This document shows positions 1-64,000 of a DNA stretch of 64,000 nt, piece by piece (the first letter of the stretch is position 1; each line of letters opens with the position of its first letter). Location of the stretch: the NCBI GenBank assembly GCA_009602725.1, contig WELB01000003.1, positions 156,264 to 220,263 of the forward strand, written 5' to 3'. This DNA comes from Spirogloea muscicola (lineage: Eukaryota). The translations under genes and the position numbers were made by a program. A model generated the notes under the pieces. That model was not told the DNA's origin. It did no database searches and was given only the letters and a program-made list of their open reading frames with translations.

Positions 1-2541
<2,541 letters not shown>

Positions 2542-2963
2542 ATGCTCTGCATCCACAGCTGCACCACTTGGTGTTCAAGCTGCATTCAGTTATTTGTTGG
2601 CTGCAAAGCAGCCCAGCCAGACAATTACACTGAAAGAAAGGGTAATAAGATGGATGTGCAGGGCTGGAAAGCCATGGCACTTCTCCCAATGACGTGACCC
2701 TTCAATGTGTCAGGGTTTATGAGTGATACTCTTGGAATACACATACAAGTGAATTGGCTGCTGCATGCTTGCATGAGGTGTAAGACCGTTGCCCGTTGAC
2801 TTGAATACGGTCAAGAGTTGCCGGCAGCGATTGGTCAGCTACTACTGCCTATACTTTGATCCAGACAAACAATCAGGACTTGCCATGTTGACGAGCGGGT
2901 GAGTGTGTACAGAGTGCTATTGAGGCTGAAGAGGACAACGTTGAGCTGTCTAGGAACTGAAGC

Positions 2964-2997
2964 TCAGGGTTTAGGGTTTGGGATTTAGGGTTTAGGG
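2964..2997 (+). repeat. Short interstitial plant-telomere-like (TTTAGGG)n tract
   Basis: tcagggtttagggtttgggatttagggtttaggg between the SQE and UBE4 3' ends. Confidence 0.75.
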
Positions 2998-3209
2998 TGC
3001 GCCTCCTCGGAAGCTTCTAGCTTGCTTGCAAGTGTGGAAAGGCAGTTGCCTACCTCTCCATGAAAGTTTTGTAGTAGAAGCAAGGGAAGGTGCCAAAGAG
3101 CATTTAGTAGGCAAATGGCGAGGATGGTTAGGAAGGGGTTATGACAGTGAAGAAGATGGAAGACACGGGGCCACTCGACTACAGGTTGGATGGAGGCGGA
3201 TTAGCAGAT

Positions 3210-6200
3210 TCAGCTCTTGTGAGAGGCAATGAATCTGCTGATGCGCTCCTTGAGCTCCGCATTCGGAGTCAGCATGTCCGCCGTCAGCATGGAGCGGTTG
3301 AAGGGGTCAGTCTGCAAAGTGGGAAGGAAAAGAGACAGAAAGAGAGCAGATGATCACTAGACCGGACTTACAATTAGCGGGCCTCCGTTGGACCTGGTAA
3401 CCACTCTGAGCCATGGCACATACAGAAAGTGACCACATGTGAACCTAGGAGACAGCGGGGACACTTGGCTGGACATAGCTGAAGACCACACTGCATCTGC
3501 ACCTAAGTGTCCACTATTAGAGAGTTGGACGCATCGTGAATCCAAGCGGAGACTGCAGGCAGCCACGCAGAGCAAACCTGGTCACTTAGCAGATGCCGCT
3601 GGATGGTCGCCCGGTCGATGGTGATCTTTGACGAGGGCAGGATCACGGGGTCCTTCATCAGCGTGAACTGCACAGCATGATCGGGCAGCGAGCCTCAGCA
3701 TGCAGCTTATTCTGAGAACCGACTGATAAGCATTGCGTAGATTGTGGTCCTCGCGAGGAGGAGCCCAGCAGGATCGAAGCACCCGCCTGGATAGGATCGA
3801 GGAAGTCATCGGGTATGTCGCCCAGCATAGCCTCCGTGTCCATACTCGAGGCTGCCGCTGTTGCAGCCCTTCGGCCCAAGGCTTCAAATTCGGCGACCGT
3901 GGACTCCGGCAACAGACTGAAGGCTCTTAGCACTGCCGCCGTCTCTGGAAAGGCCTGCAGCAGTGAGTAGGACCTACCTTATGTTAAGGCCTTCAAAATT
4001 CAACAAAGACACACCACCTCTGCAAGCTACCATGCTGGCTGTGTAATTTCAACACAGGATCACCCGACGAGTCATACTTCCTCGCGGTAGGATCGCCCAT
4101 CAGCAGAGATGGCCTTGGCAAACTCGCCCTCCTGCGTTTCGCCTCTTGCTAAGTGCACGTAGATATCCACGATCTGCACAAGAGCTAGGAGTAAGGAGCT
4201 TGGAGTAAGAAGCACCGATGTTGTACCATGCAGCTCAATGCATGCCTCAATCTTTGATCACAATTCTTAGCTGAGCAAGGCAAAGGAGATAGTTTTGTTG
4301 CTTGAGCAGCACAACGCATAGAGCAACAAGAGTGTGTGTGAGACATCACCATGGCCAGGAGCTCCTTCGGCCGGAACGCATACTTCTCGGGGTTGCTGAC
4401 CTTGAGCTCTCGCCGCTTGGGACCCACCAGCTGGAGGAGGAAGTAGTTGAGCATGTTTGCCGTCCGTTCCACCTGAGCAGAGATTGATCAACATTCACAC
4501 AGGAACTTCTGCGACCCCTTATACGTCAGCTTTAAGAATGGCTTTGCTGCAGCTCTCAAAGAGGCCAGTAAGTGCTGCACGACAAGTGGTAGGACGAAAG
4601 AGGCTGAGGGGCTGACCATCTCCGGCAGCAGTAATGGCCGAGTGATTTCTTCTGTGGAGAATTGGAGCATCTTCAGCTGCGACGTTGCGAGCAGCATATC
4701 TGACCGAACAATCTGCATAATGCACATCATATGGAAAAAAAACCTTTCAGCTATTATGTTCTAGTACAGAACTAGATAAAATCTCACAGGAAGAGGAGCT
4801 GGGCACGTTCTCAAGGCAGAAAGTCTTCTGCCTGGCATTACTTGCCTGCGAGTTCTGGTCAAATGAGCGCTCAGCTTCGCTGCGTTCCTGTGGCGAGAGC
4901 GCCGCCCACGATGCAGCGTCGGCTTTGCGTGTCTCGTGGTCGCGTAACGAGTGAATCTTGTCCAGGCTCTCGTCGAGCAGGTAGATGCTGTCATTCACAA
5001 GCAAGCTGAGGTATCGCAGGTACAGGCCCTGCTCCTCCAGCAGCGCCACCTAGTGAGGGCAGCCACTTGCTTGGTCAGCATAGGTGGTCATGGTATTCCT
5101 TTCCACCTACATTCGATACAGAATTAATACTCAGACGCCCTGCAATCTAGAGGCAAATTCCTGCTGAGATTTCTTGCATGCCCTTAGGTACTGCACTTTG
5201 AGAAATGTTCCAGTGCCTAAGCAGTTGTTCCTTGCAGAGGGCCACGCTTGGCTTTTGCATCACCTATGCTTCTTGCCCTCTTGCAAACATAGACGAACGA
5301 ACTAGCACAACAACGTGCGAAGCTAGAGAAGCTTAGCAAACACAGGACTTTGTAAGCCGAAGCGTCCATATTGAAAATCTTGAACAAGTCCTATTATTAG
5401 TCATCAGTAAGTAATACAAGGGTGCTATTTGTCATGCCAGCCCTGACCCTACTAGCTGCCATGGAAAATGGAGAACGTACTCGCTTCCAAGCATTGCGGT
5501 GGCTGGGCACTGTCCAAAGGTACTCCAGCAGCTCAGCAATGTGGTGCCGCACATTGAATTTCTCATAGAACTGTAGCCCACACACCAATCCGCGCATAGA
5601 GACTTCAGGGTTACTTTTGTCTCATCCTACGTAGGGACGTAATTCCATGTGAGGGCGTGAGTACGACAATGTCCAGCATGTGGTGGACACACTCACCTGG
5701 TTGTGGGAGCCAGTGAACTCGATGTCCACATACACCTTCAGAAGGTTTGGCGTGAGGTGCTCCATGGCCAGTGGGTGGCCCTCGAACAGCGCCGCCAGCT
5801 GGGCCTGCTGCAGACCTGGGGGACTGCGCCATTTTCCTCCATGCCAATGTCATGAAAGGTCCTTATTGCAGAAGACTCTTCTTTAGTAAATGTCCACTGA
5901 TAGGAGTATGGCCCAGTCCCACTTGTGGCATGAGCCTATACTTCCAGATATGCAGTGAGTATGAATCCACTGCTAAGGCACGAGGGTACAATAACACGAG
6001 CTCGAAGAGATAAGTAAACCTCAGTCACAAGCGCAAGTCAGAGGTGCAAGGCTGGCCACGTCCAACGCACCAGAATTTGGGCATCCAGTTGAGCAGGACC
6101 TCGACCATCTTGGCGCGCAGGTACGGATTCTTGATGTACAGCGGGTTGCCCATGAGCACCACCATGAAGCTCAGAAACTCATCCTGTGGCGAATTTCCAG

Positions 6201-9200
6201 GGTGGCATTGCAGCGCGGACTGGATCAAGGCCAGGTAGCCATAAGGAATGACAAGATCCAGCCAAAGGCTATATCTTTGTGTGAAGGTTGATGTCTTCTG
6301 AGGGGGAACAAGGGGCTCACGAGGACAACGTTGTCGAGCGCATGTGGGGTCCGGGACTGCGAGACCCAGACAAGAAGATCGACAGCGTCCTCGACAAAAT
6401 GCTCGGGCATGGCCGCCCACTCAAAGGGGCAGGGCGCCGGAAGCGGCGGAGTTAGGCCCCCCGCTAACCGTGCGAGCCACACCACCATCAGCTGATAGTA
6501 CTGCAGCGCCTGCTGTAGCAGGTCCGCATCCTGCGCACCGCGTGCATGCCAAGTGCAGAAAAGTGATGCCCTGCCCGAATGCGCTATGTGCAGTCAGACT
6601 TAGTAAGGACTTGTCAAGTCGCAGCAGTAGCCCAGCTAGAGCTCAAGGCCAAGAGCTCTCACTAGAAGGTGAGTTTGCATCTTGCGATGCAGGGGTGTCG
6701 ATCAAAGAAGGGCCTTGCCATCATCTGGGAGTGGTAGCAAAGCGCATGTTCCTTGTGGAGCGCCACCAGGGCGCGCGCCTGCGATAGCTGGCGCTCAATG
6801 TCTGGTGGCGCCTCGGGGGTGCCACGAATAGCCTCCAGCCCCGCGAGGTGATCGCGCTCTAGCCGCGATGATTGCTGCGCAGCCGCGGCACTCGCACCAT
6901 CACAACATAAGTGGCCAACTATACTGAACACGCCTCTGCAACACTTAAGCATCATCCAGTGCTTGCCACCTCCCTCATCACTAAGATTGGATGGCGGGCT
7001 GAGACGAGGTCATGACAGGGGAGCAGGCAGGGGAGTCCTGACCCGCTGAAACGTCTTGAACTCCTCTATGACCTTGAGGAGGCCGAGGTTGAGTATGCGC
7101 GCCGTGAGGAAGAAGCACTCGCAGATGAAGTGGAACTGCGGCTGCTGTGGCAGCGGTGGTGGCGGGCTGCCGGCGCCGCTGTCACCAGGTGCTGGCCGGC
7201 TGTCTGATGGTGGTGTGGCAGCAGCAAAAGAGGACGAGGAAGCAGAGGCTGAGATCGAGGAGGCACTAGCGGCCGGGGCAGCAGCCATGCGGCGCAGCGC
7301 GTCAGCTTCCATGGCGCGCTGCGCCTGGCGGAACCCCTCAGTGCGCGCATGGTTGCGCGAGTCAACCCAGGATGCGACCTCCTCGCTCGTTGCGAACAGT
7401 GCTGTGAGCTCGGCAAAGTCGAGCCGCGAGGGCCCAAGTACATACGCAGCGTCGATCTTGGCCAGCTTCGATGACGCCGTCACATCCAGGAACGGCTCGC
7501 ACAACTTGAGCATCACGGCTGACAGATTGAGAAACATGCCGCTGGAGGCAACGGCGGCAGGGTCGACTTGCATGCGGCTGCGACCAGTGTTGGTGCGCAC
7601 AAGGTCGGCAAGGTACTGCAGCACAGGACCCCGCAGGTCGGCGTGCTTGAGCAGCGTGCGCAGTACGTCGCGCAAGCCGTCCTGTAGCTGGTGGCTGTAC
7701 GTTCGAATCGCCAGGAAGGCATTATTCACGTCCGCCGGCCGCATCTCTTCTGGCTTTGTGAAGTACAGCGCCCTGTAAGCGCGAAACATGCGGCAGGTTG
7801 ACATCAATGGCTGCCCAAACTGGGTGAGGGGTGTCGGCAGGAGGTAAGACGAGCTCAATAGGGGCAGGAGGGTCGCAGGAAGAAGGTCAACCTGACGCCG
7901 CACACGAGGGCCCTGTACTGCTTGTGCAGGGGGCGCTTGCCTGATCGAGGGGTGGCCGTTGCCGAGAACGCGGTCGGGAATCGCGCTGACGTGGAACAAG
8001 GGCCCCAGCAGGCTCTTGACCTCCATCGCGCGGCCGCTGGCGCCTGCGGGGTTCCACAGCGGGTGGCCGACCAGCACGCGGGCGACCGCGGGGTACTCGA
8101 CCAGCATGCGGAGCGCCCGCAGCGGCGCCTGGAACGGCCCGATCAGCGACACCTTCCGCACCTTCGCTGAGATGTCCTGCGCCCACACAGCTCGACAAAG
8201 AGAAGCGTAAGTAGGAGTGAATCAGTGAATCAATGAATCGGTGAATCAGTGAATCAGTGAATCAGTGAATCAGTGAATCATTTTGTCTGAGGGGAGATGC
8301 AGAGCGGAGGAAAGCATGGCAGGAGGAGGCACCTGGAAGACCGGCTGCAGGAGATCGTCTAGGCCCTCGCCGTCAAAGCGCTTCACAAGCTGGTCCAAGA
8401 AGCCCGGGGGCAGGGCCTTGCCGTCTCGCCCGCTGGTCGTGGCGGCGGTCAGGGAGGCGGCGCCGCCCAGGGCAGCGTCCGGTGGGACGTCCTCCACGAG
8501 GTACGGGGTGAGCGGCGAGAGGAACTCGGCGGGCTGCGGCGGCTTCGGCGCACCCTCGCCCCCGAACATCTCCGGATGGAGCAGCAGGAGGCCCGTGTAC
8601 GACACCGCCAGCTCGCGCGTCGTCTGCCACCAGTCCGACCAACGGCTGCTGCTGCGCTTGAGCTGCCAGCGCTGTGACTCGGTTGTCGGTGCATCGCACT
8701 CTGGTCAGGTCATAGACGAGCTGCGATGGTGAGATGCTCCAGCAGTAACGGAGGATTCTGACCTGCAGTGCGTCCTGGATCTCGGCGAGCATGGCCTTGT
8801 CCTTCATGGCCAGGGCCTTGCGGGCCTCCTCGCCGGCCCGCCCAAACGTGCCCACGAGGTACTGCAGCGGCGGCTCCGCAGCAGCAGGTGGCAATGGCGG
8901 CGCAGTGGTGGCGGACGACAGGCGCTCCATGAGCACCCGCTCCAGGACGGCGCGCGACAGCAGCAGAGGCTTCTCCTCGCTGTCGGGCGGCGGCGCGGGC
9001 ACAGAGGCGGCGCCAGTGAGTAGGCCCAGCAGCGACGGCGGCGCTTGTTGTAGGGGGCCCAGCAGCTCCTCGCTGTCGTCTGTGGCGGCAGACGCGGCGC
9101 GGATGGCGGCGGTACCTGAGGAGCTCGGCGGCGACCTGCTCGAGGTAGAGCCACGGTGCGCCGTCGGGCGGCGGCGCCAGCGTGAGCCGCAGGACGCGCC

Positions 9201-9261
9201 GCAGCACGGCGTCCTCCACCTCCTCGCGGCTGCGTGCCGGCCGCGCAGCCGCCGCCGCCGC
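3210..9261 (-). CDS. UFD2: Ubiquitin conjugation factor E4 (UFD2/UBE4; plant PUB1/MUSE3-like) with Ufd2 core and C-terminal U-box; start codon lost in the N gap; about 17 exons
   Basis: [61 protein letters not shown]-box [23 protein letters not shown]...TDPFNRS. Stop at 3210. Confidence 0.96.
8216..8279. repeat. Intronic 8-bp minisatellite (AGTGAATC)x8
   Basis: Eight copies, two with a variant base. Confidence 0.9.
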
Positions 9262-9952
9262 NNNNNNNNNNNNNNNNNNNNNNNNNNNNNNNNNNNNNNN
9301 NNNNNNNNNNNNNNNNNNNNNNNNNNNNNNNNNNNNNNNNNNNNNNNNNNNNNNNNNNNNNNNNNNNNNNNNNNNNNNNNNNNNNNNNNNNNNNNNNNNN
9401 NNNNNNNNNNNNNNNNNNNNNNNNNNNNNNNNNNNNNNNNNNNNNNNNNNNNNNNNNNNNNNNNNNNNNNNNNNNNNNNNNNNNNNNNNNNNNNNNNNNN
9501 NNNNNNNNNNNNNNNNNNNNNNNNNNNNNNNNNNNNNNNNNNNNNNNNNNNNNNNNNNNNNNNNNNNNNNNNNNNNNNNNNNNNNNNNNNNNNNNNNNNN
9601 NNNNNNNNNNNNNNNNNNNNNNNNNNNNNNNNNNNNNNNNNNNNNNNNNNNNNNNNNNNNNNNNNNNNNNNNNNNNNNNNNNNNNNNNNNNNNNNNNNNN
9701 NNNNNNNNNNNNNNNNNNNNNNNNNNNNNNNNNNNNNNNNNNNNNNNNNNNNNNNNNNNNNNNNNNNNNNNNNNNNNNNNNNNNNNNNNNNNNNNNNNNN
9801 NNNNNNNNNNNNNNNNNNNNNNNNNNNNNNNNNNNNNNNNNNNNNNNNNNNNNNNNNNNNNNNNNNNNNNNNNNNNNNNNNNNNNNNNNNNNNNNNNNNN
9901 NNNNNNNNNNNNNNNNNNNNNNNNNNNNNNNNNNNNNNNNNNNNNNNNNNNN
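9262..9952. other. Assembly gap (N run) hiding the 5' ends of UBE4 and LSMT
   Basis: N run flanked by a GCC repeat and by coding sequence of divergent genes. Confidence 0.95.
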
Positions 9953-12506
9953 ATCTGAGGGCCTCGGCCTGGTGGCGCGCCGCGACGTCGCGCCGGGCGA
10001 GGACGTCTTCGCCGTCGACGAGGCGGCGTGCATCACGCCCGCCGCCGTCGCCGCCTCCACCGCCGGGCGCGCCTGCGCCGCCCTCAAGCCGTGGGTGCAG
10101 CTCGCCACCTTCCTGCTGGTCGAGCGCGCCGACGCCGCCTCCGCCTGGCGCCCCTACCTCGACCTCCTGCCCCGCAGCCTGGACCTGCCCATCTTCTGGT
10201 GAACTGCCGCCCTCCGCAGGCCGAGGTCGCCACCAGCACTTTGTTGTTGAGCATAGAACTTAACAACTGAGGGCAGACAAGCTGCACAAGAAGCAAGGAG
10301 AGGCAAGCCAGATGTCAGTGCTCGTGCTAGTCATTGTGGCAGTGGTCACCAGTGCGAGGAAGAGCTTGGGTGGCACAAGGGGATTACGTTCTGTTCAGAG
10401 CTGGCGGTGCCCGCCTGCGCGAGGCCGTTCCTTTGCTGCACTATCTTGTGGCTGGGGGAAGCAGCTGGCCTCCTTGATGGCAGAGCTTGAGCTCGTATGT
10501 AGACAGCCTCACGGCCTCTCATGAACGGCCGTTCTTGCTTCTCTGGCTCTGTCGCAGGTCAGATGAGGAGCTCAGCGAGATTCAAGGTCAGGCACACAGG
10601 CTGACATGGCAACTTCTGCCAGTGCTCCAACAGCCGGATGGGCAGGGCTTGCCGTTCCTAGGCTGTGCGTTTAGCTCTGCATGCAGCGGGAGCCAAGTGC
10701 CGCTTGCAGCTGGTCTCATGGCAGCCGTGCACATGGCAGTGCTGTAGTTGCTCTGCGCCGTCTCGCTTTCTCACCACACTGGCTGACTTTTACAGGCACC
10801 CAGCTACTTGGCTTAACACAGGACTACAAGGCCTACGTTGCAGCAGAGCACGCAGCAGTACTAGAGGCCTCCCGTCAGGCGCCCGCCGTGCTCCCGTCAG
10901 ATGTGCTGACGCTTGAGGCTCTGACATGGGCCTTTGGCATCCTCCGGTCGCGGACCTTCTCGCCGCTCACTGGTGACAGCATCAGCCTGGTGCCTGTTGC
11001 CGACCTGGTACGATCAAGGCATGCACTGACTTATGGCTCGTGCCTCTTGTATGAACGAGATTCTTTAAAGCTAACACCTGTCCCATGCTAGTGCGCCACT
11101 TGTGTACTCAGTCGTGTACAGTGTGTTGAAGTCCAAAGGGTTGCGTACGAACAGGTCAATCACGGCGTCAAATACAGCGCTCCTGAGAAAGCCGTGTGGC
11201 AGAAGGGGAACGCGGGCATGTTCAATAGCAAGCAGGTCATTAGCATGAAGGCTGGTAAGGCCTACAAGGAGGGGGAGCAGGTAAGGCTCGCCACTGCCCT
11301 CCCTTTGGATTTTTGGCACTGGTGTCTCTTTCACTGGCAGTTGCTCCTTTGTCAGTCAGTGTATTCTCCGTAAGCTCTGCTTTAGAGTAAATAACAACAG
11401 CAACTTGCGTGCAGATTGTCATGGACTATGGGCGAGAGAAGGGCAATGGGCAATTAGCATTGGACTACGGCTTTGCGGACCGTGAGCCGGCGCTGGCATC
11501 CGCAAGCCTCGGCACGCGGAGTCGGGACACCTTCGGGCTAATGCTGGAGATTGCCGAGTCAGACCGCTTTTACGACGACAAAGCGGACGTGGCAGAGGTC
11601 AACGGTCTGGAGGCAGTGTCCTTCTTCGACCTTGTCCGTGGCCAGGGCCCGCCCCAGCAGATGCTCACCTTCCTCCGGCTGGTCGCCTTGGGTGGGGCTG
11701 ACGCCTTCCTCCTTGAGGTATTGGATCGTCACCAATGTGTCAATCTAGGACCGTTCAATTAGCCCTCGCACTCGACGTCTGCTGTCAGCCTAGCAACTGC
11801 TCTTGAGGCTTCTGAATGGGCTTCTGAATGGGCAGCCCCGCCGTTTCAAATATGTTCGTGATTGAAGCGATGGGGCATTGTGGTAGGCTTTGTTCCGGGA
11901 CAACGTGTGGTACCACCTGGGCATGCCAGTGAGCAAAGGCAATGAGGAGGCCATCTGCCAGGCAATGATAGACGGTTGCCGTGCTGCGATGGCCGGGTAC
12001 TCCACATCTGTCGAGCAGGTCAGGCTCTGTCTTCTGTCCCAGGAAGATGCATCAAGCCTGGTCCGGAGCCTGCCCTGACCCGCTTGCCCACCGTGGTTTG
12101 AGTGTGCACAGGACATCCGGATCCTGACAGCTGGGGGCCTGGACCAGCGGAAAGAGGTCGCTGTGGTTGTGCGGCTGGGCGAGAAGCAGGTCCTGGAGGA
12201 GATCTTGGACTGGTTCGAGGCCCGCCTACGGGGCCTGGAAAATCTGGAGTACTACGCTGAGAGGCGACTGCGTGATCTAGGCCTGCTTGACGACAACAAC
12301 AACATGACGCCATGGGTGAGCCATTCCTGGAGCCGTTCCTTGCCTTTCCAGGGCTTGAGCAGCTGTGCTCGCATGACCTATTTGGCATCATTTTGCCGCT
12401 GCATCCTTGTGGCCAGTGCCATGCCAGACATGCCACTTTTGTGGAAGTCGTCTGCAAGCTGACTCTTTGAGCTCGGAATTCCTTGCAGGTCTTCAACAAT
12501 GAGTGA
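9953..12506 (+). CDS. LSMT: Rubisco large-subunit / FBA lysine N-methyltransferase (SET + Rubisco-substrate-binding domain); 5' end in gap
   Basis: SEGLGLVARRDV, ACAALKPWV, WAFGILRSRTFS, LVPVADL|VNH, NGQLALDYGF, DRFYDDKADVAE, LGGADAFLLE, NEEAICQ, EYYAERRLRDLGL. Last exon VFNNE*. Confidence 0.92.
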
Positions 12507-12961
12507 CCAACCAAACCGTGTCCAGCCAATATAGATAGCCATTCTGAAGCAGGTGGAGTGCTGGCTCGAGCTGTCTATTGTATTCCACTTCGAGCCTCAT
12601 TAGTCTGGCATCTGGGAGCTGCAGGCCCCAATATCACGGTGCTGGACACTAAGTCCTCCCGCCGTCATGGTGGGTCACTCCGCGAGGTGCAGCATGGGCA
12701 TGCAAGCTGGCTCAGTTGGTAAGTAGAAGAGGCCGGCGACCAGCATGTCCCCAATCAGCCACTGCTGCCACAACAGGGTCTTGTTGCGTGAGCTCTCTCT
12801 TGCCTCACAATTCTGAGACTTTTGAGCTGGACCTTCGCCGCCTGTCTCGGAGGCACTGCATCAGTCACACCCAAAAAGATACGTCGACACTGCGCATTCC
12901 TCAAGAGCTGGCCAGTCACTGCCTGTAGTGAGAGGGGCCGCTTTTGTCCCCTTAAAAAGAC

Positions 12962-13174
12962 GCAAGCGCGGCCAGATTGACTGGTGGCTGGGAGAGGCCA
13001 GCCCAAAGGAATGGACAAGGTCTGAAGGAGCCGGAGTGCCGAGGACTGAGACAGCAGCAAGCGGACTCTCAGTAACCTCTAGTCAGTAGATGCAAAGCTG
13101 AATAGCTAGCTGGCAGGCGACGCCCTGACGGAAGCCGGAGGCCGCCGCCAAAGCGCGGCCTGCGCGCAAGTGGA
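12962..13174 (-). repeat. Dispersed repeat family R1, about 210-bp copy
   Basis: High similarity by eye to 39159-39347, 48116-48288, 29578-29730 and 49636-49755. Shared core ...TTTGCATCTACTGACTAGAGGTTACTGAGAG...GACCTTGTCCATTCCTTTGGGCTGGCCTCTCCCAGCCACCAG... Confidence 0.9.
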
Positions 13175-13695
13175 ACCTAAAAAGAGGCATCGGGGTCGGC
13201 ACACGTCCCAGTCACGTTGCAAACTCCCCACTGCCGCTTGCCTTTTTCGGGCGGCCGTAGAAACGGTTGGGGTTTAGGCCCCTCGTTAACCCGAAAAGCC
13301 CACCTTTGGACCGTTCCAAGGGCCGATCGGTCCTCGGGCGTGGCGATGGGCAGGTCCCACCTTCTCCCGGAGATCTGGTTGTGGTCGGCGGGCAGCTGGC
13401 AGCTCGACAGGCCGCCACGTACCCCACGGGGGGGGGCGGCGGTTGAGTCACACCCTGGCAATTCCGACGGGGCTGCCGTCGGGCTCCCGACGGACGCTGC
13501 CGGCCCGCCCCCGCCCTGGCCGAGCCGCGGTGCGAGCGGGGCCAGTGGCCTCAATCGAATCCGTGGCCGAATGGCCCTCCCGTCGGCTCTCGTCGGACCG
13601 ACGGCGTCGGGAGGCCAGGTTTGGGGGCGAGAGATTATACTCCTCCTCGCGCCGCCCTCGCAACCCCGGACTCCGCCGTGTGCGCCGCCCCCGCC

Positions 13696-15588
13696 ATGGC
13701 CGACGCGCCGGGCGCCGCGGCGCCGCCAGCGGCGGCGGCGNGCGGCGGAGACGGCGGGCCCCTACGCCGGGCTCGTGGACAGCCTGCGGCTGCGGGAGCT
13801 GCGGACGCCCAAGGAGCTGCGGCAGTACCGGGCGATGACAGCGGACGTGCCGCGGGGCATCGGCGGCGCGCTCGCCGTCTTCCTCTCCCGCCGCTCCATC
13901 CTCCTCATCCTCGCCTGCCTCCTCGCCATGGCCGCCGCGCGCGTCAGGCGGCCCTTCTCCGGCGCCGACGCCTGCGGTGAGCGCCATTCCGCGTCCGATC
14001 TGGCTGCCGGGGGCGACTTGCGGGTGTGACGGTGGAGCCCCACGGAGCGCCCACTTTGCCATTTGATAACCCTCTTGGGAAGTGCGTCGTTGGGCCGGTG
14101 TTATGGTACCCAGCGGAAGCGTCGAGGCTGCCATTGCCAGGCCAGGCCAGGCCCTTATCAGCGAGGCAGCCGATGCCACTGCCGCTCATTGCCGCCGTGC
14201 CTCGAGCTCCGTGCACCCTCACCATGCCGACGTCCTTGTCGTACCTATCGTCGTTAAGACGGAGGTGGCACTGACAAGTGATGGCAGCTCTGGGCGAGCG
14301 ATGTCGCACAGGCTATGCTGTAATTGGCAGTATCGTGCAATTCGCAAGCCTTTCGATGTTTCTAGAGCCCTGCCAGCCTGCAGCAGATTGAGAGGCTGTC
14401 GTCAGGTTAGTTGACAGTAGCCAACGCTTGCAACAGGCGAGGCTGCACTGCTGACCAGAATGCATGCCTCTGCCGGCTTCCGTCGTTGTGTGTGTCACAC
14501 AGTCGTGATTGTGGTGATGCTGCTGTGGATTTTCCAGGAGTGGGCCATTCACAGCAAGCTGCTCCATGGCAGGAAGAAGTGGTGAGGCATCTATGCCAAG
14601 CCTCTTGTGCATGCTCCAGCTACTTTTGCTTGAAACTTCATAATGTGCTGTCCTTCAGGATGCGACACACACATCGTTGCACGGGGTCTGTACTGCAAGT
14701 GACAGCTTCATGGTGGGTCTTCTCAATGTGCAGGTTGTTGACGAATATCCACAGGTCGCACCATATGATGCCTTATCACCACATCTCAATTGACGGCCTT
14801 GAGATCGTGGGCTTCTTCATGGCGATTTCTGCGGGCTCTTTCCAGCTTATTTTCAAGGTCTCACCCACGCTGCCCTGTCCCATCACCTTTCCCCCTCTCT
14901 CCTGGCGGACGGATCATGCGGCTGTATGTCACAACTTTGGAGGGGTCGGTTAAGCCATACCCTCTGATTGTTACAGACTCACTGCGTTTGCACCAATACG
15001 ACCATGCCTAAGTCGAAAAGCCTCGTTTGCCTGCACTCGCTGACTGCTCACCTTGTCTGCGGTTTTGTATTTCTTGGCAGGACAACTTTCCTCTCTTCCT
15101 TACTGCTGCTTTCACTTACTTTGCAATGGGGTTAGCTTATGAGTGGACCCACTTCCTGTGAGTTTGGTGGCATGCCCTGCTCGTCTTATGCTTGTGTCTG
15201 GTTGCGTGCTATGAAGGGGCAGAATTAGATTGCACCATGTGTGCTCGCATTTGCTTGGCATCCTTGGCTGGTCTCTCTTGTAGCATCTCCGAAGCTTTTC
15301 CTTCTCATGTGGGGCCCCGCGGAGGAGGGCCTTAGCAGAATTGTGACTCCTCTGCTGTATGCGTCAAGCGAATATCTGTGGAACAGATAGAGTGCTTTCC
15401 TCACACGTATTTGTTGCATGAGTGGCAGTGTACACACAAAAGTCCCCATGAGGTCCTACTTGGCAAGAATTATAAAGCGGGCGCATGTCAAGCACCACCT
15501 GCGGGACGAGAATTTCTGGTTCAGCTTCACGTGCCCACCCCTTGACAACATCATGGGCACGACGCCCAATTTCTACCTTGTAGGTTGA
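13696..15588 (+). CDS. Fatty acid hydroxylase / sterol desaturase superfamily membrane di-iron enzyme, paralog 1 (5 exons)
   Basis: His boxes FQEWAIHSKLLH, HRSHH, AYEWTHFLVH, HVKHH, then FWFSFTCPPLDNIMGT. A single N at 13741 in a GCG run breaks the frame of exon 1. Confidence 0.85.
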
Positions 15589-17229
15589 TGTCAAAGAGGC
15601 ACAAACAGCCACCAATATAGGTGGCATTCTGGTGGTTTGTACTGCTTCTCTGCAGTCGCCTTATTGCTTTGTCTACATGCTTTGCTCTTTTGCCCACGTT
15701 CATTCAGGTTACTGTGCAGCACATTCGTTGATTTCTGAGAGATTGCCTCAAGTAAGAGTAGCTCTCAGCTTCAATACTTCAGTCAACCTAGCTGCCTGCA
15801 TTCATAGATATTTGCTAGTCTTGCAGGTTAGCTATTGTATCACAACATTGGAAATAGACAATGTTCATTATTGATGAAGCCCAATGGGCAAATCTATGTA
15901 GCTGCCAGAGCTTGCTACCAGATTGGGTTGGTGCATTAGATATGTACTGAAGAACCTGTGCATTGACTAGAAACAGTCAAGACCAGACTCGAAAACGCGA
16001 CAAGGAAATGTGGAGGAGCCAAAGTAGCATGTAGGTGATGGCCTGGCCACTACCTGGTATCTGCATCCTGGTTGTCTGATCCAGTTTGTGGAGTGTTCTG
16101 AGCTGGGCTTGGTACTAAAAGCATACATTGCCAAACACAGCAACCGACAGAAGCTTTCAGTAGCTTTCAGCAACACCTGATTGTAGAGCTCCCATGAAGC
16201 GAGTGCAGGGCTACACGTTGCCGGTCCATTCAAGTGATGTCCACTTTTTCTGGGCTGTTCTACTTTATCGTTTTGGAAGAGCTTCTTCTTGGCCAAAATA
16301 AGCAAGCGTATGCGTGAGGTGCCAAATGCCTTTTCAGAAGCTTCCAACGTAAAAATCTACTCCCCTTTCCCTCCCGGTCCTCCACAGGTCTGCGCTTGTA
16401 CTGTGAGGAACGGCTGTCATATAGCTGCTCGTGCTAGTGAATTAGCTACTGTGCATTGTCGGAGCTTGACACAATGTAGCAACTTGGTGCCCACAACTTG
16501 GACGCTCTGCCGTGCCGCTATGCTTTCACCCAGTATCCGCAGCCCCTCTCAGCCTTGGGTTGCATTACTCGAGGTCTAGATTGGTTGACATTTTGCAGGT
16601 TATGTCTTATGGAACAAGCAAACATGAGAACGTGCATCTAGCGTGAACACAGTGTTAGCTCGGTCGGCCTTCCTAACCTATCATGCTCATTCTCTTGGTG
16701 TGGCCTCTCACAACCCCAAACCTCCTGGGAGAGCTGCTTCTCTTTTCTCACAAACAGTGTACAGGCTTCATCTGGCCTCCCTTTCGTTCCATCCGCGCGC
16801 CTTCTCCTTCTTCCACGTCCACCGATGCTCCATGTCTAGTTGCGCACAACTTCGATGGGCCACCATCAAAAATCAAGTAGTGAAGACTGAGAAACGAATT
16901 TAGTCTTCCACTACAGCAGTTGCACTGGCCATAAGTAGCAGTCACAGTAGCTCCTCAAAATTTCATTTGTAGATAGCGTAGTAGCAAGTTAGCAAGGCCA
17001 GGTGTAGCACATTTTGGTAGCGCATCTGTTATTTTGGTAGCGCATCTGTTGGATGCCCTGCTCTTCATTTGGGACTGTCTTTACCAGAATTTAGTATTAT
17101 CCGTAGTCTCTACGAGTATAAACCTCCTTTGCACATTATTAAGCCGCAGATAGGATGAACAAGAATCAACATTGCTTGTTAGTAGGGCTAGATGGCTAGA
17201 GAAAGAGAAATAGACGGTCATAGGAGAGG

Positions 17230-17920
17230 GGCGGTAGTTGGGAGAGGCCAGCCCAGAAGGGGCTTGCCCGTCACTGATAGAGGGCCTGAGTGGCCAAGTA
17301 CAGAGGCAAGCACATTGACAGATGAACATCACCTGCCGCCAAAGCTAAGGGGGCGAGGGCTGTGAAAAGCCAGCCACTATAGAGAAGGGAGCATGTCCGA
17401 AGGGGCCGAAAAGGCGCTGAGAGACACGAAGGGGCCGAAAAGGCGCTGAAAGACACGACTAGAAACGACCCCGTTTATATGGGAACCTTGTCCATTCCTT
17501 TTGGGCTGGCCTCTCCCAGCCACCAGTTAATCTGGCCGCGCTTGCTCTTTTGGGCTGGCCTCTCCCAGCGGGGATAGTTTTCCGGCAGCTAGTCTGTCGG
17601 ATGTGAAGCTCCTCACTCGTAACTACTGAGTGGTCCATCCTCCCCCCGTTCTGCCATAGCCTCTTCAGGCCCCGCAGTCGCTGCTTAGCTCGTACTTTGG
17701 CCCCTTCGAACCTTGTCAATTCTTTTCGGGCTGGCTTCTCACAGCCCTTGCCCCCATTGGGAGAGCCACTTCTTCTTCAGGCCCCGCAGTCGCTGCTTAG
17801 CTCGTAGTTTGGCCTTTTCGAACCTTGTCAATTCTTTTCGGGCTGGCTTCTCACAGCCCTTGCCCCCATTGGGAGAGCCACTTCTTCCCAGCTACCAGTT
17901 AATCTGGCCGCGCTTGCTTA
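17230..17920. repeat. Cluster of R1-related modules, including a ~112-bp direct duplication (17663-17773 / 17775-17886)
   Basis: R1 core at 17484-17548, inverted core at about 17238-17260, CGAAGGGGCCGAAAAGGCGCTGA x2. Module 17272-17328 matches 50385-50441 in reverse. Confidence 0.85.
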
Positions 17921-18061
17921 TCTATATGGTGGACCAGAAGAGTACGCGGCTGGCGAGATGAGACGGCGCTGGCGGCGACGGCGGCGCCCCGGTGGCTGCA
18001 GCGAAGACGACGGGCACCGCCAGCGAGCTGCGTGTGCACATGGGGCGCAGTGGTCGGTCGC

Positions 18062-18122
18062 CGCGTGGCAGCGCCGCGAAGCGTCCGGCGCAACACGTGG
18101 CGCCTCGGGTGGCACCACGTGG
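18062..18122 (+). promoter_or_regulatory. ABRE/G-box cluster upstream of the LTI65-like gene
   Basis: CGCGTGGC (18062), CACGTGGC (18094), CCACGTGG (18115), about 230-290 nt before the ATG at 18348. Confidence 0.5.
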
Positions 18123-18347
18123 AGGCTTCGGTGACGCGGCACTCCGAGGACTCTGGACGGGGGGGGGGGGGGGGGGGGNAGCCGCGCCTTCTCTGACTTC
18201 AGGCATCTGCTTCCTCTGCGCCGTGCCTGCAAGCCCGCCGCCCTCCTCCGGCCGCCGCGCCCGCCGCCCCGCACGCCGCCGCGCGCGCCGCGAATTGCGG
18301 GGAAAGGCGTCGCTGTCTGCCGGCCGGGAGGCGCCGACGTTGCCCCG

Positions 18348-21300
18348 ATGAGGTCCAGCGAGGAGCAGCGCCTGGCGGGCGGCCGCCCGTCGCCTGTCGA
18401 GCTCGCCGAGGGCGCTGGCCTGCACACGTACGCCGCCGGCAACACGCAAGGTGCGCGCCCCGCCGTTGCCCCCTCGCCGCGGAAGCTCAGTGGCCGTTTG
18501 CTGCTTCTGTGAGTTCCTGGTTGCGCCTTTGTGCTGCTGCCCCTGGTCTGGTCCTCATGCGTGTTTGCGCGATCTCTGCCTCGTGGCCTTGCGCAGAGCA
18601 CCCCGTCAAGTCGCTGCTCCACGGCCACCAGGCCGACGAGGTTCCGGCGACGGAGATGGAGCGGAAGGGCATCCACGACGACTATGTGGCTCCCGACGAG
18701 GAGGAGGAGGAGCATCCCTCCAAGGCAGGGGGCATGGTCGGGAAGCTCAAGGCCAAGGCCAACAAGATCAAGGGCAAGGCCACCGCAATGCTCGATAAGC
18801 TGACGCACAAGAAGGACCACGGCGATGCCGACACAAGCTCCGGCTCGCCCCTACCGGCAGATGACCTCACCGGTGCAGCGGCGAGCCAGACAGGGCCAGG
18901 TGTCGACGATTACAGCACCAAGACGGGCACGCAGGTCCTTGTCCACTCGCAGACTGGGGTCAGTACAGCTTGTATGATAGCCCTGCACTTGAGACCGTTG
19001 TCATCACTTTCTGGGTCTCAGTGTGCAAGTTCTACACTTTCTTTTTGTTGTCCAGGTCCTTCAGCATTGCTTTCCTCACAGAGCCCATCTGACGCAGTCT
19101 TTCTGTGGCGCCCAATACACCTGATCAACAGACCCCTTTGGTGGGAGTGGTCAGCGAGGGCTCTGTTGCCACGCCCCTTGTGCCCCTCGGCAATGCTCCA
19201 ATTGACTTCCCGCCAGCTGATGTGGATGCCGTGACCGGTAAGGACGAGAAGACTGCCGTGGACCGGGCCACGGCTGGCACGCCTCGCAAGTATGGTGTGT
19301 CGGCTGTGAAACCCCAGTCGTCTAGCAACACCGCGTTCACCAGTGGCCCCTCAGTTGGTGGTGAGCCCTACTGACACCTTCCCGCAATGGACGAGAAGCC
19401 AATGTGTTGCATTGTCGTGGCTTACCGCACCCCAGCTTAGCCACTTGGTCCATCGCTTTGACTACGATTCCTTGCGTCTCGCATACTCGTTAGGCAACAT
19501 CTTGTTCACCTAGTGTCCTCGAGAGGTACAACGACTTGTCAAGTTTACCGGAGAGTATCTGATTCTGATCACAGTTGACACCTTGAGCGGCAAGGCAGCC
19601 TGGCCTTCTGACCAGCGGCTCATGTGTGCGCCTTGCTTGTCAGAACTGGCCAAGAACCTTTCTGAACCCAGGACCTTGCCTGACACGGGCGGGATGGCTG
19701 CAGGACTTGCTCTTGGCACCACGCTCAGCAAGGACGCGCAGCCGGCGACCGTTAACTCGGCGACAGGAGAGTTTGACCGCACGCAGCTGCAGCAGGGGGG
19801 CTTTGACATGCGCCAGGACGCTGCGAGCACCAACTCGTCCGCCGCTCAAGGCGCTCCTCCCGGAACCATTGTTGACACTGGTAATTACTACTCAAGTTCT
19901 GTTGATTGTGCCCGTGCTAGGACAGACGGCACCAGGACGGCGCTGGTCACTATCAGTCTCATTTTTAAAGCTGGTTTCTGATGAACTTGTAGTGTGCATC
20001 TGCAGGTTTTGGCAGCTTTACTCAGCCTGAAGGTGGAGCCAACAAAGGCACTGCGCCCCTGACAGGTGGGGCGCTTGCATCAGGCGTGTACGGCGCATCG
20101 GAGGCGACCGGGGCGTACAAGCCAGGCGCCTATGGCAGTACAGCTGAGGCATCGACAGTGGGTGCCACGTATGCACCTGGCAGCTATGGTGCAACCGGCG
20201 CGGCATATGAACCAACCACTTACGGGAGCACAACTGGCGCGGAGTCTGCAGCAGGCGACTATGGCACTACGCTCAGGGCACCTCCAATGGCCGTCACGTA
20301 TGCCTCTGACAGCTATGGTGCGGGTGGGGCACTTGCACCAGGCGGCTATGGCACTACAACGGGGGCATCTCCAGAGGCCACCACGTATGCATATGGCGTC
20401 TATGGCGTCCCGGGCGGGGCCCTGGCACCAGGCAGCTATGATAGTACAACGGGCGCAGAGCCTGTGCTAGTCGACTATGGCACTACAACTGTCGCAACGT
20501 TTGCACCAGGCAACTATGACTCTGCGACCGGCGCAGACCTTACCGGCGGAGCCTTTGCGCCTGGCGGAGGCATTGGTGCTACCGACAGTCAGGGAGATGT
20601 GGACGACTTCCAGAAAGCCTATGTGCTGACGGGCGGCAGCTTTGGTTCAGACAACCGGCTGGCATCGGAGGGTTCCGAGCGTTTTGCCACTGCAGCTGGG
20701 GGCTTGGGCGGTGGCGCAGGACAGCATGGAGACAACGCCGCTGGTCGCCAAATCAAGCAACTTTGCTTCGCTGGAGGGAGGCGCAGATGCCAGAGTTGTT
20801 GACATGCCGCCTCGTGACGTTGCTGGCAGTGCCGTCATGGACTCTGGAATTGGCAGCGAGAAGCTGGGCCAGGACGTATTCCAGACCACAGGTCAGAACA
20901 CAGATGCTTACGACTCTTCAGCTGCAGCTGCTGGCGGCGCTTTCACAAATGCCTCCACGTTTGGCTTGCCAGCGGCCGCCTATGATAGCCCCGTGCCCAT
21001 TACACCCCAGAACTCATACCTTGCCCCAAGTGACAAAGAGATGGCAGCCACTGTTGCTCGCGGCTTAGGCATGTCAACAGTGAGACCCGAACAGATGAAG
21101 ATGCCAGATCAAAGCTCAGACACAGACCGACTGGATGAGCGCTTGTTTGCTCCTCCAGGGGTGGACACGGCGATTCCTCTCGAGGTTGAGGGCCAAGCAG
21201 GAGGGCCAGGCATGGCCACGCAGGAGGTGGACACCTCGTATGAAGGTCTGGGCGTGGGGCTGAAAGATGAGGTGCCAACCGCATATGCGCCGGTCGACCA

Positions 21301-23059
21301 GGAGAGTGCGTCAGACCTGACAGCATTGGATGCTGGCAGGCGCTTTGCCACAGACCGGACGCTTCCCGGGCCCCTGGATGTGAAGCTGCAGCAGGGTGCC
21401 AAGGAGCGGCTGGACGATACCGTGGATGTTGGCAACGTTGTGGACGCAACCCCCGATAGTGAAGCTTTGGTAGAGGGTGAGGACAGTCAGGTGCCAGCTG
21501 TCGACTACCAAGAGGATATCTCCACTGGCTCAGGCTCTGAGCAGGCTCAGCCACGGTCATCAATACTGGGCTCAGTTGCCTGGGCTGCTGGCGCCGGGTT
21601 TGGGGTGGTTGGTGGAGCTGTGACGGCAGCTGCCAGCAAGATTTCGCAGGCCACTCAGAGGAGCCCTAAAGTGGCGTCAACCACGCCAGATGAAGAGACG
21701 ATGCAGCAAAGCAATATTGGAGGTGCTGATGTGACAGGTAAGTGGCCAGAACATGGTTGTTGATTCCCTGACACTGTGCAGTTCGTACTTGATTCTTGGT
21801 CATCCCTACCTTGTATAGCAGTGACATGTGATCCTGACTTATACAACCTGAATCCACTGTAGGCTGTATTTTGTCAATTCTCTACATTTCTCTATGTTTC
21901 AGCAACTCCTTTATCCTGTTTGACATATTGTTACTGTGTTCAACAGATGATTTGACTGCAAGCACCCTGATGCAGCCTGATGTGACACGTAGCAATGACA
22001 CAGTTGGAGTTGAGACGGGTGTCTACAGCTCTGCCAACCTGGGCACAATGCAGGATGCTGAGGAGGGTGTCATCAGCAAGAGCCTGACTGAGGAGGAAAG
22101 TGGTCAAGGTGGGGACAATCTGAGCAGGCCAGCTGTGAATGTATATACCTTAGGGACTCAGCCAATTGCGAGTCAATTCTACAGCGACGACCTGGAGAGG
22201 AAGCTTGAGAAGGTACCGCAGGAGCCGCTGAAAGATCAGGTGGATGTTGGCACCGTCATCGTCGAGGCACCCAAGACGGTATATTCGGCTGTGCCCGAGC
22301 AGGAGGTGGACTTGAGCACCGAGAAATCGCAGGTGGTCTCAGTGCCAGAGGAGAGTGTAGAGGACTTGGCCTTTGAGTCCAGCGAGCAGCCAGGTGCAAC
22401 CAGCTCAACTGGGCAACAGCGCGGCGAGGGACCCTCGCTGCTGGGCGTGCTGGCCAAGACTGCAGGTGGTGGCTTGGGCCTGGCGGTTGGGGCTGTGACA
22501 GGGGTTGTGGAGACACTGTCGTATGTGTACAAACCAAAGGGCGATGCAGAGTCGGCGGCCATTCCTGAAGCTGTATTGGCAGATGACACTGCAGTTGAAG
22601 CATCCTTGCAGGGTACCTCGGAGGCCTTACCTCCTTTTGTTGAAACCGACTTAACGCCAACAAGTGCACCAGCAACTCAGTCTGCAGCTGCTAGTGAGTA
22701 CCAATATGGCCGTACAGCGGCTGGAGCTCTCTCTGGGCTGGATAGTACGATTGATCAGTCGCAGCAAGGTGAGTCTGACACTCGAATGCCCACATGTACA
22801 AGTCTCAAAGCTTTTGGAGGATTCATGAGCATGGGTCATCATCCTTCCTGCCTGATGGCCAAGTTGAGTTGATACGTGTGCTATGAATGTATAGACCGTC
22901 TCCACACGCAACATGATATTTGGAGGTGCTAATATAATGTCTACATAATTTTTCATGGTTGCAGGTGTGTCAAGGCCTGGAGGAAAGTTGCTGAAAGAGT
23001 ACGAATTGAGTGGAGATGAGCGTACGGTTGACGAAGTGCGGGGGCACTCTAATGTATAA
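18348..23059 (+). CDS. Large hydrophilic/disordered protein, tentatively LTI65/RD29(CAP160)-like; apparent frame breaks, so possibly a degenerating copy
   Basis: Acidic run then GMVGKLKAKANKIKGKA...LTHKKDHG, similar to the LTI65/78 N-terminal motif. Gly/Tyr/Thr repeats and two SxLG...GAVT amphipathic repeats. Last exon ends GHSNV*. Confidence 0.55.
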
Positions 23060-23541
23060 ATTACGAGTTGCAAGAGTCTATGCTTGCTTATGATGACCAG
23101 TAGATTTGCATGCAGGCTGCAGCCGTGCACTCCCTCTTTTGGGTTGGCATAGAGCTTTACCCAAGACTTAATTATTTGAACACTCCTTTACTCAATACAT
23201 TAACAAAGTTTGAGTGTTCAAATACCAGGAATTTATAAAGTAATTGCACCCAACATCTGCCAGGCGAACATCTTCAGATTTCATGCTTTATTTGTAATCT
23301 GCTGATGGCTACAGACTGAGTAGCTTTACCATGGGTCTTGTATTTTCGTCGTTTTTTAAGCTACCTTTGACATATAGATTACTCCCATGTGACTGCATGG
23401 GTCTTGTCTTGTTGCATATTGGTGCAACTAGTTTTGACATGTAAACTACTGCAAAATAACTGCAAGGTAATGGTCGATTCTGAATAGATGGAAGCTCTCC
23501 ATATCAGTACAAGCCCAAAAGAAATACTACCCACACCACAT

Positions 23542-25483
23542 TTATTGCCCAACTAGGGCAGAGTTGTCATCCTCTCGGATGTGAAGTAAAGCTTGCGGGT
23601 GGAGACCAGCATCCTCAAGTGTAGTGCCTAGTGTATCGGGACCAAACATTTTCTTGGGGAATGGGGTGAACAATGTGTAGTGCACCACTGCCACCTGACC
23701 TACTGAGTCGACATAGTCGTATACACTCTGCAAGGTTGCATTACTCCAGAACCGGCGGCTCAGCCGCTCGCTTGTGGGCAAACGCACAACTACCTGCAGC
23801 GTGGGAAGCAGCCGATGAGTAAGGGACAATCAATATTTTGACCGCCTGACTCGAAAACCAACAGCCAGATTGTATAAATTTCTTATGAAGATGAGGCACA
23901 CAGTGCACGCCAGGTTGGAGATGTACGGCAATCAGGCACCCGGCTGGCAAGCGTTGTCTGTCGTCGCTCAGAAAGGCAAGTGGGGCCGTGCACTTGCCTG
24001 AGTGACTCCAGGCCCCTTGTCAGGCTCCTCGCCCACAGCAGCCGCCCCCTGGCGCCGCCGCTGCTCTAGCAGTGCCTGTCGCTCTGCTGCAGCTGCAGAA
24101 GCCGCACGCGCTGCCTCCTCCTCCATGCGCTTCTTCTGCATGAATTCCTCCTCTGCCAGCCGCTGCCTGCTCAGCTCCTCCTCCTGCCGCCGCTCACGCT
24201 CCTGCTAGCAAACGGTCCGCCGACACATCACTTACTTTCACTCAGCAACTGCAGACAGACACGATGAAGCTGCCCAAAAGAAGCAATCACGAGGCAGACT
24301 TGGGGTCTGTAGCACAAGCCGACCTGGTCAGCCTGGAGGGCAGCACGGTAGGCAGCGTCTTGCTCCTGTCGGAGACGGCGGCTGAGCGCTCGGTCCTCCT
24401 CCTCGGTGCGTGCCGCAACCAGCATCGCGCCGTGTTCGTCCAGAACGCGCCGCAGCACTGCCAGGAGCTCGCCAGGGCCCACAGGGCCTTCGATCTGCGT
24501 CGACAGCGGCAAAGGCATGGGTGTCAGCCGCCATGAGTGCTGAGCCCGGGCGCCAAATGGAGGCCAATGGTCACCAGAGTGACCGCGCCGCTTGCGATGC
24601 TCCACCAAGTGCACCTGCTGCAGCAGCGCAACGCGCTGGTTGCTCGAGCCGGTGACGACAGCGCAGTACGGGAAGGTGGACGCCTTGAGCGAGTTGCTCA
24701 TCTGGAAGCCCTCGGGGCTGCGGACATCGGAGCCCCAGCAGACGAAGTTGGCGCGCAGGAAGTCGGCGACGGCCGGCGCCGCGAGTGTGCCGGCGCAGAA
24801 GACGGGCGTGGCGGCGTGGTCGGGCGAGTGCAGGTACACGAAGAGGAAGCGGAAGGCGGCGCCGGCGTGCCGCACAGCGTCCATGAAGCCCGCGTCGACA
24901 AAGTCGGGGTGCACGGGGCCATGGGCGGCCTCCAGGCGCCGCAGGAAGAGCGCGGCCTCTGAGAGCGGCGCATGGTCATGACCGCCGCCGGCGTGCGGCG
25001 AGGTGCCCAGGTCGCCCAGGCGGGCGCCGGCGCCGCCGCCGGCGGCCCAGGCGGCCAGCGAAGCCAGCGCCNNNNNNNNNNNNNNNNNNNNNNNNNNNNN
25101 NNNNNNNNNNNNNNNNNNNNNNNNNNNNNNNNNNNNNNNNNNNNNNNNNNNNNNNNNNNNNNNNNNNNNNNNNNNNNNNNNNNNNNNNNNNNNNNNNNNN
25201 NNNNNNNNNNNNNNNNNNNNNNNNNNNNNNNNNNNNNNNNNNNNNNNNNNNNNNNNNNNNNNNNNNNNNNNNNNNNNNNNNNNNNNNNNNNNNNNNNNNN
25301 NNNNNNNNNNNNNNNNNNNNNNNNNNNNNNNNNNNNNNNNNNNNNNNNNNNNNNNNNNNNNNNNNNNNNNNNNNNNNNNNNNNNNNNNNNNNNNNNNNNN
25401 NNNNNNNNNNNNNNNNCGCCGCCGCCGCCACCGCCGCCCTCGCCGTCGCCGCCAGCCCACTCCCGCGCCCCGGGCGCCGCCAT
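23542..25483 (-). CDS. PUX10: Plant UBX-domain protein, PUX10/FAF2-like (UAS + coiled coil + UBX); part of exon 1 in N gap
   Basis: FLFVYLHSPDH, FQMSNSLKASTFPYCAVV, RRLRQEQDAAYRAALQADQ, EPDKGPGVTQ|VVVRLP, RRF, FP, LEDAGLHPQALL. Confidence 0.9.
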
Positions 25484-26046
25484 GGAGCTCGCGTTCAGCT
25501 TGCGCTCGCCGCGCTCAGAGCTCCGGCCTCGACAGCCTGAGCACACGTCCGCTCGACCGGCTCTCGCGCCCGCGAGCCGCCGCCGCCGCCGCCACCAAGG
25601 CCAGGGGAGGAGCGGCAGCGGCGACGGCTCGGGGGGGGAGGGGGGGCCGGCAGTCACTCCCGCTAACTGCGGGTCTTCGAGCTTAACCTCCCGATCGGGG
25701 GTTAAGCTCGGGGCCGGACCCCGTTTGCCTGCCCGACACTGGGCCAGACGGCCCTCGATCCGTGTGTGGCCGACCCTCGGCCCCGGCCCGACGATTCCGG
25801 ACCGGCGATCGTCGGCCGCCGCGGTTGTCCACGCGATGGGTTGCGGTTAGGCCCCGGTTACCCACACAACACCCCCCGCAGCAGGCGCCGCCACTTGCGG
25901 GCGAGCGCGCCACGTGGCGTGAGCCCTCGCGCCGCCTCGCCGCCGCCCCCGGCAAACCCCTCGGCTGTGTTTAGGATTAGGGTTAAGAATTTAGGGTGTA
26001 GGGCTGAGGGCCACGGGCCGGACCTCTGCCGTCAGCGTTTCTCCCC
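25484..26046. promoter_or_regulatory. Bidirectional promoter between PUX10 and SLD5 with a 33-bp near-palindrome, a G-box and telo-box-like motifs
   Basis: ATGs diverge 563 nt apart. Palindrome 25678-25710, CGCCACGTGGCG 25908-25919, TTAGGG-like run 25970-26003. Confidence 0.55.
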
Positions 26047-27422
26047 ATGGCCAGCGCCGGCGGCGCCACTGCGGCGGCGGCGGCGGCGGCGGCGGCGGAG
26101 GAAGAGGAGGCTGAGGAGGATATAGTGGGCGAGCCCGCGCAGCCGCCGGCGGCGGCGGCAGAGCCGGCCGTGGCGCGTCTGGCGCGCGCCTGGCGCAACG
26201 AGAAGGCAGCCCCCGAGATCCTGCGCTACGACGCCGACGTCGTGGCGCGCCTGCGCTTGCAGCTCCAAGCCCAGGTTGGTGCGCCGCGACCGCCGCCCTC
26301 GCCGCCGCTGCACGCGCCGCCGCTGCCGCGGAGGGCGCCTGAGGATGGAGCCGGTGGCGCCACCGCGCCGCGACCGCCCAGGAAGAGGTGATGGCGACGC
26401 TGGCCGGCGACCCTGCGCGCGAGCTGGAGCTCAAGATGTACCGCCTGGACGCGGACCGCGCGCAGTTCCTTCTCCGCTCCTACCTGCGCACGCGCCTCCT
26501 CAAGGTCGCCGCAGGCATCGCCGCGGCGGCGGCTTGTCCAGTGTGGCTGCTGCTGGCGCAGTACCGGCTCGCCTGGCTACGCTGCTGCTTGGTTGTGCAC
26601 TTTGGCATCGGGGCGTTGAGTTTTTGCTTCCAGCTGAGACCTTGCATGCGGCTGGGGGCGGCAGATTGAGCGGCACAACCTGTCTGTCCTGGCGGACGCA
26701 ACCGCGCACGACCGCCTGTCAGACGACGAGAAGCTCTACACCGAAGGGTCAGTGCGCAGCGTCGCAGGCGGCTGAGCTGGCTTGAGCACCGACGCCACGG
26801 CCTTCAGACTTGCCACGCCGGCTGACGCTGCGCGTGGGCACGACCTGCAGCTATGCAAAGGTCGTCCAGAAGCACCTGGAGGGCGCCGTGCTCGACCGCA
26901 TGCCGGACAAGTACAAGACCATGCTTAAGCAGTCTGAGACTAGCGAGCGGCACGATATGAGTGAGTTCTTCCTTGCTATCATGCACCATGTCCTGCACCC
27001 CATTGGGCAAGGACGTCCTGAAGGAGCACTCTCATACTCTCGCCCTCCTAATTTGCAGCTAATGGACAGAACTCTGGCTCTGCTACCTGCGGCTGCAGTT
27101 GTCGAGCCGCCTGTCGACGACTTCGTAGTCTGCCGCATCAAGGAGCACATTGGCCAAGTCGAGCTGGACAGCGTGTAAGTTGCAGTTCCCTCTCGTGCTG
27201 TGCCGAGTGCCTCAATCCTTTCAGTGCTTCGACAGCAGTGCAGCTGGCTGCACACCCGACAGCACCGCAGCGAACCCTCACCTTAGTGTTCTTCGCCCTG
27301 CTCTCTGTTGGGCCCTGAGCAGCGAGGAGGAATCTATCGACCTGGCTCAAGACGACCTCTTCATCCTACGCTACCGGCCAGTGCGGGCACTCCTTGCGGC
27401 TGGCAAAATCGAGCTTATCTGA
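26047..27422 (+). CDS. SLD5: DNA replication GINS complex subunit SLD5 (6 exons)
   Basis: LARAWRNEKAAPEILRY, YRLDADRAQFLLRSYLRTRLLK|IERH, EPPVDDFVVCR, DLFILRYRPVRALLAAGKIELI*. Confidence 0.95.
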
Positions 27423-27557
27423 TCCAGTCCAGGATCTGGTGTTCATATCTTGCTCATCCTATCCTGAACAGTCTCGATCTGAGACTGTCCACAATGCTGT
27501 GAGCCGTGGATTGGCATGGTCAGCCTTTGTCAGCCAGCGCCCTGATGGCCATCATGG

Positions 27558-29265
<1,708 letters not shown>

Positions 29266-29577
29266 GTCGGGGGCGGGCCTGGGCAGGAGGAACTGGAGTT
29301 GGGGAGGAGGGAGGTGAGGCTGGGGCCGGGGGCCGCCTCCCTCCTCCCCGCCGGCCAGCCCCTCATTGGCCGCCCCCCGGGCCCAGCTCCGCCTCAGCGG
29401 GGGGCTCCGCGGACGCGGGTTCGAACCCCCCCCGGGCCCCCTCCGGCGGCTAGTTTTTCTGCCTCGCGGCTGCTAACTCGAGGTTACTGCAAAAGTTGTT
29501 ATCGGACATGGTACTTGCCAAGCCATGTGTGCTCCAGCGCATTTCGGCGCCTTTGGATCTTGGCAATTCTTCTTTCC

Positions 29578-30066
29578 GATTTGCATCTACTGACTAGAGG
29601 TTACTGAGAGTCCCCTTGCTGCCGTCTTAGCACTTGGTACCTTGCTTTCTGCGCCATCCGGCTCCTTCAGACCTTGTCCATCCCGTTGGGCTTGCCTCTC
29701 ACAGCCACCAGTCAATTGGGCCGCGCTTTCCTCTTTGGACTGACTTTTCACAGCCCTCGCCCCCTTCGGAAGAATCGCCTTTGGTTCTTGCGTGCCGTTC
29801 GGCTGGCATTTCATAGCCATGGCCTTTCTTCGACAGCCAACGCCATCCCGATGGAATGGCTTCGTTCCTGTGACACTTCTCTGGCTGCAAGCAACTCTGA
29901 CTTGCGGCTGCTGAACATGGTCGGGGCTCTTCTTCTGCTTGACCGGGTTTTCGAGCATCCGTTCGTCATCGCCACATGTGTAGGTGTGTAGTTTAGCACT
30001 TTCCTGGCCCTCCGGACCTTGTCCATTCTCTTTTGAGCTGGCTTTTCACAGCCATTCCCCCCCTTC
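29578..30066 (+). repeat. R1 repeat copy (29578-29730) followed by shorter related modules
   Basis: GATTTGCATCTACTGACTAGAGGTTACTGAGAG...GACCTTGTCCAT...; further modules at about 29735-29767 and 30005-30065. Confidence 0.85.
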
Positions 30067-30594
30067 TTGGAAAAGCTTTCTCATCTTTCGTGCTGGGCCA
30101 CCTTGTACCCGCCTCCTTGGCCGCTTCCCTCCTTCCCTCGGCATCCCAAGTCCGCGGTGCTGCAACACTTCACAATTGTAAGCAAGGGGCTCTGCAACTT
30201 CTCTGTATATCCACAAGGATTCCAAGAGCATTCCTGTGGAGCCGCTCAGTAGGGCAGCTCCTCACCCTGCACCCCAATTCCTGCTGCTTTTACATCACCC
30301 TCCTTCCCACCACTTGGTCAAGGCGGTTATGCCACACGCCCCATGCTTCACAGGCTAGCGCTACCGTCTCCAGCACACCGGCACCTTTCTGTACTCCCAG
30401 AGGTAGACATTTAGCCATTTCCCATTGTTTCCCAAGTATGACCGCAGGTCACACCATCTTGCAAGTGAGATTGACTGAATGTTTGCAGATTAGGCATGCC
30501 GTGCACAACATCGTAGGGATATACGGGTGGCCGATGGCGGCTGGAGGCGATGCCAGCTCATGCTAGCCAAACCATCGCCAATGAGCAAAGGCGA

Positions 30595-32572
30595 TTAGAG
30601 GCCCGCAAGCAGCGGCATGGCGTCCGGAAATAGGACGACGCCCAATGCAATCGACGTCAGCGGTACAGTGAGGTTGTCATCTAGTCGGTCTGTGATCGGC
30701 AGCGACTCCACAATGGTGGCAGCGAGCGCAATCGCAGCAATGCGCAGCGCTGCACCACTGCCCCCTGCCTCGAAGTAGCCACCCTGCTGGAATACCCGCA
30801 CAATACTGCGTGTGCCACAAGAAGAAAGCATCAAAGTTAATATACATCCAGATAAGACACACCATCAGATCGAGGGCTCTGTTAGGGCACACAAAACATG
30901 GTAGTGCTTACCCCAGTGCCGCAGCGGAGCCGAATATGAACATGGCGAGGCTGCCCGCCCAGCTCTTGTGGCAATTCCAAGGAAGCTTTGCTGCGCCGAG
31001 CCGCCGGCCTACAATGTCTGCAATGCCTGCGTAGACAGCACACTCCACCACTCCCCTTTGTCAGGTGCGAGACACAGCAAATAATCAGATAACGCACACA
31101 ACAATAGCAAGCATCTAAGCATGCAGCAGGCTACCGACCAGCGCCCCGCCAAAAAGGTCAAGAATTCTTTGGAGAGCAGCGAGGACTTTTGGTGGTAGTT
31201 CTCACCGTCGCCAGCGCACATAAGCGCGAGAGCAACAAGCCCCACTGGCGAATCGCGCCAGAAGGCGACAGTGATGAGGGACAGGACGAGGACATAGTAC
31301 AGGGGCCCCTGGAGGAGCTCACTGCAGGGCCAGTGCCAACATCATATCGATGGGCCGTCACTAGCTATCAAGGCCGGCAGTGAGAAGAAGCAAATTCATC
31401 TCATCAGAAGCGCTCTGGCGCTCAGGCAGGCAGGGAGCAGGTGCGGCAGTCGGCCTGCAAGCAGGGACTGTCAAGAGGCAGTCCAAGAGCAGCACACCTG
31501 GGATTGCCGTCCCGGCTAATGGACCGCACTGTCGCCTCGTCCTTGAGGGCGCCGTTGCCCAGAGCAACGAGCCGCGCCGCGTTCGCTGCCGGCACCAGCA
31601 CGGCACAAAGGCGCGCAGCAGGCGCGGCACTGCAGCGTGCAGAGCAGCAGGCAGCCGCGGCCAGTCAACAGAGCTCGTGAGTTAAGGCAAACATAGGCAT
31701 GGTGGCTCCGAGCGCTCGCCACTCAGCGGGCATGGCTGGCTGGCGCACACCTGTAGAGCGGCCAGAAGAGCGTGAAGACGAGCCCCATCGTGATGTGCAC
31801 CAGCTTGCGGCTCAGCTTCTACACACCATCGCCGCAGGGAAGACGGCACTGGTGAGAGGGCTCTTGATGAGCTGCCTTGCCCCTTGCAGTGCCGCAATTA
31901 CGTCAAGCAGTGACCATGGCGGCGAGCAGGGCTGCCCTGGAGCTGAGTGCCAAGAGCTACCACGGTCGCTGTCAAGAGATTCACAGACAACACTTGTGCT
32001 TCCAGCCCGGGCCCAGCTCGGTGAGGCCGGCCGGCCGGCGGCGGGTGGCGGCAGCGGGGGCTTACCTGTTCCAGCAAGCCCCGCTGGACGAGCGCGTCGA
32101 AGAGCTTGACCAGCGACGCGGCGCCGGCCAGCGTCAGGCCCGTGGCGGCGGCGTCATGGAACGCCGGCGGCGCCAACTGCAGGCCGGCTGTGGACGCCAG
32201 GCCCAGCGCCGCGAGCGCCGCACCCTGCAGCGCTGCGGCTGGAGGGGCCCTCCGTCGCCGCTCCTCGGCTGCCGGCGACGAGGACACCTCGCGGTTTGGC
32301 GACAGCGGCGACTCCGTGACCGCCATCGGCTTCGCCGCCGAGGCCTCTGCCCGCCGGGGCTGCCATCGCCAATCGTTGGGCTGCAGCGAGGCGGCCGTGC
32401 GGAACGCGTCGCGGCCGCCGACGCAGCTACCGGCGCCGCTGCATGGCCGCCGCCGCGAGCCGAGGGCTGCGACTCTCCGCGGCACAGTCGCTGCCAGCTG
32501 TGGCCCGCTACCCCTCGCTGAAAGGCCAGGGTTGGGGGCCAGCGCGCCGCAGGTACTCATGCGGCACGCCAT
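30595..32572 (-). CDS. Phytol/farnesol kinase (VTE5/FOLK family) with probable plastid transit peptide
   Basis: KLSRKLVHITMG, ISRDGNPSELLQGPLYY, FWRDSPVG...MCAGDG|IADIVGRR, KSWAGS, ESLPITDRLDDNLTVPL. Confidence 0.92.
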
Positions 32573-32650
32573 GCCGCCGCCTCCGCCGCCGCCACCGACG
32601 TTCCCACCGCAACTAACGGCGTCCGGTGCAGCTGCCGGGGCTCGGCAGAC

Positions 32651-32803
32651 TCACAGCCACCACCCGCGCCCGGAGCTTCCCCAGACGACACGGGGCTCCA
32701 CGAGCTCCTCCACAGCAAAGACGTGATCAGGCGCCTGGCTCGTCGCCGCCTTCGCCGCCGCCGCTGCCGTCGCCGCCGCCGCAGCCGCCGCCGCCGCCGC
32801 CGT
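32651..32803 (-). CDS. Candidate ACG-initiated uORF (50 aa) in the phytol/farnesol kinase leader
   Basis: ATC-ACG-G context; ends DHVFAVEELVEPRVVWGSSGRGWWL*, 78 nt before the main ATG. Confidence 0.25.
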   Translation of the reverse strand, partial: TAAAAAAAAAATAAAAAKAATSQAPDHVFAVEELVEPRVVWGSSGRGWWL

Positions 32804-33174
32804 GATGGATGCCGCCGCCGCAGCAGCGCGCGCACGCAAGTGGCGCGAGGTGCAGCCAGAGGGGGCCCTCGCTCGAGCGACGCCCACGGCGGAACGAAGG
32901 CTGATGGGTACGGGCCCAACTAAAGCCGACGGCGAGAGGCCACTGCGAGCGACGACGGCTTGGGCACGGGCGGAGCTGAGCGCCAGAACGCCCCCCGACC
33001 AGCGTGCCAGGGCGACGACGCCGCCTGGCAGCTGCTGTGAACACTGCTTCTCGCTTGTCGACTTCGGGGCTGGCTGTTCACAGCCCTTGGCCCCTTGGGA
33101 TGACCTGTGGCGCGCTGTCCCGCAGGCGAGGTGGGCAGGCCGACTTCAACGCCGCTAGCTTAGGTCTTTCGCTN

Positions 33175-34532
33175 GGCGGCGCGGCGCCGGGGCCCCGGCC
33201 GCCGCGCGAGGACTACGCCGCCGTTGCCCGCTGGCTGGTCGCCAACAGCGACTGGGGCGTCATCAGGCGCGCACACCTCGGGACCCCACCTTTGCGTCCT
33301 TCTCATGGAGGAAGCCCCGCCTCGCGCGGCCCGCCTCGATGGTTTCGCCTCCAGGAGTGGCTGCGCTCGCAGCCAATGGACCGCGACAGTCGGCACCACT
33401 TCATTGGCTGCGAGGCTCTGTCATGCCAGTGTTGGCCTGACCTTGCCGAGCGGGCCACCAGCCCTCATCCTTCGCCCTCCGCCGGCGCAGCATCGGCGCC
33501 CGCCGTCGACGGCGCCGGCTGAGCCGAGAAGCCCGCCCTGTGTTGCGCATGCAGCACCATCTCCGAGCACCTGGGGGGCGGCCCCTTCGGGTGAGCCGCC
33601 GCAGCTGCCATTGGCATTCTCAACCGCCGCCGGCGCACCCAGAAGACCTTTGGGGTTCACGGTGTAGGGTTTAGGCAATGCCCATCTCTCTGGTTCTCAA
33701 AGACAGCGTTGCGCGCTGCCCGGCTCTGATCGCCGCCCCTGCCACCGCCATACGGTGCAGGAACGTGGCAGCCCTCGCCGATGTAGGGGGCCGGCCCTAC
33801 TTCTACAAGAGCGCCCTGGATTGGACGGCTGCCGACGCCGCAGCTGACGCCCGTGCGTCCCTCGCCCTCAGCGAGCAGCCCCTTGGGACGTGCACAGCCG
33901 ATGCTGAGAACCCGACATGTGCGAGGTTGACGCTGTCTGGCAAGGTCTGGCTCCAGCAAAGAGTGCTGGGCCTGTTGAGCTACCGCTGCACTTAGCTTCG
34001 GCAGCAGCTAAGAAGCTGCTGTGCGGCAGCTGCAGAGGCAGTCTGCGCTGCTCTTGCTCGGCAATGATTAAGCGCTTGCTGCCTGCCTTGCAGATGCGTG
34101 AGGTTGGGGTAGAGGAGCTGGCGGTGGCAAGGCATGCGCTGTTCGCCAAGCACCCAGAGATGGAGGGTGAGTTACGCCATATCAACACGCAGCAGAGCTG
34201 GCATGCATATGATTCACACAGACCTCCATGCTATGCATCCTGCCTGCTTGCTGGCCTTTCCAGGCCCTTTCTGCAGTGGGTTGGGATGCACTGCCTGCCC
34301 TAAGCCTTGGCCGCTTGCACCTTTCGATGTCTACAAAGCCCCTGCTGACACGCCATTGCTTGCAGGCTGGCCGCGTGACCATCATTTCCGCTTCTACACG
34401 CTCGACATCGTCAATGTGTTCCTCGTCGACTGGTTCGGCGGCCCCGCCCCCATCACCCCAGCAGAGTACTATGGCCACAGTGTTGTGTACCTGCCGTCGA
34501 CAGTCGGTTCTGAAATACTTGATGCAGCTTGA
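33175..34532 (+). CDS. CREG: CREG-family (pyridoxamine-5'-phosphate-oxidase-like split barrel) protein; true start probably lost at the single N at 33174
   Basis: ARWLVANSDWGVI|STISEHLGGGPFG|NV, PYFY, DAENPTCARLTLSGK, ALFAKHPEME|GWPRDHHF, VDWFGGP...EYY. Confidence 0.9.
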
Positions 34533-35763
34533 GCCTGCATCTTACTTTTCTCACTGCACTTTGTACATATAGACCCGTCAGCATCAAGTTGCCTTGGCTA
34601 CCAGCGCTACATACGCACCTACGTTTGATGGTGTTAGCCTGCATCATGACACCCTATGGCTCGGCTTGGACGTCCCTCAGCTAGCCCTTGCATCGGCCAC
34701 TTTCCAAGAGTGCATGTGACTTTGTACAATCTGCTCAATGAGGGCTGGGGATGCAAACGGAAGCTGAGGATGAAGGGAAGGAGGGAGAGCGAGGAAGAGA
34801 GAGCAGCGCTTCCTGCGGTACGCAGGGCCGCAGGCTCCTTTAGTTGCTCTCCTCTGCATGCTTGTGCAGTCTTGGGAAGAGGCTGAATGCCACGAACTTG
34901 CTGAGGGTGGGGCCCTCGGCTTGCATGAAGGTGCTGCGGCAGGCAATAGGGCCTGCACTGCCCAGCAGTGCAAGTATGACATTTGGTTGGCAACCATTGC
35001 ATGTGAGGCACTGGAACGGAAAGGGAAGGCTGTGGGGAACTCAACGGCAGCCTGTACTTGGGAGGCGAGAGAAGAGGGGGTTGGCAGGCGGGGGGGGGAC
35101 CTTGAAGCTCCACAAGGCTTGCTGTGTGCAATGTTGCAGAGGTAGCCCACGTTTGTTTCGTCGCCTGGGTGAACACCCTTTTGATCGGTTTGCACAAACA
35201 TTTGACATTCAGTGCGACTGAACAGGCGGTGAGCTCTACAAGGAGTCCATGGAATGTCAGTAACGGAACCGCAAGCCTGACAGCTTCTGCAGCCATCTGC
35301 AAGGGGCCTTTCGCGGCTTGCCGAGTTTCATGCGCATAAGAAGCAGTGGGTGCGCAAGTCTCTGTGCCCTCACCCCTCTTCAGGTCCTTTTGACCGGCAA
35401 CTCCGTGAACATACATGGCTGCTGAGGAAGGCGTTGAGGTCGTTAGGATCGGCTGGAAGTAGCAGAGTACATAGGGCTTGATCGATCGACAGTCGACTCG
35501 GCTCTCTTACTGGAAGTGCTTTACTGTAGCGGGAGAAGAGGGCCTCACACAGCCATCTTCTCCCCTTATTTCTCTGCCAAGTTGTGCTGTCGCCCTGTTC
35601 CCCTAACCCCCTCTTAGCTGTGACTTGGTGTTCTCCGGAGCTCATTAGTGGTCTCATTAGTGTTCTCTCGCTTTTCTTTTGCGTTTTACCCGTTTGCTCT
35701 CTGACGGGGCTAACAACGTCGGGTAATGGCGCGGAGCGGGCCTGCCAGCCGCCGGCCGGCGCC

Positions 35764-38315
35764 ATGGCCGCACCCTCCTCGAGGTCCCCCCCCCGCCTCC
35801 TTCGAGCGCGCTTGGCCACTGCGCGGGGGCTCTCCGATGGCCGCCGCTCGGAGCGCCTCCCAGCGCGCAGCCTCACGCCGCCAGCATCGCGCCTTCCTCC
35901 CCGCAGGGAGCTGCGGTCCTTCCGTCGCTGGATGGCCGCGCACGGCCTGCGGTGCGACCGGCGGGACCTGGAGCTCGTCGCGGGAGGCGCCGTCGCGGCG
36001 GGGCATGGCGTCGTGGCGAGGCGGGACCTCTCGCGGGGCACCGTCGTCGCCACCATCCCCAAGCGCGCCTGCCTCACCGTGCGCACCACGGGCGCCGCCG
36101 GTGCGATCCAGGCAGCCCACCTCGGCGGCGCGCTGGGCCTCAGCGTCGCGCTCATGTACGAGCGCAGCCTCGGCGCCGCGTCGCAATGGGCCGCCTACCT
36201 GGACCTCCTCCCTGCGGCCGTCGACCTGCCCTTCCTGTGGAGCCCCGCGGACCATGCGCACCTCGTGGGCTGCGAGCTGCAGCCGCAGGTGCAGCAATCA
36301 GCAGCACTGATCCTGATTCTTCGTACTGAGTCTCGAAACCCCATGCCCCGACTCTGACTCTGAGCGCTAAGTTGTGACCAACTTACTGGCCTGCCACAGG
36401 TGCTGGCGAGCGACCGGCGACTGATGCGCGCCGACTGGCTGGAGGAGGTGGCCCCGCTGGCGCACGCCGACCCCGCGCGCTTCCCGCCGGCCCGCTTCCG
36501 GCTGGAGGACTACCTGGCCGCCAAGTCGCTCGTGGCGTCCCGGTCGTTCCAAGTCGACGACGCGCACGGCTTTGGCATGGTGCCCCTGGCTGACCTGTCA
36601 GAGCCTCCCCGCTGCGTCTCCGCTGAGAAATGCCTAAACCTTCAATCTAACCCGTAAACCCTAACCCTGAAGAGTGCAAGCCCTGGCCTGGGAAGCTCGA
36701 ATCAAGCTTGCAGCGCCGCATGCAGTCATCGCATTGGGGTCTATCCTGCCATTGGGTGTCTCGTTTAGGATAGAATAAGCCACAGTACTCTATACTGCTC
36801 AGAGCTCTTAGCTCGTTACCGAGCTCAGGAGAGGCATACTTTCCCGTGGATACAGCTTCTTGTGCCTCCCTTCAGGCTCTAAAACATCTTAACCTGTTGC
36901 TCGTTCTCTACTTGTGGCTCAGCTTCAACCACCGCACTGCAGCCGAGGATGTGCATATCACAGAAAGACTGGCGACCTTACACGAAGATGGCAGCGAGTG
37001 CAGCAAGGACAGCATGGCCGGCAAGGACAGCGAGAGCAGTGGGGGCAGCCAGGATGATGGCCATTTGAGTGATGAACTGCCTTCCTCCAAAGCAAGCGAG
37101 CTGCTGGAAGAGCCTGGCTGCAGTGAGCAGGCTACGGACCAAGCCATGGAGTATTGTGAAGACCGTGGGCTTCCTGTGAGACATGGCAACGCAGGCATGA
37201 TAGAGCTGGCGGACGACGCGAGCGAAGGAGCTTTGAAGTGTGACTCCTCCAGAGAGCGGGGAGAAGATCAAGAGCAGGACATGCTGGACATGGTTCTTGT
37301 ACGAGATGTCAAGCAGGGGTCTGAGGTCAGCTGTATACCTGGCATTCAGCCAGTCTAGCAACATGTTGTCAGCTCATGCCCGCAGAGAAGCCTGTTGTAA
37401 GTGGAAGGTTTGACGAATCAGATGTCCTCCATCAAGAACATGCTTCTGGAATAGAGGGCCCTACACTGAGAGCTCTGACACATGAGCCTTTTGCACAGTT
37501 GTTCAGATCTGCAAGGTGCAAGGTGCCTTGGCACTTTGACTGTTTCACTCAGGCACTGCTGCTTTTGCATGCAGGTTTACAATACGTATGGTCAGGTGGG
37601 GAATGCGGCGCTTCTACACAAATATGGCTTCACTGAACCAGGCAACCCATTTGACGTTGTCAACCTTGACATTGAGTTGCTCCAGGCCGCCTACTGCTTA
37701 GTTACTGCAAGGTCGCCACGTCACTGGCGCCGTCGAGTTGCTCTGTGGGGCCAGGCGGGGTGCCGTGGCGTGGTCTCCAAGCAGGGCATGTACTTTGAGA
37801 TTGGCGCTGGTGGTGAGCCCGAGCTCGACCTGCTCCTGCTGCTTCGAGTGGCGCATGCGAGCGAGGCCGAGTGCGAGGCTCTCGCAGCCTGCGCAGCCAC
37901 CTGCCATGGACAGGTGAGAGAGGTTGCTGCCGCGCTTGGTTACTGCCAGATCGAGGCAGGCAAGGAGGAAGGTGCCAGTTGTCGAGTTGACGAGCGGGAG
38001 CAGGAGCCACAGCTTCGTGAGTGGCTGTTGTCGTTGCCGTCATTGCGCTTGACTCTGCTCAGAGCGCTGAAGCTGCGGGATGCAGCCTACCCGACAGCAT
38101 CATTGAGTGTTGACGTTGCCCAACGTGCGACCATCCTAGACCGGCGAAAGCACCTAGCCACAACGCTGCGGATTGCAGAACGGCGCATCATTCAAAGGTG
38201 CTCAGAGCTTGTTGATCCAGAAGGCTTGTTGTCCACGGGCTTGCCAGACAGTAGTGGAGCCGATAAGTCCATCATAGACCAGGTAGGTCCTGATGTGGGC
38301 CTCACTTGCACTTGA
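35764..38315 (+). CDS. SET-domain protein lysine methyltransferase, SETD6-like (4 exons)
   Basis: IPKRACLT, ALMYERSLG, AAKSLVASRSFQVDDAHGFGMVPLADL|FNH, acidic insert, E|VYNTYGQVGNAALLHKYGFTEPGNPFD. Confidence 0.9.
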
Positions 38316-39158
38316 GGACTGAGACCAACAAATTGGCACCACCTTGTGTGAACACTGCACCTGGCCTCAAAGCACTCGTTGCAATTTATCTGTCATGTCT
38401 TGCTGGTCGTGTGCCCATTGATGAGCATCTTGTGCACAAGTACCTGTGCTTGGACCTCTCTATTGCACGCATCCAGGCAATACAAGTATGTGCAGGTAGC
38501 TCAGATCAGGGCTCTCACCCCTGGCGGTCTGGAAGGTGCAGCCGACAGGAGGTTGCACCTGAGGACGACTCTGCAAAGCTTCCAGCGCGATGATTCTTGG
38601 GCCAATGGAGTGAAGCACTGGTTCTGTGCACTAGTGCTGCATGACAGCAGCTCAGAAGGAGTATTGAGAGTCTGGGGCGGCGACCTTAAAAATGTGGCTG
38701 TTTGATGTCAGTTAGCAGCAGTAAGAGCCAGAGTGACGTGGACACCGGTGATGCCATTTCGGGTGAGCAAAGTAGCTGCAGATGCCAAAGGGCGACGTGG
38801 AAGTCATGCGGGTGTGTGCGGGGGTCAAATGTGTTGAATGTAGTAATGTGGTGAATCAGCTTCTTGACTCCGCTGATATTGATGAAGCGCATGCGGAATA
38901 CCTGAGCAAGCGACCATTATAAAGAAGAACTAAAAGTGGACGCGCCAACATGGAACGCAAATCGCTCAAACATATAAAACGGCCGTCACAGGATGGCAAC
39001 TAGTTGATAGGAGAGCAAATGCCAAGGGTAAGGGAGGTTCACACAAGTAGCGACGGGCAGCAGGGCGAGAAGCCTGGCTTCCATGTCGTCGGGTCCCTCG
39101 CCCAAGTTTTACCGGATGCGCCTGGCCGTCTCTTTGCAGCGGTCCATAGCTTTTGCGG

Positions 39159-39560
39159 TCCACTTGCGCGCAGGCCGCGCTCTGGCGGCGGCCTCCGACT
39201 TCCGTCAGGGCGACGTCTTTCCGCCTGCTAGCTACTCAGATTTGCATCTACTGACGAGAGGGTACTGAGAGTTCGCTTACTGCTGTCTCAGTCCTTAGCA
39301 CTCCGACTCCTTCAGACCTTGTCCATTCTTTTGGGCTGGCCTCTCCCTGATGTTGCTCAGTCCTGATGTTGCTCACTCGTGGGTACTGAGCTTTCCTCTG
39401 CATCGTTTCTGTGTACTGCAGTATGTTGTAGTGTAGTCCTTTCTCCGGCTCCTCTTGCTTTGGCTTTGGACATTGTCCATTCTTTTTTGGGCTGGCTTGG
39501 CCAGCCCCTCTTTTCTATGGGCGCGCTTTTCTCTCCCAGCCACCAGTTAATCTGGCCGCG
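39159..39560 (+). repeat. R1 repeat copy interrupted by a 183-bp module B (39348-39530)
   Basis: R1 stops at CTCTCCC (39341-39347) and resumes at CTCTCCC (39531-39537). The insert matches 47880-48050. Confidence 0.88.
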
Positions 39561-39578
39561 GAAAAGAAAAGTAGTGAA

Positions 39579-39675
39579 GTGGACACGACACGAGGACTTC
39601 CCGGGAGGTCACCAATCCCAGTACTATTCTCGCCCAAGGGAGCTTAACCTCGGAGATCTAATGGGATCCGGTGTA
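39579..39675 (-). pseudogene. 5'-truncated 5S rRNA copy (3' ~95 nt) with T-rich terminator
   Basis: Minus strand reads CACCGGATCCCATTAGATCTCCGAGGTTAAGCTCCCTTGGGCGAGAATAGTACTGGGATTGGTGACCTCCCGGGAAGTCCTCGTGTCGTGTCC, collinear with plant 5S. The first ~24 nt are not 5S-like. Confidence 0.88.
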
Positions 39676-40171
39676 AAACGGCACAGTTGTACAAATGGAA
39701 TGTCTATTGTAATGGATCGTAGCGTTGAGCGCCCGAATTTGATCAAGGCGCCATCACAGAAGGCCTGCCCGCCCTGGCGCCGCCGCCGCAGCCGCCGCCG
39801 CCGCCGCCGCCGCCGCCGNTCGCCGGAGAACGCGGCGGCTCCGGCGGCTGCGGCGGCTCCGCCGGCGGCGCTCCCCTGGAGGAGCCGCATGGAGCGGCTG
39901 TCGCGGGGTTTTACGATCAGTGGCGGCGGTGCACGAGCCGGGGCGCTGGCCCGCGGCGATGGCGGCGGGCTGCCGACGGCCGCAGCCGGCGAGCCCGCCG
40001 AGGCGCTCTGACGACGACGGCGACGAGGCTGGAGCTTTGCGGCGCTCGCGAGCAGGCCCTCGGCGCAGGAGCGGCTTGATGACCGCAGCGCTGGCTGGCC
40101 CCACGAGCGCGAGAAGGCATCGGCAGACGAGGGCTTAGAGGCCCCTCGCCGTCGCGGGCCGTCGCAGCAGC

Positions 40172-42318
40172 ATGGTGGCGGTCCGTGGCAAAGTCGACGC
40201 CGAGGACGCGCTGGACGTGTCGCGCGCCGACCGTGGCATCTGGCTGCTCAAGGCCCCGGCGGCTATTGCTGAGCAGTGGCGCAAGTCGGCTGCGGCGGCC
40301 CCCAGCGCCGGCAGCGGCGGCGGCGTGGAGGTCGGCCGCCTGCGCCTCTCCTTCGATCTCGACGACCCGTCGAGCCGCAAGGTCGCCGCTCTCGCACTCG
40401 TGCCGTTTCCCTTGCGTTGGCTGGAGAGGCCCAACCGGCCAAGGCATACGTCACTTCCCCCTGCATGGCCGCCTTCCTCTGCGGCCAGGCTTCAGCTTTG
40501 GCGTCTCACGACTCGTTGGACTGGGTTTGGTGGCGAGCAGTACACCTTGGAGTTAAAGCGTGCCAATGACGTTCCTGGGCCGCGGCAGTTCCTGCTGCAC
40601 CCTACTGATCCGGTGCCTATCCACGTCTTCTCGGAGTCCGAAGGTGAGGCATGCATATTCGGCCTCTGTTCTGGGTCTCTGCTTTCTATTAAGGTTTATG
40701 GTTTGCGCTTTAGGGTTTAGGGTGAAGGGGATTAGGGTATGGGTGGTCACATGTAGTGATGGGGGTGACTGGTTTGACTCATCACTGCATGCATGCATCG
40801 AGACAAGTCCAAGCTGCGGTTGCCATGGCACGAGAGCTGTTTGCTGGGAAGAGTCAATGAGGGAGTCAGTATATACATTTGAAGAACGACTGGCTTTGCT
40901 TGTGAAAGTCAGCTCAAAGTCCAGCAAGCATATGCTCGGAGTGCAGCAGTATGCTGGCAGCGACAATGTGATGACTTGCAACTTTTCAAGCTCATGTTTT
41001 GCTCTTGTACCCAATATTGCGACAACAGAGAAGGTGGTCGTTGAAGGAAAGGTGGAGCACAAATTTGACCTGCAGACTGGCAGCGCCGACAGTCAGGACT
41101 ACCGAGCCCTTGTTCGGAGCAGATTCGAGGTTGCGAACAAGCCCAAACGGGTGATCCAGGTAACCTCCTGACTGTGTATGTCAATGTACTTACTTTTCAT
41201 GACCATGTCTACACAAATGCAGAGGGCCCAGATTGACTATATTGGTCCACAAGATCAGGTCAAGGAGAATGATATACAAGTCTACAGCAAATTGGTGTTT
41301 TGCACAGTAGCTCATGCAGGATCTCTTAGGTGTGTCAGGCGGCCTAGCAAGCTGCAATATGAGGGGTAAGAGGGCAGTCATCTCAGATGGTGTCTTTACT
41401 ATGTACTTGTTATCATGCAGATGCTAGGTGATGAGAAAGGCCCATCCATACAACCTGCTCCTTTGACGACGCCCTTACCAATCAGCAAGGTATGGCAAGG
41501 ACATGGGGCCGGCCCCCAGTCTATGACATTACCTCCACTCTCCCTCTCCACCTTGCCCCCTTATTGGTCACTCTATATTGCTGACAACGCAACATGCAAG
41601 CATCTCTTGAGGCTTGCCTGCCGGCTTTGAGACATTATATGAGGAAGCTTGAGATTACATTGATGCTATCAGTGCCGTGGCCGTTGACATGCGCTGGTTG
41701 AGCTTGCTCTAATTCTCTTGAGTGCTCCCATTGTTTCCATCTTGGTGCAGGCCCCCAAGCGCTTACCTGCAGGGGTGAAGGTTTCTGATATGAAGAGAGT
41801 GAGGATGGACCGAGATCAGCTCGAGGCTCGCATGTTTGCCCTCTTTGAGAGGCAAGCCAACTGGAATCTCAAGCAGCTGACTGAGGCGACGGATCAGCCG
41901 ACGGTATTCTTATACAATCTTGCTACCTTCTTCATAGTGGGGTTCAATTCCACGTTGCATTTCGAACATGTTTGGTCTCCATGGTGAATCTTTGTGTGGA
42001 TGAGGCGCAACCTATTTTCTCAAGCTCTGCACCTCAGTCCTCTCTTGACATGGGCATGCGTAGCATTCTGACCTACTGGCACTTCACAGCCCAGCAACCT
42101 TGCCATCATTCTATTGCTGCAGGACTGCAGTCTCCTTCTGCCAATTGTCTTCTTTACTTATATGGAACTTGTTGTTGCATCTCATGAGCTCTGTGTAGGC
42201 TTTCCTGAAGGACATTCTCACTGACCTATGTGTGTACAACAAGAGGGGTGTCAACCAGGGGACTTACGAGCTGAAGCCTGAATACAAGCGGAAGACAGAG
42301 GATTTTGAGGCTTCATGA
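40172..42318 (+). CDS. GTF2F2: General transcription factor IIF beta subunit (RAP30)
   Basis: RADRGIWLLKAP, PIHVFSE, VEGKVEHKFDL, KRVRMDRDQLEARMFALFERQANWNLKQL...DQP, YNKRGVNQGTYELKPEYK. Confidence 0.95.
40692..40742 (+). repeat. Degenerate TTTAGGG-like tract in a TFIIF intron
   Basis: ggtttatggtttgcgctttagggtttagggtgaaggggattaggg. Confidence 0.65.
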
Positions 42319-43190
42319 CACATTATTTCCAACTAGTCTGCCGTCAGGCTCTCATATGTGTTCTTTGATCTGGACATTTTCAATTCTAGTAGCACTTCAG
42401 TGCAATTGTAGACCTGGAACAAAGTGCTGCTGCACACTTTTTGTGGACCATGCAGTGCAAGCCCACGTTGGCCAGTACATATTTGTGGTACCATAAGTCG
42501 AGACAGCCTGGGTTTGTCAAAAAAATTTAGCACACATTTTAGATTACAGTGACTATCTACCTACATTCAGTTTGCACATCGCCAGGTACATATGTCAATG
42601 CCCTGCAATTCACCTTGCATATTGAACAATACCACGACCTCTGCTACCTATACCTGCACAACCTGCAGCGTTTTTCTGCTTGCAGTTCAGATGCTACAGT
42701 CCGCAGATGGCAAGCAGCATACAGCCTACACCATGTTTTGTGGATTGCGGGGGGGGGGAGGGGGGGAGGAGGGGGGGGGGCTTGCTTTGGAGATGCGATA
42801 AGTTCCTGCAGCTGCTGGTGTTCCTTGAATTGTGCAAATTCTCATTCCTGAACAAAGGTCTATGGCACAAACCTCACGAATTCAATTACTGCTCCATACA
42901 TGCTTACTACGAGCTGGGATTTGGCAGACCGGAGATCAGCAAGAGGTCAAGATTTGGGAAGCTGAGCCGAAAAGGAAGCATAAGATAGTACAGAAATTAC
43001 GGGAAAAGTAGTTCACCATTGCCAGCGCAATTCAGGGGTAGTGCTTAACAGTAGTCCAAATTGTACATCTGATATATTACTGTAATTTAGTCAAGGCAGA
43101 ATATGAAAAAGAAAGTCCGTTGTGAGCACCCAGAAATCCTTTGTTACCGGACCATGGTTGTTTCTTCACGGCAATGTCAAAAATTGCAGG

Positions 43191-46100
43191 CTATAAATTC
43201 TTGCAACAGCGAAACTTGGCAAAGACATAAGGGTACTGCTTCTGAAAGTAGTTGCGGAAGGAATCTCGGTGAAGTGATGAGTGTGTGGCTGGCGACGACC
43301 CCTTGAGAACATAGTGCTGACCATCAAAGAAATCAGTGGAGTACTCCGGGTACTCCGGCATAGCCTCAAAGCCAGGGTAGTTGTCAAATAGCGAGGAGGT
43401 CCACTCCCAGCCGCCGGAACGCAGTGCCTCGACGCGCTCACCAGCGTCGCTGTCCAGGATCCGGTGCCACTCTGGCTCCGTCATCACGCGACATCCTTTC
43501 GAGGTGCAGAAGGCCATGGCTTCGGACAGGCTAACAAACGCCGGCGCATTTGCAACCTCGCTCCAGTGGCGCGTCCCTTGCGGGCCATGCACGTAGCACT
43601 CGCCAGCGACAAGCGACCATGTGCCAGGGCACTGAACCCCCTGCTTCTGTAAGAAGCTGAAGTCGTCCGCGTTCCACCACCGTGCCTGCGAATAGCCCTT
43701 GTCCTCGACTACGAACTTGCGGAACTGAGCAACGGTCACAGGCAAGGGTGATACCAGAAATGGGTATGCAACTGATTGCAGCCGCGGAGGGCTCTCGTTG
43801 TCCCAGAAGAACCCACCAGTCTTGCGGTCGATTCCCAGCACGACCTTTCCCGCAGGAATGAGCACGCTAGGCGACATCCACGGCCACGCATTGACTTTGA
43901 GGTCGGGCTGCTTCTTGCCCAGCAGCCCACAGCGTACATGGGAGCTCTGGAAAAGCGCCTTCTCGGCCTGGGCCTGCATGTACGCCAGAGTCTCCAGGTG
44001 CATCCGCTCATGCTCGAGGGCCAGGTTTATGGAGAACATGGAAGCCTGCATTTGTAATTCACAAAACCAATCTCTGTGAGGAATGGTCTTGCCTTGCCAC
44101 AACGCCGGACCTCTTTGGAGATCACACACAGGCTGCTTCACATTTAATACGGACTACATAAATTTGGTCAAGAATTGTGAGAGCAAGCTTCAATGCCAAA
44201 CAATAAGTACCTTCTGGTTGAGGACAGCTTCTAGAATGAGCTTGCGATTGCGTTCCACGTAGGCTAGGATCTTGCACTTGGCAGGCCACTGCTTGGGAAC
44301 TTCCGGGTGGCTGTGGCACTTTTCAGGCTCCAGGAGGCTGGGGTCAATGCCTCGCGAGAACATGTGATCATCAGCAGACACTGGATGGTCTGGTAAAATC
44401 TTCAGCTTGGCGAACGCGCTCACATGTCCGCTGCTCACACGCAGGTGAAGGGATTGATGGCACACTGTCACGAGCTTGAAGGTGCACAGGTGTGATGTAT
44501 AGAGCACCGGGCCCACAAATATATGTAGCTGGTCACTCACGGTTGTGTGCATGTGTCAATGGATGCATTGCCCATTTGCACGTTAGGTGTCATCACCAAC
44601 TTATACAAGCTCAGTTTGCTCATTGGGTGTGATCACCAACATGCTCAATCCAGCTGCTCGGTACCAGGAATACTCTCGACTTTGTGCACTCAGTCATATG
44701 AACACGTGCTCCAATTGTTTTCCACAGTGTGCTAATCAGTGGTGGTGGATCAGGAGGTCTCACTAGTAAAAGCAGAACGGATGGCGGACGTCAATGGGCT
44801 TCTCATTCCAGTCCAGAGTGGCAAAGCAGTTGTCGGTGTCATCCCAACAGCTCTGCAGAGCACGTTCAACTGGCAGCAGCATCTGCAGCGAATCAGTCAT
44901 CGTAAGCAATCTTGCCGCAGGCTGCTGCGCTGAGACAACACAAGGTGGCAAGAAGTACTTCAACTGAAAGAAGAACAACGTTCAACCACAACTCTCAAAA
45001 TTGGTCTGGCGAATTGGCACGTGACTGCAGACAACAGGACATACTCCAGAGTTCTTGGTCAGACCTGCATCCCGTACTGCTTGGTGCGCCACGCTGCATC
45101 AATGACAAAGCGTGACTTGCTAGCCAGCCCCTGCAGATCCGCAACAGAGAACTTGCGGGACACTTCCACCAAGATTTGCTCACCAGCACTGCACATCAAG
45201 CTCGGTACCATGGTGCACGGGATTGAGCATGCCATCAAAACAGCATGCTTATGTGCAAGTAGCAGCAGCTTTGTCCCACCGGTGACGCAATCCTGGACAT
45301 CTCAGCAATGAGGCCTGCCTGTTCCAAAGCCTTACCTGATGCTGATGCCGCCGCTGCTGCAGAGGTCCAGGCCATCCAAGAAGCGGACATACATCTCCAC
45401 CCTGTGCAGGTCCTCATTGACCTCCACCTCATATTGCCACTTGCTCTCGTCGTCCACAGTCAAGCCCGGCACGAAGCACTTGAGGGCATTCCGCGTGCCA
45501 TTCTTGATGAACGCCTCAGTCACACCCTTCTTGTCATGGTACGCAGCACGCAGTATTGCCTTGCTCTTCCACATGTCTGTTTACACCATAGATTGTGATG
45601 GATGCCACAATCACAGAGTCAATCTCAGGTTCACAAGTAGAAGGCAAAGGAGAAGTCCGTGGCAAAACCCTCTATTTGCACGGAGCACAGCTCACAGCTT
45701 AGTGCCCTGTAAGGGTAAACAAGTCCACCAAAGGCGTATACAGATCGGTGTCTCAATCAGAGGAACTCTGGGTAAGGTAAACGCACCTGCGCAGAGGAGG
45801 ACTTGCATGTTGGAGCCCCCTGCCGCATGGGCATCTTTGAAGAACTCTATTGCCTCACTGGCTGCAGCAAGAGGAGGTGGAACTGGACTGTCAGGCTTTT
45901 CATCCTTTGCGATGGCTAACAACAGCAATGTAGATGTATGTAGTGTACACAGACCTGCTCAAAATCACGACCTCTGCTACAGCAGCTGTCAAGGTGAATA
46001 GAGAGTGCTTGTGACAGACCAGAGACAACTGCCACTGTCCTTGAAGAATCATCAGATGTGAGGAGTGACAGCAGAATTGACAGTGCGCCACTGCAAACAC

Positions 46101-46915
46101 TGGGCACCTGCCAAGTTCCCCACGCTGGACCCCAGCCACAGGATGCACAACGTGTCCATAGGAAATAGCGCCCTGACTTGGCGGAGGCCCTCCATGTAAT
46201 CAGCTTGCACGAGCGTGATGCTGTCAGCTGTCAAGCCTGGGACTGCCTTCATCAGATTCAATTTGGCCTCCTCCAAAAAGCTGGCTGAGACATCAATGCC
46301 GGCAAAGTGGCACCTGCATATCAGCAGAACAAACGCTTGAGATACTGGGTTGGGCTTAAGCTATGACGTGCAGGTACAGTCTCTTAGTACCAGGAGGCCA
46401 GTAGCAGAAGCTCTGTTGTTGCATGCCCTTCCTCTACACAGCTACGATTGACCAAGCTCGGAGACTTGTCAAGCTTGCACCTGGTCAAGAAAGTCTATGA
46501 GAGACTAGCACCGACGAAGTCCACAGAACTGTTATCACATGCCCTGGTGCTTAATTCCCTGCTTTGCCAGTTTAAAGGTCCCTCTCTTGCTTCTGGTAGA
46601 GTGCACAGCAGTTCCAAGATCATCACCAACTCACATGCCGTCCCGCTTGATGAGGGCATTGAGCAGGAGAGCCGTCTTCCTGGCAGTGCCGCAACCGAGC
46701 TCCACAGTGATGGAGCCAGGCGCAATCCTCTTGACGATATCGCTGGCATGGCGCTTGAGTAGGCCCTCCTCGGCTCGAAAGGGGTAGTACTCCTCCAGCT
46801 CCGTGATGCGCTCGTACAGCTCCGAGCCCTTCTTGTCATACAGGAAGCTGCAAGGGATCTCCTTGACTGGCTTCCGGAGGCCGGCCAGGAGGCCGTCGGG
46901 CGAGTACGTCGGCAT
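43191..46915 (-). CDS. EGT1: Egt1-type ergothioneine biosynthesis fusion: N-terminal EgtD histidine N-alpha-methyltransferase plus C-terminal EgtB sulfoxide synthase (DinB + FGE-sulfatase); 8 exons
   Basis: EgtD motifs: FLYDKKGSELYERITELEEYYP, VELGCGTARKT, LWLGSSVGNL, AAYHDKKGVTEAF, RVEMY, VEVSRKF. EgtB motifs: KPIDVRHPFCFYYGH, FSRGIDP...CHSH...WP, EHERMHLETLAYM, WDNESP, GWEWTSS, YPEYSTDFFDGQHYVLKG, SFRNYFQ. Confidence 0.93.
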
Positions 46916-47076
46916 GGTGCGCACTCTCTCGTGTGCCGCTCGAAGGCGGGAAGCGCCGCAAAGGCGAACGGCAAAGGACTGCCTTGTGGCGTCCCGCAAG
47001 TTTCACCGAGGGAGTGGCGCGTAGGGGCGGACGCCGAAAGGTCCGGGGGAGTGGGGGGCGGCGGCCAATGGCGGGT

Positions 47077-47187
47077 TCAGCCCGCAAGGGCGCACAAGGG
47101 GGCGATGGTGTTGCGCTTGCAGAGCACGGACAGCACCCAGCAGAAGTTGTGGATGCAGGAGAAGCAGGCGGTGCGAGATGCAGCCAT
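47077..47187 (-). CDS. Candidate peptide uORF of EGT1: MAASRTACFSCIHNFCWVLSVLCKRNTIAPLCALAG (36 aa)
   Basis: ATG to TGA ORF; 32 of 36 codons end in G/C, including 29 in a row. Out of frame with, and 161 nt upstream of, the EGT1 ATG; no other ATG in between. Confidence 0.65.
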   Translation of the reverse strand: MAASRTACFSCIHNFCWVLSVLCKRNTIAPLCALAG

Positions 47188-47482
47188 GGGCGGGGCCTGC
47201 GCGAGAGCCGGCCGGGGGGAGGTGGGGGATAGTCGGTCGCGCGGCTGGCGGAGGCGGCTGGCGCGCGCCGGCGGGCTGGCAGGCGGCGGCAGGCGCGAGG
47301 CCGCAGCTGCGCGCGCGCAACTGCGGCCGCGAGCGGCTGAGCTGAGGCCGGAACGAGGCAAAAGGGGGGGGGGGGCTTCGGGGGGTACTCGCCAAGCCCC
47401 CAAGTGACGATGACGGGATGCGCCGGCCGAGCCGCCGGGCGGGCGGGGGCGCGCGCCTTCCCCTCCTCGGCCCGGATCAGAC

Positions 47483-47630
47483 GCCACGTCGCCTGCGCGC
47501 CAAGCCCACCTGGCTCCGCGTGGGCGCACCCTGGCCCGAAGCTCGGCGCCACGCCGGTCCGGTGGCTGCCACGTAGGTAACACGTGGCGTGTAGGAGCCG
47601 GGGCCCCGGCCCCCCTGGCGGCTGACGTCA
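47483..47630. promoter_or_regulatory. ABRE/G-box/C-box cluster upstream of EGT1
   Basis: GCCACGTC 47483, GCCACGTA 47568, CACGTGGC 47581, TGACGTCA 47623. Confidence 0.5.
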
Positions 47631-47879
47631 GGGGCAGCAGCTTCGCAGGAAACGCGGGGGCCGCGACCCGGCGCGTCATTGTCGCCGCGTGTCGGGTTGC
47701 GGGTGCGACGGGTGGCGCGAGGCTCGAGCACCCGCCGCGGGCGTCAGCGGAAGGTGACGCCGGGGCCTGACGGCAGCGGCCGCGGCGGGGCGCCTGGGGC
47801 TCTGCGGGGCGTCTGGGGCTCCGGCCGCCGCCTCTGGGTCTCGGCGGAGTGCCTCATTCCCTGCAGCGAGCTACTCAGA

Positions 47880-48050
47880 CCTGATGTTGCTCACTCGTGG
47901 GTACTGAGCTTCCCTCTGCATCGTCTCTGTGTTCTGCAGTGTTTTGTAGTGTAGTCCTTTCTCTCTTTCTCCGGCTCGTCTTTCTTTGGCTTTGGACATT
48001 GTCCATTCCGTTTTGGGCTGGCTTTGCTCTATGAGCGCGCACTTCTTCTC
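47880..48050 (+). repeat. Repeat module B
   Basis: CCTGATGTTGCTCACTCGTGGGTACTGAGCTT... closely matches 39362-39530. Partial inverted copy at about 50511-50530. Confidence 0.85.
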
Positions 48051-48105
48051 TGTGCGCGGCGCGGGGCCGGGGCTCGACTTGCTCTCCTGACCCCTCGCTG
48101 CTGGA

Positions 48106-49760
48106 CAGAAGAAAGCCAAGCGCGGCCTTGGCTTTCTGGTGGCTGGGAGAGGCCAGCCCAAAAGAGTGGACAAGGTCTGAAGGAGCCGGAGTGGCAAGGA
48201 CTGAGACAGCAGTAAGCGAACTCTTAGTAACCTCTAGTCAGTAGATGCAAATCTGAATAGCTAGCAGGCGGAAAGACGTCGCCCTGAGCGCGGAGAGCCA
48301 GGCTGCCGCACCAGGGGAGGAGGCCGACCGCAGCCGAGCATGGCCACGCACGTCTGTTAGAGGGAGGAGCTGGGAAAGAGAGGAAAGGAGAGACTGGCTC
48401 TCCCTGAAGGGGGCGAGGGCTGTGAACAGCCAGCCCGACAGGAATTGACAAGGTCCGAAGGGGCCAAAACAGCGCTGAACGACATCAATAAGCAAGGACC
48501 ATATGTATTAATCACTTAGAAATCTATAGTTCTTTCTCTCTAGTTAGTAGCCGCAAAGCTGGGAAGCTGGACAGGCTGCGCAGGAGGCGCCCGGAGCACT
48601 TGGGCAGGCCGCGCCTTAGCTGCTACTTCTGAATCTTGTCGGGGTCTCCTTTCCAGCTGCAAGTCACTCCGACTTGCGGCTGTACTACGCTTCCATCTGC
48701 TGTAGTCTTTTGCATAGCTGGGTGGTTTTGGCGCCTTTTGGCCCTTGGGACCTTGTTCTACTTTCTGGGCTGACGTTTCACAGTCCCCGCCCCTTTTGTG
48801 AAAAGCTCATGTTCTGCCCGAGGCCACTCGCCCCAATTAGAGAGGCTGGGAACCAAGCTCCCATTTGCTGTAGCCACTGGCCTAGCTGTGTGGTTTTAGC
48901 GCCAACCAGCCTTTGGACCTAGTCCATCCTTTCCTGGGCTGGCCTTTCACAGCCACTTCTCTTTTCTTTCACAACCCTCGCCCTTTGGAACAGCCCCGTA
49001 TCGAAGACGAGAGACTCTTCCATAAGAGGGTGATGGCTGGATTGGCCAGCCCAGAATAAGGAAAGACGAAGTTCGAAGGGGCCAAAAAGCGCTAAAGCAC
49101 ACTGCGACTCAAAGTGGCCACTAGTTGGTGAAGAGAAAATAACAGGTTGGCTGGAACAACGAGGAGCAGATCTTCCGAAATGGCGAGAGCTGTGAGAAGC
49201 CGGAGGTTAAAAGGCCAGAGAGAGATTTCTGTAGGGGGCGATAGCTGTGAAAGAGACACGCTCATCCAAAGGGGGAAGGGCTGTGAAAGGAGAGTGGCTC
49301 TTCCAAATGGGGCGAGGGCTGTGAATAGTCAACTGGAAAAGAAGTGACAAGGTCCGATAAGCGGCCGATAAGCGCTTTTCCAAAGCATGCCCTGTAGGAT
49401 AGACACTTAGTAATCTCTAGTCAAGGGGATGAAGACCCTTCCCAGTAGAGGGCTATGGCTGTGAGAGGCCTGCGCAGAAAAAGAATCAAAAACTGTAATT
49501 AGGAGCCGCAAGTGAAAGCCAGCCGATAGAGAATAGACAGCATGGAACGGGACGAAGGCCCAACCATCTCACACAGCTGGTGGCATCTGCGGATAAGCCA
49601 ACCCGGACCAACAGTCGTGGCAGCGCGCCGGCTTGAGGTTACTGAGAGTCCGCTTGCTGCTGTCTCAGTCCTTAGCACTCCGGCTCCTTCAGACCTTGTC
49701 CATTCCTTTGGGCTGGCCTCTCCCAGCCACCAGTTAATCTAGCCGCGCTTGCTTCTTCTG
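48106..49760. mobile_element. Foldback/MULE-like non-autonomous structure: ~1.65 kb bounded by ~130-bp inverted R1 copies and filled with ~55-bp modules
   Basis: 48106-48235 is approximately the reverse complement of 49636-49760. Internal GGGGCGAGGGCTGTGAA / GACCTTGTC modules occur in both orientations. No transposase ORF and no clear TSD. Confidence 0.5.
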
Positions 49761-51633
49761 CCGGCTTGCAAGACTAGAGCCGGTTCATGTCGCGGCCCAC
49801 CCTGATCCACAGCCTTACTGGCGAGCGGGGATTCAGCCTGCCCACGATGCTGTGGAGGAAAGAATGTGCCTCTCCCAAAGGAAAAGATCGTGTATTTGAA
49901 ACGAACGAAGGCCAAATGGCCAAGTACAAGGGGGCGAGGGCTGTGAACAGCCAGCCCGAAAAGTGTTAAGGTCCGAAGGGTGAGGGAATGGAGGGAGTGG
50001 AAGGAGGAGGGAGGGCGGTGCGCATGAAAAGAGGGGAAGGCCAACTCAAGCTGATCTGCTGATCAGGCAAAGCCTAATTAACGGAGTGGGCCGACACAAA
50101 GCGAAACCCCATGCTCGCTTCCATACCCTACTTTGAGGATATTGCAAGTCTGGGATATGCTCGACGTGAGGATATCCTTCCAGCCCAAATGGCCATGCCG
50201 GCAGCCTACTTGTCGTCTTTGCAACGTCGAGTCTCAGTGTGTCTGCAGAGAGCTTAGGCTCATGCGTCGCATCAGAAAGCTGGTCGAGCCTTAGCTGGTG
50301 GCACAAGAGCGTGTCGATTGCCGTCCGGTATGCGACCTCTATGTGTGACTTGTCGTTACTGAGCGGGTCAGCTTAGCAGCAGGTTATGTATATCTGTCAA
50401 TGTGCTTGCCTTCGTACTTGGCTACACAGGCCCTCCATCACTTGTAATACACACATTTCTATGCCGGGAGGTGCTAAGGTAACAGAGCGAAAGCTGGCCG
50501 AATGGGTACTTCAGTACCCACGAGTGAGCACAATAGATCCGACACGCTCATTTGGGGAGCCGGAGCACCACCACGGAAGCCAGTGAACTGGCTTGGTATG
50601 CATCCAGCACGCTGATGTGTGGTCAAAGAAGCAGAACGAAAGAAACAGCATGGTGTGCACGAAGTGAAAGGGAGGCCGCACCGAGCCCATGCACTAGTCA
50701 TACGAAAGGGTGAAGGCTGGAGCTCGTGGCGGGGCTTCCGCCTCCGCTTTACCCCTGGATGGCTTTCACAGCTGCTCTTTCAAAATCAGCAGCCGCATTC
50801 TTTACCCCCCCCCACATGCTGGCGCCTTCTGCGCCCTTGGGGCCGCTCTTTCCTTGCTGTTAGTCCGTTTGGGTGCTGAGTAGCACAGAATACCCTTTTG
50901 CTCAATACGGAAGGACGCCTTTTATCTGATGAAACTCGTCTAATTGGTTGTGCTCGCCCAACTATGTCTCTTCTTGTGGCCTGTGTCCACCACCCGTGCC
51001 CTTTGCATGAGGTCAGCTTTGCCTCCCTTTCTATCGTGCACAGCACCTTATGTGCCCTTGAGCACAGTTCCTTGTCCCCATTGTCCTGGCCATGCACAGC
51101 CTCTACTTCTTAAAGTCTATTACTCTTTCGTTGGGCTGCTCTCTCTCAGCCCCTTTTAGAAGAGTACTCTTTCCTCCTCTGGAGACCCATTTACCCCACG
51201 GCTACTTGTACGCGCTCCCAAGAGTTGCTAGTGGTAGCGTGCAACAAGCTCATAAGGTGACCTTCTTCTGCAGAGCCCAAGATGAGCTGACGCTCAGGAT
51301 GAGAAACTCCCATTCACTCATGACAAGGCTATGAAACTTTTGCAAAACATCGTTGCAGCCCCCCAGCCTGTTCAAGGAATACGGAGGCCCACGGTCTGCC
51401 TCCTTTGCTGCACAGGACTTTGCAAAGCTGCTGCTCTGGAGCCCTGATCAACTGTGAAATTAGCAGCAAATGAGCTGTTGATCCTGTCTGTCGAGAACTG
51501 TCATAAGGCAATGAGCTGCCTCAACCTGAAGAAGAGGAAAGGCCTTTCCCTTGCAGAGTAGCCATCACTAGCTATGCACAAGTCTCGCTTGCTAAAACAA
51601 TGGAGAACAATGAGAAGGTCTAAAGGATTGCAA

Positions 51634-54600
51634 TCACGTATTAACAAAACTCAACAAGAAGCTGCTGACTACACGACGTACAAAGGGGTATGGAATGCGT
51701 CGGCAGACACGGCCGTCCAAGTATGCTAGTGAGCTTGAGAAGAAGAGATGAATGAGAGCTGGCCTCAGCCCTCGCCACTTGCCACTCTTCTCCTTTCCTC
51801 TCTTCTCCACGTTTCTTGACTTAGCTTGTTCCTCGTCTTCTTCATTCTTCAGTGAAGGCTTGTCATCAAAGCCTAGCTGTTTCTTTGCCTTCCTTGGCAG
51901 CAGGTTTAAGGCTCGCCTTCGCATGGATCGCACCACAATGATGACTGCCAGCTGCTCACAGAGGGCTCTCATAGCAGGCCACATTTGTTTATCCTGCACT
52001 CATTCATTGAAGATGTTTTATGTCTAGGATGACAACGCAGAGATGGGAGATTTGAGGAGGTATTGGACACTACTTCCGACCTGCGGTGCAAAATAGGACT
52101 GGATGGAGGAGTGTTTAGCTGGGCCGCATGACGTAAAGAAGCACAGCATGTGACTGCTGGTTACACTCTACCAGCTTGCCCAGCTGCTTGCTGTTCACCT
52201 GCTCCCCATGCAGCCTCCTGAGTGATAGCGCAGCAGCTTGCGAAGGCTCTCCGGTAAGAAGGCCCTCGCCGACCAGAAAGTGCCGCACGGAAGCAACAAT
52301 TTCATCCTTCAGAGTACTATTAGGCGGCAAATTCTTCACCACGACCTGCAAACAGGCACAGCTTATGGGTTGAGCATTGAGAAATGTGTGCTCCACCCCC
52401 CCTCCAAATCTGCTGGACTGCCACTGACCATCCTTGCTTCTCAGAGTAGCAATAAAAAGGGGAAAAATGGCTGTGATCTTGTACAGGCTAACTGACCCTT
52501 ACAGTGCAATAGCGCTTGAGAGCTGACATGGCTAAGGCATCATGACTGGCACAAGACCTGGTCGTTGTCAAACTTGACCCGTAAGTATTCTTGCTTGAAG
52601 AGTGCATCAAGCGTTGCCTGAAGGTAGCCCTCCAAGTAGACCTGCATAAGAGCTTATTTGTGACATTCTGTTGTATACAGCATGCGCAAGGCTTGCAATA
52701 GCCCCATGTGGACCTTCAGAGTCCTCATTTATTCAAGGACACTATCATCTTCACTTCCACTCATTTCCTGCTTCATACGAGACTGTCTGGCGATACGTGG
52801 GCACTACATCTCAGACGATCTCCTACACTTCCTCCAAACCTCTCTGATCATGCATTCAGCGCAATCTCAGCAAACTTGATAGTGCGCCAACTATTGCTAC
52901 AATGCATGAGGTGTCAGCACATTCTGAGACATATACCTCTTCAGTACCCACTGACCGATCTAGCTGAATGCGACATGTGCCATGGGCCCCCCCTCGCACT
53001 GCGGTCCTCAGCATGTCTGGTTTGAGAGCTATGTTGAGGATTCCCCTTCTGAAGCCCCGTAGCTGTTGACAGTCAAAGTTTATGAGCAAAGATGATTGTC
53101 TTATCAGTAAACAACTCGCACATTGCACTACAGCTGTCAAATATACATGCAACGTGTGCTGTGCAAGATCAACTTCAGGACGGAAGTGTGCATGACCATA
53201 CCAGTCCATCAACTCCAGCAGCTTCAGCACCTCTGAGTACAGAGTCAGAGACTTCCGTGACAACAGCATAAGCCAGGTTAGAACCTGCCTCCTTTACCTG
53301 TCAAATAGGATGCCTGTGTGAACAAGGCTGACAGAACAAGCTGCTATATCCAAGGTAAGAGTGATATTAGGTTCCAGGAGATTGACATCAGCAGTAACTC
53401 TTGAAACCGTGATCAAACGTTGTGCAAGCTTCGCCCTTTCACCTGCACCGCACACCTCTTCTCCACATTACACAGTGGACTGTATTCATCACTTCCGTGT
53501 CTATACGATATGCAACCTCATTACCTTATTCTCAAAATCGCCCAGATATCGGGTGGTCCCATATTTGCCTTTACGACCTATGCCCTGCCGTAATAAGTTG
53601 AAAGCTCCTGCAACTCTACCGAAATGCGTGTCAGATTGATACGAACTCCTCAGCAGACAAGCATGTCAGTAGAGTCCGTGGCTGGTAACTTTTGCATGAA
53701 GTGTGACTTGGTGATTCGGTAGCAAGGGCTGACTCAGGTCAAGTTCTCTTTGAGTCTTCAGCCTGCGATTTATTGTTGACCTGCATGGCACTCTTGTGCA
53801 TGATGCATTTCTTCCTTGAGTAACAGATTGCAGAACCAACCTAGAGTAATATTCTTTGCAGAAGATAAGTTGGCTGGATCAAAGAAGGCATCAATTGAGG
53901 AGGCCGCTGAGTCGTCAAACAGAGAAGCAAACGCAGGCGGCAGCAACTCGCTACCCCGTGCCAAGTAAACAGCCCGCATCCCATACCTGTTGCACACAGC
54001 ATAAACAACAGATTGTCCCCAGAGTGAATGCATAAGATACTCCATGGGACATTATCATGCTCTTTACATCCCTCCATTGCCTTAGTCCATGTTGACCACA
54101 ACTCTCGTGCCAGGCTATCTCTTCAAAAACCTCATCAGAAAACCAGAGTTGCCACTTACCAAGAGTAATGCTGGGCAAACTTGACTGCTAGCTGCGTATA
54201 TGTCAACAATGCATGCTGCAACGATATCCCATTCAGTTCAATGACACGGCCCTTCACAGCAGGCACCTGCAGAGGAAATGTGCGTACATCAGGGACTAGT
54301 CTGCTTCTGTAATGATCACCTTAGCTGATACATGAGCGTGAAGCTTATATCACTTGTCTAAGAATGGAGGACAAGAACCACGCATGCAGGCTCCAACCCT
54401 GCTGTGTGGACTGAAATCTCGATGTGCAGAGAAGCGGATCAACTAGCTAGACCGAGGGTCAAACTTCCTCGTAATCTGCTCTTAGAAAGCCTGAGGATTA
54501 CCTTTATAATGGATTGAAGCAGCGCTCGAACAGTCTCCTGAGCCGATGTCAGGTCTGCCCTGGGGCTTCCAGGCTCAAAGCTTGCTACAATCTGCCTCAT

Positions 54601-57600
54601 GTCACCCATGCATGGTGTGTAAGTAGCCTTTGTCATTCTCACAAGAAAATTAGTAGCTAAGAGGTGAGTCTCTTAAGCGGCAATGCGGCCCTGCATCTTC
54701 TAATTGTTAATTAGGATGGGTGTTCCAGACTTTCTAGTGGCCGTGAGAGGTGATATAGATGGCAATGCCAGCCCGTACAGGCGCATGCACGCCAGAGCGC
54801 GCGAAAGTACAGGATTGTGTCTCACATACATATCTCTCGCACTAACCTTGATTGGTTGGACTTCGAGCTGCTCGAAGTATAGGGGCTGGCTTGGCGTTGA
54901 GATGTATGGCTGAAGTCGTGATCGAGAGAATGGCACAAGCCTCATAACAGTATCACCGTCTATATTGAGCTCCAGAGTCTGTCAGAATAATACGTAGACA
55001 AGAGTATCATCCTTACTACAAATACAGATAACAAGAACCTCGTTTCCACCCGAATGGCCGATCTTGGGTGCTTGGAGCATGACCATTGTCAGTTCATACG
55101 TAAGGGTGGAGTCTACAGAGTCAGCCCCCGAGCTTCAATCATAAAGTATGTAGCACACGGTGAGACAACTTCCCCCAAGGAGGCAGCCGACATCAGGCAT
55201 CACCGCTAGGTTGTCAGAAGGCCGCTGCTATAAGTGCTTGCAAGGAAGGTAGCAGATAAATTCATGATGAAGCTCCTTGCAAGATGTGCAAAATATCTCA
55301 CTGATAACAGGCCCCCACAGCCTTGCATACGATTGGATCAAGAAGATTTTGGGTAACCTACCTGGACGAGGAAGAACGCATAACGCAGATGGAGTGGGCT
55401 GCCAGGAGCATTAGACATGACAAATGCAGCATGCAAAAATGGGGTGCCTTCATCCAAGCTCTGTGCTCTGTGGGGCCGGAATATCACAATCTGTGGAGCT
55501 CCAGTCCACTTGGCATCAATGTCCATCCTCTGTCAGAGCAGCAACAGCTATGTCATGACATCACCACTATACAGCAAATGTGGATATAGGAGTTACACGT
55601 CCTATAAGATGTCAAGGTGTTGCAGACATAATATATTGAAATTTAAAATTCTGCACAAAGCTACTCTAGTTGTAGTAATACATGGGCAAAAGGTTTGAGC
55701 AAGATGTGACTCAGGCTTTATGGGCTTCCTCGACCTACCACTCTTCTGCTGACCTACTGCCGACCTAGATGGAAAATGAGCTGTGACATGATATAGATCA
55801 TCATTGCAGACCCAGGAAGCAGAAGCGACTAAATTAGGTGAAGGTGCAATGTGACATCGGATCGGGGAGCTGCACCTGCACTTTGACTTGGCAGGCAGTC
55901 GAGTCACTTGTGATATCTAGTATCACGGCAAGATTCTCAGTCCTTGCATACAAGAAGGGCACAAAACTGTTTGCTCCCAAGTCATCATGGTCTGCATCCT
56001 CGTTGTCTTCCTGCACAGCTCGTGTATTCTTCAATCCCAATGTATGCATTTGACAGAACACTTTGCGATGGCTTCATGAGAAAGCTCCGCTACTTGCACT
56101 TGCACATACTATGTCGAAAGCTGTGGAGCAAGATCAAGTGCCCGAACACTCATGTTCAGAACGCTCTACTTGACTTGCCATCATGCAAACTGTCTTAAGA
56201 AGTATTCAGACAGAAGACATCCTGTCATATGCCTGCAACATCACAAGCAACTCAAGCAGGCAATGAATGTAGTGATTCTATCATTTGTGGGTTTACTGGA
56301 GGATATGCATGCTTACAGACACCTTGCCAGGCTCCATAATGCTAAGCCCTAATGTTGCCACGTTTATGTCTATCTTGGCAATGGATGTTCTGGCTCCTGC
56401 TCCCCTCAGTCCCTTCTCTTCACTGCCCTCCTCACTGATCCTTAGCACCCTAGTTGGTCCTTCTGCATAGATCTCGTAACCCAAGGCTCGTACTTCTGCT
56501 GTTTTCGTTGATGCAGATCTCTTCATTAGTTCATTCTCAGTGAAGGTTGCAGGAAGAATGGATGACATATTAAATGTTGACGCCTTCCTGAAGGCTCTAA
56601 AGAGCTTCCAGCTTCTCAGCTTATCAAGATTGACTTCCTCATCTTTTAGGATTGTCCCTGGCAATGACAGAAATCGCTCAATATGTCAGCACTAGGCAGC
56701 TCTCCCACCTGCGGCATGCAGATTGGAATAAGTCATATAAGGACATCGCAGCTCCGATTGCCCCTAGCTGTTATCCTGCAACCTCGTCACGTGAAACTAA
56801 GTAGGCCTTACTGGATGGGCATCAATGGAACGGCCAGCACAAGAAAGACATGCAACTAATTGGGTGCTGTCGATGAGCAGGATTTGAATGTGAATATGCA
56901 GCTGCAAATGGTCATGAGATTGGTCCACTTGCCAGGTAGTGAAATGCTGAGCTTGCGAGGCAGTGTCAGATCATCCCAGACATATCCAACTGCCTCGTGG
57001 CCGTCGAGGACTTCCCAAGAATCTGCATGCTGTGGCATGCCACAGCATGCCACAGCAGTAATTTTCAGTCTATGCACGAACTTGCATTTCTGAGCTGTTT
57101 TCTTCTGAAACACCTTAACTGTGACGTAGTACTCGTCAGAAGCAGTGACAACATCTTGGAGACCTGATTATTGCCAGGTCTTCCTACCTTCTGGTGAAAT
57201 GAGATGCTCTCTGGGAGCTCATTCTCAATGCGGTAAGGTACAGCATCTGCTCTCTGTGGCCTGATATATATAATGAGTGAAGGCGCCTCCTCTATCACCT
57301 CAGCTACAGCAAATCGCACATGTGCATCTGTTACAGCAACCGTGTGGGTGAGCTTGATTCACTCACTATACATGATACAATAAGGTCATGTCCTTTCCTC
57401 ATGTGGCATAGCATGAAGGGGCTCATATTCACCATTCCCACGATTGCCTAGGCTTCAAGGCAATCAAGCTCAATTCTAAAGATAAGGGCCTAGGGGTCAG
57501 GCTTTCTCATATTGACTGCGATCCTTGCTAACCAGGGCAAAGATTATCACCACACTGTCAGCATGTTACAGTCACCTTCGTTTCTTATTCCATCGACATT

Positions 57601-60600
57601 ACCTGCAAACTCTCCTCTTCCCCTGATGCGGAATGAGAAGTTACCAAGCGAGGCCACATGTAGTGGACCAGACCAGTCCCAATTCCTCGAGTCTGTTTTT
57701 GGCTTCAGTCGAATTGCAACTTGTGCACCAGCAATGGCTGATTGAAGTGTCTCATTGGCCTGGGCATGGAAGGGCGCCCTTTGACCCACCCCTAGCATGA
57801 TGTGAGAATGCTCATCAGCCTGCATCAACGTGGGAGAAGGATTGGGCAGTGCTTCGAAGCTTAGGAGCGACTAGATTTCATGCTTGTACATGTTGCCTTC
57901 TCCCTGCAATTTCTCAGTAGGATACACAGTGCTTATATGTCCAAGTTTTCATTCCAATGACCAACACTGTTCGTACATGTTTGGCCATACCTGCAAACCA
58001 TCTTGGCAGACGAGGAGCGACTCGGGGCACTGGTTGACAATCACATGTCGCGGAGCCAGCTGGACAAGGCCCGCAGCATCTACAAGCTTTATACCGAGTT
58101 GAAGACTTCGTGGCACCTCATAGTCAACCGTCCGAGCAGTGTATGGCTGATCAAGTGGTTCGCGATCTATGCCATTGTGAGACTGTCGAGAATGTACCTG
58201 GAGGAGAGTGAGTTCTGTTGTGCTGGCTAGTGCATTAAGGTCCAGCTTACCAAATGCTTGGCCCTTCTCTGCCACCATTAGCAGTATAATGCCCCCCCTG
58301 CAGTCGGCAAAGTTGTTGCAATGAACCAGTATGACAAGAGCAATGTACTTTATGCTGTTGCATATACCGCGCAGCTCAAATTACAACTGGCCTGCAGCTG
58401 CATTACCTGGGCAGCCACGAGAGCGAAGAGCCTGGCTTCAATTGGAAAACTGGAGTTCCTCCATTCTGAATTTGACTTCCAGTACACCTTTCACTTTCAG
58501 CTGGCCATTCGAGGCATTTTTGTCTGCCAATCCTCCACCAGCTGTCACCATGAACTATTGAAGTGAGCTGATATGAGCATGGACCACAGGACTACTCTCT
58601 CGGACAATGATGGTAAGATATTGGTGTCCTGGCATTGTGCAAGTTCGACAAAAGAGTAATGTGACAGGAGTTTATGCAGATACGTGTTGCCAGGTTTTGT
58701 ATGAACCTTGGGTTGGATCTGACAGCCCGTGCAACTCCGGGAGAGCACAAGAGACTCATTTGGCTACTATTTCGCAGCGTATGCTTGGCCTTTATTGTGA
58801 CCTGCAAAGGAATTACCTATCATTAGGGCGATACAACAGCAAGGCCAAGACTAGCGCACTACAGAGAGTGCCGCACATGTGAGTGAAGCAGCAAAATGAA
58901 GCAAGACGGCAACCTGGCTGACACCGTCTGCTGCCTGGTCCATCTTCAATTGAATTGAAAGCTTCTCGTCTGTCCCAATCAAAATCTCCTTGAAACCCTC
59001 TCCACCTCTTTCTGCTTTCCGAAACACGTCATTCAGTTGCGCTGTACTCGGGAGTATCCTCAAAGGGATAGGCGCTGAGCTCATGCGAAGGTCCATATGA
59101 TGGACAATAAGGAAACTGTGCTCTGGATCTGCATATGCGCAAGCAGTGTGTGCATTGCCCTCTACCACGAAACTGTTGGTCGAGCCGGGTCCATTTGTGG
59201 GGGGCCTTGCGGATGCTGCTTCTGTAGGAGAAGAAATTAAGCTGGTCTCAGCAGTACAACTCGAAGACACTTCTCGATTCAGTGTGGATTGTCAAGCCAG
59301 TAACATGATCTTATCGCTCAATTACTGGTGGTGCTGCAAGGTGTCCAGTGATTACAAGGCCTCACCTTCTGAAGAAGCGACAAGGGAGATTCCTACTGTG
59401 GAAGTGAGAAGATTCTGCACACGCAGTGTGGGGAGGAAGGCTAGCTCTCGCTGTTGGACCCAAGCCTGCTGGCCTCCACCATCCACAGGTACGTCTCTGC
59501 ATGTAGTCCTCAACAGGAAATGAATGTCTTTTTTGAATTTAGACTTGCAATGCAGGGTCCCAAAGGTGGACTCGAGGCTCTGGCCCCAGACTCCTCCCAT
59601 AGTTCTTGTTACACCAGCACGGACTTTTTCCATCCACCCTGAGAGCTGGACTGGCACTGCTTCAGATACCTGCTCAGACCAATTCCATACTGCCTCTTGA
59701 CATGTGCCAGCTGCTGGCCGAATAGACAGCATATTATCTCCTGTACAAGAATCCGGAATGATTTAGGTGTGCATGCCTACTATGTTATACAGATGCAGTG
59801 ACTCTGTTCAGCGACTCTGTAACCATGGACTCTCTATGCAACCATTTAATCGGTCTGCAGCAGGTGTGACTTGATGACCAGGCACCTGACTGATCAGGAA
59901 AGGCTACCCTTCACTTAACATAGAAGAAAGACAGGCTCCATCATGCATGTATGACTTCCTCACCAAGTATCATCTGAGCAAGGACTCCTTGATTCTCTCT
60001 TTGCAGATCAAGCGACTGGAATGATACTATGATATCATCAAGTACGTCCCCACTTTCCAGAGTCTTCATTTGACTGGATTCTGTACTGCTGCCTTCTAGA
60101 TTTGAAAGCACTAGGGTCTTGTCTCCAGGTTCGTCAAAACAGAGCTCCAAGGGCAGTCCAGTCAGATTACGTATTGTAAGCAAGGGTGACACGCTTAATG
60201 TCAGGCCATTCTGGGTGTAAGGAAAGCAGTAGACCACTAGTTAGTCAAAGCAACAAGCATGATATCGATAAAGAAAAAATTTGCCTAGTCCTATTCGAAT
60301 GTTGTTCTGTCAAGCCAGAAACATTGTCAATAGTGAACAGCCACAAGCAGAGAAGTGTACCGTAGGCTTGCACACGTCAAGAACAATGTAAGGACCAGGG
60401 CTGAATCCTTCATTGTCTGCACAGAGGGCAAAGCAAGGTCAGTCATCAAGCAATGCACCAGCTTCTATGCTAGAGAAAAGCATAGGCGCAGGCCAGACAC
60501 AATGTGTCATTACTCTTACAAAGGAATGACTGTCTCAGTCCTGATGTAAGTGACACACTTAGTAAGTGACACACTTGCTTAATCTGCTTCACCCAAAGGT

Positions 60601-63600
60601 GATTTGACCCTCACCTTGTCCAAAAAGCAGGCGGGTGCGCACTGCTCTGACACCTGGGCTAAACAGGGATTGCAGCAGTGGCTCAGTGCTATAGCCATTA
60701 TTTGCCTGCAACTTTAGCGATATATAATCACATAGCTGGGTTGCCGTCCCTTCCTTGCGTGAGGTTGTGTGCCTGTATCGAGTTATAGTGCTCAGTCAAT
60801 AAGAGGAGGAAATTTCTTCACTTATCAGATGACACTTGCTAGCAATGTCCAAGATGCAATGTAATGAGGGCTTCGAGCTATTAAGCAAATGAGGAGCTGA
60901 CATAGCTGTGAGCAAGTCTGGGATTGATATTGACAACCCCACGAGCAGCTAGAAGAGTGTTACTTATGTGCACTTTGTGTGGAGGTGCGTAGTGTGGACA
61001 TGGAGCTCAGCAGAGGCAATAAGACCTGATGAGAAATGGACTTGCATCGTGGGGCCTGACTGCCCCCTGCCTTTGTGTATCCTCAGTATCAAAGCTGCAG
61101 CACAGCTGGATTGCTGTGTTGTTCTTGACCTGCAAGTGCAGATGTGCTATGATGTGTGACAATGAGTCAACACTTTCCATCCTCGCTCGATTGGTGTGAT
61201 GCCTCAAGCTTGCAAGGCGGATTGACATCAGTCATTGGTGACACAGACCAATGGTTATTTGCAATCAACAACACTTTTTCGTAATTGCACACAGCAATTT
61301 GCACTGGACCCAACCCAACATCCAGTGCAAATGAAGGAGGTCACGTGAGCTAAGTGCTGGAAGGAGGGATTGTGCTTTAAGTGCTGGACAGGTGCACCAT
61401 GCAGGAATAAGCAGGAGAGTATTTGATGCCGTAGGGTTGAGCCAGGTCCAAAGCTCCAGCCACAAACAAACCCATATCTAAGATAGGCTCGCTTAGGAGC
61501 GCATCAACCTGGTGGAACGACAGGGAGTATGGTGTCAGTTGCTAGTGGACCACACAAAGACTCCCCCCGAATTTCCAAGATTCACCCACATGCATTAGCA
61601 ACTGCTTGGAGTGTCTGCAATCAGTGCTATGCCACGGAAGAAATGCTCCATGCTGGTCAGATGCAGACTGTCGTGGAGACAGGCTCACAAAGACTCATAT
61701 GTCTGCTTCAGAGCTTTACTTTGCCAATTTCAAGGTGGACAATGACAGGAGACATGGAATATGTAGGCATGTCATTGTATGCTGAATCTGTTTGTATGAT
61801 CAGGGACAAATCCAAGCTAACAGGCTTTATGACAGATTCCCTGCACTCAGCTCACAAAGGTATTGGTCATGAAGCTGCACGAAGCAGCCAAATCATTTGA
61901 GCAATATTGCACCCAATTTTGGTAGGACAAATTTTCAGTATTCCACAAGCATCGTGCTCAGGTACAGTATCACGTTAGCACAACTAGCACAGCAGGACCA
62001 AGAGCCTCTAATACATCTTTGGCATACAGCAGATTGTGGATGTGCAGCCCAAACACACAGTAGCAAGTAATGAAAGATCAATACTGTGCTCACCAGTGGC
62101 TGCAGCGAGAGTCAAAGTACTCCAGCCCTACGAGGCCTTTCATGAATGCTTGAGCCCTTCTTGGGAATACATGGGCAATCCCCTCCCTTCCCTGCAGCTT
62201 AAGTCTGGTAAGAGGCAGCAGTTGCCTCACATCTCCCCTTGGCTCGTACAGGAGCGTTACCGTCAATGGGCCATCAAGTTGACATAACACTTCTGGAAGC
62301 CTTGCCCTCATCTCAGCAAGCTGTGTAGTGTCTGCAGACTCCATGAGACTATGGTGGCTATTCTTTGCTGGTACTTCACTACATGTTGCAAGGCCGTCTT
62401 CCCTGGGCTTGTCATCACCTGGAAGTAGCTCGTCCACCCAGGCTGCCTCCATGCAACCTGACTCCTCTTTCATAGTTGCACCCATGCTCCTTGTGTGCTC
62501 AGCAAGGACTTGTAGGCTGATTGCAGAGGACAGCGTTGCCTCCACCAGAGTTGGCGTACCTCCAATGAATGACAGGGCTCGCTTACTCTTCTTATTGATC
62601 AATGCCAGCTTCGGCCCATGCTTGCATTCGAAAGTGGTGAAGTCCTCATCTGTGTTATCTTCTGAGCTTGGGACCTTTTCAAGCCGCCACAGCTCCCAGG
62701 ACTTGGTGTTGGTGCTTGCTACCTCAACCATACCAGAGCCAGTGTCGTACTTCACTTTCAGAGGCTCCCCACCAGGGCTTGATGCTTGTAGAGATTCTAA
62801 GACGAACCAGTCCCGCCGGCTTCCCACGTATTTCACCTGAAGATCAGCATCATCGAGAACTGAAGGATGTCATAGGCCCAATGCATTCTGTAGTATACTA
62901 GAAGATGAAGTGAGCCTGTTGAACCAGGATACCAGACTGTCTTGAAGGTCTGCAGTAGTGAGAGCTGTTACTGGTGTACTGGGTTGAATCCCTCACCTGG
63001 AAAAGGGCCCTTTTGCCAAAACTGTAGTGCCTCTCCCCAACAAGGCGATAACCACTTCTGGCCTTAGCTCTTGCTACTCTGGTCCCACTTCTTCTCATCC
63101 CCGTTGTGTGACTCTGCCAATCCCTATTATCCTCAACCGCAAAGTACTGGCATGCATTACAGTCGTAGATTGCTACTACAGAGCCTGCACAATGCACAGA
63201 GATCCTGAGCTAGTGTCTCGCTTGTTGAGGCTTGAGTGGTCAGTAGCAAGCAAAACCTTGCCACTGCAGCACGGTAACTGTCAAGTATGACGCCATCACG
63301 TATGTATGACACCTCAGATGCTATGAGAGTGATGGTGGCGAGTTCAAGGTCGACCAACTGGACCTAGCAACACAGAGGACAGGAGGTACTTGCCATCAGG
63401 GGGAGAGATGCCAGATGTTCCACTCTGAACAACTTGCCCATCTGGATGGGAGCTCTGAGCTCTTGAAGCACTTGGCGTTGTTGTTGTAGACTTTTTTGAG
63501 GAAGTCGACAAGAGTGCCAGGAGAGGAGCAAGAAGATTCACCAGAAGCTGAAGAGTGCAAGGTGTCGGTTTGCATCTTAGACTTCATTGCTCTGACGCAT

Positions 63601-64000
63601 TTTGCATTCAGCATCCTATCGTACGAAAGCTGCAAGTGTGGAGCGCATGGAATGAAAGACAATCTTAACCCAATGTCAAGCTGCAGATTGAGAGCCATTA
63701 TGGGCCTACTTTGGAAGTCATAAGCCATGGATAAACGAGCTCATGCTTGCAGCAAGCTCTCGATCGAAGAATCAGAAATCAGAAATCACCTCAAATTCTG
63801 ACGTTGTAACAAGTATCTCACCGCCGCGAAGCTGGCACCTGCCAGTCAATGCTCCGCTCCAGGTAGTAGTATGGACCCGCTCTGTATCAGCTAATTCCAC
63901 CAGTATTTGAAGTCTGTCCAAGATGCACCGTTCCTCAAAGCCCTCCCTGTCCTGGCTGCCTTCTGCCTGCTTTTGACCTTCAATCTTCTCCACATCTTCG
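51634..64000 (-). CDS. VPS13: VPS13-family bridge-like lipid transfer protein, plant VPS13X (At3g50380-like); 3' portion only, many exons
   Basis: YSFGKRALFQV|KY...WFVLESL...GEPLK, WSGP, VPYRIEN, VGYVWDDLTLPRKL, YAEGPTRVLRI, VKEAGSNLAYAVVTEVSDSVLRGAE, C-terminus LAYLDGRVCRRIPYPFVRRVVSSFLLSF*. Confidence 0.9.

Follow-up and report, generated by a model that had tools for sequence, protein, structure and literature searches.

A cysteine-rich open reading frame (ORF) of 36 codons, with the appearance of coding sequence, lies in the leader position of an ergothioneine synthase gene (Egt1) and on the same strand in Spirogloea muscicola, a green alga close to land plants; its function is unproven. 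A sequence-only reading had described the ORF as Cys-rich, coding-like, in front of Egt1 and separate from the Egt1 frame, and codon periodicity, codon usage and the geometry of a 161-nt spacer support that description. The best explanation, to which we give a probability of roughly 35%, is that the ORF acts as a translated upstream ORF (uORF) that would throttle Egt1, probably through ribosome stalling that depends on the peptide and follows thiol or ergothioneine status. It is thus a candidate addition to the metabolite-responsive uORFs and not a proven one. If regulatory, it would provide a translational control point for ergothioneine synthesis, beyond the existing transcript-level data, and would be simple to target by editing where more ergothioneine is wanted in algae or mosses; there is a precedent in the GGP uORF, which has been edited to raise ascorbate (PMC7503886). 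Papers are cited here from those parts of their text that were available.

The features discussed below are numbered within the window, which is the whole 64,000-nt stretch of DNA that was analysed.

43191..46915, minus strand: spliced Egt1-type gene, histidine methyltransferase (PF10017, EgtD-like) followed by FGE-sulfatase/EgtB-like sulfoxide synthase
46916..47076, minus strand: spacer of 161 nt, with no ATG and no codon periodicity
47077..47187, minus strand: 36-codon Cys-rich ORF, candidate uORF; CxxC at residues 8–11, other Cys at 16, 23 and 32, no acidic residues
47188..47480, minus strand: GC-rich (80–85%) stretch preceding the ORF, probably 5′ leader or proximal promoter
47484..47630, no strand assigned: cluster of ACGT-core motifs (TGACGTCA at 47623–47630, CACGTG at 47581–47586, ACGTGG at 47569–47574 and 47484–47489)
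47820..51000 (edges approximate), no strand assigned: high-copy repeat with nested inverted arms, which bounds the upstream region
51250–64000, minus strand: large multi-exon VPS13-like gene (weak PF25036 match, E 0.026)

Anatomy and coding signal of the ORF

The ORF runs on the minus strand from an ATG at 47187 to a TGA ending at 47077, and its 36 residues include five Cys and one His, as previously read, the strand having gone unstated. The cysteine codons (8, 11, 16, 23 and 32) are all TGC, and the peptide begins Met-Ala. A single-sequence structure model predicts one helix over residues 3–25, with a hydrophobic core and the CxxC motif (mean pLDDT 69, pTM 0.37). The start context is CCCATGG, with the reported C at −3 and a G at +4; at the Egt1 start these positions are A and C. 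The same CCC-ATG-G context is found at 26047, another likely gene start, so that calling the context of the uORF ATG weak is unsupported in this genome.

The earlier observation that codons 5–33 all end in C or G is correct. The GC contents of the first, second and third codon positions are 0.38, 0.55 and 1.00 over this run and 0.44, 0.58 and 0.89 over the whole ORF. When the ORF's own bases were permuted, a 29-codon GC-ending run arose once in 200,000 trials. The periodicity of the entire ORF has a −log10 p of 3.72, a value matched by 2, 3 and 0 of 20,000 shuffles when three leader spans were dinucleotide-shuffled. On this measure the ORF is ninth among the 607 ATG-initiated ORFs of 20–80 codons in the window; the eight with higher ranks, judged by eye, coincide with coding exons or face them on the other strand. 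The two ends of the signal fall no more than four codons from the ATG and the stop, respectively, and codon periodicity was looked for in the flanks and not found. Upstream, the frame remains open as far as 47853 and includes an ATG at 47679, and this open stretch has no codon periodicity either. For comparison, 11 other gene starts in the window were tried, three of which had no in-frame ATG and two of which resolved to one; in the seven leaders used, whose starts were placed roughly, the best ORF from an upstream ATG reached a −log10 p of 1.55, against 3.72 here. Cysteine is enriched in the peptide (five per 35 codons, p about 4e-4).

The synonymous-codon test of the ORF is less convincing. 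Under a model scored against the local background, the ORF obtained −1.5 and −2.5 bits, values reached by 87 and 306 of 5,000 shuffles, and it fell outside the top 20 of 877 ORFs. The signal consists of A and T being kept to codon positions 1 and 2 within a GC island, a pattern expected from amino-acid constraint and not from unusual codon choice. These results bear on the reading that the ORF is under no current selection, being either a lineage-specific coding remnant or an ORF that arose by chance within a GC-rich island, and would at most dampen Egt1 irrespective of its sequence. In its favour are the synonymous-codon score, which 1.7–6% of shuffles attain, the lack of a firm match in the homologue and leader searches described below, and the fact that the ORF was singled out post hoc from a genome-scale scan. 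We nevertheless regard it as unlikely, given a periodicity bounded so closely by the ATG and stop and matched by only two or three shuffles in 20,000, a read depth unlike that of the adjoining repeat, and the lack of a second copy in the window.

The opposite (plus) strand is also open across the ORF. Its frame, with an ATG at 47105, shares the same GC3 run and has the usual profile of GC1 above GC2; on the minus strand, the uORF ATG is preceded at 9 nt, in frame, by a CAG that resembles a splice acceptor. The periodicity could in principle be a shadow, cast either by a plus-strand exon sharing third positions or by the last exon of a minus-strand gene further upstream. Strand was assessed with a classifier that compares sense and antisense codon models over 32 GC3 runs of the window, the strand labels being assigned by recognition of the encoded proteins; on held-out runs it was correct for 30 of 32 with synonymous usage and for 28 of 32 with full codon usage. 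At the ORF it favours the minus strand by 19 bits (synonymous) and 16 bits (full). The plus-strand reading, which scores −17 bits for synonymous and −15 bits for full codon usage and has no Pfam match, was rejected. As to an upstream gene, the VPS13-like gene, the last exons of which we take to resemble the C-terminus of plant VPS13X, appears to end near 51.6 kb; it already has a stop-ended exon at 51637, 4.4 kb from the ORF and across the repeat, and the ORF is unlikely to be its last exon. A shadow of either kind is hardly to be expected.

The Egt1 gene, the spacer and the upstream region

The gene behind the candidate uORF is, by domain content and homology, an intact EgtD–EgtB (Egt1) gene. 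Plant EGT1 is defined by a methyltransferase domain followed by an FGE-sulfatase domain (PMC13358676), and this order, with the SAM methyltransferase first, is found here: PF10017 is matched by the four 5′ exons and PF03781 by the last. The NCBIfam egtD and egtB models match the stored full-length proteins with scores under the curated cut-offs. Exon 1 (46915–46633) is 100% identical to the EukProt Spirogloea muscicola record SM000003S11005 and 96.8% identical to the other two copies; the nearest protein cluster consists of three Spirogloea muscicola Egt1 proteins, whose record names give scaffolds s3, s275 and s377. The gene groups with streptophyte homologues in a tree. The sequence-only reading, which had placed the ORF in front of an ergothioneine synthase, is supported on this point, and the lineage has been shown to make ergothioneine (PMC13358676). 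The public model of this copy is 696 aa long, about 23 residues short of its sisters (719 and 721 aa); the missing residues are encoded in frame at window positions 44870–44930 on the minus strand, and the shortened model is probably a gene-model error.

The ORF ends 161 nt before the Egt1 ATG, which is in another frame, and no ATG intervenes, all as had been reported. One rival reading joins the two: the 5′ part of the ORF would be an alternative first exon spliced into Egt1, which would lengthen the protein at its N-terminus, for instance by a targeting peptide. An in-frame join could be made from a GT that follows codon 17 or 20 to a CAG at 46979, the Met-Ala start and the lack of acidic residues would suit such a role, and liverwort and chlorophyte Egt1 proteins carry N-terminal extensions. 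Against this, the pyrimidine tract of the acceptor is poor (0.35), the AG that precedes most Egt1 donors is missing from these, and periodicity runs for 13–16 codons beyond them. All three Spirogloea Egt1 protein models begin at the 46915 Met, and the Egt1 proteins of Mesotaenium, Closterium, Klebsormidium and Spirogyra start at the equivalent Met-Pro. The peptide was found on none of the stored homologues (0 of 80, best E 2.9, and then 0 of 102, best E 3.7, among proteins from the Egt1 searches). Splicing into the Egt1 coding sequence had been named beforehand as an outcome that would overturn the uORF reading; on protein models, with poor in-frame splice sites, we hold it to be improbable.

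It is likely that the ORF shares an mRNA with Egt1. The ACGT-core cluster, whose motifs presumably correspond to G-box, ABRE and CRE elements, is by its motif content a likely promoter, located before the ORF. Inside the spacer, a CCAAT on the plus strand at 47065–47069 leaves room for a transcription start behind the ORF. A structured RNA element was considered and rejected: there are no Rfam matches at the locus, and the 371-nt leader folds like its shuffles (z 0.20). The 3′ 150 nt of the spacer folds slightly better than shuffles (z −2.08, 3 of 200). A perfect 13-bp GC-rich hairpin at about 47299–47328 on the minus strand, 110–140 nt upstream of the uORF ATG, is not better than shuffles (z −0.96 and −1.31). 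The sole Rfam match found was a 5S rRNA (56.3 bits) at 39580–39694 on the minus strand, amid protein genes.

The repeat lies about 630 nt upstream of the ORF and contains inverted arms of 102 nt at 92% identity and of 27 nt at 89%, 2.6 kb apart. Read depth over it is 4.7e5–1.5e6, against 274 over the bin holding the ORF (run X2, in which depth covers positions to 48300), and no second copy of the ORF was found in the window; an origin of the ORF from the repeat was rejected on these grounds. The depth over the ORF resembles that of intron bins (about 240) and is uninformative on conservation; among the variant rows listed, none lies inside the ORF. Repeat-like sequence is seemingly also present near 29.5–29.9 kb and 13 kb.

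Searches for relatives of the peptide

Word-based protein searches found no homologues of the peptide among proteins of 22–72 aa or of 73–2000 aa; both searches require shared 5-residue words, and gene callers miss such short ORFs. In family searches, the best Pfam and PDB matches had E values of 0.36 and 0.39 and NCBIfam gave none. We see in the peptide what we take to be a likeness to RING/IBR half-sites, below significance. Exact look-ups returned no match for the peptide, or for five other ORFs, and viral and prokaryote contigs, where the prior was low, contained no homologue.

The sequence-only reading had suggested comparison with the leaders of EGT1 orthologues. A metagenome scan covering 7 of 64 parts yielded 12 Egt1 loci, nine of them bacterial-looking and three eukaryote-type, and the comparison was run on the leaders of these three. 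In the tree, L001 and L004 are placed outside the streptophyte clade; their chlorophyte-type leaders contain no similar or periodic uORF. L002 groups with Sphagnum proteins and provides the sole streptophyte leader compared: it is an uninterrupted 739-codon EGT1 contig or mRNA with a 925-nt leader and several upstream ATGs. One frame of this leader has eight identities to the peptide core over 20 columns, reached by four of 300 query shuffles, but a bacterial-type control locus gave 8 of 300 in this test; on retesting, 33 and 40 of 2,000 shuffles reached it in any frame, and 20 and 77 of 2,000 from its ATG. The match is borderline (p 0.01–0.04), and the suggested comparison has so far yielded this one equivocal similarity and nothing from the other two leaders.

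Several features of L002 were observed alongside. The frame at L002:285–371 contains a Cys-Trp-hydrophobic-Lys core with a weak likeness to the peptide, and lies directly behind a TTTTCAG that resembles a splice acceptor; the first bases of the contig, GTAATG, resemble a donor. From these sequences, the leader may hold a retained intron, the ORF start being in a missing exon. A 28-codon hydrophobic uORF at L002:690–776, which ends 149 nt before the start codon, shows mild periodicity (32 of 3,000 shuffles); it is the most periodic in that leader and is alike in position, and it fails to align with the 36-residue peptide. These observations are leads and not support for conservation of the uORF. 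If conservation fails, the ORF would be an ordinary lineage-specific uORF.

Candidate control of ergothioneine synthesis

Our preferred reading, a translated uORF on the Egt1 mRNA, would operate as follows. Transcription would start upstream of 47187, behind the ACGT-motif cluster, and scanning ribosomes would either translate the uORF or bypass it by leaky scanning and reach the one remaining ATG, that of Egt1, 272 nt downstream. With abundant ergothioneine or reduced thiol, the nascent helix and its cysteines would bring the ribosome to a pause and block those following it; oxidative stress would relax the pause, and more Egt1 would be made. Nascent-peptide stalling in cis was chosen as the best reading on account of the apparent constraint over the full peptide. 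Both effector and direction of the proposed switch are borrowed, by analogy, from plant metabolic uORFs. We count in favour of the uORF the confinement of periodicity between ATG and stop, the minus-strand codon usage, the cysteine enrichment, the lower scores in the seven other leaders, the ATG-free spacer and its length, the absence of the peptide from the stored Egt1-search proteins, the Met-Pro start of streptophyte algal Egt1 proteins, the rise of ergothioneine under stress in Klebsormidium and Physcomitrium and the established product-responsive uORFs of plants. Against it stand the lack of homologues, the negative chlorophyte-type leaders, the merely borderline match in L002, the weak synonymous-codon test, the CCAAT in the spacer and ergothioneine levels that do not vary with stress in Spirogyra. 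In a wider version of this reading, which we consider doubtful, the ORF encodes a eukaryotic arrest peptide that is conserved and that would detect ergothioneine, thiol redox or a metal through its cysteines while still in the ribosome, so governing how much ergothioneine synthase is made in streptophyte algae and perhaps also in bryophytes. A regulatory uORF at this gene would bring thiol or redox state, as a further effector class, onto the short list of metabolite-sensing nascent peptides.

Product-responsive uORFs are established on plant biosynthetic genes, including AdoMetDC (polyamines), PEAMT/XIPOTL1 (phosphocholine) and GGP (ascorbate), and the precedents invoked in the first reading are confirmed by the available text of PMC7503886. 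Like these conserved-peptide uORFs (CPuORFs), the ORF described here is short, coding-like, wholly upstream of a biosynthetic gene and in a separate frame; unlike them, it encodes a Cys-rich peptide and is a candidate known from sequence alone. The ESUCA definition of a CPuORF comprises a start and stop in the 5′ UTR, non-fusion to the main ORF, conservation of the peptide across taxa and Ka/Ks < 0.5 (PMC7106846). Of these, non-fusion alone was found, the peptide being in none of the 102 proteins (protein models only, no transcripts); the geometry and the promoter-like motifs agree with a place in the 5′ UTR, and the ORF is a candidate CPuORF. Angiosperms do not have EGT1 (PMC13358676), and angiosperm-based CPuORF catalogues (PMC7106846) are therefore unable to list a uORF on it. 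No description of a uORF on EGT1 was found in the literature searched, which included few subscription papers and no supplementary CPuORF sequence tables, and within that scope the statement that none had been described is upheld. The same literature yielded no account of translational control of ergothioneine synthesis or of a cysteine-based uORF sensor in eukaryotes; neither cysteine nor ergothioneine occurs in the available text of PMC9305500.

The layout of the locus also recalls green-algal bicistronic transcripts (PMC11291117), in which a short ORF 1 is separated by a similar ATG-free spacer from a second ATG with a purine at −3; the 161-nt spacer is close to the Chlamydomonas medians of 148 nt for uORFs and 183 nt for bicistronic loci. 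Those loci differ in being chlorophyte, with long-read and proteomic support and a much longer ORF 1, whereas the present case is argued from DNA. They bear on a rival reading in which the product is a trans-acting microprotein: a helical CxxC peptide that attaches to metal, membrane or Egt1 itself, translated either as the first ORF of a bicistronic message or from a separate transcript. If the ORF influenced Egt1 translation at all, it would then do so passively, by competing for scanning ribosomes. The coding signature and the predicted helix, with its hydrophobic core and CxxC, would suit such a product, and bicistronic mRNAs translated by leaky scanning are common in chlorophytes, forming a continuum with uORFs (PMC11291117). 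The absence of family matches and of homologous small proteins in the searches above argues against it, as does a length of 111 nt, far under the Auxenochlorella ORF 1 median of 291 nt (PMC11291117), and on balance the microprotein seems to us an unlikely account.

A parallel to the cysteine content is provided by mycobacterial polycysteine attenuators (10.1101/834739), in which a Cys-rich short ORF likewise precedes a cysteine-related gene. These are bacterial and leaderless, carry consecutive Cys codons and use an RNA-structure switch to raise expression on Cys shortage; the candidate here would instead rely on eukaryotic scanning, and its Cys are dispersed. The term ergothioneine does not occur in the available text of that paper. 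The attenuators, the cysteine enrichment and the role of Cys as an Egt1 substrate (PMC13358676) would favour a cysteine-supply gauge, in which scarce charged tRNA-Cys slows ribosomes at the five TGC codons, blocks scanning and lowers production of cysteine-consuming Egt1. The attenuators, however, carry at least two consecutive Cys codons (10.1101/834739) and no two are adjacent in the ORF; the non-Cys remainder is equally coding-like and would be superfluous to a pure codon gauge. We judge such a gauge quite unlikely, below both the microprotein and the unselected ORF. Of the Egt1 substrates Cys and His named in the original argument, cysteine is enriched in the peptide, and one His in 36 residues is unremarkable; the cysteines are dispersed, unlike the tracts of the known attenuators.

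The physiology of ergothioneine in this lineage bears on the preferred uORF reading in both directions. Its synthesis in plants was reported only in 2026, with stress-dependent levels and regulation data at the transcript level only, and it is found in streptophyte algae and bryophytes (PMC13358676). High light and heat raise ergothioneine in Klebsormidium and Physcomitrium, and under stress it is unchanged in Spirogyra, the zygnematophyte tested (PMC13358676). The terms uORF, upstream, translation, leader and Spirogloea do not occur in the main text of that paper, as available. Among the stored Egt1 relatives, a Mesostigma record (P0075, 1925 aa) combines PLP-aminotransferase, sulfoxide-synthase and methyltransferase domains in an altered order, and is, from its domain content, a possible one-gene ergothioneine pathway.
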